Shown here piece by piece: positions 1-64,000 of a stretch of DNA of 64,000 nt. Every line of letters begins with the position of its first letter. The first letter of the stretch is position 1. A program made the translations under genes and the position numbers. The notes under the pieces are model-generated. The model was not told the DNA's origin. It worked only from the letters and a program-made list of their open reading frames with translations, and made no database searches. Source of the DNA: Escherichia coli (GTDB taxonomy: Bacteria > Pseudomonadota > Gammaproteobacteria > Enterobacterales > Enterobacteriaceae); NCBI RefSeq assembly GCF_003334785.1, contig NZ_QOWV01000012.1; one strand, 5' to 3'.

Positions 1-536
1 AAGAGAAGTAGTTGGTGATGATGGCGCTACCGCTGGTTTGATATGCGGCGAAAATCACTTTATCGCGTTCGGTAATTTCACCTTCCTGCGCCAGCTCTTT
101 GGTCATACCGGCGGCGGCATCCGTGTTTTGCAGGTTAGCGATCAGCGCCAGCGAGCAGATCCCTGGAATGCCCAACAACGGTTTTAGCACAGGTGTCATT
201 AACTGCTGCGCGGCGCGTAATCCACCAAGACCATCGGTAATTGAAATAATCCCCAGAGAGAGAATGACTGACGGTGCCAGCTCCAGCGCAAAGAGAAAGC
301 CATCTTTAGCCCCCGCGCCACCCGCCCCGCGAAATGAGGTGGTGGCTCCATTCGCACCAGGCAGTTGCCCAAACGATCCGTTCAGAACGGAAAAATCAAA
401 AACGCGCCACCAACTGTCTGTCCCGGAAAAAACACCGGAAAAAAAGATTATGGTGAGAAAAAAAGCCAGATACCCTTTAATGCCCACTTTTTCTGTCGCC
501 AGCTCCCCGGCTACAGCATCCCCTTGTTGTGTCATA
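1..536 (-). CDS. yjiH: Inner-membrane protein YjiH, N-terminal part; gene runs off the window start (3' end not in window)
   Basis: Minus-strand reading frame open from the ATG at 536 to position 1 with no stop; translation begins MTQQGDAVAGELATEKVGIKGYLAFFLTIIFFSG, hydrophobic membrane-protein character. The plus-strand ORF 99-575 in the track is its antisense shadow. Confidence 0.7.
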
Positions 537-784
537 ACAATCCCCATTGTTTTTTTGTGTTTGTGTGTTGCTTGAGCCAGGAAAATTCCTGGAGCGGAAA
601 AACCTTATCAGCCATGTGGGTATGGGGAAAATGCAAGTATGTTTCTGGCTATGCGTTTTTTGCATAGCGGAAAAATTACGCTGTGTGGAAAAGGCTCTGC
701 GCAGGATTGAGTTGCAGAAAATTCATAAACCCAGTGACAATGACATCAGTAAATAAAAACAGAAAATCCAGGGACGAAAACGAG

Positions 785-1339
785 ATGGCAAAGTACAACG
801 AAAAAGAGCTGGCGGATACGAGCAAGTTTTTAAGTTTTGTCCTCCGACACAAACCGGAGGCGATTGGTATCGTACTTGACCGTGAAGGATGGGCGGATAT
901 CGATAAGCTTATACTCTGTGCCCAAAAAGCGGGCAAGCGGTTAACCCGTGCATTGCTGGATACCGTGGTCGCTACCAGTGATAAAAAACGTTTTAGTTAT
1001 TCCAGTGATGGTAGGTGCATCCGCGCGGTTCAGGGGCATTCGACTTCGCAGGTCGCTATTTCCTTTGTCGAAAAAACACCGCCACAGTTTCTCTACCACG
1101 GTACGGCAAGCCGTTTCCTTGATGAGATAAAAAAACAGGGGCTGATTGCAGGGGATCGTCATTACGTGCATCTCTCTGCTGATGAAGCAACGGCACGCAA
1201 AGTGGGAGCAAGACACGGATCGCCGGTTATCTTAACCGTCAAAGCACAGGAAATGGCGAAACGAGGTATCCCTTTCTGGCAAGCGGAAAACGGAGTCTGG
1301 CTGACATCAACGGTTGCGGTCGAATTTCTTGAGTGGTAA
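785..1339 (+). CDS. kptA: RNA 2'-phosphotransferase (Tpt1/KptA family)
   Basis: ORF 683-1339; internal ATG at 785 gives 184 aa starting [43 protein letters not shown], which matches KptA as I remember it. Confidence 0.85.
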
Positions 1340-1351
1340 GGGAAACACTCC

Positions 1352-2530
1352 TCATGAAGTGACCACTTGCAGCTTAAATAATTGTACTGTGCTGATAAGC
1401 GCAGCAATAAACAACGCCGCCGCGCCGCAGAGAGTGGCGCCGGCAAGCGCCGATGTTCCATTGCCGAGCATACTGGTCAGCGCCGGGCCGAGGATTTGTC
1501 CAATGCCGTAAATGAGCGTCACAAAGCCTAAAAGATTGAGATTTCCCGGAACGCTCAGTTGGCGGGCGATAGTCATCACCAGAGATGTCGTGCCCATAAA
1601 GGTACCGCCAAAACCGATACTACTAATGATAAGCAAGAGAGGAGAGTCGCTGGCGAGAGTAAGCAGCACACTGATAGCCTGCACCAGCAAATTCGCCGTC
1701 AGGCAAGGCAAAGCCCCCCAACGTTTTGCTGCCCATAGCCAGCCAAAGCAGCCTGGCACAATTGATAAGCCGACTAACGTCCAGAGATGGGCGGTTAACA
1801 ATGGTGAGCCTGCATCTTTCGCCATGAGCGGCAGGTAAGTCGCGACGATGATATAACCAAATCCCGCCAGGCCGTACAGAATAGCCAGTAACCACCAGCT
1901 CATTATCTGTTGCTCCGTTTTTGCCAATGGCATTGGTGCGATGGCGTGTTTTTTCGAGGGCATTAAAAGCGTAAGTGCAATCAGCATCATGCCAGAAAGC
2001 GCCCCGGCGCCTTGCCATAACGTTTGCGAGGATAAGGCAAAATGCAGGCCTGCCAGAACATATTCGTTGCCCAGTGCAATGCCAATGCCAACGCCAGAAA
2101 ACAAAGCTGCCAGCACAAAAGGATGGCGCGTGTGCTGCATAATCAGCGTCGAACCAAAAATCAGCATACCGGCGCTGGCGACACCCGCCAGGAAGCGAAT
2201 CAATAACACCAGAATAAATGGCGGCAACCATGCCATTGCGAGGATCAACAACCCGCTCGCCAGGGCAGAAACCAACAGAAATGGGCGCAGGCGCGACGGC
2301 TGGTGAAATGCGCCAAACGAAAATAGCAGACTGCCAGCCAGATACCCCGCATAGTTGCCGCTGGCAATCCACGAGAGCTGGCTAAATGAAAACGCCCCTT
2401 CCGCCATCATGACGGGCAACATAGGCGTATAAAGGAAGCGACCTAATCCCATACCTAAGGTCAGAACCAGCATCCCGAAAAGCGCGGTGCTGAAAGAAAA
2501 GCGTTCTACGGGATGCGAGGACGAAGGCAT
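1352..2530 (-). CDS. yjiJ: MFS-type membrane transporter YjiJ (392 aa)
   Basis: 392-aa ORF, strongly hydrophobic with many predicted TM segments; position between kptA and yjiK as in E. coli. Confidence 0.8.
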
Positions 2531-2597
2531 GTTTAACCTTGTATGTCATTTTTGTTGTTAACAAGTTAATAACAAAAAGGTGAAATATGCCAGCCTG

Positions 2598-5705
<3,108 letters not shown>

Positions 5706-5820
5706 GATTTTCCTTCCCCGTACCACGGGAGATAATGAAAAGAGGCCACATTATTACCATTCTTTTAGTGTGGTTTATTTGATCTCTCTCGCGGTTAGCC
5801 ACTTAGTTTTTCATGGATTT

Positions 5821-7101
5821 CTAAAAATTGCCGAGGGGGAACAAGGCCGGTAGCTGCGACAGCAAATATAAAATTAGCCCAATACAACCGCCGACCAGCG
5901 TACCGTTGACACGGATAAACTGCAGATCTTTGCCGATATTTAACTCGATTTGCCGCGACATATCCCGCGCATCCCAGCTTTTTACCGTGTCGCTGATATG
6001 GCGCGTCAGGAATGCGGAAAACTCAGGCGCGACGCGGTGCGCGGCTTGTTCCAGATGACCATTTAACGACGCCCGCAAGGCATCATCGGCAATTAACGTT
6101 TCGCCAAACCATTGACCCGCCCGCGCGATACGTTCTTTCACACGAGAATCTTCACTGTTGATATCCACTTTCAGCCATTCCCGTAAATCCCCCCACAATT
6201 CACTGAGATAGCGGTTAAAAGCTTCATCTTCTTTCAGATAACTTTTTACGGCATCGGCTCGCGCTGCCATTTCAGGATCGTTTTTCAACTTGTCGATCAG
6301 GGCAAAGGTGGCGCGATCAAATGCATGGCGGATCTGATGCGCACGATCGCGGCTGATATCATCAAGCAAAGAATTCACCGCGTCAGAAACCAACTCCGCG
6401 CTATGTTCGCCCAGCCATTCAGTAGGCAAAATTTTGGCTTTCAGCGGATGCTCGCTCTCCAGCCAGCGAACAATTTGCTGGGCAATAAACTTGCGCGATT
6501 TATCGCGCTGGAGAAGGGCGATCAACTGTGCGATCAGCGTATCCAGCAGCACCTGATGACGATTGTTTTTGGTCATACTCTCCAGCATCAACGCACTGGT
6601 TCCGGAAAGATCGACCTTATCAATCGCCCGATGGACCGCGCGCTTAAGCAGGCGCTGAATACGCGCATCATCGGTCAGTTCAAGAAAACCGCTCATGATC
6701 TGCAACAGATGCTGACCAACGCGGCGGGCGTTCTCCGGCTGACTAAACCAGTTGCCAATCAACAACGCCGGTTCGTGACGTCGAATCAATGCCACCAGCG
6801 ACTGGGTATCGAGAAATTTTTCCTGCACGAACTGACCGAGATTTTCGCCAATCCGGTCTTTATTACGCGGGATAATCGCCGTATGACGAGAAATGATCGG
6901 AATCGGCACGCGGCGAAACAGCGCCACCACCGCAAACCAGTCCGCCAGCGCGCCGACCATCGCCGCTTCAGCAATCGCCTTCACGCCGCTCACCCAAAAA
7001 TTGGGCGGCAAAAACAGCGTAACGACAAAGGTAGCAGCGGCGATAAGCAGTAAAGAGAGCGCCAACATTTTGGCGCGTCTGAGTTCAATGAGTTTATTCA
7101 T
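5821..7101 (-). CDS. yjiN: DUF445-family inner-membrane protein YjiN
   Basis: 426-aa ORF with N-terminal TM helices, conserved synteny between yjiM and mdtM. Confidence 0.75.
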
Positions 7102-7141
7102 AACGTTAAGAATAGAGCCTGACGGCAGGATCGCGCAAAAA

Positions 7142-8374
7142 TCACCGCTCCTCCGCCAGCTCGGCAGCCTGATGTTGGCGCACGCGATTGAGCAATCCTG
7201 CCAGGGTGAAAACGACGATAACGCCCGCCACGACGGCTAACAGATGAAACGGCAAGCGACCGCCGTTAAACCACAGCCAGCGGCCGATTTCGACCGAGAC
7301 AGACATCACCATCAGGATCACCATATTCAGCGATGCGGAGACGGTCCCTTTCGGTAAGTTATTGGAAAAAAGCGTAAAGCGGAATAAGGTCGGGAAGATC
7401 AAACCAATCCCGAAAGCATACAGACTGGTGCCCAGCACCGACCACAGCCAGACGTGCGGTGACAGCAGATTGCCGATAATCAACAGCGCGAGGCCGACCA
7501 GTTGAATGGGTACGGCACGCCAGATAAAGCGCGGTTCGGTCGGATCTTTAACGAAACGCGCCACGATGGCATTCGCGACAATCACCGCGCCGAACACCGG
7601 AACCTGTGTCCAGGCGAACTGCGAAGTTGTTAAGCCGCCCGCGTCGATCAGGATCACCGGCGAGACAGCCACCCAACTCATCATTGGGATATAGCTTAAA
7701 GAGATGGTTGCTGCGCCAAAGAGGAACAGCCGATTGCAAAAGACATTACGAAAATCGCGCAAGACGCTTTTGGCGCTAAATGGAACCGCGCCGCGCTTCA
7801 CCGTCTCTGGCATCGCCAGCAGTAAGCCAACAAATGAGATAAAACCCATAACCGCAATGATGGCAAAAAGGACTTTCCAGTGCACAAAGTGCATCAGAGC
7901 TGCGCCGGAAAGCGGGCCAATAATCGGCGCAATCAGTACGATGGAGGTGATAATCGCCATCAACTTAATCCCTTTTGTCTGTCCGAACGCCTCCTGCACC
8001 GTGACATAACCAACGGTAGCAATAAAACAGATACTGGTGCCCTGAATTGCACGCGCGATAAGAAACTGTGTCATAGACGTGGTGAACATTGTCGCAGCGC
8101 AGGCAAGGGTAAATATTAGCGCCCCGGTAATCAGCACCGGCCTGCGGCCAATCCTGTCGGAAAGTGGCCCCAGCAGCCACTGCAACGCCATACCGCCAGC
8201 GAGATAGAGACTGACGGCTGCCGGGGCCAGACTGACATCGGCATTAAAATCACGGACCACATTAATGATCCCCGGCTGGATCAGATCCGTCGACAGGTAC
8301 GCGGCAAAGTCATACAAAATCAACGCCATCGGGAAAAACAGCGTGGCGGCATGGCGGGCAAAAAAACGTGGCAT
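7142..8374 (-). CDS. mdtM: MFS multidrug efflux transporter MdtM
   Basis: ORF 7142-8383; ATG at 8374 gives 410 aa starting [26 protein letters not shown]; 12-TM MFS pattern. Confidence 0.85.
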
Positions 8375-8840
8375 AACAAACAACTCCTTGTCCGGAGAAC
8401 CCCAATGGGGAAAACGAAATTCAATACCGTCGGTAATGACGAAAGGCAGGCGAGAAGGACAAATGTACTGAATTTCATGTAATCAACCACTCTGCCTGTG
8501 AACACACAGACAGAGAAATACCTTCTGATTCCAGGTCAGAATGTATAACGATTACAAATAGTCATCAGCACATTACACCTCTTGAATTGATGGGTTGCAT
8601 AGAAAATATACACCTTAAGTGTAATTAAAATTTGCGGTTAATCAAAAGAGCGCGGTGGAAAGGGGAATATCTGCCGGGTACAGGAAATGTAAAACGCGAG
8701 CCTGTTTCCGGAAAAATGTATCGTTTGCAGACGAACAAAAATAGCCTGGAAAGCGCCTCGGGGAACGAGAAATTGCCGGGTGAGAATGGTTTTGTTAGTC
8801 GCTAAAGTCGGGCCATCTTATCAACAGGTGACGGATCGCC

Positions 8841-9785
8841 ATGACAAACTTCACGACCAGCACGCCGCATGACGCATTGTTTAAATCTTTTCTCACGCAT
8901 CCGGATACCGCGCGGGATTTTATGGAGATCCACTTACCTAAAGATTTACGTGAACTGTGCGATCTCGACAGCTTAAAACTTGAATCCGCCAGCTTTGTCG
9001 ATGAAAAATTGCGGGCGCTACATTCCGATATTCTGTGGTCGGTAAAGACCCGCGAAGGCGATGGCTATATTTATGTGGTGATTGAACATCAGAGCCGCGA
9101 GGATATTCATATGGCCTTTCGCCTGATGCGCTATTCTATGGCGGTGATGCAGCGCCATATCGAGCATGATAAACGCCAGCCGCTACCGCTGGTCATCCCG
9201 ATGCTGTTTTATCACGGTAGCCGTAGTCCTTACCCCTGGTCCCTGTGCTGGCTGGACGAATTTGCCGACCCGACTACCGCACGGAAAGTTTATACCGCCG
9301 CGTTCCCGCTGGTGGATGTCACTGTCGTGCCAGACGACGAGATTGTGCAGCACCGCAGAGTCGCTCTGTTGGAGTTGATCCAAAAGCATATTCGCCAGCG
9401 CGATCTGATGGAGCTTATCGATCAACTGGCAGTATTACTGGTTACAGGGTGCGCTAATGACAGCCAGATAACCGCGCTGTTAAATTACATTTTACTGACT
9501 GGCGATGAAGCGCGTTTTAAGGCGTTTATCAGCGAACTTACCAGGCGAATGCCACACCACAGGGAGCGAATAATGACAATTGCAGAGCGAATTCATAATG
9601 ATGGATGGCTGTTGGGAAGGGAGAAAGGGAAAGAAGAAGGGGAACAGCGCCTCCTCCGATTGTTGTTGCAGAATGGGGCAGATCCTGAATGGATACAAAA
9701 GATTACCGGACTTTCGGCAGAGCAAATGCAGGCATTAGAGCAGCCCTTGCCTGAAAGCAAGCGCGAACCATGGATCGAATACTAA
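8841..9785 (+). CDS. rpnD: Recombination-promoting nuclease RpnD (Rpn/YhgA-like, PDDEXK_7 family), intact
   Basis: 314-aa ORF; N-terminal HDALFKSFL...[10 protein letters not shown] motif characteristic of Rpn/transposase_31 proteins; location corresponds to yjiP/yjiQ. Confidence 0.75.
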
Positions 9786-9807
9786 TCAGAGGCTGATGAC
9801 AAACGCA

Positions 9808-9910
9808 AAGCAGCCTGATGTGCTACGCTTATCAGGTCTACATAACCCATTAAATATATTGAACTTTAAAAATTTTGTAGACCTGGTAAGGCGTTCACAT
9901 AGCATCCGGC
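9808..9910. repeat. Degenerate REP-like palindromic element
   Basis: Inverted repeats caggtctaca / tgtagacctg and REP-like ggtaaggcgttcacatagcatccggcat downstream of rpnD. Confidence 0.35.
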
Positions 9911-10027
9911 ATGAACAAAGCGCACTTTGCCTAAGCCATGCTGTAACGTGGCGATGACCCTGCAAAGATAAAACGAGTTACAGGCGATTCGTGAGAGTAA
10001 ATCAGGGGCCTCGGCACTAATTCGAAT

Positions 10028-11440
10028 TTATTCCATTGCCCGATACACGGCATCGCCAATTTGCTTTAGTGCTTCGCGATAGGTTTCGCTGAGCGGCAAA
10101 GCGCAGTTGATGCGCAGACAATTACGGTATTTGCCGGAAGCCGAGAAAATCGAGCCTGCTGCCACCTGGATTTTCATGCGGTACAGCTGCCGCGCGACGC
10201 AGACCATATCGACCTGTTCAGGCAATTCGATCCACAGTAAAAATCCGCCTTTCGGGCGCGTAATACAGATTTCGCAGGGAAAATATTCCCGTATCCAGCA
10301 GGTATAAAGCGCCAGATTGCGCTGATAAGTCTGCCGCATCCGCCGGATATGGCGATGATAGTGACCTTCCAGCACAAACGTTGCCGCCGCCATTTGCGTG
10401 GACGGCACATTAAAGCTGCTGATGGCGTATTTCATATGCATCAGTTTATCGTGATAACGCCCCGGTGCGACCCAACCCACGCGCAGGCCTGGTGCAATGC
10501 TTTTACTGAACGAGCTGCACAACAGCACTCGCCCGTCGATATCCCAGGAATGAATGGTCCGCGGGCGCGGATACTCCGTTGCCAGTTCGCCGTAGACATC
10601 ATCTTCAAAAATCACAATATCATGACGCTGAGCGAGAGAGAGAACGGCCCGTTTGCGCGCGTCCGGCATAATAAATCCCAGCGGATTATTACAGTTTGGC
10701 ACCAGAATGATGCCTTTAATCGGCCACTGTTCCAGCGCCAGTTCCAGCGCTTCAACGCTGATGCCAGTTTCTGGATCGGTTGGGATTTCAATCACTTTCA
10801 CGCCCATACCGCGCAGCATCTGCATCGAACCGTAATAACAGGGGGATTCGACCGCGACAATATCGCCCGGTTTACACACCGCCATTAACGCCAGCGACAT
10901 CGAGTTATGGCAGCCGCTGGTGATAATGATGTCATCGGCGGTGACCACCGAGCCGCTGTCGAGCATCAGGCGGGCAACCTGCTCACGCAATACCCGCTGA
11001 CCGGCTAACAAGTCATAACCGAGAACGGTTTGCAGATTATGCTGCACCACCCGGCTTAGCTCCCGCCACAGCGGTTTCAGGCTGGGCGTTTCGACATCCG
11101 GCGTGCTTTTGCTTAACGGAACAATGGAACTGTCGCTATGCGCTTCCAGCATATCCAGCACCTGATCCCACTGGGTAATTTCCACCGGACGCTGCACCGG
11201 ACGCGTCATTGGTGGCACTGGCGGCTGGGCTTTACGTTGTGCGACAAAATAACCCGAACGCGGCTGTGGGGTGATGAGCTTCATCGTCTCCAGCGTCTGA
11301 TACGCCTGCTGCACGGTGCTGATGCTGACGCCGTGCTTCTGGCTTAAGCTGCGCACCGACGGCAATTTCTCCCCGTGACGATACAGCCCTTGCTCAATCC
11401 GCTCGGCAAGTAGAGTCGCCAGATGTTGATAACGCGTCAT
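10028..11440 (-). CDS. yjiR: MocR-family (GntR HTH plus aminotransferase domain) transcriptional regulator YjiR
   Basis: 470-aa ORF; N-terminal winged-helix GntR motif (LPSVRSLSQKHGVSISTVQQAYQTLE) followed by a PLP-aminotransferase-like domain. Confidence 0.85.
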   Translation of the reverse strand: MTRYQHLATLLAERIEQGLYRHGEKLPSVRSLSQKHGVSISTVQQAYQTLETMKLITPQPRSGYFVAQRKAQPPVPPMTRPVQRPVEITQWDQVLDMLEAHSDSSIVPLSKSTPDVETPSLKPLWRELSRVVQHNLQTVLGYDLLAGQRVLREQVARLMLDSGSVVTADDIIITSGCHNSMSLALMAVCKPGDIVAVESPCYYGSMQMLRGMGVKVIEIPTDPETGISVEALELALEQWPIKGIILVPNCNNPLGFIMPDARKRAVLSLAQRHDIVIFEDDVYGELATEYPRPRTIHSWDIDGRVLLCSSFSKSIAPGLRVGWVAPGRYHDKLMHMKYAISSFNVPSTQMAAATFVLEGHYHRHIRRMRQTYQRNLALYTCWIREYFPCEICITRPKGGFLLWIELPEQVDMVCVARQLYRMKIQVAAGSIFSASGKYRNCLRINCALPLSETYREALKQIGDAVYRAME

Positions 11441-11616
11441 GCTGTATTCCTTATTTGGACCATACAGAGAGAAAAACCGGTACAGATGAGGCTAAAAAAC
11501 CGGATGCAGATGCTGTTTTAACCTGTCTGTATGTTAAATAAAACTAATATTTGCATCTGTATTGTGAACTGCCAGAAGACGGATGATGAAGCCTCTGAAA
11601 GATGAGGAGGCAGCAG

Positions 11617-11781
11617 ATGGAATTTCACGAAAACAAAGCCAAAACGCCGTTTATCGGCCTAGTGCAACTCTGGCAGGAGGTGAGGCGTTGGCGGCGGCAA
11701 ATGCAGACCCGACGAGTGTTACAGCAGATGAGTGATGAACGGTTGAGGGATATCGGGTTACGCAGGGAGGATGTGGAGTGA
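11617..11781 (+). CDS. yjiS: DUF1127 small protein YjiS (54 aa)
   Basis: ATG at 11617, TGA at 11779-11781; translation MEFHENKAKTPFIGLVQLWQEVRRWRRQMQTRRVLQQMSDERLRDIGLRREDVE read directly from the sequence; below the ORF-track size cut-off. Confidence 0.65.
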   Translation: MEFHENKAKTPFIGLVQLWQEVRRWRRQMQTRRVLQQMSDERLRDIGLRREDVE

Positions 11782-12277
11782 GGGGGGATATAAATTTATA
11801 TAATAAAACGTTTTTATGTTTTTAAATTAAGTTATAAAAATTTTCCCGAGACTATTCATCAATAGGTATGGAGTGTACAGGAATATCTTCTTCACTAACC
11901 TCTTTAAACTCATGTCGATAATGGTCAAAAAACGCACAGTGATTACTTGTGTTTTTTGACTGACTTTACAACTCTCATTATTCGCTATTGTGAAGTTTCT
12001 CTAATTGTTTTATATCCTGGAAAGTTAAATGTTAGTTACTGCATACTTTTTTATTTTTTGAGATTTATTTTCATTTGAAATTATAAAGTCAGGTGATAAA
12101 TGAGTTGTGATTAATAGATAGTTGATATCATTTTTATCTAAAATTGATTTATGGTGCCGACCTGAAAAATTAGCTATTGCCGCCTGATTAATTATACGAT
12201 ATTTTTAAAGGTTTTCTTTCAAATTAGAAATATTCTGGGGTTTTGTTTTTGTATCTTTTATCTCTAAGGAGCTTGCT

Positions 12278-15043
12278 TTGGGTCAATCAGAATACATTTC
12301 ATGGGTAAAATGTACTTCCTGGCTAAGTAACTTTGTGAATCTTAGAGGGTTGAGACAACCGGATGGCCGTCCTCTTTATGAATATCATGCAACCAATGAT
12401 GAATATAACCAATTAACGCAGCTACTCCGTGCAGTCGGTCAATCACAATCTAATATATGTAATAAGGACTTTGCTGCCTGTTTTGTTCTTTTTTGCTCTG
12501 AGTGGTACCGCAGGGATTATGAACGGCAATGCGGATGGACGTGGGACCCTATATATAAAAAAATAGGGATTTCATTTACCGCCACAGAGCTTGGTACCAT
12601 CGTACCGAAAGGGATGGACGATTACTGGCTGCGCCCAATTCGATTTTATGAATCTGAACGACGCAATTTTCTCGGAACATTATTCAGTGAAGGTGGTTTA
12701 CCTTTCCGGTTACTCAAAGAATCAGACAGTCGCTTTCTGGCTGTTTTCTCCAGGATCCTTGGACAATATGAGCAAGCAAAGCAGTCAGGTTTTTCTGCCC
12801 TTTCGCTGGCAAGAGCCGTCATAGAAAAATTAGCGCTGCCAACTGTTTTTAGCGAAGATACTTCTGTAGAACTTATCAGTCATATGGCTGATAACCTCAA
12901 TTCCTTAGTACTTACTCACAACCTAATAAATCACAAAGAACCAGTACAACAGCTTGATAAGGTTCACCCTACCTGGCGAAGCGAGTTTCCAATACCGTTA
13001 GATGATGAAACAGGAACGCATTTTTTGAATGGACTGCTATGCGCAGCCTCTGTAGAGGCTAAGCCTCGACTACAAAAAAATAAGAGTACGCGTTGCCAAT
13101 TCTATTGGTCAGAAAAGCATCCAGATGAGCTTAGGGCGATAGTATCTCTCCCTGACGAAGTTTCCTTTCCTGTAACAAGCGAGCCGTCAACTACGCGCTT
13201 TGAACTTGCCATTTGTGAAGATGGTGAGGAAGTCTCTGGCCTTGGGCCAGCTTATGCTTCCCTGGAAAACAGACAGGCAACAGTTCGATTACGTAAAAGC
13301 GAAGTGAGATTTGTCAGGCAAAATCCATCGGCAGGTTTGTCGTTAGTGGCTCGTGCTGGAGGGATGATTGTTGGGAGCATTAAACTTGATGACAGTGAAA
13401 TTGCCATTGGTGAGGTGCCGTTAACCTTCATCGTTGATGCAGATCAATGGCTGTTACAGGGACAGGCCTCCTGTAGTGTGCAAAGCAGCGATGTTCTGAT
13501 TGTGCTCCCTCGGGACAATAGTACTGTTGCTGGTTTTGATGGCCAATCGAGTGCAGTAAACGTATTAGGACTTGTCGCTATGACTCTGGCGGTTGCTCTG
13601 CGTCAGGCGCTAGCGGGCGTTCTGGGTATCTCCGGCGCAGAACTCGGCTATTCTGTACGCCCGGTCAGACTGGAGGATGGGCAATCGGTATTAGCCGTTC
13701 AGCTTTATGATGTGATCAGCGGTGGTGCAGGTTTTGCCTCCAGCGCACCGGTACACATTGAAGCTATTTTGCAGGGAATGGTGAAACAGTTAGGTTGCCG
13801 CCATTGTGATACTGCATGTAGTGAATGCCTGCTTGATTCCCAGACTCGCCACGATCACGATTTGCTGGATCGCAAAGCGGCGCTGGCCTGGCTTGGCGAT
13901 GACTTCACGTATTACATCGGTTTACCGGATGAAGAGACATTCTCGCTGCCGGATGCCCGCTACTGCCCTGGCGCTATTGGCGATACGATTCGCCGGGCGA
14001 TTAACGAAGGCGCTGAAAAGCTCACCCTGTGGATGACCGGCGCGCCCAATGAGTGGGATTTATACGCCCGTCAGTTCCGCGCGGCGGTTCAGAGCTATCG
14101 GCTAAAAGACAACGTCGAGGTCGATCTTGTTATACCTGCGGGAGTGGATGACCCGGATCTGTTGTATGAACTATCGCAATTTACTGCGCTGGGTGTGCGG
14201 CTGTGCCATGTTGAACAGGATCTGCAATTGCCGATCGTTGCCCAGGTTACCTTTGCCGATCGCGTGATGACGCTGGCTTCTCGCAGCCAGCAGGCAACGA
14301 TTCCGGGGCCGGAGTGGCACCTGAATGACGAACTGGTGGTGCGTAGTCTCGGTTATAAAACGGTAGAACTGAACGAGTTTATTCTGCCGGCTAAAGCCGC
14401 CAACGCTGTCGAGCGGGTCAAAGACATTCAGATCCACAAACAGTTGAATGGACCACTTTCGCAGTTTGGACAACGCTTCTGGGACGTGCTGTTTAACGAC
14501 CATGAAGAAGCACAGTCACTGATGAATAACACGCGAATTACCGGCGTTCACTATACCGATCGCTATCTGCAAAACCCGGTTGCGCTGGCGTTGTTGGGAT
14601 CAATTCTGAGACCGCTAAAAACAAAGCTGACCGATGGCGCTGAAGTGGCGCTGGATACGCTGTTTAAAGATAAAGATCGCCCCGGTAACCGGCCTTTCCA
14701 TGACTGGATGAGCATAGCGGATTTTCAGGATTTCGCTGATCAGTGGTTTGCTGCTGCGCTGGGCAGGCCGATAGAACTAACGGTGTTCGACTCGCCGCGC
14801 GATATCCCTCACCATCGTAAACTGACGGTGACTTTTGAGGATGGTCAGGTTTTGAAGATCCGCTTCGATCAGGGGATGGGCTACTGGCGTATCAACTTTG
14901 CATCGCAATGGCATTACTTTGACTTCCGCGATGACGTTTCTTTCCAGTTAGTCAAAATGGCTCAGGCCTGCAATGAAGGAAATGTGGCCAACAGCGAAGA
15001 GAGCTGGGCAACGGATGTGCTGGTGGAGGTGAGCGCCTCCTGA
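12278..15043 (+). CDS. Uncharacterised 921-aa protein in the immigration-control region; candidate single-gene defence / anti-MGE factor, function unknown
   Basis: Uninterrupted 2766-nt ORF; TTG start at 12278 preceded by AAGGAG 8 nt upstream; 0.5-kb AT-rich leader; intrinsic terminator immediately after the stop; CxxCx3CxxC motif at aa 507-517; no Walker A found by eye. It occupies the slot where K-12 has yjiT/yjiV/mcrC/mcrB. Confidence 0.7.
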
Positions 15044-15052
15044 TGATGTGCC

Positions 15053-15081
15053 GCTCCCGATGTGGTGTCGGGAGCGTTTTT
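15053..15081 (+). terminator. Rho-independent terminator after the 921-aa ORF
   Basis: gctcccga-tgtggtg-tcgggagc hairpin followed by gttttt, 10 nt after the TGA at 15041-15043. Confidence 0.6.
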
Positions 15082-15085
15082 CCAT

Positions 15086-15427
15086 TCAGGCAACTTTCTG
15101 TTTACCGGCAATCACCCCAATAAATTCCTGCACCTGCTTTTGTTTACGCGCCGACAGCTTGCACACCCTGCGCAGCGACTGCATCAGTTCGCTCTCTTCG
15201 GCGGCGGGTGGTTGAGCGGTGAGGACGATGCAGCCTTCCATCACTTTGACATCTACCGCCGTGCCGGTGGCAAAACCGGCGGCTTCCAGCCACTGACCTT
15301 TCAGGGTGATGGCGGGAATATGCGCGTGATCCGGGTAGCGGCTCGCATAACCGACGGTGACATGACGGTTATTTGCCGGAGAGACTTCTGCTTCGAACGG
15401 TTGTGCAATAGAATACGTGTCAGTCAT
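15086..15427 (-). CDS. symE: SOS-induced toxin-like protein SymE (type I toxin, AbrB/SpoVT fold)
   Basis: ORF 15086-15484; ATG at 15427 gives 113 aa starting [52 protein letters not shown], matching SymE. Confidence 0.85.
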
Positions 15428-15497
15428 AACTGCTATTCTCCGATAATAGTGATTGTGATGAGCGGTGCGGGTGTGTTGGCGCACATCCGCACCGCGC
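15421..15497 (+). ncRNA. symR: SymR antisense sRNA (cis-encoded antitoxin RNA of symE), approximate ends
   Basis: Established knowledge: SymR (~77 nt) is transcribed antisense across the symE RBS/start from a promoter inside symE. Sequence shows a TAGAAT -10 at 15409-15414 on the plus strand and a 9-bp stem hairpin (gcggtgcgg ... ccgcaccgc) ending at 15496. Confidence 0.45.
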
Positions 15498-15503
15498 TAA
15501 ATA

Positions 15504-15519
15504 CCTGGATATATCATCA
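15504..15519. promoter_or_regulatory. Candidate LexA box in the symE promoter
   Basis: CTGGATATATCATCAG fits CTG-N10-CAG with an AT-rich core, 77-92 nt upstream of the symE start; symE is known to be LexA-repressed. Confidence 0.45.
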
Positions 15520-15607
15520 GTAAATACAGGGAAAGTCCAGCTAAAAATAGAATAAAATGGTCAGTTCCTGGAATGATTTAAATATATTTATGTGAGTTAT
15601 GATTGGC

Positions 15608-15642
15608 GTGAAATAATAAAAGGCGCACCGGAAAGGTGCGCC
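15608..15642 (-). terminator. Rho-independent terminator of the hsdMS operon
   Basis: Minus strand: ggcgcacc-tttcc-ggtgcgcc hairpin followed by a T-rich run, just downstream of the hsdS stop. Confidence 0.6.
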
Positions 15643-15654
15643 AGAAAATAATGA

Positions 15655-16968
15655 TCAGGATTTTTTACGCGAGGCTTTTTTACCTCCGCTGGCTGCGCGT
15701 TCAGCTTTGATTTTTTCCAGCAACGCGGCGGCGCTGTTTTCTCCGCTGATTAATTCCGGGTTTTCGGCCCGCCACTGGGCGGTGAGTTCACCACGGAACG
15801 CTTTTGCCAGGATGGATTGCGTCAGGTTGTTAACGCGGGCTAAGGCGTTGTTGACCTGTTTTTCTATGGTGTCTGCGTAGGCGAAGAGCTGCTCGACGCG
15901 GCGAACGATTTCGTGTTGTTCGGGGAGTGGAGGAACAGTTATTGGGTATGCAATTAATTTCTGTGCATTAATATTTGATTGACTGACCCCATCAGATTTT
16001 ACTGAGTAGCAATATTGCCTCCCCAAAATGCTATTTAAATGGTAGTTAAGATAGTCAGGGTTTAAATCAGGTAAACATTGAACCCTAATCAAATAACCTG
16101 CATAAATAGCTGGTTGCTCTGATTTATATATGGCTGTTTTCCCGACAAGTTCAGGACTATTTGTACGATTGAATAATACATCATTGTACTCAAGTTTATA
16201 CTTTTCAATTTCTATGGTATCTGAAGTATAGACTAGATCCGTCCAGTCCAATTTTCCGCCCTGAAGATTGCCCATTCTTAATACAGGAATGAGTCCTTCT
16301 TTATTAGACTTAGATGACGTTCCATAACTTGGTTTTTTTATAAATTCCCCAAGTTTGCCTTCTATCCACCCAGACAGGCTCGAATTATCTCTCCAGTCTT
16401 CAGTTAGTTTTCCACTTACCGCGGCACCCAGCACCGCCTGACGAAAACGTTTCAGGATTTGTGGGATTTGCTCAAGACGTGCTTTGGTGCTCTCTACCTG
16501 CGCCAGCAGCGTATCGAGTTTTTCAGCGATGATTTTTTGTTCTGAAATTGGAGGAAGTTGTATTTCCCAAGCCTCCATTCCAGCTTTGGTAATATGTGGC
16601 ATTGCCACGCCGTGAGCCGATGCTTTAAGTGCCTCTGTAATATTCAATAATGCATAATAAGCAAATTGCTTATTAAGTGCAGGGGATGTTTCAATCTTCC
16701 AAATATGGTAGTGATAAATTAGTTTATGATCCCACTTCGACCAATATGGACCAAATGTTGCTGACCAAGCATATAGGAGATCATTTTTATAGCAATATTT
16801 ATCTTCCTGTAGCTCTAAGTTGGAATAAAACCATTTATTCCCTCCATTCAAATTTTGAATTCTGAGAATAGGAACACCTTCTGTGAGCATTTCTTCTTTC
16901 TTATATGCTCTGCCATTGATGAGGGTCAAAACATCACCCAACTGGCATATTTGCCAATTTTTACTCAT
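15655..16968 (-). CDS. hsdS: Type I restriction-modification specificity subunit HsdS (type IA / EcoKI family frame, non-EcoKI target-recognition domains)
   Basis: 437-aa ORF; central (LPPISEQKIIAEKLDTLLAQVESTKARLEQIPQILKRFRQAVL) and C-terminal (EQHEIVRRVEQLFAYADTIEKQVNNALARVNNLTQSILAKAFRGELTAQWRAENP) conserved regions match the EcoKI family; the two variable domains differ; ATGA overlap with hsdM. Confidence 0.9.
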   Translation of the reverse strand: MSKNWQICQLGDVLTLINGRAYKKEEMLTEGVPILRIQNLNGGNKWFYSNLELQEDKYCYKNDLLYAWSATFGPYWSKWDHKLIYHYHIWKIETSPALNKQFAYYALLNITEALKASAHGVAMPHITKAGMEAWEIQLPPISEQKIIAEKLDTLLAQVESTKARLEQIPQILKRFRQAVLGAAVSGKLTEDWRDNSSLSGWIEGKLGEFIKKPSYGTSSKSNKEGLIPVLRMGNLQGGKLDWTDLVYTSDTIEIEKYKLEYNDVLFNRTNSPELVGKTAIYKSEQPAIYAGYLIRVQCLPDLNPDYLNYHLNSILGRQYCYSVKSDGVSQSNINAQKLIAYPITVPPLPEQHEIVRRVEQLFAYADTIEKQVNNALARVNNLTQSILAKAFRGELTAQWRAENPELISGENSAAALLEKIKAERAASGGKKASRKKS

Positions 16969-18554
16969 TCCTTCACCCCACCAAACGCTTCTTCCAGCAA
17001 CTGACGCTGTGCATCCGCCTCATCGCTCGCCCCCAGTTCACGCATCAGCGCATCCAGTTCACCCAGCGCCTGTACCAGTTCGCCCATCGCTTCTGCCGCT
17101 AATACATCCGGCTCCGGCAGGTTGTCGGCGTCAATGCTGTCTTTATCTTTCAGCCAGGAGATATCCAGCGAATCGGATTTCGCGGAGCGGATCCACTCGC
17201 GGCTGAACTTGCGCCAGCGGCTGGTAGCCAGATGCTGATCGGTATTTTTGTTCTCTTCGCTGTCGGCAACTTCCGTCTCTTCGGCGTTAAAACTCCATTC
17301 CCCTTCAGTACGCGGGCTTAAGCCGTGGGGATCTTCGCCATACACGCGCTCAAACGGCTGCAAATGCTCGTCGGTAAACGGCGTGCGTTTACCAAAGCTC
17401 GGCATATTGGTCCGCAGGTCGTACACCCACACGTCGTCGGTGCAGTTCTTATCCTGATGCGGGTTCGCCACTGTGCCTTTGGTAAAGAACAGCACGTTGG
17501 TCTTCACGCCCTGCGCGTAAAAAATACCGGTCGGCAGACGCAGAATGGTGTGCAGATGACACTTATCCATCAGGTCACGACGGATGTCGGTGCCTTTGCC
17601 GCCTTCAAACAACACGTTATCTGGCACCACCACCGCCGCACGACCGCCGGGATGCAGCGTTTCGATAATATGCTGCATAAAGCACAGCTGTTTGTTGCTG
17701 GTCGGGTGAACAAAGGTGCGGGTAATGTTGGTGCCTGCGGCGCTGCCAAACGGCGGGTTAGTGGCGACAATATGCGCCTTCGGCAGGTTTTCACCGTCGC
17801 TGCCCAGGGTGTTGCCCAGACGGATTGCGCCGCCGTGGTCGAGGTTGCCTTCAATATCGTGCAGCAGGCAGTTCATCAGCGCCAGACGACGGGTGCCGGG
17901 CACCAGTTCGAGGCCGATAAACGCGCGGTGGATCTGGAAATCCTGTGTGTCGCCATCAAGGTCGTCCAGATCGTTAGTCTGCGACTTAACGTAGCGGTCG
18001 GCTTCAATCAAAAAGCCCGCCGTACCCGCTGCCGGGTCCTGCACCACTTCACGCGGCTGCGGTTTCAGCAGATGAATAATGGTTTTAATCAGCGGACGCG
18101 GGGTGAAGTACTGGCCCGCGCCAGACTTGGTTTCGTTCGCGTTCTTCTGCAACAGCCCTTCGTACATATCGCCGAAGTCATCGCGCGACTTACCGTGCGC
18201 ACCGTTGTACCAGTCCAGTGAATCCATATTGCTGACCAGTTCGGTCAACTGTTTTGGCTGGGTAATGGTGGTGTTGACGTTCTGGAACACCGCCTGCACC
18301 AGCTTTTGATTGTCGGCGCCCAGATGTACCAGCAGGTTACGGTAGAACTGCAACTGCTCCTGACCGATACGGGATTTCAGGTCGTCCCAGCGGTAGCCTT
18401 CCGGCAGGTATTCCGCTTCCTGTCTGGTTTCTTTACACATTTTCAAAAACAGCAGCGAGGCGAGTTCATTGACGTAGTTTTGATAGGAAACGCCGCCATC
18501 GCGCAGGTTGTCGCACAGCTTCCACAGCTTGGCGACCAGATCGTTATTGTTCAT
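16965..18554 (-). CDS. hsdM: Type I R-M DNA methyltransferase subunit HsdM (EcoKI-like, N6-adenine)
   Basis: 529 aa, MNNNDLVAKLWKLCDNLRDGGVSYQNYVNELASLLFLKMCKET..., NPPF catalytic motif present; near-identical to EcoKI HsdM as remembered. Confidence 0.95.
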   Translation of the reverse strand: MNNNDLVAKLWKLCDNLRDGGVSYQNYVNELASLLFLKMCKETRQEAEYLPEGYRWDDLKSRIGQEQLQFYRNLLVHLGADNQKLVQAVFQNVNTTITQPKQLTELVSNMDSLDWYNGAHGKSRDDFGDMYEGLLQKNANETKSGAGQYFTPRPLIKTIIHLLKPQPREVVQDPAAGTAGFLIEADRYVKSQTNDLDDLDGDTQDFQIHRAFIGLELVPGTRRLALMNCLLHDIEGNLDHGGAIRLGNTLGSDGENLPKAHIVATNPPFGSAAGTNITRTFVHPTSNKQLCFMQHIIETLHPGGRAAVVVPDNVLFEGGKGTDIRRDLMDKCHLHTILRLPTGIFYAQGVKTNVLFFTKGTVANPHQDKNCTDDVWVYDLRTNMPSFGKRTPFTDEHLQPFERVYGEDPHGLSPRTEGEWSFNAEETEVADSEENKNTDQHLATSRWRKFSREWIRSAKSDSLDISWLKDKDSIDADNLPEPDVLAAEAMGELVQALGELDALMRELGASDEADAQRQLLEEAFGGVKE

Positions 18555-18647
18555 TGTGAGTTCCGTAAATTAAGCAGCGGCCCAAATTTATTGGGCCGCA
18601 TAAGAATAAATTGCCGAGGGTAATATACACAAAATCATTCAGGTTGC

Positions 18648-18752
18648 ATCAAGGCGGCAAGTGAGTGAATCCCCGGGAGCGTACAGAAGTACGTGACCGG
18701 GGTGAACGAGCGCAGCCAACGCAGAGGCAGCCTGAAGGATGAAGTGTATACG
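18648..18752. repeat. ERIC/IRU (enterobacterial repetitive intergenic consensus) element
   Basis: aagtgagtgaatccccgggagcgtacagaagtacgtgaccggggtgaacgagcgcagccaacgcagaggcagcctgaaggatgaag matches the ERIC core in the hsdM-hsdR intergenic region. Confidence 0.6.
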
Positions 18753-18754
18753 TG

Positions 18755-21700
18755 TCAGGCCAGCTCGTCCCAGATATAATCGCTGAATTTATCGAGCAGG
18801 TTGTCGAGATTATCGTCAAAGGTTCTTTGCAGCATCGCCTTCCCGCCGCGACGGTGGAAGTTGCCGGTTTTGAAGACATCGTCGTCGAGCACCACTTTCT
18901 CTTTCAGCGCCTGTGCTAAACGATCGAGCCAGCTTAATTGCTCGCTGCTCCAGTCGTTTTCGCCCTTGATGCGCGTCAGCGCGTGATCGACACGTTCCTC
19001 AAACGGTTTCAGCGCATCGCCCACCGCAGCGCGGCGAATATGTCCAATCAACCGGGCGGCAATATCTTCATTACGCGTCTCTTTCCACGCTTTGCGCAGG
19101 GAAGATTCCTCAAAGTGCTGGCGGTCAAACCACTCCTGGAGTTCGACCAGCCCTTTACGGGTGAGATCGCGCGGGCGATTGATCACCGCCTGCAATGCCG
19201 GTTGCGCGTTCGGGGAACGTTGCACCAGCGAGTCAAAGGCTTCGAGGAAATCCTGCGGCGTGTCGTAATCACCGTACAGCGATTTTACGCTCAACACTTC
19301 ATCGTCGATATCGAGGAAGATCGGCGCATCATTCAGGTTATTGATATCAGTTTTCAGCTTTTCCAGGCGGGCGATAAAGCCAGGCAGCTTGTTAAAGACT
19401 TCGGCGCTCCAGTGCGGCCCTTTTTCCCGCAGGCGCGAGGCGAAGCCGTTAAAGCCCACCCCCGCCGCGTCCTGGCATAGCTCATCCAGACGACGCACCT
19501 GTTTATCTATCGTTTCGCTGCGGTCACGGTTAAACGTGGCCAGGCCGATGATGCGCTGGAGCTTCGCCACCAGTTGTTCATGGCTGTGCTCGGCAAAACT
19601 GCGGCCATCCGCTTCGGTGATTTTATAGGTTTCTGAATCGGTAATTTCGTTGACCAGCGTTTGCAGCTCCACCTTAGGACGCACCACCACCGGACGCATG
19701 GTGTCGACGCTCTCCAGCGTGCTGTATATATCGACGCAGTCGAAAATCTTAAAGCTGGTTTTATTCACGTCCGGGCACAAGCGCGTGGCGCGGCCTTTCA
19801 TCTGCTCGTACAGAATACGGCTGCGTACTTTACGCAGGAACACGATGTTACAGATCGACGGAATATCGACGCCGGTCGTCAGCAGGTCGACGGTTACCAC
19901 AATATTGGGCAGCCGCTCTTTATTGAAGCGGGTGATCATGGTCTGCACTTTGCGCGCGTCTTTATCGGCATCACCGGTGATCTTGATTATCGCGTCGTGC
20001 TCCAGTTGCGGATACTTTTTCTTGAACGCGGTACGCAACTCTTCCACCACCATATCGGCATGGGCATTGGTGACGCAGAAGACCAGCGTTTTTTGCGACC
20101 CGGTCGGGTCAAGGTAGTTGGTGAGTTCGTTACAGACGGCGCGGTTAAACGCCGGGATCACCAGGCCACGGTTAAAGTCGGCGACCTCAAAATCCTGATC
20201 GTCTTCCAGGGTGTCGTTGATTACTTCCCCCTGCGGGCTGATGCGCTCTACCTGTTCGCCTTTGGAGAGATAAACACCCTCCTGTGCGTTGCGGGTGGTG
20301 ATCTGAATTGGTGGATCCTGGTCGATCAGAAAACCGTCGATAACCGCGGTACGGTAGGTATAACGGTAAACCGGCTCGCCGAAAATCTGCACCGTATGCA
20401 ACGCCGGGGTGGCGGTGAGGGCGATTTTTATCGCATCGAAGTGATCGAGAATGCGACGGTAGGCAGAGACATAATCCAGCTGGCTGCGGAACTGTAGTTC
20501 GCCTTCGGTCTGCTCTTTATCGAGAATATAGCCGCGATGCGCTTCATCGACGACGATACAGTCGTAACGGGCCACCGGCATCGGTTCATCTGATTGCAGG
20601 GTGCGTTTCACCAGCGACTGTACGGTGGCAACGTGAATTTTGGTGCTGTCTTCCGGGAATTTATCCGTCAGCCCTTTAATGTCGAAAATGCTGTTGAAGG
20701 TGTCGCCGTTAATACGCGTATCTTCAAACGCCCCCAGCGCCTGCTCGCCAAGAGAACGGCGATCCACAAGGAAGAGAATGCGTTTAAAACGCTGGGACTG
20801 GATCAGGCGGAACATCATGGCAATTGCGGTGCGGGTTTTACCGGTACCGGTCGCCATCGCCAGCAGGATCTCTTGTTGACCCTTGACGATTGCCTTTTCC
20901 ACCGCGCGGACGGCATCTTCCTGATAATAACGCAGGCCCAGCTCGCTCATGCCGGGATTATCGGCAAACCACTGATTCTGTTTTTGCGGTTCGCTGCCGA
21001 GCATTTCCAGCAGCTCTTCCGGGCGATGCCACTCGGGTAAGGCTTTCGACATATTGCGGGTATCACGCACGTCGCGATACCAGATGCCACTTTTAGTCTT
21101 CATTGCTGCGCGGTATTCGCGCCCGTTGGTGGAGTAGCAGAAGGGGATTTTAAACCGTTGTTGGCCGCTGGAGTCCTGCCAGCTAGTTTCATACTCCGGC
21201 ACCGCTTCATGCACTTCATCCGGTGAGTAGTGCTCAAGCAAGGTTTCCCGCAGGAAGCCATTATCGAAGCATTTACTGTAGCGATACGACTCATTGAGCT
21301 TGCCGGGAACGTCGATATTTTTACGTTTCGCCTCTACCACCGCGATGGGTTTGAGGCCGACAAACAGCACATAATCCGCAAAGCCCTGTTTACCCGTTTC
21401 ATCTTTCCCGGTCGGCCATTCGGCAATGGCTTTATTGACGCCGGGTTCCGGGCGCGCGCCTTTGGAGAAGCGCAGGGTTTTGCTATCGGCCTGCCAGCCT
21501 GCTTTACGCAGTTGCGCATCAATCAGGAAGCGGCTCTCTTCTTCGCTAAGGTTGAGTGTGCGCTTGATGGCCTGATCGGTAATTTCTTTGTGGTAAGCCT
21601 TACGTTCCTGTTCAGTCTGTTTGGCCAGTTCCGCGTTCTTCTCGGCGAGCTGTGCTTCCAGCGCCGCAAGGCGAGCCTGGGTTTGCGCTTCTGTTTCCTG

Positions 21701-22267
21701 CTGTTTGCCTTCCAGAATAGCGATATAGCCGTTCAGGGCAACCAGCTTCTGCTGTTGCGCTTCGACTTCTGCCTGAGTCTGCGCTTTTTCTCGCACCTGC
21801 TGTTCAAGCTGTTGTTTTAGCGTCAGCACTTCCTGGTGATAGAGGTTCTCGCCACGTTCTGGTAACACAAACACCGGCACCGGGAAGTCATAATCTTTAG
21901 TGACCAGACGGTAGTACCAGACAGCCAGGCGGAACCCGAGTCGCAGGCACATCTGGGCATCGTCGAGATCGTTGTGATATTCGTGCACCGCCTGGTTACC
22001 AATGCGGCGTAATTTGTGAAATACAGAGAGAATGTTGTCATCAACGAAGGCGATTTTGCCGAGTTCGCGCAGGAGATCGTGTTGATTCTCACAAGGGGGG
22101 ATGTTGAGTAACAGACCAAGATGTTTCGCTGTGGCTTCGCCAAACATACGCATTTTAATTAGCGTCGTATTGGGATCATCCGGGTAGTTATTTTCCGCCG
22201 CACAGGCGATGGCATAAGTGAAGTCGTTGACGCCCTTCAGGAATTCGAAGTTGGATTTATTCATCAT
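18755..22267 (-). CDS. hsdR: Type I restriction enzyme R subunit HsdR (EcoKI-like helicase/endonuclease)
   Basis: 1170 aa starting MMNKSNFEFLKGVNDFTYAIACAAENNYPDD; SF2 helicase motifs (ATGTGKT, DEAH) present. Confidence 0.95.
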   Translation of the reverse strand: MMNKSNFEFLKGVNDFTYAIACAAENNYPDDPNTTLIKMRMFGEATAKHLGLLLNIPPCENQHDLLRELGKIAFVDDNILSVFHKLRRIGNQAVHEYHNDLDDAQMCLRLGFRLAVWYYRLVTKDYDFPVPVFVLPERGENLYHQEVLTLKQQLEQQVREKAQTQAEVEAQQQKLVALNGYIAILEGKQQETEAQTQARLAALEAQLAEKNAELAKQTEQERKAYHKEITDQAIKRTLNLSEEESRFLIDAQLRKAGWQADSKTLRFSKGARPEPGVNKAIAEWPTGKDETGKQGFADYVLFVGLKPIAVVEAKRKNIDVPGKLNESYRYSKCFDNGFLRETLLEHYSPDEVHEAVPEYETSWQDSSGQQRFKIPFCYSTNGREYRAAMKTKSGIWYRDVRDTRNMSKALPEWHRPEELLEMLGSEPQKQNQWFADNPGMSELGLRYYQEDAVRAVEKAIVKGQQEILLAMATGTGKTRTAIAMMFRLIQSQRFKRILFLVDRRSLGEQALGAFEDTRINGDTFNSIFDIKGLTDKFPEDSTKIHVATVQSLVKRTLQSDEPMPVARYDCIVVDEAHRGYILDKEQTEGELQFRSQLDYVSAYRRILDHFDAIKIALTATPALHTVQIFGEPVYRYTYRTAVIDGFLIDQDPPIQITTRNAQEGVYLSKGEQVERISPQGEVINDTLEDDQDFEVADFNRGLVIPAFNRAVCNELTNYLDPTGSQKTLVFCVTNAHADMVVEELRTAFKKKYPQLEHDAIIKITGDADKDARKVQTMITRFNKERLPNIVVTVDLLTTGVDIPSICNIVFLRKVRSRILYEQMKGRATRLCPDVNKTSFKIFDCVDIYSTLESVDTMRPVVVRPKVELQTLVNEITDSETYKITEADGRSFAEHSHEQLVAKLQRIIGLATFNRDRSETIDKQVRRLDELCQDAAGVGFNGFASRLREKGPHWSAEVFNKLPGFIARLEKLKTDINNLNDAPIFLDIDDEVLSVKSLYGDYDTPQDFLEAFDSLVQRSPNAQPALQAVINRPRDLTRKGLVELQEWFDRQHFEESSLRKAWKETRNEDIAARLIGHIRRAAVGDALKPFEERVDHALTRIKGENDWSSEQLSWLDRLAQALKEKVVLDDDVFKTGNFHRRGGKAMLQRTFDDNLDNLLDKFSDYIWDELA

Positions 22268-22454
22268 TGTTATTAATCCATTGCTGTGTGGGCCTGTCCA
22301 AATATTTAAGGCCCATAACGTCTTATCTTAGCTTTCTGTACCTTTCCGGACAATGACCGGAGTCACAGCAACTGACTCATTTCTAACGTGTTCGTCTATT
22401 TTGGTAGTGTTATAGTAGCCGAAAAACATCTACCTGATTCTGCAAGGATGTACT

Positions 22455-23369
22455 ATGACGGTTCCTACCTATGACAAATTTATTGAACCTGTTCTGCGTT
22501 ATCTGGCGACAAAACCGGAAGGTGCAGCCGCGCGTGATGTTCATGAGGCTGCCGCGGATGCATTAGGACTGGATGACAGCCAGCGAGCGAAAGTCATTAC
22601 CAGCGGACAACTTGTTTATAAAAATCGTGCAGGCTGGGCACATGACCGTTTAAAACGTGCCGGGTTGTCGCAAAGTTTGTCGCGTGGCAAATGGTGCCTG
22701 ACTCCTGCGGGTTTTGACTGGGTTGCGTCTCATCCCCAGCCAATGACGGAGCAGGAGACGAACCATCTGGCCTTCGATTTTGTGAATGTCAAACTTAAGT
22801 CACGGCCGGATGCCGTCGATTTAGATCCGAAAGCCGACTCTCCCGATCATGAAGAACTAGCAAAGAGCAGCCCGGACGATCGGTTAGATCAGGCGCTAAA
22901 AGAGCTTCGTGATGCGGTGGCTGATGAGGTTCTGGAAAACTTATTGCAGGTTTCTCCTTCGCGCTTTGAAGTCATTGTTCTGGATGTTTTGCATCGCCTG
23001 GGGTATGGCGGCCACCGTGATGATTTGCAGCGTGTTGGCGGTACTGGAGATGGTGGCATCGATGGTGTGATATCGCTTGATAAACTTGGCCTGGAGAAAG
23101 TTTATGTTCAGGCAAAACGTTGGCAGAACACTGTAGGCAGGCCAGAATTACAGGCATTTTACGGCGCACTGGCTGGGCAAAAGGCGAAACGTGGGGTGTT
23201 TATTACCACTTCTGGATTTACGTCTCAGGCGCGTGACTTTGCTCAATCCGTCGAGGGTATGGTGTTGGTTGATGGGGAACGCCTGGTGCACTTAATGATC
23301 GAAAACGAAGTAGGGGTTTCTTCACGTTTGTTGAAGGTGCCGAAACTGGATATGGACTATTTTGAGTGA
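22455..23369 (+). CDS. mrr: Mrr type IV restriction endonuclease (modified-DNA dependent)
   Basis: 304 aa starting MTVPTYDKFIEPVLRYLATKPEGAAARDVHEAAADALGLDD; divergent from hsdR as in the K-12 immigration-control region. Confidence 0.9.
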   Translation: MTVPTYDKFIEPVLRYLATKPEGAAARDVHEAAADALGLDDSQRAKVITSGQLVYKNRAGWAHDRLKRAGLSQSLSRGKWCLTPAGFDWVASHPQPMTEQETNHLAFDFVNVKLKSRPDAVDLDPKADSPDHEELAKSSPDDRLDQALKELRDAVADEVLENLLQVSPSRFEVIVLDVLHRLGYGGHRDDLQRVGGTGDGGIDGVISLDKLGLEKVYVQAKRWQNTVGRPELQAFYGALAGQKAKRGVFITTSGFTSQARDFAQSVEGMVLVDGERLVHLMIENEVGVSSRLLKVPKLDMDYFE

Positions 23370-23414
23370 AATATCAGGCCGGATGCGGCTGCGCCTTATC
23401 CGGCCCATAACCCC

Positions 23415-24371
23415 TTACTTCCTCAACCCCGCAAACGCCGCCCGAATCTCATCCTCCGGCAACTGAATCCCGATAAACACCATCGTGCTATGCGGTTTTT
23501 CATCGCCCCACGGTCTGTCCCAGTCGGCGCTGTAGAGGCGCTGGACGCCCTGGAACAGCAGGCGGTTAGCTTCGCCGTCAATCCACAGCATCCCTTTGTA
23601 ACGCAGCAGTTTATCCGCCGATTCCAGCAGCAGGTTTTCCATCACGCGGGAAACTTCGCTGATATCTACCGGGTAATCCAGTTCCACCACAATCGACGAA
23701 ATATCGTTTTGTTTATCCGCGATAAAGTGGAAACGCGGTTTGGTGCTGACGACGTTCTCTTCCAGCATAAAACCGTTGGTGTTGAACAGCAGGCCCAGGT
23801 CGATGTCGCCGTGGGTAACGGTGTAGACCGGTGCACGGGCGTTGATGCGCGCCAGGCGTTCGCGCAGTTTTTCTGCTTCGCCTGCGACGTCGGTTTTAGT
23901 CAGCAGAATACGGTCGGCGTAGCCAACCTGTGACTGGGCGATGGTGAACTGGTTCATCTGCTCATCGGCATGTACCGCATCCACCAGCGCAATCACGCCG
24001 TCCAGCAGGTAACGCTGGCATAAAATCTCATGGGAGAAAAAGGTCTGAATAATCGGGCCGGGATCGGCCATGCCGGTGCATTCAATGACCAGACGGTCGA
24101 ACTGAATATTGCCCTTGTCGAGATTATCCAGCAGGTCGAGTAGCGCGTCCTCCAGCTCGTTGGAGCGCGAACAGCAGATGCAGCCGTTGGTCAGCGTTTT
24201 GATCTGCGTGGCGCGGTCACCAATCAGTTGATCATCAACGGAGACTTCGCCGAATTCGTTTTCAATCACGGCAATCTTGTAGCCGTGTTGTTCGTTAAGA
24301 ATATGGCGCAGCAGGGTGGTTTTGCCCGCGCCTAAAAAACCGGTGAGTAGGGTAACTGCAATCGGGTTCAT
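23415..24371 (-). CDS. yjiA: COG0523/G3E-family P-loop GTPase YjiA (putative metal chaperone)
   Basis: ORF 23415-24455; ATG at 24371 gives 318 aa starting MNPIAVTLLTGFLGAGKTTLL (Walker A) with a CxCC motif (GCICCS). Confidence 0.85.
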   Translation of the reverse strand: MNPIAVTLLTGFLGAGKTTLLRHILNEQHGYKIAVIENEFGEVSVDDQLIGDRATQIKTLTNGCICCSRSNELEDALLDLLDNLDKGNIQFDRLVIECTGMADPGPIIQTFFSHEILCQRYLLDGVIALVDAVHADEQMNQFTIAQSQVGYADRILLTKTDVAGEAEKLRERLARINARAPVYTVTHGDIDLGLLFNTNGFMLEENVVSTKPRFHFIADKQNDISSIVVELDYPVDISEVSRVMENLLLESADKLLRYKGMLWIDGEANRLLFQGVQRLYSADWDRPWGDEKPHSTMVFIGIQLPEDEIRAAFAGLRK

Positions 24372-24381
24372 GCTCTCTCCA

Positions 24382-24585
24382 TTAACAACAGCGCATACCG
24401 CCTTTACCATCGCCGCCGTAGCGCGCGTTCTGGCGTTCGCGGAAGAATTCTTCATAGCTCATGTACGGCTTGTCGGGATGGTTGGTCTTCATATGCTCGA
24501 CGTAGTTGTCGTAGTCTGGAATGCCAATCAACATCTTCGCCGCCTGGCCGAGATATTTTTTTGCCTGTCCTAAGTTACCAAACAT
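24382..24585 (-). CDS. yjiX: DUF466 small protein YjiX (67 aa)
   Basis: 67-aa [61 protein letters not shown] immediately downstream of btsT. Confidence 0.75.
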
Positions 24586-24634
24586 AGTTCACTCTGATAA
24601 GAACAAAGCCCCGCCGAAGCGGGGCTAAACACGG

Positions 24635-26785
24635 TTAGTGGTGCGAAGAGATCTTCACGCCGCCTTCCGGGATTGGAACGTACGGTGTTTCTTTGTCAGT
24701 ACGTTTGTCGCTGTTACGCACCTTCAGCCAGGTTTTGAAACCGTAGAAGATGATGCTGTACACCACAATCAGGAACAGAATACTCAGGCCCGCGTTGGTG
24801 TAGTTGTTCACAACAATGTGGTTCATGTTGGCAATCTGCTGCGCCGTCAGGTCAGTACCGTTAGCAATCTTCTCTTTGTACTGGCTTGCCATGTAGAAGA
24901 AGCCTTCCATCTGTGGGTTGGTGCTGAACAGTTTCAGACCCAGTGCCCAGGTGGTGCAGATAAGCAGCCATACAGCCGGAACAACGGTAACCCAGATGTA
25001 TTGGGTGCGCTTCATCTTAATCAGCACAACGGTGCCCAGTACCAGCGCCACGGCTGCCAGCATCTGGTTGGAGATACCGAACAGCGGCCACAGGCTCTTA
25101 ACGCCGCCCAGCGGATCGACCACGCCCTGATACAGCAGGTAGCCCCACAGACCCACACAGCCCGCAGTACCGATGATACCGGCAACCAGAGAGTCGGTTT
25201 TTTTCAGGAACGGGATGAAGTTACCCAGCAGGTCTTGCAGCATAAAGCGGCCAGAACGGGTACCCGCATCCAGCGCGGTCAGGATGAACAGGGCTTCGAA
25301 CAGAATACCGAAGTGATACCAGAAGCCCATGTCAGCCATCGGCAGCACTTTGTGGAACACATGAGCGATACCTACCGCCAGCGTCGGCGCACCACCTGCA
25401 CGGTTCAGGACAGAAGGCTCACCAATGTCTTTCGCGGTTTGCAGGATCTGCTCTGGCGAAATCACGAAGCCCCAGGAGCTGACGGTTGCCGCCGCGTGTG
25501 CGGTAACGTCTTTCAGCTGCGCCATGATGATCGGCGCGTTCTCGCCACCCATTTCATGCAGGTTAGGCATGGTGATGCCAAGGCCAGCAGGCGGGGTATT
25601 CATCGCGAAGTAAAGACCCGGTTCGATGATGGACGCAGCAACCAGCGCCATAATCGCCACGAAGGACTCCATCAGCATTGCGCCGTAGCCAATGAAACGC
25701 GCGTCGGTTTCATTAGCCAGCAGTTTCGGCGTCGTACCGGAAGAGATCAGCGCGTGGAAGCCAGATACCGCACCACAGGCGATGGTGATGAACAGGAACG
25801 GGAACAGAGCGCCTTTCCACAGCGGGCCAGTACCGTCAATGTACTGGGTCATCGCAGGCATTTTCAGTTCCGGGTTCAGCACCACGATACCCAGCGCCAG
25901 GCCGACGATAACGCCGATTTTCAGGAAGGTTGCCAGATAGTCGCGCGGTGCGAGGATCAGCCACACCGGCAGCAGTGCGGAAACAAACGCATAGCCAATC
26001 AGCGCGAAGGTAATGGTGGTGTCTTTAAAGGTCAGTGCCGGACCCCAGTACGGATCGTGAGCAATCACGCCACCGAAGTAGATAGAGGCAACCAGCAGCA
26101 CGATACCAATGACAGAGACTTCACCCACACGCCCCGGACGGATAAAGCGCATGTAGATACCCATAAACAGCGCAATCGGTACGGTTGAGCAAACGGTGAA
26201 AACACCCCACGGGCTTTCGGCCAGGGCTTTAACCACAATCAGCGCCAGGACGGCAAGGATGATGATCATGATTAAGAAACAGCCAAACAGCGCGATAGTC
26301 CCCGGTACTGGTCCCATCTCTTCTTTGATCATCTCACCGAGAGATGCGCCGTTACGGCGAGAGGAGATAAACAGCACCATAAAGTCCTGTACCGCACCGG
26401 CCAGTACTACCCCCGCCAGCAGCCACAGCGTGCCAGGTAGGTAGCCCATCTGCGCGGCGAGAACCGGACCAACCAGCGGACCAGCACCGGCGATAGCGGC
26501 GAAGTGGTGACCAAACAACACGTAACGGTTGGTCGGAACGTAGTTCAGACCGTCGTTGTTAATAACCGCAGGCGTCGCGCGCGTGGGGTCGAGTTTCATC
26601 ACCTTCTGGGCGATGTACAAACTGTAGTAGCGATACGCCACCAGATACACCGACACAGAGGCGACCACGATCCACAGGGCGCTGACGTGCTCCCCCCGAC
26701 GTAATGCAACTACCGCGAGGCAGAATGCACCGATGATTCCGAGAATCACCCAGGGTATGTGCTTGAATAGTTTTTTCGTATCCAT
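24635..26785 (-). CDS. btsT: CstA-family pyruvate/H+ symporter BtsT (YjiY)
   Basis: ORF 24635-26800; ATG at 26785 gives 716 aa starting MDTKKLFKHIPWVILGIIGAFCLA; polytopic membrane protein. Confidence 0.9.
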   Translation of the reverse strand: MDTKKLFKHIPWVILGIIGAFCLAVVALRRGEHVSALWIVVASVSVYLVAYRYYSLYIAQKVMKLDPTRATPAVINNDGLNYVPTNRYVLFGHHFAAIAGAGPLVGPVLAAQMGYLPGTLWLLAGVVLAGAVQDFMVLFISSRRNGASLGEMIKEEMGPVPGTIALFGCFLIMIIILAVLALIVVKALAESPWGVFTVCSTVPIALFMGIYMRFIRPGRVGEVSVIGIVLLVASIYFGGVIAHDPYWGPALTFKDTTITFALIGYAFVSALLPVWLILAPRDYLATFLKIGVIVGLALGIVVLNPELKMPAMTQYIDGTGPLWKGALFPFLFITIACGAVSGFHALISSGTTPKLLANETDARFIGYGAMLMESFVAIMALVAASIIEPGLYFAMNTPPAGLGITMPNLHEMGGENAPIIMAQLKDVTAHAAATVSSWGFVISPEQILQTAKDIGEPSVLNRAGGAPTLAVGIAHVFHKVLPMADMGFWYHFGILFEALFILTALDAGTRSGRFMLQDLLGNFIPFLKKTDSLVAGIIGTAGCVGLWGYLLYQGVVDPLGGVKSLWPLFGISNQMLAAVALVLGTVVLIKMKRTQYIWVTVVPAVWLLICTTWALGLKLFSTNPQMEGFFYMASQYKEKIANGTDLTAQQIANMNHIVVNNYTNAGLSILFLIVVYSIIFYGFKTWLKVRNSDKRTDKETPYVPIPEGGVKISSHH

Positions 26786-26842
26786 AGTAAAACCTGGCAT
26801 TTTACTCGTCGTCTTTTGGCTTACAGGTGCGGCAGCTGCGTT

Positions 26843-26897
26843 CGTTCACCTCTGACACTTACTGTTGTAAGCTCCCGGGGATTCACTCACTTGCTGC
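26843..26897. repeat. Partial ERIC/IRU-like element, inverted relative to the copy at 18648-18752
   Basis: Reverse complement (ggcagcaagtgagtgaatccccgggagcttacaacagtaagtgtcagaggtgaacgaacgcagc) aligns with the ERIC copy at 18655-18715. Confidence 0.5.
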
Positions 26898-27135
26898 CTT
26901 CCTGCAAACCAAAATCCATAGAGTAATTTGTTAATCATAGGCCGAAGCCGTTCTAGGTTTGCGTTGCGTTTGAGGAGGTAAATTGACCGCTATCCTGCAG
27001 TGATGTTGCCAGAGATACGCGCGCGTAAAGTAAGGTAAATAACTGAGTGGTTATTTTAGGGATGTAAGCGGTCAGGAATGGCGGTGAGCGGTTGGGCAAG
27101 AATTATTCATCGGGTGGATATGTGATTGAGATCAC

Positions 27136-27171
27136 AATAAAAATGCCCCTTCGACGAATGCGTGAAGGGGC
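27136..27171 (-). terminator. Rho-independent terminator downstream of hpaC
   Basis: Minus strand: gccccttcacgcattcgtcgaaggggc hairpin followed by attttt, a few nt after the hpaC stop. Confidence 0.55.
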
Positions 27172-27177
27172 TGGAGC

Positions 27178-27690
27178 TTAAATCGCAGCTTCCATTTCCA
27201 GCATCACCGGATGGAAACGGCGTTTAAAGTAGATAAGTCCGTGACCTTCTGCACTGAGGATGATGTTTTTAATCTCCACCAGATACACCAGATGTGTGCC
27301 AATTGCCTGCACATCGCGGATCTCACCTTCAAGACTGGCCAGCGAACCTTTTAGCACCGGCTGCGCCAGCGGACCTTTTTGCCAGCATGAGAGGCTAAAA
27401 CGCTCTTCCATCGCCATGCCTGTCATGCCCGCGAAGTGGCGTGCCATCAGTTCCTGCTCATGGTTGAGGACGTTGACGCACAACTTGCCGTTGCCCTGAA
27501 AAACCGGGTTCATCGCACTGTTGGCGTTAATGCACACCATCAGCGACGGTGGTGTATCCGTGACCGAGCAGACAGCCGTTGCCGTAATCCCGCATTGTCC
27601 GGTGTCGCCCTCGGTGGTGATAATATTTACCGCTGCCGACAGGCTGGCCATCGCGTCACGAAAGCGCAGGCGTTGTTCATCTAATTGCAT
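27178..27690 (-). CDS. hpaC: 4-hydroxyphenylacetate 3-monooxygenase reductase component (flavin:NADH oxidoreductase)
   Basis: 170 aa, flavin-reductase-like; directly downstream of hpaB. Confidence 0.9.
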   Translation of the reverse strand: MQLDEQRLRFRDAMASLSAAVNIITTEGDTGQCGITATAVCSVTDTPPSLMVCINANSAMNPVFQGNGKLCVNVLNHEQELMARHFAGMTGMAMEERFSLSCWQKGPLAQPVLKGSLASLEGEIRDVQAIGTHLVYLVEIKNIILSAEGHGLIYFKRRFHPVMLEMEAAI

Positions 27691-27707
27691 CTTAACCTCC
27701 TGCTGCG

Positions 27708-29270
27708 TTATTTCAGCAGCTTATCCAGCATGTTGATATCGTCGTTGTTGTGCAGGTGCGGCACAGTCCAGCCGTTCTGGTCGTATTCCGACAGGCAGCG
27801 ATCAACCATCGCCATCATCTTGTCCATATTGCCGGAGCTTTGTGCCTGGCGCAGACACTGCAGGCGAATCTCATCCTGGCTACCGGAGTAGTTGATTTCA
27901 TACAGTTCGTGGCGACCACCAAACTCGCTGCCAATGGCGTCCCACATCAGTTTGAGGATCTTGATGCGCTGGACGTGATCCATACCATTCGAACCGCGCA
28001 CATACTTCGCCAGATACTGGTCGATCTGCGGATTGTTCAGGTCACGGGCACTGGAAGGGAGGTAGATCAGGCCACTGGTAACGTTGCGTTCGATAATGTT
28101 TTTGATCTTCGCGTAGGCCATTGGTGCCAGTACGCGATAGGTTTGCAGTGCGGCATGATCCGGTAAATAAGCCCCGTTGACCCACGGCGTCGCTTCAGAA
28201 CACATCGAGTCACTCAATGCCCAGAAGGTGTTGCGCCACGCCACCACTTCACCGAGATCGGCCTGCACACCACGGAACTCCAGGGTGCCGGTACATTCGA
28301 GTGATTTTTTCAGCAGTGCCGTAATGAAGTCGAGTTTCACTGCCAGGCGCACACAGGCTTGCAGCGGATACATACGGGCAAAACCGCCTTCCATCGTCCA
28401 GCGACGGCAGCGATCAAAATCGCGGTAGATCAGCACGTTTTCCCATGGGATCAGCACGTTATCCATCACCAGAATCGCATCATTCTCATCGAAGCGGCTG
28501 GAGAGCGGGTAGTCATACGGTGAGCCGGTAGCACCCGCGACCATCTCATAAGAGGCGCGGGAGATTAATTTCACGCCATCAGCATCCATTGGCGCAACGA
28601 ACATCAGCGCGAAGTCCGGGTTTTCGCCCATTACTTGTGCCGAGCCGAAGCCAACCATGTTGTAGTGAGTCAGCGCCGAGTTGGTGGCAACCACTTTCGC
28701 ACCGCTAACGATAATCCCGGCGTCAGTCTCTTTTTCCAGCTTGATGTAAACGTCTTTCACTTTATCGGTCGGCAAATGACGATCGATCGGTGGGTTAACA
28801 ATCGCGTGGTTAAAGTAGAGGCCAGTTTCCTGAATACGGGTATACCAGTTACGGGCGTTCTGCTCGAACTGACCGTAAAAGCCCGGATTCGCGCCCAGTG
28901 CGCAACCGAAAGCAGCTTTGTAGTCTGGGGTACGGCCCATCCAGCCATAGCTCAGGCGTGACCACTCAGCGATGGCGTCGCGTTGCTGGCGCAGGTCGTC
29001 GGCACTTTTCGCCACGCGGAAGAATTTATGGGTATAGCCGCCGCTGCCGGTGTCGGTGTTCCAACACAGAGAGTCCTGCATCTCCGGTTTGTGCAGCGCG
29101 TCGTACAGTTGGGCAACAGACGCTGCCGCATTACGAAATGCCGGATGAGTAGTGACGTCTTTCACTCGCTCGCCATAGATATAGATCTCGCGACCATCCT
29201 GCAGGCTTTTCAGATACTCTTCCCCGGTGAACGGACGTTGGGTACTGGCGCGGAAATCTTCTGGTTTCAT
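27708..29270 (-). CDS. hpaB: 4-hydroxyphenylacetate 3-monooxygenase oxygenase component
   Basis: 520 aa, MKPEDFRASTQRPFTGEEYLKSLQDGREIYIYGERVKDVTTHPAFRNAAASV..., two-component flavin-dependent monooxygenase. Confidence 0.9.
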   Translation of the reverse strand: MKPEDFRASTQRPFTGEEYLKSLQDGREIYIYGERVKDVTTHPAFRNAAASVAQLYDALHKPEMQDSLCWNTDTGSGGYTHKFFRVAKSADDLRQQRDAIAEWSRLSYGWMGRTPDYKAAFGCALGANPGFYGQFEQNARNWYTRIQETGLYFNHAIVNPPIDRHLPTDKVKDVYIKLEKETDAGIIVSGAKVVATNSALTHYNMVGFGSAQVMGENPDFALMFVAPMDADGVKLISRASYEMVAGATGSPYDYPLSSRFDENDAILVMDNVLIPWENVLIYRDFDRCRRWTMEGGFARMYPLQACVRLAVKLDFITALLKKSLECTGTLEFRGVQADLGEVVAWRNTFWALSDSMCSEATPWVNGAYLPDHAALQTYRVLAPMAYAKIKNIIERNVTSGLIYLPSSARDLNNPQIDQYLAKYVRGSNGMDHVQRIKILKLMWDAIGSEFGGRHELYEINYSGSQDEIRLQCLRQAQSSGNMDKMMAMVDRCLSEYDQNGWTVPHLHNNDDINMLDKLLK

Positions 29271-29520
29271 GTCGACCTCTACAGTATTAATCGGAATACG
29301 ATTGTTAATTTTGTGTGTTGTTTTTGTTATTCAATTGAAGCTTGCAGGGGCGATTACGGGAAGAGACTTTTGGGACAATGGCTGGTACTTTTCAGGTCGG
29401 GTACGGTTTTGTGATCGAGGTCGCTTTTAGCGATTTTTGACGTTACTAAATCCCCTTGCTCCAGGCGGAGAAAGGGGAATAGCAGGTGGTGCCTGGTTTC
29501 CCGTTAAGGCTAAGGGATTT

Positions 29521-30411
29521 TCACGTCACAGGTACTTTTTTGGCACGATAAGCACTGGGCGAGCAACCGACTAAGCGATAAAAAAAGCGCGCAAAATAAG
29601 CCGGATCCTTAAAACCGAGTTGCCAGGCAATATTGTTCACGGCGTTATCAGAAAACAGCAGCAGCCGCTTGGCTTCTCGCAGCTGCCTGTCGAAAATCAA
29701 CCGTTTTGGCGGACGGTTGGCAAAGCGACGGCAGATGTCCGTGAGTCGTGATTCGGTGATATGCAGTTCGTTAGCGTAATCCGGTACTGTCCAGTGCTGA
29801 TGAAAATGGCTTTCAATCAGCATATGAAAACGCTGGAACAGTTTTAATTCTCCGCGCATCCCGCTGGCGGCATGGTCGTCGAGTTTTGCGTTACGCAGCA
29901 GTAGGGTGAACACTGCCTGTGCCAGGAGCGTCAGGGTGTGTTCCCGTCCAGGCAGTTGTTCCACCGATTCCCGCTCTATCAGTTGCCAATAGTGTTCCAG
30001 CGCCGCCAGTTCGTCGGGTTTATCTGCCAGTGACAGGCAAATCCCCGGCAGGCCGAAGGTTTCCCGAGTGCCCGGATACAGAACTTCCAGCAGGGGCCAG
30101 ATCAGATCTTCCCGTACCGTCAACACATGACCGTCGGCGTCAGACTCCGTAATAAACGCATGAGGTACTGACGGCGGCGTCAGGACAAACAGGGGCGCTT
30201 CCACCGAGTAGCGATGATCGTCAAGCTGTAGCTCAATCTGTCCGCTATTGAGGAAATGCATCTGAAAGTACTGTTCGTGGCGATGTGGCAGCATATGGCG
30301 GCCAAAAAATGCCGCCATGCGGGCGAACGACTGATAATGCACATCGTCCGTACCCAGGCTTTCATCGTACTCTTTGCTGATATCAATATTGGCAATCTGA
30401 CGGTCACGCAT
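29521..30411 (-). CDS. hpaA: AraC/XylS-family activator of hpaBC
   Basis: 296 aa with C-terminal AraC-type HTH; upstream of hpaBC. Confidence 0.85.
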   Translation of the reverse strand: MRDRQIANIDISKEYDESLGTDDVHYQSFARMAAFFGRHMLPHRHEQYFQMHFLNSGQIELQLDDHRYSVEAPLFVLTPPSVPHAFITESDADGHVLTVREDLIWPLLEVLYPGTRETFGLPGICLSLADKPDELAALEHYWQLIERESVEQLPGREHTLTLLAQAVFTLLLRNAKLDDHAASGMRGELKLFQRFHMLIESHFHQHWTVPDYANELHITESRLTDICRRFANRPPKRLIFDRQLREAKRLLLFSDNAVNNIAWQLGFKDPAYFARFFYRLVGCSPSAYRAKKVPVT

Positions 30412-30420
30412 CGTCGTTCC

Positions 30421-31797
30421 TTACGGGGTCGCTCGCGGACGGGAGGACTGCATTGGAATCGCCCAGATAATCCCCGCACCAATCACCAGCAGCGCGGCAA
30501 CAAACCACAATCCACTGTTAAAGCTGCCGGTCAGATCTTTCAACCAGCCGATCATAAACGGACTTAATGCTGAACCAATGTTGCCAGTGGCGTTGATCAC
30601 CGCAATACCGATCGCTCGTGCCCGCAGGCTGATGGACTGATCCGGTGTTGTCCAGAAAATCGCCATTGCGCTGAATGATCCTGTCGAAGCCATAATGATC
30701 CCCAGCATCTGGATCATGTTGTGATCAGTTGCCGAAGCCAGTAACCAACCAGCGGCAGCGAACAAATAAGGAAGGGCGGTGTGATGCCTTCGTTCCTGGC
30801 GGTGATCTGAGTGACGGCTCCAGTAAATCATCCCGAGAATGGTACAAATCTGCGGTACGGCGGCCAGCAGGCCGATGGTGATATTACTGCTGCCCTGATT
30901 AAAGCTTTGCAGGATCTGCGGTGTCCAGATGCTGATCGCACTAAGTGTGTTGGTCAGGCAGAAATACGCCAGGGTATACATCATCACCACCGGAGTGAAG
31001 ATCTCCCGCCACATGCTGCGTTGTTGCATGGCGTGGTGGCTGATGGCTCCCTCTGGCTGAACCAGCGTCAGACGATCGTTATCCATCATCTCTTGCAGGC
31101 ATTTTTTGTCTTCTTTCGTCAGCCACTTAGCTTTGTCCGGTGAGTCATCAAGCCAGAACCACACCATGATGCCGAGTAATACCGACGGGAAGCCTTCCAG
31201 CAAAAACAGCCACTGCCAGCCTTTTAATGCCATTACGCCATCCAGCGACAAAATGTAGCCGGAAACGATCGATCCCAACGCTGTCGTTACCGGCATTGCC
31301 ACCATAAACAAGGCGTTGGCACGGGCGCGGAAATAGGCCGGAAACCAGAAGGTTAAATACAGCAGAATGCCAGGCAGAAAGCCGGCTTCGGTAATGCCAA
31401 CCAGTATACGCAGTACGTACAAGCTGGTGGGGCCAGTGGCAAACATGGTGGCAGTAGAGGCGATGCCCCAAAGCACCATGATGGTGGCGATCCAGCGCCG
31501 CGCACCGACAATACTCAGCATAATGTTGCTGGGAATGCCGAAGATGACATAAGCGGCGTAGAACAGGGTGGTGGCGAGGCCAAACATGGTGGCGCTCAGA
31601 CCGAGGTCGCGTCCCATCGTGAGTCCGGCAAAGCCGATGTTGATGCGATCAAGGAACGAGAAGATAAACAGCACGAACAGAAAGACGATCAGGCGGCGAA
31701 ACAGCTTCTTAATAACCGCCTGTTGTCCGGCAGTCAGCGCTTTATGCTGATTCGCCGGATCGATACTCTCCGGTATGGCAGGTGAGGTGTCGCTCAT
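30421..31797 (-). CDS. hpaX: 4-hydroxyphenylacetate MFS permease
   Basis: ORF 30421-31857; ATG at 31797 gives 458 aa starting MSDTSPAIPESIDP; 12-TM MFS pattern. Confidence 0.85.
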   Translation of the reverse strand: MSDTSPAIPESIDPANQHKALTAGQQAVIKKLFRRLIVFLFVLFIFSFLDRINIGFAGLTMGRDLGLSATMFGLATTLFYAAYVIFGIPSNIMLSIVGARRWIATIMVLWGIASTATMFATGPTSLYVLRILVGITEAGFLPGILLYLTFWFPAYFRARANALFMVAMPVTTALGSIVSGYILSLDGVMALKGWQWLFLLEGFPSVLLGIMVWFWLDDSPDKAKWLTKEDKKCLQEMMDNDRLTLVQPEGAISHHAMQQRSMWREIFTPVVMMYTLAYFCLTNTLSAISIWTPQILQSFNQGSSNITIGLLAAVPQICTILGMIYWSRHSDHRQERRHHTALPYLFAAAGWLLASATDHNMIQMLGIIMASTGSFSAMAIFWTTPDQSISLRARAIGIAVINATGNIGSALSPFMIGWLKDLTGSFNSGLWFVAALLVIGAGIIWAIPMQSSRPRATP

Positions 31798-31857
31798 TTT
31801 TCTTCCTCTAATGGGATTTTTGTAGGGTACGACAAGGTTTATGGCGGATGCGCACAA

Positions 31858-31970
<113 letters not shown>

Positions 31971-31971
31971 A

Positions 31972-32760
31972 TTAATACACGTCGGGCTTAATCGCTGTAG
32001 CCTGCGCACCAAACCGTGCTGCCAGCGCTTCGGCGGCGCGGGCGAGCAGGGTGGTGTCAACGCCGACGGCGACAAACAGCGCGCCCAGTTCCAGATAGCG
32101 TTTTGCCAGTTGCTCATTGGCGATCAGGATCCCCGGCGCTTTGCCCGCTTCGCGGATCTGCACGATCGCCTGCTCAATCGCGGCCTGTACTTCCGGGTGC
32201 TGAGGATTACCGGCATAACCCATATCGGCGCTCAGATCCGCCGGGCCGATAAACACGCCGTCGACCCCTTCCACGTCCAGAATCTGCGGTAAGTTCTTCA
32301 TTGCCTCACGCGTTTCGATCTGCACCAGCACGCACATTTGATCGTTGGCTTTTTGCAGGTAATCAGGAATACGATTCCAGCGCGAGGCTCGGGCCAGCGC
32401 ACTGCCCACACCGCGAATACCGGCGGGGGGATAACGGGTGGCGCGTACCGCTTCACGGGCTTCGTCAGCGTTTTGAACCATCGGCACCAGTAAGGTTTGT
32501 GTGCCGACATCCAGCAGTTGTTTGATTTGCACCGGATCGTTCCACGACGGACGTACCACCGGCTGGCTGGGGTAGGGCGCAATCGCCTGTAGCTGGGTGA
32601 GCACGGTTTGCACGTTATTCGGCGCGTGCTCACCGTCGATCAATAACCAGTCGAATCCTGCTCCGGCCAGTAACTCTGCGCTGTAGCTGCTACTTAGCCC
32701 CAGCCATAATCCGATCTGCGGGCGGCCTGCTTTCAGCGCCGCTTTAAAACTGTTTTCCAT
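31972..32760 (-). CDS. hpaI: 4-hydroxy-2-oxoheptane-1,7-dioate (HHED) aldolase
   Basis: ORF 31972-32901; ATG at 32760 gives 262 aa starting [26 protein letters not shown] (HpcH/HpaI aldolase family). Confidence 0.85.
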
Positions 32761-32770
32761 CGTTCTCTCC

Positions 32771-33574
32771 TTAAACAAAGCGGCAGCTAATGGAGCCCAT
32801 GTTGCCGTAATCGACGTGGAAGGTATCGCCCTTACGCGCCGGAACCGGGCGGGTGAACGAACCGCCGAGAATGATTTGCCCGGCTTCCAGTTGTACGTCA
32901 TACGGTGCGAGTTTGTTCGCCAGCCAGGCCACGCCGTTTGCCGGATGATTTAGCACACCAGCGGCGACGCCAGTTTCTTCAATCACGCCATTGCGATACA
33001 TCAGGGCGGAGATCCAACGCAGATCCAGTTCGTCTGGTTTGATCGGACGACCGCCGAGGATCACTCCGGCGTTGGCGGCGTTATCAGAAATGGTGTCGAA
33101 CACTTTGCGCGGGCGCTGGGTTTCCGGATCGATGTTGTGGCAGCGGGCGTCGATCAGCTCCAGCGCCGGGATCACGTAGTCCGTGGCGTTGTAGACGTCG
33201 AACAGCGTGCAGTTTGGCCCACGCAGCGGTTTTGCCAGCACAAAAGCCAGCTCCACTTCAATGCGCGGCACGATAAAGCGATCGGTCGGGATATCGCTGC
33301 CATCGTGGAAGAACATGTCGTCCAGCAATGCACCGTAATCTGGCTCGCTGATTTGTGAGCTGGCCTGCATCGCTTTCGAGGTCAGGCCGATTTTGTGGCC
33401 TTTCAGCGTGCGGCCTTCGGCGATTTTCAGTCGGACCCATTCGCGCTGTACGGCGTAGGCGTCTTCAATGGTGATCTCCGGGTAATCCAGCGAGATCGCG
33501 CGGATCTGTTCACGCTGTTTTTCTGCCTGATCCAGACGCTGGGCGATCAGGGTGTGGGTGTGTTTATCGAACAT
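32771..33574 (-). CDS. hpaH: 2-oxo-hept-4-ene-1,7-dioate hydratase
   Basis: ORF 32771-33592; ATG at 33574 gives 267 aa starting [26 protein letters not shown]. Confidence 0.85.
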
Positions 33575-33641
33575 AGCGATATCCTGTGGCATTGCCGGAT
33601 GCGGCTGCGCCTTATCATCCAGCCTGGAAGCTGGTGCAAAT

Positions 33642-34022
33642 TTATTTAAACAACGCGTGTACGTTGTTCTGTTTGAAATTCAACGTCGGGTGCAGCTCTG
33701 CAATCTCAAATGAAAGCGCCAGGTAACGGCTCTCCATCAGTGAGGCGAAGTGCGTTTTAATCAGATCAAACAGCATTTCGCCTACTTCCTGACGGCTTTC
33801 CAGACTGCGCCCGCTGCCGATTTTTAGCGTCATATGCACAAAGGCGTAATCGTGCTTGCCATCAGCCATTTGCCAGGTATCGATCCAGTGTGCCCGGCTA
33901 CGTATTCCCCCAAGCGGAAAAATCCCCGTCGCCGCCAGTGCGGTGTTAACACTGGCAAACAGCTCAGGTAAGCGGGCTTCTTGACGAATATTTTCAGTAC
34001 ATTCCACGATAAAGTGCGGCAT
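33642..34022 (-). CDS. hpaF: 5-carboxymethyl-2-hydroxymuconate isomerase
   Basis: 126 aa, [46 protein letters not shown]. Confidence 0.85.
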
Positions 34023-34031
34023 GGTTTTTCC

Positions 34032-34883
34032 TTACGCGGGAAGCGGGAAAACAGCGTTAACCTGACCAGTGCCAGAGCTTGGGAACAGCTCGGTAATAAA
34101 CTCCACCTTGCCGTCGTATTTATCCCAGCCGAGCATCCCCAGCAGCATCACCGTGTCGTGCATATTGCCTTCGCCGTAGCAGTAGTCGGCGTACTCCGGC
34201 AGCATATTGCAGAACTCTTTGAACTGGCCTTCGCGCCACAGCTTCACCACGCGCTCGTCCATCTGGCGGTCGAACTCGCGGGTGTAGCTGTTCATCCCTT
34301 CTTCTGCACGCTGATCGTCAATAAAGCGGTGCGATAACGAACCGCTGGCAAGGACCGCCACGGTGCCGTCGTACTGTTCGATCGCTTTCAGAATCGCTTC
34401 GCCCAGCTTGCGGCTGTCGGCAAAATCATGAACGGTACAGAATGCGGAGATGGAGACCACTTTGAAGTGCTTGTCTTCATTCATGTAGCGCATCGGCACC
34501 AGCGTGCCGTATTCCAGTTTCAGGCTGGGAATGTTGTGCGTTTTTGCCCGCACGCCGAGCTTTAAGGCTTCATCGGCAATTAGCTGCCCCAACTCCGGGT
34601 TGCCCTCGTAGTTGTAGGTCATGTCACGAATAAAATGCGGCAGCTCGTTACTGGTGTAGACGCCTTCAAAATGGTCTGCACAGTTGATGTGATAAGCACT
34701 GTTGACCAGCCAGTGGGTATCGAAAACGATAATGGTATCGACGCCCATTTCCCGGCAACGCTTGCTGATCTCTTTATGCCCGTCGATCGCACCCTGGCGG
34801 CAACCGTGGTTTTTCCCAGGCAGCTCAGAGAGATACATCGACGGTACGTGCGTGATCTTGGCGGCTAACGCTAACTTACCCAT
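34032..34883 (-). CDS. hpaD: 3,4-dihydroxyphenylacetate (homoprotocatechuate) 2,3-dioxygenase
   Basis: 283 aa extradiol dioxygenase, MGKLALAAKITHVPSMYLSELPGKNHGCRQGAIDGHKEI. Confidence 0.9.
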   Translation of the reverse strand: MGKLALAAKITHVPSMYLSELPGKNHGCRQGAIDGHKEISKRCREMGVDTIIVFDTHWLVNSAYHINCADHFEGVYTSNELPHFIRDMTYNYEGNPELGQLIADEALKLGVRAKTHNIPSLKLEYGTLVPMRYMNEDKHFKVVSISAFCTVHDFADSRKLGEAILKAIEQYDGTVAVLASGSLSHRFIDDQRAEEGMNSYTREFDRQMDERVVKLWREGQFKEFCNMLPEYADYCYGEGNMHDTVMLLGMLGWDKYDGKVEFITELFPSSGTGQVNAVFPLPA

Positions 34884-34884
34884 A

Positions 34885-36351
34885 TCAGACTCCCCATTTC
34901 GGAATTGGATGGTCGCCCATGGAAATGCAGACGTTCTTCATTTCCGCGAACACTTCGAAGCTGTACTCACCGCCTTCACGCCCGGTGCCGGAGGCTTTTA
35001 CGCCGCCAAATGGCTGGCGCAGGTCACGCACGTTCTGGGTGTTGACGAACACCATGCCAGCTTCAATGCCACGCGCCAGGCGTAACACTTTGCTGACATC
35101 CTGTGTCCAGATGTACGACGCGAGGCCGTACTCCACGTCGTTTGCCAGACGTAAGCCTTCGGCTTCGTCTTTAAACGGCAGCAGGCAGGCGACCGGCCCG
35201 AAAATCTCTTCCTGGGCAACGCGCATACGGTTATCTACGTCCGCCAGCACCGTTGGGCGCAGGAAGTTGCCGCCTTTCAGGTGTGCAGGCAGGTCAGACG
35301 GTTTATCCGGGCCGCCCGCCAGCAGGGTTGCGCCTTCTTCAATGCCGAGACGGATATAGCCGGAGACTTTATCCCAGTGTTGCTGGCTGATAAGCGCCCC
35401 AACCTGGGTATTCGGATCGTTCGGATCGCCCACGCGCAGACGGTTGGCGCGTTCGGCAAAGCGTTTAACGAATTCCGGGTAGATGCTTTGCTGAATAAAG
35501 ATGCGCGAACCGGCGGTGCAGCGCTCGCCGTTGATCGAGAAGATGGTGAACAGGGCGGCGTCCAGCGCGCGTTCAATATCGGCATCTTCAAAAATCAGCA
35601 CCGGCGATTTACCGCCCAGTTCCATGGAGTATTTTTTCAGCCCGGCGTTTTTCATGATGTTGCGCCCGGTGGCCGTACCGCCGGTGAACGACACGGCACG
35701 TACGTCATGATGACGAACCAGCGCATCGCCTGCGGTTGCGCCGTAGCCCTGTACCACGTTCAGCACGCCTGCCGGAATACCGGCTTCCAGCGCCAGCTCA
35801 CCCAGGCGGTCAGCGGTCAGCGGGGAGAGTTCCGACATTTTCAGTACCGCGGTATTGCCCAGCGCCAGACACGGCGCGACCTTCCATGTGGCGGTCATAA
35901 ACGGTACGTTCCACGGCGATACCAGCGCACAAACGCCCACCGGCTGCACCAGCGTGTAGTTGAGCATCTTGTCGTCAACCGGATAGGTCTTGCCGTTCAT
36001 CTGCTGGCAGACTTCCGCGAAAAATTCAAAGTTGTGGGAAGCGCGTGGGATCAACACATTTTTGGTCTGATGGATCGGCAGGCCGGTGTCCGCGGTTTCC
36101 ATCGCGGCGATCTCTGGCACGTTCTGGTCGATCAGATCGCCCAGACGGCGCATCAGGCGCGCACGCTCTTTCATCGGCAGATTGGCCCATTTCGGGAACG
36201 CCTCTTTCGCTGCCGCTACCGCCTGATTGATCTCCGCTTCACCGCCAGAGGCCACATCCGCCAGCACTTCACCCGTTGCCGGATTGGTGGTCTGAAAGTA
36301 GTCGTTACCTGCAACATTTTTGCCGTTGATCCAATGATTTACTTTTTTCAT
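34885..36351 (-). CDS. hpaE: 5-carboxymethyl-2-hydroxymuconate semialdehyde dehydrogenase
   Basis: 488-aa NAD-dependent aldehyde dehydrogenase, MKKVNHWINGKNVAGNDYFQTTNPATGEVLADVASGG. Confidence 0.9.
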   Translation of the reverse strand: MKKVNHWINGKNVAGNDYFQTTNPATGEVLADVASGGEAEINQAVAAAKEAFPKWANLPMKERARLMRRLGDLIDQNVPEIAAMETADTGLPIHQTKNVLIPRASHNFEFFAEVCQQMNGKTYPVDDKMLNYTLVQPVGVCALVSPWNVPFMTATWKVAPCLALGNTAVLKMSELSPLTADRLGELALEAGIPAGVLNVVQGYGATAGDALVRHHDVRAVSFTGGTATGRNIMKNAGLKKYSMELGGKSPVLIFEDADIERALDAALFTIFSINGERCTAGSRIFIQQSIYPEFVKRFAERANRLRVGDPNDPNTQVGALISQQHWDKVSGYIRLGIEEGATLLAGGPDKPSDLPAHLKGGNFLRPTVLADVDNRMRVAQEEIFGPVACLLPFKDEAEGLRLANDVEYGLASYIWTQDVSKVLRLARGIEAGMVFVNTQNVRDLRQPFGGVKASGTGREGGEYSFEVFAEMKNVCISMGDHPIPKWGV

Positions 36352-37637
36352 TTCGCTGTTTCCTCACTCACAATTCGGTTCACCAGGCAGCCCACGCCTT
36401 CTACTTCCACCACTACTTCATCGCCAGGCACCACGTCAGATAAGCCTTTTGGTGTGCCGGTGGCGATCATGTCGCCCGGATTCAGGGTCATAAATTCGCT
36501 TAAGTAGGCGATCAGGAAGGGCACGCTGAAGATCAGATCGGCGGTGGTGCCTTGCTGGCGTAACTCGCCGTTGACGAAGGTGCGAAGGGTCAGATTATGC
36601 GGGTCCGGGATCGCCTCTTTCGGCACGATGGTTGAAAGCATCGGCGTCAGTCCGTCGCGGCTTTTTACCCGCAGGTTAGGGCGGTAGTAGTTTTCCAGAT
36701 AGTCGCGAATGGCGTAGTCGTTACACACGGTGTAGCCCGCGACATAATCCATGGCATCGGCTTCGCTGACGTTACGCGCCTGTTTGCCAATAACTACCAC
36801 CAGCTCCGCTTCATAGTGCATGTATTCAATATTGTTTGGACGCACGGAGGTCTGGTTATCGCCAGTGAGGGTATTTGGCGCTTTCAGGAACACCAGCGGT
36901 TCTTCCGGTGGCTTAAATTCCAGTTCGCTGGCGTGGTCGGCGTAGTTCAGGCCGAGGGCAAACAGCGTGCCGTGCGGGTGTGGCTGCGTTGGGAAGCTCT
37001 TGCGCGTGGTCACTTCACGTTCGTCCACTACCGGATTTTCCAGCGGCGGGAAACCTTCTGCGAGAACACGAACGCGATCGCCTGGCTGTATTTCCACGCG
37101 CGCCTGTGGCGTGCCGAGCAGAATGGCATCGCCTGGATTCAGTGTGGCAAATTCGCTCAGGGCGCTCAGCAACTGCGCGGCGTTACGTTGTAAATCGGCG
37201 GTATTCCAGTGATCGGCAGGACGCCCGTTGATCTCGGTATAGATGGTCAGATTATCGACATTGCTGAGAGCCACGGTTTCGCCAATGGGGCAGAATCCAT
37301 CACGACATTTTGCTTTGATTGCCGGGCGGTAAAAGCTCTCTTCCGGCAGGCTGACGTCGTTAGCCAGCGCATATCCGGCGATGTACTCTGCCGCATCTTC
37401 TTCACGTACTTTCGTCGCCGTTTTTCCCACAATCAGCGCAACAGTCGCACCGCTCAGTACCTTTTCACCCTGTGGAAAGGGAATCGGTTCACCGCAACCA
37501 ATCACCGTATTGCGCGGTTTAATAAACCAGACCGCAGTTTTAGGCGGGGCTTTGTAGGGGGATTGCTGGAACGCTTCCTGCCATGCATCAAGTTGGCTGC
37601 GATGGTTCAACGCTACGGCGAAGATAGTGCCTTTCAT
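36348..37637 (-). CDS. hpaG: Bifunctional 2-hydroxyhepta-2,4-diene-1,7-dioate isomerase / 5-carboxymethyl-2-oxo-hex-3-ene-1,7-dioate decarboxylase
   Basis: ORF 36348-37643; ATG at 37637 (GAGGAG Shine-Dalgarno upstream) gives 429 aa; duplicated FAH-family domains. Confidence 0.85.
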   Translation of the reverse strand: MKGTIFAVALNHRSQLDAWQEAFQQSPYKAPPKTAVWFIKPRNTVIGCGEPIPFPQGEKVLSGATVALIVGKTATKVREEDAAEYIAGYALANDVSLPEESFYRPAIKAKCRDGFCPIGETVALSNVDNLTIYTEINGRPADHWNTADLQRNAAQLLSALSEFATLNPGDAILLGTPQARVEIQPGDRVRVLAEGFPPLENPVVDEREVTTRKSFPTQPHPHGTLFALGLNYADHASELEFKPPEEPLVFLKAPNTLTGDNQTSVRPNNIEYMHYEAELVVVIGKQARNVSEADAMDYVAGYTVCNDYAIRDYLENYYRPNLRVKSRDGLTPMLSTIVPKEAIPDPHNLTLRTFVNGELRQQGTTADLIFSVPFLIAYLSEFMTLNPGDMIATGTPKGLSDVVPGDEVVVEVEGVGCLVNRIVSEETAK

Positions 37638-37662
37638 TACCACTCCTCGGATTCGATCATCT

Positions 37663-37686
37663 TAATCATTAATATGTTAATGATTA
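37663..37686. promoter_or_regulatory. Perfect 10-bp inverted repeat (TAATCATTAA-tatg-TTAATGATTA), candidate HpaR operator in the hpaG promoter
   Basis: Palindrome seen directly, 26-49 nt upstream of the hpaG start in the hpaG-hpaR divergent region; HpaR is known to repress this promoter through palindromic operators. Confidence 0.4.
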
Positions 37687-37908
37687 CTTTTATTCCCGAT
37701 TGCGTAGTTTGGCAAAAGTAAGTGATGTAAATGTGATCTAATTAACAAACTATTTACATTTAAAGATAATAAAATATTAAATATCATTAAGTTAATAAAA
37801 TATCATCAATTTTGATAAAATCAGGAATTGCAGGGACAGCGCAGTCCCGGTAACGTGACGATTAACTGTTTCTATATTAATAATTTTGAATTTTTCAGGG
37901 GAAAGATA

Positions 37909-38355
37909 ATGCACGACTCTCTAACCATTGCGTTGCTCCAGGCGCGAGAAGCGGCGATGAGTTATTTTCGCCCAATCGTTAAACGGCATAATTTGACTGA
38001 GCAACAGTGGCGCATCGTGCGTATTCTGGCGGAAAGCCCATCAATGGATTTTCACGATCTGGCGTATCGTGCCTGCATTTTGCGCCCAAGCCTGACCGGG
38101 ATCCTTACGCGGATGGAACGCGACGGTTTAGTGTTGCGATTAAAGCCGATCAATGATCAGCGGAAGCTCTATATCTCGCTGACCAAAGAGGGGCAGGCGC
38201 TGTATAACCGCGCTCAGACACAGATTGAAGAAGCCTATCGGCAGATTGAAGCTCAGTTTACTGCCGAGAAAATGCAACTGTTAACCCATCTGTTAGAGGA
38301 ATTTATTGCTCTGGGCAATTCCCGACAAGAAGACATCCCGGGCGATAATGAATAA
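37909..38355 (+). CDS. hpaR: MarR-family repressor of the hpa meta-cleavage operon
   Basis: ORF 37828-38355; ATG at 37909 gives 148 aa starting MHDSLTIALLQAREAAMSYFRPIVKRHNLTEQQWRIVRILAESPSMDFHDLA (MarR winged helix). Confidence 0.85.
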   Translation: MHDSLTIALLQAREAAMSYFRPIVKRHNLTEQQWRIVRILAESPSMDFHDLAYRACILRPSLTGILTRMERDGLVLRLKPINDQRKLYISLTKEGQALYNRAQTQIEEAYRQIEAQFTAEKMQLLTHLLEEFIALGNSRQEDIPGDNE

Positions 38356-38473
38356 CTTTTTAGTATCTGATAACCAGCCCCTGGTTTTTCCATGGATGGC
38401 GGGTTACACCTTTTCATAAAGTTTTTGCTTTCCAGGCCGAAAATCTTGCATCGGTCCACAGGAAAGAGAAACC

Positions 38474-40138
38474 ATGTTAAAACGTATCAAGATCGTGACC
38501 AGCTTACTGCTGGTTTTGGCCGTTTTTGGCCTTTTACAACTGACATCAGGCGGTCTGTTCTTTAATGCCTTAAAGAATGACAAAGAAAATTTCACTGTTT
38601 TACAAACCATTCGCCAGCAGCAATCCACGCTGAATGGCAGCTGGGTCGCGTTGTTGCAGACGCGTAACACCCTCAACCGCGCGGGTATCCGCTACATGAT
38701 GGATCAGAATAATATTGGTAGCGGTTCAACCGTTGCTGAGCTGATGCAGAGTGCCAGTATTTCGCTGAAACAGGCGGAAAAAAACTGGGCGGATTACGAA
38801 GCGTTGCCGCGTGACCCGCGTCAGAGCACCGCCGCAGCGGCAGAGATCAAACGTAATTACGATATTTATCACAATGCGCTGGCGGAGCTGATCCAACTGT
38901 TAGGTGCAGGCAAAATCAACGAGTTCTTTGATCAGCCGACTCAGGGATATCAGGACGGTTTCGAGAAGCAGTATGTGGCTTACATGGAACAAAACGATCG
39001 GCTCCATGATATCGCCGTCAGCGATAACAATGCCTCCTACAGCCAGGCGATGTGGATTCTGGTGGGCGTGATGATCGTCGTACTGGCGGTCATCTTCGCC
39101 GTCTGGTTCGGTATTAAAGCCTCGCTGGTAGCGCCAATGAATCGCCTGATTGACAGCATTCGTCATATTGCAGGCGGCGATCTGGTGAAACCGATTGAGG
39201 TGGATGGCTCTAATGAGATGGGGCAACTGGCAGAGAGTTTGCGCCATATGCAGGGAGAGCTGATGCGTACCGTCGGTGATGTGCGCAACGGGGCCAATGC
39301 CATCTATAGCGGTGCCAGCGAAATCGCTACCGGCAATAACGATCTCTCTTCGCGCACCGAGCAACAGGCTGCTTCGCTGGAAGAGACGGCAGCCAGCATG
39401 GAGCAACTGACCGCAACGGTGAAACAGAACGCCGAGAATGCGCGCCAGGCCAGCCACCTGGCGTTAAGTGCTTCTGAAACGGCGCAACGCGGCGGCAAAG
39501 TGGTAGATAACGTGGTGCAGACTATGCGTGATATCTCCACCAGTTCGCAGAAAATCGCCGATATTATCAGCGTAATTGACGGCATTGCCTTCCAGACCAA
39601 TATTCTGGCTTTGAACGCGGCGGTTGAAGCAGCGCGTGCGGGTGAGCAAGGACGTGGTTTTGCGGTGGTTGCGGGAGAAGTGCGTAATCTGGCCCAGCGT
39701 AGCGCCCAGGCGGCTCGTGAAATTAAAAGCCTGATTGAAGACTCGGTGGGGAAAGTGGATGTTGGCTCTACGCTGGTCGAAAGCGCCGGGGAAACAATGG
39801 CGGAGATTGTCAGTGCTGTGACCCGCGTGACGGACATTATGGGCGAAATTGCTTCTGCTTCTGATGAGCAGAGCCGTGGTATCGATCAGGTTGGCTTAGC
39901 GGTTGCTGAGATGGACCGGGTAACTCAACAGAACGCCGCGCTGGTGGAAGAATCTGCCGCCGCCGCCGCCGCGCTGGAAGAGCAGGCCAGTCGCCTGACC
40001 GAAGCAGTGGCAGTGTTCCGGATTCAGCAACAGCAGCAACAGCAGCGTGAAACATCGGCTGTGGTAAAAAACGTGACGCCAGCTACGCCGCGTAAAATGG
40101 CAGTGGCAGATAGCGGGGAGAACTGGGAAACGTTTTAA
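38474..40138 (+). CDS. tsr: Methyl-accepting chemotaxis protein I (serine chemoreceptor)
   Basis: 554 aa, [57 protein letters not shown] ... C-terminal NWETF pentapeptide. Confidence 0.95.
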
Positions 40139-40144
40139 TCGCCA

Positions 40145-40177
40145 TAAAAATGCCCGATAAGCAAAATGTTATCGGGC
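40145..40177. terminator. Hairpin between convergent tsr and yjjL, probable bidirectional terminator
   Basis: gcccgataa-gcaaaatg-ttatcgggc 9-bp stem flanked by A/T runs. Confidence 0.5.
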
Positions 40178-40186
40178 ATAGGGAGT

Positions 40187-41548
40187 TTAATCTTTACGCG
40201 GGTCGTTGATCGGCTGACGAACCAGGAAGATGTACGCCAGTGCTCCCGCTGCGGTGACGCAACCGCAGATGATTAGTGCCAGACGGAATGAGTGGGTGGT
40301 ATCAACAATAAAACCAGTAATGATCGGCGCAAAAGAGGCGCAGATGAAGCTGGCAAAGTTCTGGATACTGCCCACCGACGCCGTCATGCGAGAAGCAACT
40401 GCGACGTGGATCAAGCCCCAGCAGGATGTTCCGGCAAAGTGAATACAGAACAGTGCCATGCCAATCAGCAGAACCGCCGTCATGGATGTTGTCGCTTGCG
40501 GTACGACCAGCGTAAAGGCGGCAGAACAGAACATCCCGGCAATAATGCAGATCTTACGGCTTTTAATCGGAGCCATTCCCCCTTTGACCAGCCAGTCAGT
40601 AACGTAACCGTTGACCAGCATCCCGGCAGCCCCAAACAGGAAAGGGATAGCCGCCATCAACCCTGTGCTTTTTAAATCCAGGTTATAGGCTGTTTGCAGG
40701 TAACCAGGAAGCCAGGCCAGATACAGCCACGCAGTGTAGTTGATGCCACTGAATCCGAGCATCATTCCCCACATTGTGCGGTTACGGAACAGGCTGCGCC
40801 ATTCGGCAAAACTGAGCGGATCTCGGCGGGCATTGACGCTACCTGCATTGAGATAAGCTTGTTCAACGGCAGTCAGTTCTACGTGCTCGCGGTTGCGATA
40901 GAGCATATACCAGCCAATGGCGAGAAAAATCCCCAGCACACCAATGGTAATAAACATCCCACGCCAGCCCATCACCAGCATCATCGCCGCCAGAATCGGT
41001 GGGCTTACGGCAACGCCAATGGTAGAAGCTGCGTTGAAGAAGCCCATCGGGCGTCCGCGCTCTTTGATGTTGAACCAGTCGTTAATGACTTTTACGCCAC
41101 ATGGGTTCATCGGCGCTTCACCAATCCCCATACCGATACGCACCAACACGAACTGCGTAAAGCTGTGCACCATGCCAGACATGGCCTGGAACAGTGACCA
41201 GAAGAACATCCCCAGTCCCAGCATCAGGCGTGGGCCTTTACGATCCAATAGTGGGCCGCAAGGAAGTTGCGCAATCCCGTAAGCGAGTGAAAACACGGAG
41301 AGCAAAGCGCCGATTTCGGTGGCACTTAATCCCAATTCTTCACGAATCGTTAAATTTGCTACCGACAGCGAACTGCGGTCGAGATAATTGATTACCGCCG
41401 CAAAAAATAATAACAACATGGCGGTGGTTTGAATGCGTTTAATTCGGGTACTGCGTTGAACTAATCCATCTGGTGGCACGGGAATATCTGCCGACGAAGA
41501 TGGAGTAAATGAAGAACGCGGATCGAGGGTGATATTTTCTTTTTCCAC
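40187..41548 (-). CDS. yjjL: MFS transporter YjjL (L-galactonate transporter LgoT)
   Basis: 453-aa polytopic MFS protein; synteny with yjjM/yjjN. Confidence 0.85.
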   Translation of the reverse strand: MEKENITLDPRSSFTPSSSADIPVPPDGLVQRSTRIKRIQTTAMLLLFFAAVINYLDRSSLSVANLTIREELGLSATEIGALLSVFSLAYGIAQLPCGPLLDRKGPRLMLGLGMFFWSLFQAMSGMVHSFTQFVLVRIGMGIGEAPMNPCGVKVINDWFNIKERGRPMGFFNAASTIGVAVSPPILAAMMLVMGWRGMFITIGVLGIFLAIGWYMLYRNREHVELTAVEQAYLNAGSVNARRDPLSFAEWRSLFRNRTMWGMMLGFSGINYTAWLYLAWLPGYLQTAYNLDLKSTGLMAAIPFLFGAAGMLVNGYVTDWLVKGGMAPIKSRKICIIAGMFCSAAFTLVVPQATTSMTAVLLIGMALFCIHFAGTSCWGLIHVAVASRMTASVGSIQNFASFICASFAPIITGFIVDTTHSFRLALIICGCVTAAGALAYIFLVRQPINDPRKD

Positions 41549-41762
41549 GCCGGACTCCTGTATTTATAATTTTAATTGTTTACGTAATTGTGCATTACGC
41601 AAGGTTGACATTAACGGCAGGTTAAAGTTTTAGGACTTTACTACCGCTCACAAAAACATTTTTAGTCGACTGATTGTGAGCATAGGTAAGCGGGAATTTC
41701 CCGGTATTTATCTTTTGATAAAACCGTGCACCCGCTAATAGTTTGCTGTTTTTAATCCGTAC

Positions 41763-42677
41763 TTAATGAGCATAACGCGTGTTCTCATTAATGGATCGAA
41801 TCATTGATTGTTTAGCTGAATTCAAATGGTTACGGAGCGCAAGGGTGGCATCAAGGTCACTGCGGCAAATCAGAGCGCTGAGAATGGTCATATGCTCATC
41901 GACGGCAATGATATTGCGCTGTTTAAGATCGCTTTCGTCCCATTGATAGTGAAAATGAAAGATGACTGAGATGATCTCAAGAGATTGATCAAAAAAGATA
42001 TTGTCGGCAGCTGAAAGCAGTAAGGAGTGAAAATCTCTGTCAAGTTGCGAGAACATGCGAAAGCTATTGCCGATGTTGTCACGCAGTAGCCGATGACGTT
42101 CGAGCATGGTTTTCGCCTGCAGCCAGCGGGGATCATGATCAGGCAGGTTGAGAAAGTGCTGAAGTGAATGTGTTTCGAGCATTTCGCGTAGTTCAAACAG
42201 CTGCTCGGCGTAGGATTGATCGAATTGCTTCATGCTCCACTGGCCGCGCTTTTCGCTTTGAATAAGATTATAACGGCCGAATTTTAAAAGATATTCTCTT
42301 ACTACAACCGGGCTGACACCCGCGGCCCGAGCCAGTTGCAGTTCAGAAAAAGTTTCCCCAGGGCGTAACTGGCGCTGGTTTATCATCGTGAAAAAAGCCT
42401 GCTCAAACACTTTGTTTTGTTCACTCATTGAAGCGGTAGTACAGGCGAAACCGTCATCATGGTCAGGTTTACGCGCAATCACATAGTCGTTTCCAACCTG
42501 CGTTAAGACGCCGCATTCGCGTAAGTGGCTGAGAATATGACGCACTGTAGTGCGGCTGATGTTGTACATTTCCGCCAGCGCACTTTGCGATGGAAGTGGG
42601 GAAGGGATATGACCCCGCGCCATATCATCAATGACCTGGTTAATCACATTGTGGCGTAAATTTTGTGAACGACTCAT
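41763..42677 (-). CDS. yjjM: GntR/FadR-type regulator YjjM (LgoR)
   Basis: 304 aa with N-terminal HTH (MYNISRTTVRHILSHLRECG). Confidence 0.85.
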   Translation of the reverse strand: MSRSQNLRHNVINQVIDDMARGHIPSPLPSQSALAEMYNISRTTVRHILSHLRECGVLTQVGNDYVIARKPDHDDGFACTTASMSEQNKVFEQAFFTMINQRQLRPGETFSELQLARAAGVSPVVVREYLLKFGRYNLIQSEKRGQWSMKQFDQSYAEQLFELREMLETHSLQHFLNLPDHDPRWLQAKTMLERHRLLRDNIGNSFRMFSQLDRDFHSLLLSAADNIFFDQSLEIISVIFHFHYQWDESDLKQRNIIAVDEHMTILSALICRSDLDATLALRNHLNSAKQSMIRSINENTRYAH

Positions 42678-42815
42678 ATTTTCCTCCTTGTGAGTCCATT
42701 AAAACCCGATTTAAAACATTTTTATGCGTGTGTTTTCACAAAACAGATTTTCCGTTCCGCTGCCATTTTTCATTTTCATTGATATCTAAGGCAACAAAAA
42801 ATGGAGAGCCGAATC

Positions 42816-43838
42816 ATGTCTACGATGAATGTTTTAATTTGCCAGCAGCCGAAAGAATTAGTCTGGAAACAACGCGAGATACCTATTCCGGGTGACAATG
42901 AAGCATTAATAAAAATTAAGTCTGTCGGGATTTGCGGTACCGATATTCATGCCTGGGGTGGAAATCAACCATTTTTTAGTTATCCACGTGTTTTAGGCCA
43001 TGAAATATGTGGGGAGATTGTTGGGCTGGGTAAAAATATTGCTGATCTTAAAAATGGTCAGCAAGTTGCTGTGATCCCTTATGTTGCCTGTCAGCAATGC
43101 CCGGCGTGTAAAAGCGGGCGTACCAATTGCTGTGAAAAAATTTCAGTCATTGGCGTGCATCAGGATGGCGGTTTTAGTGAGTATTTGAGCGTGCCGGTGG
43201 CGAACATTTTGCCCGCAGACGGTATTGACCCGCAGGCGGCCGCATTGATTGAACCTTTCGCTATTAGCGCTCATGCGGTGCGTCGCGCAGCCATTGCTCC
43301 CGGCGAGCAGGTGCTGGTGGTCGGGGCGGGGCCAATCGGTCTGGGCGCGGCGGCAATCGCTAAAGCTGATGGCGCACAGGTGGTGGTGGCGGATACCAGT
43401 CCAGCGCGCCGTGAACATGTGGCAACGCGTCTGGAGTTGCCCGTGCTGGACCCGTCAGCCGAAGATTTTGACGCGCAGCTGCGGGCGCAGTTTGGTGGTT
43501 CGCTGGCGCAGAAAGTGATCGACGCGACAGGTAATCAACATGCGATGAATAACACCGTGAATTTGATTCGTCACGGCGGCACGGTGGTATTTGTCGGCCT
43601 GTTTAAAGGTGAGTTGCAGTTCTCCGATCCGGAATTCCATAAAAAAGAAACGACGATGATGGGTAGCCGCAACGCCACGCCGGAAGATTTTGCTAAAGTC
43701 GGTCGACTGATGGCGGAAGGAAAAATCACTGCTGACATGATGTTAACCCATCGCTATCCGTTCGCCACGCTGGCAGAAACCTACGAGCGCGATGTGATTA
43801 ACAATCGTGAGTTGATTAAGGGTGTAATTACTTTCTGA
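42816..43838 (+). CDS. yjjN: Zn-dependent alcohol dehydrogenase family, L-galactonate 5-dehydrogenase YjjN (LgoD)
   Basis: ORF 42801-43838; ATG at 42816 gives 340 aa starting MSTMNVLICQQPKELVWKQREIPIP; GHE..CG Zn motif and GxGxxG Rossmann motif. Confidence 0.85.
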   Translation: MSTMNVLICQQPKELVWKQREIPIPGDNEALIKIKSVGICGTDIHAWGGNQPFFSYPRVLGHEICGEIVGLGKNIADLKNGQQVAVIPYVACQQCPACKSGRTNCCEKISVIGVHQDGGFSEYLSVPVANILPADGIDPQAAALIEPFAISAHAVRRAAIAPGEQVLVVGAGPIGLGAAAIAKADGAQVVVADTSPARREHVATRLELPVLDPSAEDFDAQLRAQFGGSLAQKVIDATGNQHAMNNTVNLIRHGGTVVFVGLFKGELQFSDPEFHKKETTMMGSRNATPEDFAKVGRLMAEGKITADMMLTHRYPFATLAETYERDVINNRELIKGVITF

Positions 43839-43865
43839 TAAGGCGAGATTATTAAAGTTGCCATG

Positions 43866-43900
43866 CAGCGTCCGGGGAAGTGTTGGGCGCTGTTTTTTTT
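43866..43900 (+). terminator. Rho-independent terminator after yjjN
   Basis: GC-rich hairpin followed by T8 (tgtttttttt at 43891-43900). Confidence 0.55.
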
Positions 43901-43977
43901 CTGTTTCTCAATGATGTTTTGTAGGCCGGAGAAGATGTGTAGGTCGCACCTTATGCGACCTACACATCAGTCAGAAA

Positions 43978-46269
43978 TTACCCTTCACGTTCCACAACTT
44001 TAATTTCCACCATGCCGATCCCGAGCTTACGCGGCGAGTGTCCGAGGATATTCCCTTCGTTGGTTGAGACAGGTTCCGGCGGCACAATTACCAGTGTGTC
44101 GGCATCGGTTGGGTTATCGAAATGCAGTGTGGTGGTGGTCACTTCATTGCCCAGCACAAGAGTTTGTTCTTCATTGCCTACGCGTACCGGAATAGGACGG
44201 CTGGCGTTATTGCCGTATGCTTTGGCGGTAATCACCAGGTCAAATTTCTTCGGCAGCGGATGCTTGTACTCGATTTTTACTTCATCGCCCAGCTGCGCGT
44301 TGGACCAGCGGCCCCACGACTCTGGACGGGAAATCCCACTAAACTGTTTCACCTCTTCTGGCGCACCGGCGACGTTGAAGATGAAACTGTCGGCTTTGTA
44401 GCGAATATCGTTATCAACAATTTTCAGCGTATCGACATTGCCTTTATAACGCGCCATGTCGATGACCGTATCTTTAAATGCCGTTTTGCCCTGCCATGTT
44501 GTTTTGTCAACATGCTGAACAATTTGCTGACCGCCAAGCTGCCCTTGCGAGACACACCAGTCGGTGGAGAGTGCCAGTTCCGGAGCCCAGAGTTGTGCCA
44601 TCTTATAGCAACGGTCAACCCAGACGAAATTGTCGCGTGGAGCGAAATCGGCCAGCTGGAAACGCAGCGGTGCTGAGTATTCGCTTTCCGGCAGCGGTTC
44701 CACGCGTTTGTCTGAAACCCGCAACAGCAGCGGCAAACGGAAATGGCTACCCGAGAAGGCAATTATGTTTTTCTGCTGGTCGATGGTGAACTCTTTCATC
44801 TCTTTAGGGAATTTCCACAGGCGGATGATATCCGGCTTCCACGCCAATGTTTTCTCTTTGATATTGAGGAAGATTTCCGACATTGACTGCCCGGATAAAC
44901 TGCTACGACCAAGTCCGAGATAGTTATCGCCACCGAGAATGTCCAGCACCGTCGCGCCGTTATCCATCGTGTTACGCTTCACTGCCAGCGTCTCTTGCTG
45001 CGGCTTGTCGCCACGAATGACAAAAAACAGGTTATTGCGATCCTGCTTATTGAGGTATTTCCACGCCGTGTTGTTCATCGCTAAATGGTCAGAAGAGACG
45101 ACGATGACGGTATCTTTAAACCACGGTGACGCTTTGATTTTGTTGATAAACGCCGCGATATTCTCCTGGCTGCAACTTACCGCGCTGAATGACTGGTTCG
45201 GCTTACCGTCAAGATCATATTTTTTGCGGTTACAGGTACGCGAGATAAAACCATCCGGGTGATGGGTATCGACTGTCAGGGTAAACAGTGAGAATCGCTG
45301 ACCTGAGCGGGAAAGCTCTTCAAACTTTTTCCACGCTTCATCGAGAACGGTATCGTCGTAGAATCCCCAGTCGTTGCGATAGTGCGGGTCGGCCACCACG
45401 CTTTTCAGCTCTTCTGAGCCGTATAAGTGGTCGAAGCCATGCGACTTCAGGAACACATCTTTACCGGCAAAACGCAGATTCGCGCCCTGCACGAAATAGT
45501 TCTGATAACCCGAGTTTTTCAGGATATCGCCCAGACAGATGTTCTGCGGGAAGAAGCTGGAGACAGAGGCGGAGGCGTTGCCTTCAAAGGGGGCAAACAG
45601 CGGTATGCCGCACTGAGAAGCCACCATGCCCGCAATCGTGTAATCCGTTCCTGGCAGCTGCTGCGTGTGGCTGAAATCCAGGCCTTCATTTTTCAACGCG
45701 CCCAGTTCAGGCGTGAGATCCGGGAAAGCTTCGTTATCAAAATAGGTCCGCTCGAGACTTTCGCCGTAGATATAAACCAGGTTGAGTTTCGGGTCAGGGA
45801 TAGTTTTCGACGGCTCTTTATAATAAGCCGCAAAGTCCGGGTCGCCATCGCGTGACTGGGATTTCACCAGTTCCGTTATCTGACGAAATGCCGGGCTGGC
45901 GTCCACCGAACCCAGCGCCAGTAAGAGCGCCAGCAGGCTGTAACCAAAATGGTGCGGATGATGGCGACGACGGCGCAGGATCCAGCCCAGCGCACCGAAC
46001 ACCGCTGTCAGCCCCAGCACAATGCCGATACCCGGCAGGATGTATTTGCTGACGCCAGCACCGGTCAGGCTGTTGGTTAAGGTATAGAGAACCGCGTCGT
46101 TAATACCAGCGCCAGTAAAATAGTCGCTGGCAAACAGGGTGATATTTAAAACGACAAATAGCCCCAGCACCGTTAATGTGGCTGCAAACCACCAGGTGTT
46201 ACGTCCCGCTTTCCATGCGTAAATCAGCACAGAGGCGAGAAAAAGGGCGAAAGAGAGTAGTTCTGACAA
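43978..46269 (-). CDS. opgB: Phosphoglycerol transferase I (osmoregulated periplasmic glucan biosynthesis)
   Basis: 763 aa, [38 protein letters not shown]..., sulfatase-like domain. Confidence 0.9.
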
Positions 46270-46522
46270 CGGGCGATCCTCACTAAACCGGGCCGTTTAG
46301 CCAACGTTTAAGCTTTTTGAGAAGCACAATGTAATGGCGTCGCCATATTGCTGCAATTCTAGTGTCAAAAAAATGCGATGTTGTTAGGAATTAGTTTATA
46401 AACAGACTTTTTTGATCGCGGTCGCTTCCCGTGTAACAGGGGGAAAACCGTCCAGGAGCAGGGAAAAGGGCAGGAGAGAGCCGCGTCAGCCGGGTAACAG
46501 CTAAAACGCGGCGTTTCGCGGT

Positions 46523-47020
46523 TCAGGAAATGAAGTTCAGCCCCTGCTTTAACACCAGATCGCAGGCTTTGGTTTTCACCTTTTCTGCCAGCGGAGTCGT
46601 TCCGATGTTATCCAGATTGAGTTGCTGACCATCTTTGGTTTTCAGCAAACCCTGAATGCCATCCAGATAGTTGGTGTCTTCTTTTTGTTCTTCACTGTTC
46701 AGGCCCAGCTTTTCCAGCACCTGGTTCTTGATGTTTTCGGCATCGGTTACCGACGCCAGCTTTTGCTTCGCGCAGTATTGCAGAATGCCTGCGGCGTTGT
46801 TCATGTTATCTGCGCTTAAGGCCTGGTTCCCGCTGCTAAGCAAGTTAGTTAATGACGCGAGCGACCAACCGCCTTCCTGTGTCGTGCTGTTTTGGTTGCC
46901 AAGTTCGCTGGCGGCGCTGGAGAGCGCATCTTTCCAGGACGCAGCATGCACCCCAGTGGAAATTAATGCGCTGGCGGCAATGGCACAGCACAGAAGATGT
47001 TTAACAGTTTTCATCATCAT
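46523..47020 (-). CDS. yjjA: DUF2501 secreted protein YjjA
   Basis: 165 aa with signal peptide (MMKTVKHLLCCAIAASALISTGVHA). Confidence 0.75.
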   Translation of the reverse strand: MMMKTVKHLLCCAIAASALISTGVHAASWKDALSSAASELGNQNSTTQEGGWSLASLTNLLSSGNQALSADNMNNAAGILQYCAKQKLASVTDAENIKNQVLEKLGLNSEEQKEDTNYLDGIQGLLKTKDGQQLNLDNIGTTPLAEKVKTKACDLVLKQGLNFIS

Positions 47021-47065
47021 TACTCAAGGTGGAATTGTGTCGCAGTATACCGCCAGAAACGGGGA

Positions 47066-47803
47066 TTAATACTCTTTACCTGTTACCCGGCTACGGTAGC
47101 TATCCCAGTTGAAGATCACCCACAAACTGTTACCCAGGCGCATACGGTCCATCACGCGTTCGCCCAGCAACTTGGTCATCTCTTCCATATTACTGTTGGT
47201 CAGCATCCCGGTTGGGCGTTTGGAAGAAGAGCGGCGATCGACGATCTGGTTGATGATCACTTTTTCGTATTTCGATTCGGTCTGCACGCCGATCTCATCG
47301 ATCACCAGCAGATCAACGTTGCTCAGATCGTTAAGCAGTTGTTCTTCGCTGGTACCGCTATTCCTGAAGGTATCTTTCATCGCCGACATAATATCGGCCA
47401 CGGTGATGATCAATACGGATTTACCGCGTAGCAGCAGCTCGTTGCAGATTGCCGCCGCCAGATGGTTTTTGCCGGTTCCTGGCTTACCAGAAAAGATGAA
47501 GCTGGCGATGTTGCCGTCAAACTCTTCGACATACTGGCGCGCTTTGCTTAACGCATTCATCTGCCCTTCACACTCAACGCGATAGTTCTCAAAGGAGCAG
47601 TTCTGATGCAGTGGACGAATACCGGAGCGGTTAAAGGTGCGCTGCATTTTCATCGCCCGATTTTCACGTTCGAGAGCGGCGGAGCGGATCGCCCCTTGTT
47701 CTTTCTGCCAGGCCAGTAGCTCTTCACCCGTTTTGAATGCAGGTTTGATATGGGCAGGCATCATTTTTTGCAGGCGTTGCATCAGGTCGCCAACGTTTTT
47801 CAT
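47066..47803 (-). CDS. dnaC: DNA replication helicase loader DnaC
   Basis: 245 aa, MKNVGDLMQRLQKMMPAHIKPAFKTGEELLAWQKEQ..., Walker A GKPGTGKNHLA. Confidence 0.95.
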   Translation of the reverse strand: MKNVGDLMQRLQKMMPAHIKPAFKTGEELLAWQKEQGAIRSAALERENRAMKMQRTFNRSGIRPLHQNCSFENYRVECEGQMNALSKARQYVEEFDGNIASFIFSGKPGTGKNHLAAAICNELLLRGKSVLIITVADIMSAMKDTFRNSGTSEEQLLNDLSNVDLLVIDEIGVQTESKYEKVIINQIVDRRSSSKRPTGMLTNSNMEEMTKLLGERVMDRMRLGNSLWVIFNWDSYRSRVTGKEY

Positions 47804-47805
47804 CG

Positions 47806-48345
47806 TTACCCTCTGAATCCTGGTGGAATTTGGCTGTCAGGTTCGCTGACCGTATTCACATCTCGTTTCGGCAGTCCGCCGTTGCTGGCACGACCGATTT
47901 GCAGGCTGCGCGCCAGTTTTTGTTGCCACTGCACATGGTGAAAGACTTTACCTTCCGCCTGCCAGTAGGCAATGAATGAGGCCAGTTCTTCGGTGGTCAC
48001 CGGCTCTCTTAGCGCCACGCCCCATAGCGCCGCCAGGCGGATAAAGTCGGCATCGGGTTGCCAGTCCGGATACATGGCGAATTTCCCCATGGGGACAGCA
48101 ACGGGAGCGGCTTGCGGTTCCTGATAGAGTTGATCGTCCAGAGCGACATCGCTTCCCGGACGCGCCAGCTTTTCTTCCAGCGCCAGCAGTTCAGCCAGGC
48201 GTGCAGGCGTGACGGCATAAAACGCCGGGGCATTGTTAGCAAATACGGCAACCACACCGCCTTCAGCTTTTGCCAGAACGGTTTGGTGATCGTGTACCAG
48301 GGCGTCAATACCAACGACGTCCGGGGTCAAAACTCTGGAAGACAT
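47806..48345 (-). CDS. dnaT: Primosomal protein DnaT
   Basis: ORF 47806-48357; ATG at 48345 gives 179 aa starting [30 protein letters not shown]; 2 nt upstream of dnaC. Confidence 0.9.
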
Positions 48346-48451
48346 ACTGTTTCTCAAATATGGAACGATGAACGAGAAGGGAGATAACTTTTATAGTAAC
48401 ACACGGAGGAGAGGAGGCTGTCTCTCATCCGTGTGCTTAAGCGAGGCAATT

Positions 48452-48925
48452 TTATACGCGAGGGCGCTTGCGGTACAACCATAATCCAGGAATGGAAAGA
48501 CCGATGGATAACGCACCAACAATCGATGAAGCTGTAAGAAAGTTGGTTAACAGGGTAATCATCAACGGTTCGCTGTAACCTAACTGGCTGATTTTTACCG
48601 CCGAAATCATTGCGGTATAAGCCGATATGCCCGGGAACATAGGGATAACGGCCGCCACGGTAAACACTTTCGGATGCGCCAGATACCAGCGCGACCATTG
48701 AATACCAATGGTGCCGACCAGCATAGAAGCCATAAAAGTTGACCACTCAATATTCAGCCCGCTGGTCATTAAGATCATTCGTGAACCATGGCCAATCGCG
48801 CCAAGCAGCGCACACCAGCGTAACGCCCGCACGGGAACGTTGAACACCATCGCAAAGCCGACCGCTGGAATGGCGGCGAGGATCATATCCTGCGCCAATG
48901 CAAACAGAAACTCGATCACACCCAT
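48452..48925 (-). CDS. yjjB: ThrE-family exporter small subunit YjjB
   Basis: ORF 48452-48940; ATG at 48925 gives 157 aa starting [31 protein letters not shown]. Confidence 0.8.
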
Positions 48926-49686
48926 CCGCGTAGCCCCCAAATCGTCAGTGCCATCACTACGCCGACGCAGGTAGCCAGCGTCAGCAGACTGGCGATCGCC
49001 CAGCGTGCCAGTCCGGTATTGATGTGGCCTTTAAACATATCGGCGACGGCATTAATCAACGGAAAGCCCGGCACCAGCAGCAGAACGCTGGCGGCCATCG
49101 CAATGGTGGGTGTATCGCTGAAAGTGGGGAGTTGCAAAAGCAATCCGGAAATGGTGGTGGCGGCGAAAGCGGTAAGGCAAAAGTTGATCTGTGGATGAAG
49201 ATGACGTTGTGCCAGCAGCTGGCGGATATACATCGCGGTCGTACTGGCAAAGAAGGTGATGACGGCACCATCCCAGCCACCGTTATTGAGTTTACAGAAA
49301 CAGGCGCAAGAAAGGCCAACCATTAAGGCTACCAGCCATCTTGGGTAACGTAATGGCTGAATTTGGCTAAATCGTTTCTCTACGCCTTTGTAATCCAGCA
49401 GATGATGCTCCGCAAGAATCACAATGTGCTGGACTTCAGTCACCACATGCATATTAATGCCGCGATCGTGATTTTTTCGTGTCGATGTCAGGCATTGCCC
49501 ATCTTTAATAGTTGTCAGCACTATGGCGTTCGAAGAGATAGAACTTTCGACGCTGTCCATTCCCAACGCCCGACCCAGTCGTGAGGAAAGCTCATCAACC
49601 AACGCGCTTTCCGCACCATGTTGCAAAAGAAATAATCCACACTGGATACAAAGCCGCGTTACGGCTCGCTGTTGCTCAGTTTGCAT
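48916..49686 (-). CDS. yjjP: ThrE-family exporter large subunit YjjP (succinate exporter component)
   Basis: ORF 48916-49749; ATG at 49686 gives 256 aa starting [32 protein letters not shown]; 10-nt overlap with yjjB. Confidence 0.8.
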
Positions 49687-50306
49687 AACTCGCCCTTTGT
49701 CATAGACGTGCTGCGTATTGTTCAGATAATGAGAATCCATTTGTATCATGAAGCACGGTTGTTTTGCGGTAGGTTAAGATCAAAATTGCGCTGATTAATC
49801 CTGGTTATCGGGACAAGCTCGGTGATAAAAAGCGAATTATCTCTCGCCGCAAACAAACTATCACATGAATATTATCACTATAATGAATTTATTGTTTTAG
49901 CCTTTACGGGTCAGGATAATAGATAGCTGGGCGCGTTTTTTAGTGTTAACAAGTTAAAATCATCAGATTTTATTGAATAAATATTGATTGTGTGATTCCC
50001 GCATTCTGCGGGAAGGGATATCATTTAATTATAAATTAAATGAATGTGATTTCTGTTTTTCATTAAGTATTCCTAACAACTTAATGTAGATATTTTAAAT
50101 GTCTCCAGGCTATTTCACCAGGTTATCATTTGATGCTAACCTTCTGACACATGCAGTGGAGTTGTTGTGCAGCAGGAGTATGCTGATATGAAAGTGAATG
50201 CTAAGGATAATTTATTCGCTTAATCTATTAATTTGCTGGAAACATTTAAGGAATGAATATCCTGAATAAACCATCATAATTTTTAGACAGTGGATGTGGA
50301 GGAAAT

Positions 50307-51032
50307 ATGTTGCCAGGATGCTGCAAAAATGGAATTGTTATCAGTAAAATACCTGTTATGCAAGCAGGGTTAAAAGAGGTCATGAGGACTCACTTCCCTG
50401 AATATGAAATAATATCCAGCGCCTCTGCGGAGGACCTTACCTTATTACAATTACGTCGTTCCGGATTAGTCATTGCTGATTTAGCCGGTGAAAGTGAAGA
50501 TCCACGTTCTGTTTGTGAACATTATTATTCTTTAATCTCACAATATCGGGAAATTCACTGGGTTTTCATGGTGTCACGCTCCTGGTATTCCCAGGCAGTA
50601 GAACTGCTCATGTGCCCTACGGCGACGTTATTGTCTGATGTTGAACCCATTGAGAATCTGGTCAAGACCGTACGTTCCGGCAATACGCACGCAGAGCGTA
50701 TCAGCGCCATGCTGACCTCTCCGGCAATGACTGAAACTCATGATTTTAGCTATCGCTCCGTCATTCTCACTCTTTCAGAGCGCAAGGTACTGCGGCTATT
50801 AGGTAAAGGATGGGGCATCAACCAGATAGCTTCATTGCTTAAGAAAAGTAATAAAACTATCAGCGCCCAAAAAAACAGTGCGATGCGTCGACTGGCAATT
50901 CACAGCAACGCTGAAATGTATGCATGGATAAATAGCGCGCAGGGTGCAAGAGAACTTAACTTGCCTTCTGTTTATGGAGATGCCGCAGAATGGAACACAG
51001 CCGAATTAAGAAGAGAAATGTCGCACTCATAG
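50307..51032 (+). CDS. yjjQ: LuxR/FixJ-family transcriptional regulator YjjQ
   Basis: 241 aa with C-terminal LuxR-type HTH; AT-rich H-NS-type upstream region. Confidence 0.8.
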
Positions 51033-51667
51033 AAAAATGCGTCATGAGTAGTATCGGTATTGAGAGTTTATTCAGAAAGTTTGCGGGCAACCCTTATAAG
51101 CTCCATACCTATACCAGTCAGGAGTCATTTCAGGATGCCATGTCGCGGATCTCGTTTGCGGCGGTCATTTTTTCTTTTTCTGCCATGAGAAGTGAGCGCA
51201 GAGAGGGATTATCTTGCCTGACTGAACTGGCGATTAAGTTTCCGCGTACCCGGCGTTTAGTTATTGCGGATGATGATATTGAAGCTCGGCTGATTGGTTC
51301 ATTGTCGCCATCACCGCTGGACGGTGTATTAAGTAAAGCGTCAACGCTGGAGATTTTTCATCAGGAACTCTTTTTGTCATTAAATGGTGTACGTCAGGCG
51401 ACCGACCGACTGAACAATCAGTGGTACATTAACCAAAGCCGGACGCTAAGCCCGACGGAGAGAGAAATATTGCGCTTTATGTCGCGTGGCTACTCAATGA
51501 CACAAATTGCCGAGCAGCTTAAACGCAATATCAAAACGATCCGCGCGCATAAATTTAATGTGATGTCGAAACTGGGCGTCAGTTCTGATGCAGGATTGTT
51601 GGAGGCCGCAGATATTCTGTTATGTATGCGGCATTGCGAAGCAAGTAATGTGTTGCATCCCTATTAA
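50990..51667 (+). CDS. bglJ: LuxR-family transcriptional activator BglJ (RcsB partner)
   Basis: 225 aa with C-terminal LuxR HTH ([45 protein letters not shown]); 43-nt overlap with yjjQ. Confidence 0.85.
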
Positions 51668-51704
51668 TCCGCATGATGCCGGGTTTACTTCCCCGGCAGT
51701 GCTT

Positions 51705-52493
51705 TCATTTCAGCGTACAATCGCCACATTGCTGCACATCCGGTAAGCGATAACGCTGGCAGCAAGTGCGGCGCACCAGCAGGCCGTCGCGCAGTACCAC
51801 GGTACGCCAGAGTGGATTATCTTCACCGTTCGTGAGCGTTTTCTCAAAAAAGATGGCATGGCGCAGCGATTCAACCGTCGCCTCGCCGAGCAGTTGCTTC
51901 ATCTCAGTGAGATACCAGTTGATCAAATAACCGGTATTACTCCAGATAAGTTTGCCGTTGATCTCTCCGGTCGCTTCTAGTGCCTGCACAACCGGAACCA
52001 GCGCCTGGCTGATTAACGTTTCCATTCGCTGCTGCGGCGAATGTGGTGTTGCGTTTTTATCGTCACACACATCGACCCAGAAACAGGCGGCACGGCCGGT
52101 TTCGTGAAACTCAGCATGGAAATGTTCCGGCGACACATCTAATGCTTTTTCCTGCGTCAGTAGCGCCAGCATTAATGGTGGCACCATCAGGCCGATATAC
52201 CATTGTGCCCATAGTGAGATCAGCGGTTTGTTCTCGCGGATCATCGTTGGTTGGTTGCGATAGATATGATCGGAATAGACCGCGAGTAGAGAACTTAGCG
52301 CATTCGGTGATGACCATTGCGCCAGCGTCATGGCGTTAAGCGGAGCGGGTTCATCCAGGCGGATAAACTCCAGCAAATGTTCACGATGTTCGGCGATCGT
52401 CGCACGTACGGCTTGTGCAAGCCCAGCATCCTGTGGCTGGAGATGCGTTCGCCAGATGATATCTTCATAGAGCGGTGCGGAACGATAGGCCAT
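51705..52493 (-). CDS. fhuF: Ferric-siderophore reductase FhuF (2Fe-2S)
   Basis: 262 aa with C-terminal C-C-x10-C-x2-C cluster motif (CCQRYRLPDVQQCGDC). Confidence 0.9.
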   Translation of the reverse strand: MAYRSAPLYEDIIWRTHLQPQDAGLAQAVRATIAEHREHLLEFIRLDEPAPLNAMTLAQWSSPNALSSLLAVYSDHIYRNQPTMIRENKPLISLWAQWYIGLMVPPLMLALLTQEKALDVSPEHFHAEFHETGRAACFWVDVCDDKNATPHSPQQRMETLISQALVPVVQALEATGEINGKLIWSNTGYLINWYLTEMKQLLGEATVESLRHAIFFEKTLTNGEDNPLWRTVVLRDGLLVRRTCCQRYRLPDVQQCGDCTLK

Positions 52494-52494
52494 A

Positions 52495-52633
52495 ATCGTG
52501 ATAGTAATCTAAATGATAATGATTGCTAATCCTAGCGATAGGTTTACCCGATAGCAAGGGATTTCTCTGGCTTGCAAATGATAAAAATTATCATATGATA
52601 TTGGTTATCATTATCAATGAAAGAGATGAAACC
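52495..52633. promoter_or_regulatory. fhuF-yjjZ divergent promoter region with multiple Fur boxes
   Basis: aaatgataatgattgctaatc and gcaaatgataaaaattatcat / gttatcattatcaat match the Fur consensus GATAATGATAATCATTATC. Confidence 0.55.
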
Positions 52634-52870
52634 ATGTTGCAACGTACGCTGGGCAGTGGCTGGGGAGTGTTGCTGCCGGGATTGCTGATTGCAGGGCTGA
52701 TGTATGCGGATTTATCGCCGGATCAGTGGCGGATTGTCATTCTGATGGGATTAGTATTGACGCCGGTGATGCTGTATCACAAACAGTTACGGCATTACGT
52801 TTTGCTACCATCGTGCCTGGCGCTTATTGCTGCCATCATGCTGATGATAATGAATTTGAATCAGGGATGA
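52634..52870 (+). CDS. yjjZ: Small inner-membrane protein YjjZ (78 aa), Fur-regulated
   Basis: ORF 52523-52870; ATG at 52634 gives 78 aa starting MLQRTLGSGWGVLLPGLLIAGLMYADLSPDQWRIV. Confidence 0.7.
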   Translation: MLQRTLGSGWGVLLPGLLIAGLMYADLSPDQWRIVILMGLVLTPVMLYHKQLRHYVLLPSCLALIAAIMLMIMNLNQG

Positions 52871-52908
52871 AAAATCAAGGAAGAAACAAGAAAGGAAGTA
52901 AAGATAAT

Positions 52909-52995
52909 TGGTGCGAGGGGGGGGACTTGAACCCCCACGTCCGTAAGGACACTAACACCTGAAGCTAGCGCGTCTACCAATTCCGCCACCTTCGC
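52909..52995 (-). tRNA. leuV: tRNA-Leu (anticodon CAG), single copy
   Basis: Minus strand reads GCGAAGGTGGCGGAATTGGTAGACGCGCTAGCTTCAGGTGTTAGTGTCCTTACGGACGTGGGGGTTCAAGTCCCCCCCCTCGCACCA, 87 nt with encoded CCA; cloverleaf and long variable arm typical of tRNA-Leu. Confidence 0.9.
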
Positions 52996-53029
52996 ATACC
53001 ATCAATTCTTAAAAAGAATTGCTACCACG

Positions 53030-53070
53030 GAGGCGCATTCTAGTGGTTTTCAGCTTTTCGTCAATAGTTA
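53030..53070 (-). promoter_or_regulatory. Sigma-70 promoter for the tRNA-Leu gene
   Basis: Minus strand: TTGACG -35, 16-17 bp spacer, TAGAAT -10, followed by a GC-rich discriminator (gcgcctcc) typical of stringently controlled stable-RNA promoters. Confidence 0.45.
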
Positions 53071-53114
53071 ATTATCGCCGGAGGTGTAATTGCTGAAAAA
53101 ATGTCCATCAGGAA

Positions 53115-53292
<178 letters not shown>

Positions 53293-53303
53293 CGGCGAGA
53301 TAA

Positions 53304-54335
53304 TTAACCTTTCTTCGCCTGGCGGGTCATAATGGCGCGATACACCTTGAAACGCCCGGTTTGCGCAATCACTTCATGGAAGCCAAATGTCTCATCCAGC
53401 ACGTCCGGGTAAGGCAGGAAGGCGTTCGCTACAATTCGCAGCTCGCCGCCGCTATTAAGATGACGCACCGCGCCGCGAATCAGCGTTTGCGCCGCATCCA
53501 GGCTGGTTTGCATCCCATCGTGGAACGGCGGGTTGGAGATGATCATATCAAAACGACCTTTCACCTCGGAAAAGACGTTGCTGGCAAAGACTTCACCTTC
53601 AACACCGTTGGCCGCAAGTGTTGCGCGGCTGGCTTCTACCGCTGGCGCAGAGACATCGCACAAGGTGAGACGAATTTTCGGCGAATGGCGCGCAAAGGCA
53701 ACTGAAAGCACACCCGCGCCACAGCCGACATCCAGCACTTTACCTTTCGTGTGCGGGGTTAACGTCGAGAGCAGCAACTGGCTACCGACATCCAGACCGT
53801 CGCGGCTAAACACGCCAGGCAGCGTTTTGACCGTCAGGCCATCGACGCTGTATTCGCCCCAGAATTTATCGGCATCAAATACCGGCTGTTTTTCCAGACG
53901 ACCAAAATAGAGGCCACAGCGACGAGCGCTGTCGACTTTATTCAACGGCGCATAATCTGCCAGCATCTGCTCGGCGCTGCGCACGCCGCTGCGGTTCTCG
54001 CCAACGACAAAAATATCTGTCCCCACTGGCAGCAGAGAAAGTAAATTCATCAACTGGAACTGGGCTTCCGGTTTGTTCTTCGGCCAGTAGTAAATCAGCG
54101 TATCGCAATCTGCGACGTCATCCACCGTGGCGACCAGACTGAAACGGGCGTTATCCCCCATCTGGCGGCTTAATACCTGCCAGTGGTGGAATTGCTGGGT
54201 ATGAGCACGGCTGGCCGCGGTATCTAAACGCGCGGGCAGGTCATCCTGTAAGTCTCCGGCAAACAGAATACGGCTTTGTTCGAAATCATCACTGTGACGC
54301 AGCAAGACTTCACTTGCCGGGGTAAATGCAGACAT
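53304..54335 (-). CDS. rsmC: 16S rRNA m2G1207 methyltransferase RsmC
   Basis: 343 aa, [38 protein letters not shown]; SAM-binding motif [12 protein letters not shown]. Confidence 0.9.
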
Positions 54336-54437
54336 GGAATGCTCCTCAATTGATACTGGCGGCGATTATAGCCATATGTTGGCGCGGTATCGACGAATTT
54401 GCTATATTTGCGCCCCTGACAACAGGAGCGATTCGCT

Positions 54438-54851
54438 ATGACATCCCGACGAGACTGGCAGTTACAGCAACTGGGCATTACCCAGTGGTCGCTGCGTCGC
54501 CCTGGCGCGTTGCAGGGGGAGATTGCCATTGCGATCCCGGCACACGTCCGTCTGGTGATGGTGGCAAACGATCTTCCCGCCCTGACCGATCCTTTAGTGA
54601 GCGATGTTCTGCGCGCATTAACCGTCAGCCCCGATCAAGTGCTGCAACTGACGCCAGAAAAAATCGCGATGCTGCCGCAAGGCAGTCGCTGCAACAGCTG
54701 GCGGTTGGGTACTGACGAACCGCTATCACTGGAAGGCGCTCAGGTGGCATCACCGGCGCTCACCGAATTACGGGCAAACCCAACGGCACGCGCCGCGTTA
54801 TGGCAACAAATTTGCACATATGAACACGATTTCTTCCCTCGAAACGACTGA
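54438..54851 (+). CDS. holD: DNA polymerase III psi subunit
   Basis: 137 aa, MTSRRDWQLQQLGITQWSLRRPGALQGEIAIAIPAHVRLVMVANDLP. Confidence 0.9.
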   Translation: MTSRRDWQLQQLGITQWSLRRPGALQGEIAIAIPAHVRLVMVANDLPALTDPLVSDVLRALTVSPDQVLQLTPEKIAMLPQGSRCNSWRLGTDEPLSLEGAQVASPALTELRANPTARAALWQQICTYEHDFFPRND

Positions 54852-55266
54852 TTTACCGGCGGCTTACCACATTGAACAACGCGCCCACGCCTTTCCGTGG
54901 AGTGAAAAAACCTTTGCCAGCAACCAGGGCGAGCGTTATCTCAACTTTCAGTTAACGCAAAACGGCAAAATGGCGGCGTTTGCGATTACGCAAGTGGTGC
55001 TGGATGAAGCTACATTGTTCAATATTGCGGTCGATCCTGACTATCAGCGTCAGGGATTGGGAAGGGTGCTGCTGGAACATCTGATCGACGAACTGGAAAA
55101 ACGCGGCGTGGCGACACTATGGCTGGAAGTCCGTGCCTCAAATGCTGCCGCCATTGCCCTGTACGAAAGTTTAGGCTTTAACGAGGCGACGATTCGCCGC
55201 AATTACTACCCCACCACGGACGGTCGCGAAGACGCCATCATCATGGCGTTGCCAATCAGTATGTAA
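54820..55266 (+). CDS. rimI: Ribosomal protein S18 alanine N-acetyltransferase RimI
   Basis: 148-aa GNAT acetyltransferase, [36 protein letters not shown]; overlaps the holD 3' end. Confidence 0.9.
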
Positions 55267-55280
55267 GACAAGGTGGAATA

Positions 55281-55958
55281 ATGAAGTGGGACTGGATTTT
55301 CTTTGATGCCGATGAAACGCTGTTTACCTTTGACTCATTCACCGGCCTGCAGCGGATGTTTCTTGATTACAGCGTCACCTTTACCGCTGAAGATTTTCAG
55401 GACTATCAGGCCGTTAACAAGCCACTGTGGGTGGATTATCAAAACGGCGCGATCACTTCATTACAGCTTCAGCACGGGCGTTTTGAGAGCTGGGCCGAAC
55501 GGCTGAAAGTTGAAGCAGGCTTGCTTAACGATGCCTTTATTAATGCGATGGCGGAAATCTGCACGCCGCTGCCGGGCGCGGTTTCTCTGCTTAACGCCAT
55601 TCGTGGCAACGCCAAAATCGGCATCATCACCAACGGCTTTAGCGCCTTGCAGCAAGTGCGTCTGGAACGCACGGGCCTGCGTGATTACTTCGATTTGCTG
55701 GTGATTTCCGAAGAAGTTGGCGTTGCCAAACCGAATAAGAAAATTTTCGATTATGCGCTGGAACAGGCGGGCAATCCTGACCGTTCACGCGTGCTGATGG
55801 TTGGCGACACTGCCGAGTCCGATATTCTCGGTGGCATCAACGCCGGGCTTGCGACCTGCTGGCTGAATGCGCACCATCGCGAGCAACCAGAAGGCATCGC
55901 GCCCACCTGGACCGTTTCTTCGTTGCACGAACTGGAGCAGCTCCTGTGTAAACACTGA
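55281..55958 (+). CDS. yjjG: HAD-family pyrimidine 5'-nucleotidase YjjG
   Basis: 225 aa with the HAD motif I DxDxT at the N-terminus ([10 protein letters not shown]). Confidence 0.9.
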
Positions 55959-56048
55959 TTGCCTCCCCCCCGTTGATGGGTAAAATAGCCGCAATTTTTC
56001 GTTTTCAACAAGCGCGGCGCGATGCCGCTTACTCAAGAAGAAAGAATT

Positions 56049-57638
56049 ATGACGTTGTCTCCTTATTTGCAAGAGGTGGCGAAGCGCCGCACTTTTGCCA
56101 TTATTTCTCACCCGGATGCCGGTAAGACTACCATCACCGAGAAGGTGCTGCTGTTCGGACAGGCCATTCAGACCGCCGGTACAGTAAAAGGCCGTGGTTC
56201 CAACCAGCACGCTAAGTCGGACTGGATGGAGATGGAAAAGCAGCGTGGGATCTCCATTACTACGTCTGTGATGCAGTTTCCGTATCACGATTGCCTGGTT
56301 AACCTGCTCGACACCCCGGGGCACGAAGACTTCTCGGAAGATACCTATCGTACCCTGACGGCGGTGGACTGCTGCCTGATGGTTATCGACGCTGCAAAAG
56401 GTGTTGAAGATCGTACCCGTAAGCTGATGGAAGTTACCCGTCTGCGCGACACGCCGATCCTCACCTTTATGAACAAACTTGACCGTGATATCCGCGACCC
56501 GATGGAACTGCTCGATGAAGTTGAGAACGAGCTGAAAATCGGCTGCGCACCGATCACCTGGCCGATCGGCTGCGGCAAGCTGTTTAAAGGCGTTTACCAC
56601 CTTTATAAAGACGAAACCTATCTCTATCAGAGCGGTAAAGGCCACACCATTCAGGAAGTCCGCATTGTTAAAGGGCTGAATAACCCGGATCTCGATGCAG
56701 CGGTCGGTGAAGATCTGGCACAGCAGCTGCGTGACGAACTGGAACTGGTGAAAGGCGCGTCTAATGAGTTCGACAAAGAGCTGTTCCTTGCGGGCGAAAT
56801 CACTCCGGTATTCTTCGGTACTGCGCTGGGTAACTTCGGTGTCGATCATATGCTGGATGGCCTGGTGGAGTGGGCTCCTGCGCCGATGCCGCGTCAGACT
56901 GATACCCGTACCGTAGAGGCGAGCGAAGACAAATTTACCGGCTTCGTATTTAAAATTCAGGCCAACATGGACCCGAAACACCGCGACCGCGTGGCGTTTA
57001 TGCGCGTGGTATCCGGTAAATATGAAAAAGGCATGAAGCTGCGCCAGGTGCGCACTGCGAAAGATGTGGTGATCTCCGACGCGCTGACCTTTATGGCAGG
57101 TGACCGTTCGCACGTTGAAGAAGCATATCCGGGCGATATCCTCGGCCTGCACAACCACGGCACCATTCAGATTGGCGACACCTTTACCCAGGGTGAGATG
57201 ATGAAGTTCACCGGTATTCCGAACTTCGCGCCAGAACTGTTCCGTCGCATCCGCCTGAAAGATCCGCTGAAGCAAAAACAGCTGCTCAAAGGGCTGGTAC
57301 AGCTTTCCGAAGAGGGCGCGGTGCAGGTGTTCCGTCCAATCTCCAACAACGATCTGATCGTTGGTGCGGTTGGTGTGCTGCAGTTTGATGTGGTGGTATC
57401 GCGCCTGAAGAGCGAATACAACGTTGAAGCAGTATATGAATCAGTCAACGTTGCCACCGCCCGCTGGGTAGAATGTGCAGACGCGAAGAAATTCGAAGAG
57501 TTCAAGCGTAAGAACGAAAGCCAACTGGCGCTTGATGGCGGCGATAACCTCGCTTACATCGCTACCAGCATGGTCAACCTGCGCCTGGCGCAGGAACGTT
57601 ATCCGGACGTTCAGTTCCACCAGACCCGCGAGCATTAA
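56049..57638 (+). CDS. prfC: Peptide chain release factor 3 (RF3, translational GTPase)
   Basis: ORF 56022-57638; ATG at 56049 gives 529 aa starting [37 protein letters not shown] (G1 motif), DTPGH G3 motif. Confidence 0.95.
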
Positions 57639-58030
57639 TTCTTGCCTCCAGGGCGCGGTAGCCGCTGCGCCCTGTCAATTTCCCTTCCTTATTAGCCGCT
57701 TACGGAATGTTCTTAAAACATTCACTTTTGCTTATGTTTTCGATGATATCCCGAGCGGTTTCAAAATTGTGATCTATATTTAACAAAGTAATGACATTTC
57801 TGACGGCGTTAAATACCGTTCAATGCGTAGATATCAGTATCTAAAGCCGTAGATTGTCATTCTACCGATATTAATAACTGATTCAGAGGCTGTAATGGTC
57901 GTTATTCATCACCCATCGCTTTTGTGATGGCGACCATTGACTTCTGTAGAGGGTGAAGTCTCTCCCTATTCAGCAATGCAACCTCGTGTTGCCAGGCTCA
58001 AATTACGAGCAAACTTACAGGAATAAATCG

Positions 58031-58636
58031 ATGACTATGACAAGACTGAAGATTTCGAAAACTCTGCTGGCTGTAATGTTGACCTCTGCCGTCGCGACAG
58101 GCTCTGCCTACGCGGAAAACAACGCGCAGACTACCAATGAAAGCGCAGGGCAAAAAGTCGATAGCTCTATGAATAAAGTCGGTAATTTCATGGATGACAG
58201 CGCCATCACCGCGAAAGTGAAGGCGGCCCTGGTGGATCATGACAACATCAAGAGCACCGATATCTCTGTCAAAACCGATCAAAAAGTCGTGACCCTGAGC
58301 GGTTTCGTTGAAAGCCAGGCTCAGGCCGAAGAGGCAGTGAAAGTGGCGAAAGGCGTTGAAGGGGTGACCTCTGTCAGCGACAAACTGCACGTTCGCGACG
58401 CTAAAGAAGGCTCGGTGAAGGGCTACGCGGGTGACACCGCCACCACCAGTGAAATCAAAGCCAAACTGCTGGCGGACGATATCGTCCCTTCCCGTCATGT
58501 GAAAGTTGAAACCACCGATGGCGTGGTTCAGCTCTCCGGTACCGTAGATTCTCAGGCACAAAGTGACCGTGCTGAAAGTATCGCCAAAGCGGTAGATGGT
58601 GTGAAAAGCGTTAAAAATGATCTGAAAACTAAGTAA
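58031..58636 (+). CDS. osmY: Osmotically inducible periplasmic protein OsmY (two BON domains)
   Basis: ORF 57953-58636; ATG at 58031 gives 201 aa starting [28 protein letters not shown] (signal peptide). Confidence 0.9.
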
Positions 58637-58762
58637 TTCGTCGTAATTCGTCCTCCCGAACTTTGTCGGGAGGCGCGATGTGCACCACACTAAAAATATC
58701 GCATTGAGTGATTTTCACGCTCATATCAAGCGGTGACATTAACTATGGTAAAGGAGACGCTT

Positions 58763-58924
58763 ATGTTTCGTTGGGGCATCATATTTCTGGTTATCGCGTT
58801 AATCGCCGCCGCACTTGGGTTTGGTGGTCTGGCCGGTACCGCTGCAGGCGCAGCTAAAATTGTCTTTGTCGTCGGGATTATTCTGTTCCTGGTGAGTTTG
58901 TTCATGGGCCGAAAACGACCCTAG
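58763..58924 (+). CDS. ytjA: DUF1328 small membrane protein YtjA (53 aa)
   Basis: ATG at 58763 preceded by AAGGAG; [53 protein letters not shown]. Confidence 0.7.
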
Positions 58925-59045
58925 ATTTCAGACCATTAAGAAAATTTTATCCAAAGCCAGTCCAGCGGACTGGCTTTTGCGGTTTTAGCGAATAATAAAT
59001 TGCGTTACTTTGTCATTCTTTCACAACAAAAACAGGAAGGCAGAG

Positions 59046-60119
59046 GTGGGGCAGCGAATACCTGTAACGCTTGGTAATATTGCGCCGTTGTCGCTAAGGC
59101 CGTTCCAGCCTGGACGAATAGCTCTGGTGTGCGAAGGCGGCGGACAGCGTGGAATTTTCACGGCTGGCGTGCTGGATGAGTTTATGCGCGCGCAGTTTAA
59201 TCCTTTCGATCTTTATCTCGGCACATCTGCCGGGGCGCAGAACCTCTCGGCGTTTATCTGTAATCAGCCCGGTTACGCGCGCAAAGTCATCATGCGCTAT
59301 ACCACAAAACGCGAATTTTTCGATCCATTGCGCTTTGTCCGTGGAGGAAATCTTATCGATCTCGACTGGCTGGTGGAGGCCACCGCAAGCCAGATGCCGT
59401 TGCAAATGGATACCGCCGCGCGGTTGTTTGACAGCGGCAAATCGTTTTATATGTGCGCCTGTCGTCAGGATGACTACGCGCCTAATTACTTTTTACCAAC
59501 CAAACAAAACTGGCTGGATGTGATTCGCGCCTCCAGTGCGATACCTGGCTTTTATCGTAGCGGAGTGTCGCTGGAAGGCATTAACTACCTGGATGGCGGG
59601 ATCAGTGATGCGATTCCGGTTAAAGAGGCGGCAAGGCAGGGCGCTAAAACGTTGGTCGTCATCCGCACTGTGCCGTCACAAATGTACTACACGCCGCAGT
59701 GGTTCAAACGCATGGAACGCTGGCTGGGTGACAGTAGCCTGCAGCCGCTGGTCAATCTGGTGCAGCATCATGAAACCAGCTATCGTGACATTCAGCAATT
59801 TATTGAGAAACCACCGGGCAAGCTGCGGATATTCGAAATTTATCCACCGAAACCATTACATAGTATCGCGCTTGGCAGTCGGATTCCGGCGCTGCGTGAA
59901 GACTATAAACTTGGGCGTTTATGCGGTCGTTATTTCCTCGCCACGGTTGGCAAGCTATTAACTGAAAAAGCGCCGCTTACCCGCCATCTGGTGCCAGTGG
60001 TGACGCCGGAATCGATCGTTATTCCGCCTGCGCCAGTCGCCAACGATACGCTGGTTGCCGAAGTGAGCGATGCTCCGCAGGCGAACGACCCGACATTTAA
60101 CAATGAGGATCTGGCTTGA
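59046..60119 (+). CDS. yjjU: Patatin-like phospholipase family protein YjjU
   Basis: ORF 59010-60119; probable GTG start at 59046 (AGGAAGG Shine-Dalgarno upstream) gives 357 aa; GGGQRG oxyanion motif and GTSAG serine lipase motif. Confidence 0.75.
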   Translation: MGQRIPVTLGNIAPLSLRPFQPGRIALVCEGGGQRGIFTAGVLDEFMRAQFNPFDLYLGTSAGAQNLSAFICNQPGYARKVIMRYTTKREFFDPLRFVRGGNLIDLDWLVEATASQMPLQMDTAARLFDSGKSFYMCACRQDDYAPNYFLPTKQNWLDVIRASSAIPGFYRSGVSLEGINYLDGGISDAIPVKEAARQGAKTLVVIRTVPSQMYYTPQWFKRMERWLGDSSLQPLVNLVQHHETSYRDIQQFIEKPPGKLRIFEIYPPKPLHSIALGSRIPALREDYKLGRLCGRYFLATVGKLLTEKAPLTRHLVPVVTPESIVIPPAPVANDTLVAEVSDAPQANDPTFNNEDLA

Positions 60120-60898
60120 TTTGCCGTTTTATCGATACCCACTGCCATTTTGATTTCCCGCCGTTTAGTGGCGATGAAGAGGCCAGCCTGCAACGCGCGG
60201 CACAAGCGGGCGTAGGCAAGATCATTGTTCCGGCGACAGAGGCGGAAAATTTTGCCCGCGTGCAGGCGTTAGCGGAAAAATATCAACCGCTGTATGCCGC
60301 ATTGGGGTTGCATCCGGGGATGTTGGAAAAACATAGCGATGTGTCTCTTGATCAGCTACAGCAGGCGCTGGAAAGGCGTCCGGCGAAGGTGGTGGCGGTG
60401 GGGGAGATCGGTCTGGATCTCTTCGGCGACGATCCGCAATTTGAGAGGCAGCAGTGGTTACTCGACGAACAACTGAAACTGGCGAAACTCTACGATCTGC
60501 CGGTGATCCTGCATTCACGGCGCACACACGACAAACTGGCGATGCATCTTAAACGCCACGATTTGCCGCGTGCTGGTGTTGTCCACGGATTTTCTGGCAG
60601 CCAGCAACAGGCTGAACGGTTTGTACAGCTGGGCTACAAAATCGGCGTAGGCGGTACTATCACCTATCCACGCGCCAGTAAAACCCGCGATGTCATCGCA
60701 AAATTACCGCTGGCATCGTTGTTGCTGGAAACCGACGCGCCGGATATGCCGCTCAACGGCTTTCAGGGGCAGCCTAACCGACCGGAACAGGCTGTGCGGG
60801 TGTTTGACGTGCTTTGCGAGTTGCGCCCGGAACCAGAAGATGAGATTGCCGAAGTGTTGCTTAATAATACGTATGCGTTGTTTAGCGTTAGTGGGTAG
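60116..60898 (+). CDS. yjjV: TatD-family metal-dependent deoxyribonuclease YjjV
   Basis: 260 aa, MICRFIDTHCHFDFPPF (TatD HxH motif); ATGA overlap with yjjU. Confidence 0.85.
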   Translation: MICRFIDTHCHFDFPPFSGDEEASLQRAAQAGVGKIIVPATEAENFARVQALAEKYQPLYAALGLHPGMLEKHSDVSLDQLQQALERRPAKVVAVGEIGLDLFGDDPQFERQQWLLDEQLKLAKLYDLPVILHSRRTHDKLAMHLKRHDLPRAGVVHGFSGSQQQAERFVQLGYKIGVGGTITYPRASKTRDVIAKLPLASLLLETDAPDMPLNGFQGQPNRPEQAVRVFDVLCELRPEPEDEIAEVLLNNTYALFSVSG

Positions 60899-60902
60899 TT
60901 TA

Positions 60903-61414
<512 letters not shown>

Positions 61415-61415
<1 letters not shown>

Positions 61416-62278
61416 CACAAATACAGCGCCGGAAATATCAACCGGCCCACCCCGCGCACCTTTAATGCATCAGCCAACGGCTCAACGTCTTCCGGCGTGG
61501 CGCTCGCCCAGCTTTGCGCCTCGCCATACACGCCGTGGGCATGAAACGCGTTCAGGCGTACCGGAACATCGCCAAGTCCCTTGATAAACGCCGCCAGTTC
61601 TTCGATGTGTTGCAAATAATCCACCTGGCCAGGGATTACCAGCAAACGCAGTTCCGCCAGCTTGCCGCGCTCTGCCAGCAAACAGATGCTGCGCTTAATC
61701 TGCTGATTATCGCGTCCGGTTAATTGTTGATGACATTCGCTACCCCATGCTTTGAGATCGAGCATTGCGCCGTCACACACCGGGAGTAATTTTTCCCAGC
61801 CGGTTTCGCTCAACATGCCGTTACTGTCCACCAGACAGGTGAGATGGCGCAGTTGCGGATCGTTTTTGATAGCAGTAAACAGCGCCACTACAAACGGCAG
61901 TTGGGTCGTGGCTTCGCCGCCGCTTACCGTTATCCCTTCAATAAACAGCACCGCTTTGCGGACATGGCTAAGCACTTCGTCCACGCTCATGGATTGCGCC
62001 ATCGGCGTGGCATGTTGCGGACACCTCTTCAGGCAGGTATCACACTGCTCGCAGACCGCAGCGTTCCACACCACTTTGCCGTCAACAATCTGCAACGCCT
62101 GATGCGGACACTGTGGCACGCACTCTCCGCAATGATTACAGCGCCCCATCGTCCACGGATTGTGACAGTTTTTGCAGCGCAGATTGCAGCCCTGCAAAAA
62201 CAGAGCCAGACGACTGCCTGGCCCGTCAACGCAGGAGAAGGGGATAATCTTACTGACTAAAGCGCATCTGCTGTTCAT
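61415..62278 (-). CDS. yjjW: Glycyl-radical enzyme activating protein (radical SAM) YjjW
   Basis: 287 aa with Cys-rich radical-SAM/ferredoxin-like motifs ([30 protein letters not shown]). Confidence 0.85.
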
Positions 62279-63800
62279 GGCTTATCACGCGCGGCTGGCG
62301 TTCCAGAATACGAGTGTTGCGTGCGGCTTCTTCGCCCAGCCAGGTGGTGTTGGTGCGTGAACCTTCGGCGCGATATTTTTCTAAATCCGACAAACGCACC
62401 ATATAACCGGTAACGCGAACCAGATCGTTACCGCTGACATTGGCGGTAAATTCACGCATTCCGGCTTTAAAGGCACCGAGGCAAAGCTGTACCAGCGCCT
62501 GCGGATTACGTTTGATGGTTTCGTCGAGCGTCAGAATGTCGCTGATGCCGGAATAATAATAAGCATGATGCGGGGCGACAGTTTGCAGATGGGTGATCGG
62601 ATCTGGCTCATCGCCATAGGGTAAACGCGCGCCCGGCGTGGTGCCGATATCGGAACTGATCCCCGACTGTGCGTGTAACATGGCGCGTTTTTGCCAGCCA
62701 TATTTCACGGGGGTATTGGCGACAAACTCCGCCAGTTGCGCGCTGATGCGATAACCCACTTCATTTGCGGCGGCTTCTTTACCGTAGCGCGCGGCAATCC
62801 CTTCTTTCTCACACAGCAAGTTAACCGCTTCCGCCAGCCCATACATGCCAAACATTGGCACAAAACGTTCAGGGTTAATCAGCCCTTCTTTCACCAGGAA
62901 GCTATTCTCAAAGAAGTGTGATTGTTGATAGAGGAATTCACACCGCGCATCGATGATGGCGATCTGCTGCTGGCAGTAGTGCGGTAGAGTGCGCGTAAAG
63001 AAGTCATCCAGCGATTCGCTGCGCTCGGCAATGGCTTTCAGGTTAAGGCGTACCAGCGTGCTGCCACCACCCGCCAGCGGCAGTGAGTTGTAACAGCTCA
63101 CAATCCCGTAGCCCCCTTTTGTGAAAATTTTATCATGCACCGGACCGTTGGCGATGTGCGGTTTGCTACATTCACAGATGTTCTTCGCCACTTCCAGCAG
63201 TAGGTCATCAGGGGTGATTTCAGGATCGTAGATAAAGGTCAGGTTCGGTGAAACCTGCTTCAACTCTGCGTCTGCACGTAAGATTGCACGGGTAATGGGC
63301 GAATCAGACGGGCCGATATTGGCGTGCATAAAGGCGTCTGGCAGGGTTCTGTCGAGGTAACGCCAGAAACGTTTTATTCGAATATCGATCTCGTCTTGTG
63401 TTAGAATTCTAACATACGGTTGCAACAACGCATCCAGTTGCCCCAGGTAGACCGGCATCGATGTGACCGACGGTACGTGGTGGTAAAGAATGGTCAGCAG
63501 AGAGAGTGCGTCATCAAGATCTTTCGCGCCTTCCAGCTCCAGCCATTCGGAACCGTTCGCCAGAAAACGGGCGTAATCGGGTAAGACATAGCGCGGTTTG
63601 TACGGCGCATGACCTTCAAACATATCGCAGATTACACCCTCATCCAGCGCACGGCGGGCTTCGGCAGGCAGCTGCGGATAAGGCAGATTGTTTTCTGCTT
63701 CAAGTGCCAGAAAATGGCGCTTCTGCTCCGGGCTAAGCACTGGGCTGGTGACAATTTGCTGGCAACGTTGTTGCAGTGCATTTTCATCAGAAGTGGGCAT
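62250..63800 (-). CDS. yjjI: Glycyl-radical-enzyme-like protein YjjI (DUF3029)
   Basis: 516 aa, [45 protein letters not shown]; 29-nt overlap with the yjjW start. Confidence 0.85.
63399..63414. promoter_or_regulatory. Perfect DeoR-operator palindrome TGTTAGAATTCTAACA (probably a distal deo operator) inside yjjI
   Basis: 16-bp perfect palindrome identical to the DeoR operator consensus; the deo operon begins just beyond the window end and is known to use operators extending into yjjI. Confidence 0.5.
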
Positions 63801-64000
63801 CTTCTTTTCCTTTTATGCCGAAGGTGATGCGCCATTGTAAGAAGTTTCGTGATGTTCACTTTGATCCTGATGCGTTTGCCACCACTGACGCATTCATTTG
63901 AAAGTGAATTATTTGAACCAGATCGCATTACAGTGATGCAAACTTGTAAGTAGATTTCCTTAATTGTGATGTATATCGAAGTGTGTTGCGGAGTAGATGT

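Follow-up and report, generated by a model that had tools for sequence, protein, structure and literature searches.

A perfect DeoR palindrome within the yjjI coding sequence of Escherichia coli corresponds to the deoO1 operator of the neighboring deoCABD operon

Results

Identification of the palindrome within yjjI as deoO1

The perfect 16-bp palindrome that is embedded in yjjI on the 64-kb stretch of E. coli chromosomal DNA analyzed here (hereafter the window) very likely represents deoO1 (we put the probability at about 0.95), i.e. the DeoR operator at deoP1, which is the upstream member of the tandem promoters of the deoCABD operon for nucleoside catabolism. The original prediction, made from the sequence alone, had proposed a DeoR operator in yjjI and had left open whether it is OE or O1; the operator itself was confirmed, and the choice could be settled in favor of O1, with OE being a separate site. 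The coordinates of the relevant features are compiled in Table 1.

Table 1 Features of the yjjI-deoC region in window coordinates.
Feature	Position	Strand	Description	Basis or remark
deoO1	63399-63414	.	Perfect 16-bp DeoR operator palindrome TGTTAGAATTCTAACA	Sequence, uniqueness, spacing, conservation
Putative extended -10 of deoP1	63399-63407	+	TGnTAGAAT, left half of O1	Read from sequence
deoOE candidate	63120-63135	.	TGTGAAAATTTTATCA, 12/16 to consensus, yjjI codons 222-227 (His/Asn-Asp-Lys-Ile-Phe-Thr)	
deoO2, first 3 bases	63998-64000	.	TGT, start of TGTTAGAATACTAACA, at promoter deoP2	Equivalent in identical strain: 63998-64013
CRP site of deoP2	63965-63980	+	TGTGATGTATATCGAA, yjjI-deoC intergenic region; surroundings of the O1-O2 loop	Among the CRP ChIP-seq motifs of PMC4287617, assigned to yjjI/deoC
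yjjI CDS	62250-63800	-	YjjI-family glycyl-radical enzyme, 516 aa; hosts O1, P1 and OE	ORF and RefSeq annotation

TGTTAGAATTCTAACA is the only perfect palindrome of at least 16 bp in the window and also the sole match to the 16-mer at up to three mismatches, with 0.10 matches being expected from shuffled sequences, and the arithmetic expectation for a perfect match amounts to about 1.5e-5 per 64 kb. The palindrome is centered on an EcoRI site. DeoR palindromes have been given as TGTTAGAA-TACTAACA or TGTTAGAA-TTCTAACA (PMC5326754), and TGTTAGAATTCTAACA agrees with the latter at all 16 of 16 positions; the predicted consensus palindrome held to the exact letters and coordinates. Its offset into yjjI is 386-401 nt, corresponding to CDS nt 387-402, which matches the proposed location about 400 bp inside a gene whose start codon (ATG) lies at 63800. 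On the minus strand, the site codes for the third base of Tyr129 and for Val130-Arg131-Ile132-Leu133-Thr134 of YjjI.

The yjjI ORF agrees with the RefSeq annotation of a strain that is identical to the window over positions 62900-64000, and of 5426 complete E. coli genomes, 5424 contain this stretch at an identity of at least 95%, always under yjjI. Both in K-12 MG1655 and in the identical strain, yjjW and yjjI (minus strand) are followed by deoC-deoA-deoB-deoD (plus strand), and the intergenic region between yjjI and deoC comprises 257 bp. The deo operon had been expected to begin just past the window end, and indeed deoC starts 58 bp beyond it. The homologues of YjjI are PF11230 proteins, and yjjI is a ChIP target of FNR (PMC3688515).

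Two side observations concern the annotation of this region. The stop of yjjI and the start of yjjW (61415-62278, minus strand) overlap by 29 nt at 62250-62278; the overlap of the two reading frames accounts for the fourth most conserved island of yjjI (62260-62275). In addition, a database protein of 574 aa (P0004), which is encoded on a 2.9-kb contig, combines a PF11230 (YjjI) and a PF01791 (DeoC) domain; this fusion is most likely an artefact of gene calling or assembly across the divergent gene pair.

Partner operators of O1

When 11 kb of K-12 MG1655 around deo were scanned for matches to the palindrome with up to four mismatches, exactly three sites were obtained, i.e. the perfect site, TGTGAAAATTTTATCA (4 mismatches) 279 bp upstream of O1, and TGTTAGAATACTAACA (1 mismatch) 599 bp downstream of O1 and 44 bp before the ATG of deoC (in the K-12 record L001, O1 is located at 4665, O2 at 5264 and the deoC ATG at 5324; O1 corresponds to K-12 coordinates 4,616,664-4,616,679). 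According to the literature, a single DeoR loop locks deoP1 and deoP2, which are separated by 599 bp (PMC3334521); O1 and O2, at the tandem promoters, are spaced by about 600 bp, with OE another ~300 bp upstream (PMC8053113). The alignment with K-12, which had been suggested as a check, thus matched the known operator geometry. Given the distance of 599 bp to O2 and the weaker match that lies 279 bp upstream, we conclude that the palindrome represents O1 rather than the distal OE. The latter has reportedly been placed 279 bp upstream of O1; for this figure as well as for the labels O1, O2 and OE, we follow secondary citations.

The window strain and K-12 share an identical 16-mer, identical spacings (279 and 599 bp) and the same location with respect to deoC, and we found no difference between the two deo systems; some other E. 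coli lineages, however, carry single-base variants of O1. The partner operator that had been expected past position 64000 was found as well: 13 of the 16 bases of O2 lie beyond the window end, and O2 was placed via the strain that is identical over 62900-64000.

In the 64-kb window, only O1 itself matches better than TGTGAAAATTTTATCA, which lies exactly 279 bp upstream of O1. About 2.4 sites with four mismatches are expected per 64 kb (arithmetic), and the sequence match alone is therefore no better than chance; OE is called because of its exact position and its conservation. The idea that a distal operator lies inside the upstream gene was thus correct with respect to OE, but incomplete, since P1 and O1 are located inside the yjjI CDS as well.

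The deoP1 promoter and the looping mechanism

O1 and O2 probably each overlap the -10 region of their promoter, P1 and P2, respectively, and TGTTAGAAT forms the left half of both O1 and O2/P2. From the position of this element we infer the exact -10 assignment and a transcript start of P1 at about 63414-63416, with transcription directed toward deoC. The P1 leader would then be about 640 nt long and run antisense to yjjI codons 1-129 over its first ~386 nt. A scan of positions 63000-64000 for consensus -35/-10 promoters did not call deoP1, because its -35 region is weak; this region is poor and differs from species to species. Extended -10 promoters do not depend on a good -35 element. One of the deoCABD promoters has been located "in an upstream gene, yjjI" (PMC6389913), so that the deo promoter inside yjjI has already been remarked on in print.

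A further conserved element, CGCCAGAAACGTTTTA at 63361-63376, is the second most conserved 16-mer of yjjI, includes the palindrome AAACGTTT and spans about -54 to -39 relative to the putative P1 start. It may have an UP-element-like role at P1. As a candidate UP element or other site it was nevertheless set aside, since it is largely conserved also in Proteus, where no deo operon is nearby; its conservation is thus mostly explained by the codons for KRFWR.

Since the left half of O1 would double as the extended -10 of P1 (TGTTAGAAT), DeoR bound to O1 is expected to occlude RNA polymerase at this promoter. A single DeoR multimer would hold O1, O2 (599 bp downstream) and OE (279 bp upstream), whereby the DNA would loop and both promoters would be locked until deoxyribose-5-phosphate releases DeoR. 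With P1, O1 and OE lying inside the divergent yjjI, selection on the operators freezes the synonymous positions of residues 129-134 and 222-227. DeoR binding, looping and inducer release at O1 are known from the literature: DeoR is a 6- to 8-mer (PMC4217526) with deoxyribose-5-phosphate as its inducer (PMC5326754); loops between all deo sites have been seen by electron microscopy, and O1-O2 looping in vivo has been estimated at about 72% (PMC8053113). Moreover, DeoR ChIP-qPCR has been applied to the deoC promoter (PMC5326754) and a loopometer has been used with deoO1/O2 (PMC8053113). To this, the present analysis contributes the sequence, the geometry, the conservation and the coupling to deoC adjacency. 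Regarding helical phasing of O1 and O2, spacings of 567-675 bp across species revealed no obvious 10.5-bp periodicity.

O1 alleles within E. coli

Allele counts were obtained by megablast with a 32-mer centered on O1, which resolved 5086 of the 5424 genomes. The exact 32-mer with the perfect O1 is present in 4494 genomes, and 167 more carry a variant in the flank only. Alignment of the low-identity 32-mer matches revealed two further O1 alleles. The allele C11A (TGTTAGAATTATAACA; window position 63409, O1 position 11), which leads to the substitution R131I in YjjI, is present in 326 genomes and belongs to the O157:H7 lineage; in strain 140, one of the genomes with this allele, yjjI carries a frameshift annotation. 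The allele G6T (TGTTATAATTCTAACA; window position 63404, O1 position 6), which leads to L133I, was found in 99 genomes, including BW25113 (NZ_CP009273.1, 4606473-4606504) with Keio and evolved derivatives, C600/EC600/CV601 and about ten unrelated natural isolates. G6T turns the -10 element of deoP1 into the consensus TATAAT, removes the EcoRI site and breaks the symmetry of the operator; MG1655 carries the perfect palindrome. G6T is either a recurrent mutation or an old polymorphism.

Conservation of the operators within yjjI across species

A scan with YjjI, in which each GTDB species was represented by one genome, resulted in 80 loci. In all of these, deoC is divergently adjacent to yjjI, with the exception of four Proteus species and of two loci that are too short upstream to tell. 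The codon alignment was based on 77 non-Proteus sequences from Enterobacterales, i.e. the window and 76 loci, the two short ones included. O1 is located at CDS nt 387-402 without any mismatch in 55 of the 77 sequences and with one or two mismatches in the remaining 22. For OE, 65 of the 77 sequences are identical, and this site represents the most conserved 16-mer of the whole yjjI CDS. At the deoC-adjacent loci, an O2-like site is always present before deoC, and the spacing between O1 and O2 is 567-675 bp, mostly 596-603 bp.

The third codon positions display the constraint most clearly. Their mean entropy in yjjI is 1.15 bits across the 77 sequences, and summed over windows of six codons, the O1 codons 129-134 show the lowest value of the entire gene (0.27 bits versus a median of 7.12), followed by the OE codons 222-227 with the second-lowest value (0.66 bits). 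Of the third positions in yjjI, only 5% are near-invariant, and the sole run of four of them comprises codons 131-134. The variation within O1 is confined to plus-strand positions 10-13, except for two Edwardsiella sequences, and the TGTTAGAAT half stays intact, being the left half of O1 in 75 of the 77 sequences. Residue 131 of YjjI is R, K, G or I while the DNA keeps at most two mismatches to the operator; from this we conclude that the DNA site rather than protein function is conserved.

The four Proteus species, in which deoC is not nearby, deviate from O1 at 6-8 positions and from OE at 11-12, and their YjjI proteins read V-G-[ENS]-L-T and D-A-V-F-G at the two sites. In more remote YjjI proteins (Providencia, Moellerella and others), variation affects exactly those residues that are encoded by O1 and OE, and homologues without a neighboring deoC carry VG[ENSKAD]L[TS] or IGQQT at the residues encoded by O1. 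On the basis of the protein alone, we predicted that P0117 (VGILT, DKIFT) lies beside deoC and has the sites, and that P0116 from Moellerella (IGQQT/AGAFDE) has neither. As predicted, the P0117 locus, whose YjjI is 66% identical, harbors adjacent deoC-deoA-deoB genes and sites at -225, +387 and +666, and the Moellerella locus revealed no deoC and no site with up to four mismatches in 7.5 kb. Operator retention is thus coupled to an adjacent deoC, with the sites being absent in Proteus and Moellerella.

The expectation that a regulatory site inside a coding region constrains both protein sequence and regulation is supported by these frozen synonymous positions and by the losses where deoC is not adjacent. 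As judged from the alignments, the operators in yjjI dictate both synonymous codons and amino acids (YjjI residues 130-134 and 223-227).

In Hafnia and Edwardsiella (L073, L074, L076 and L078), the yjjI-deoC intergenic region is enlarged to about 460 bp versus about 260 bp elsewhere, and the best O2-like site is located about 184-218 bp from deoC versus about 45 bp. O1 and OE are found at unchanged CDS positions in these genomes, and the O1-O2 spacing is 626-675 bp.

Alternative explanations for the palindrome

The location of the palindrome inside the upstream gene, a plausible place for a distal operator, could suggest that it is OE, i.e. a promoter-less auxiliary operator, rather than O1. 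Such an OE should be the most upstream site, imperfect and located about 878 bp from O2; the palindrome, however, is the middle and the perfect one of the three sites, and it lies 599 bp from the deoC-proximal operator. The further, weaker site 279 bp upstream yields a layout that agrees with the published O1, and the palindrome carries the TGnTAGAAT extended -10, as does O2/P2, which makes an assignment as OE very improbable. We consider it even less probable that the palindrome has no regulatory role and arose as a side effect of encoding Val-Arg-Ile-Leu-Thr or as a chance palindrome centered on an EcoRI site. Such an origin would be compatible with a position wholly inside an expressed and conserved ORF, but not with synonymous positions that are frozen at the site, unlike elsewhere in yjjI, nor with the fact that YjjI homologues without a neighboring deoC do not keep the encoded residues. 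The exchange among R, K, G and I at residue 131, with the DNA remaining within two mismatches of the operator, and letters that are identical to the DeoR consensus equally argue against it and for O1.

A role that would be compatible with, and additional to, the function of O1 in deo regulation is that the DeoR sites and P1 couple the expression of yjjI-yjjW to the supply of deoxynucleosides, which we regard as rather unlikely. The coupling could be mediated by a DeoR roadblock at O1/OE, by an O1-O2 loop that encloses the yjjI promoter, or by antisense transcription from P1, which upon derepression would proceed through the first ~386 nt of yjjI and its promoter. Consistent with such a role, O1 and OE lie in transcribed yjjI, the region between O1 and O2 contains the yjjI promoter, and P1 is oriented head-on toward yjjI; yjjI is a real, FNR-bound target, and yjjI-yjjW are recurrently found beside deoCABD, a nupC-like transporter (15 loci) and the TatD-like yjjV. 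O1 and OE also keep their CDS position where the intergenic region is about 460 bp long, but this is expected, as insertions or deletions would disrupt the CDS. Furthermore, we found no link between DeoR and yjjI in the literature searched, and deo regulation alone fully explains the conservation of the sites. Control of the FNR-activated yjjI-yjjW pair, encoding an orphan glycyl-radical enzyme and its activase, by DeoR and P1 thus remains a speculative addition to the assignment of the palindrome as deoO1.

With respect to the gene neighborhood, the nupC-like nucleoside transporter gene flanks yjjI-yjjW at 5410-6687 in L083, at 1647-2921 in L085 and in 13 other loci, one of which is the Moellerella locus, where deoC is not adjacent. 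The repeated occurrence of YjjI among genes for nucleoside and DNA catabolism is a possible functional hint.

CRP ChIP-seq in ETEC H10407 revealed an intragenic peak in yjjI 544 bp upstream of the CRP peak at deoP2 (PMC4287617). In the window, the intragenic peak corresponds to about 63429, which is 22 bp from the center of O1, and the motif assigned to it (CGTACCGTCGGTCACA, opposite strand, 63462-63477) lies 41 bp from the peak and makes a poor CRP site. This peak might originate from cross-linking via the DeoR O1-O2 loop rather than from direct binding of CRP.

Discussion

The deo operator system was worked out by Valentin-Hansen, Dandanell, Hammer and Amouyal between 1982 and 1989, and deoO1/O2/OE is the textbook DNA-looping system of the 1980s. 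The detection of the palindrome is therefore correct and already known, and of little weight, because the deo looping system has long been described. What is added here is modest, i.e. a quantitative demonstration of the dual constraint and the strain-specific O1 alleles. The assignment as O1 is nonetheless unambiguous, and OE and O2 are now placed in window coordinates.

Operators that are embedded in an ORF and form loops with an operator near the promoter, at a distance of a few hundred bp, also include lac O2 in lacZ and gal OI in galE. These, however, lie in sense orientation in the first gene of the operon they regulate, whereas O1 and OE of deo are located in a different, divergent gene. 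In addition, lac O2 and gal OI are auxiliary operators, which deo O1 is not, since it has its own promoter and an entire promoter-operator unit is placed antisense in a foreign ORF. The promoters of nupG and tsx share the repressor DeoR and the palindrome family with deo (PMC5326754, citing Bremer 1990 and Munch-Petersen 1990), but represent different loci outside of this window, in whose 64 kb there is no second site with up to three mismatches.

For common laboratory strains, the G6T allele could imply a raised basal deo expression or shifted deo baselines in BW25113/Keio and C600 compared with MG1655. If the additional control of yjjI-yjjW were real, it would, together with the gene neighborhood, suggest that YjjI functions in the anaerobic metabolism of nucleosides or deoxyribose. 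Our results clearly show that a promoter-operator unit can be maintained long-term inside a foreign coding sequence, where it dictates codons and residues, and that this coupling is gone where deo is not adjacent.
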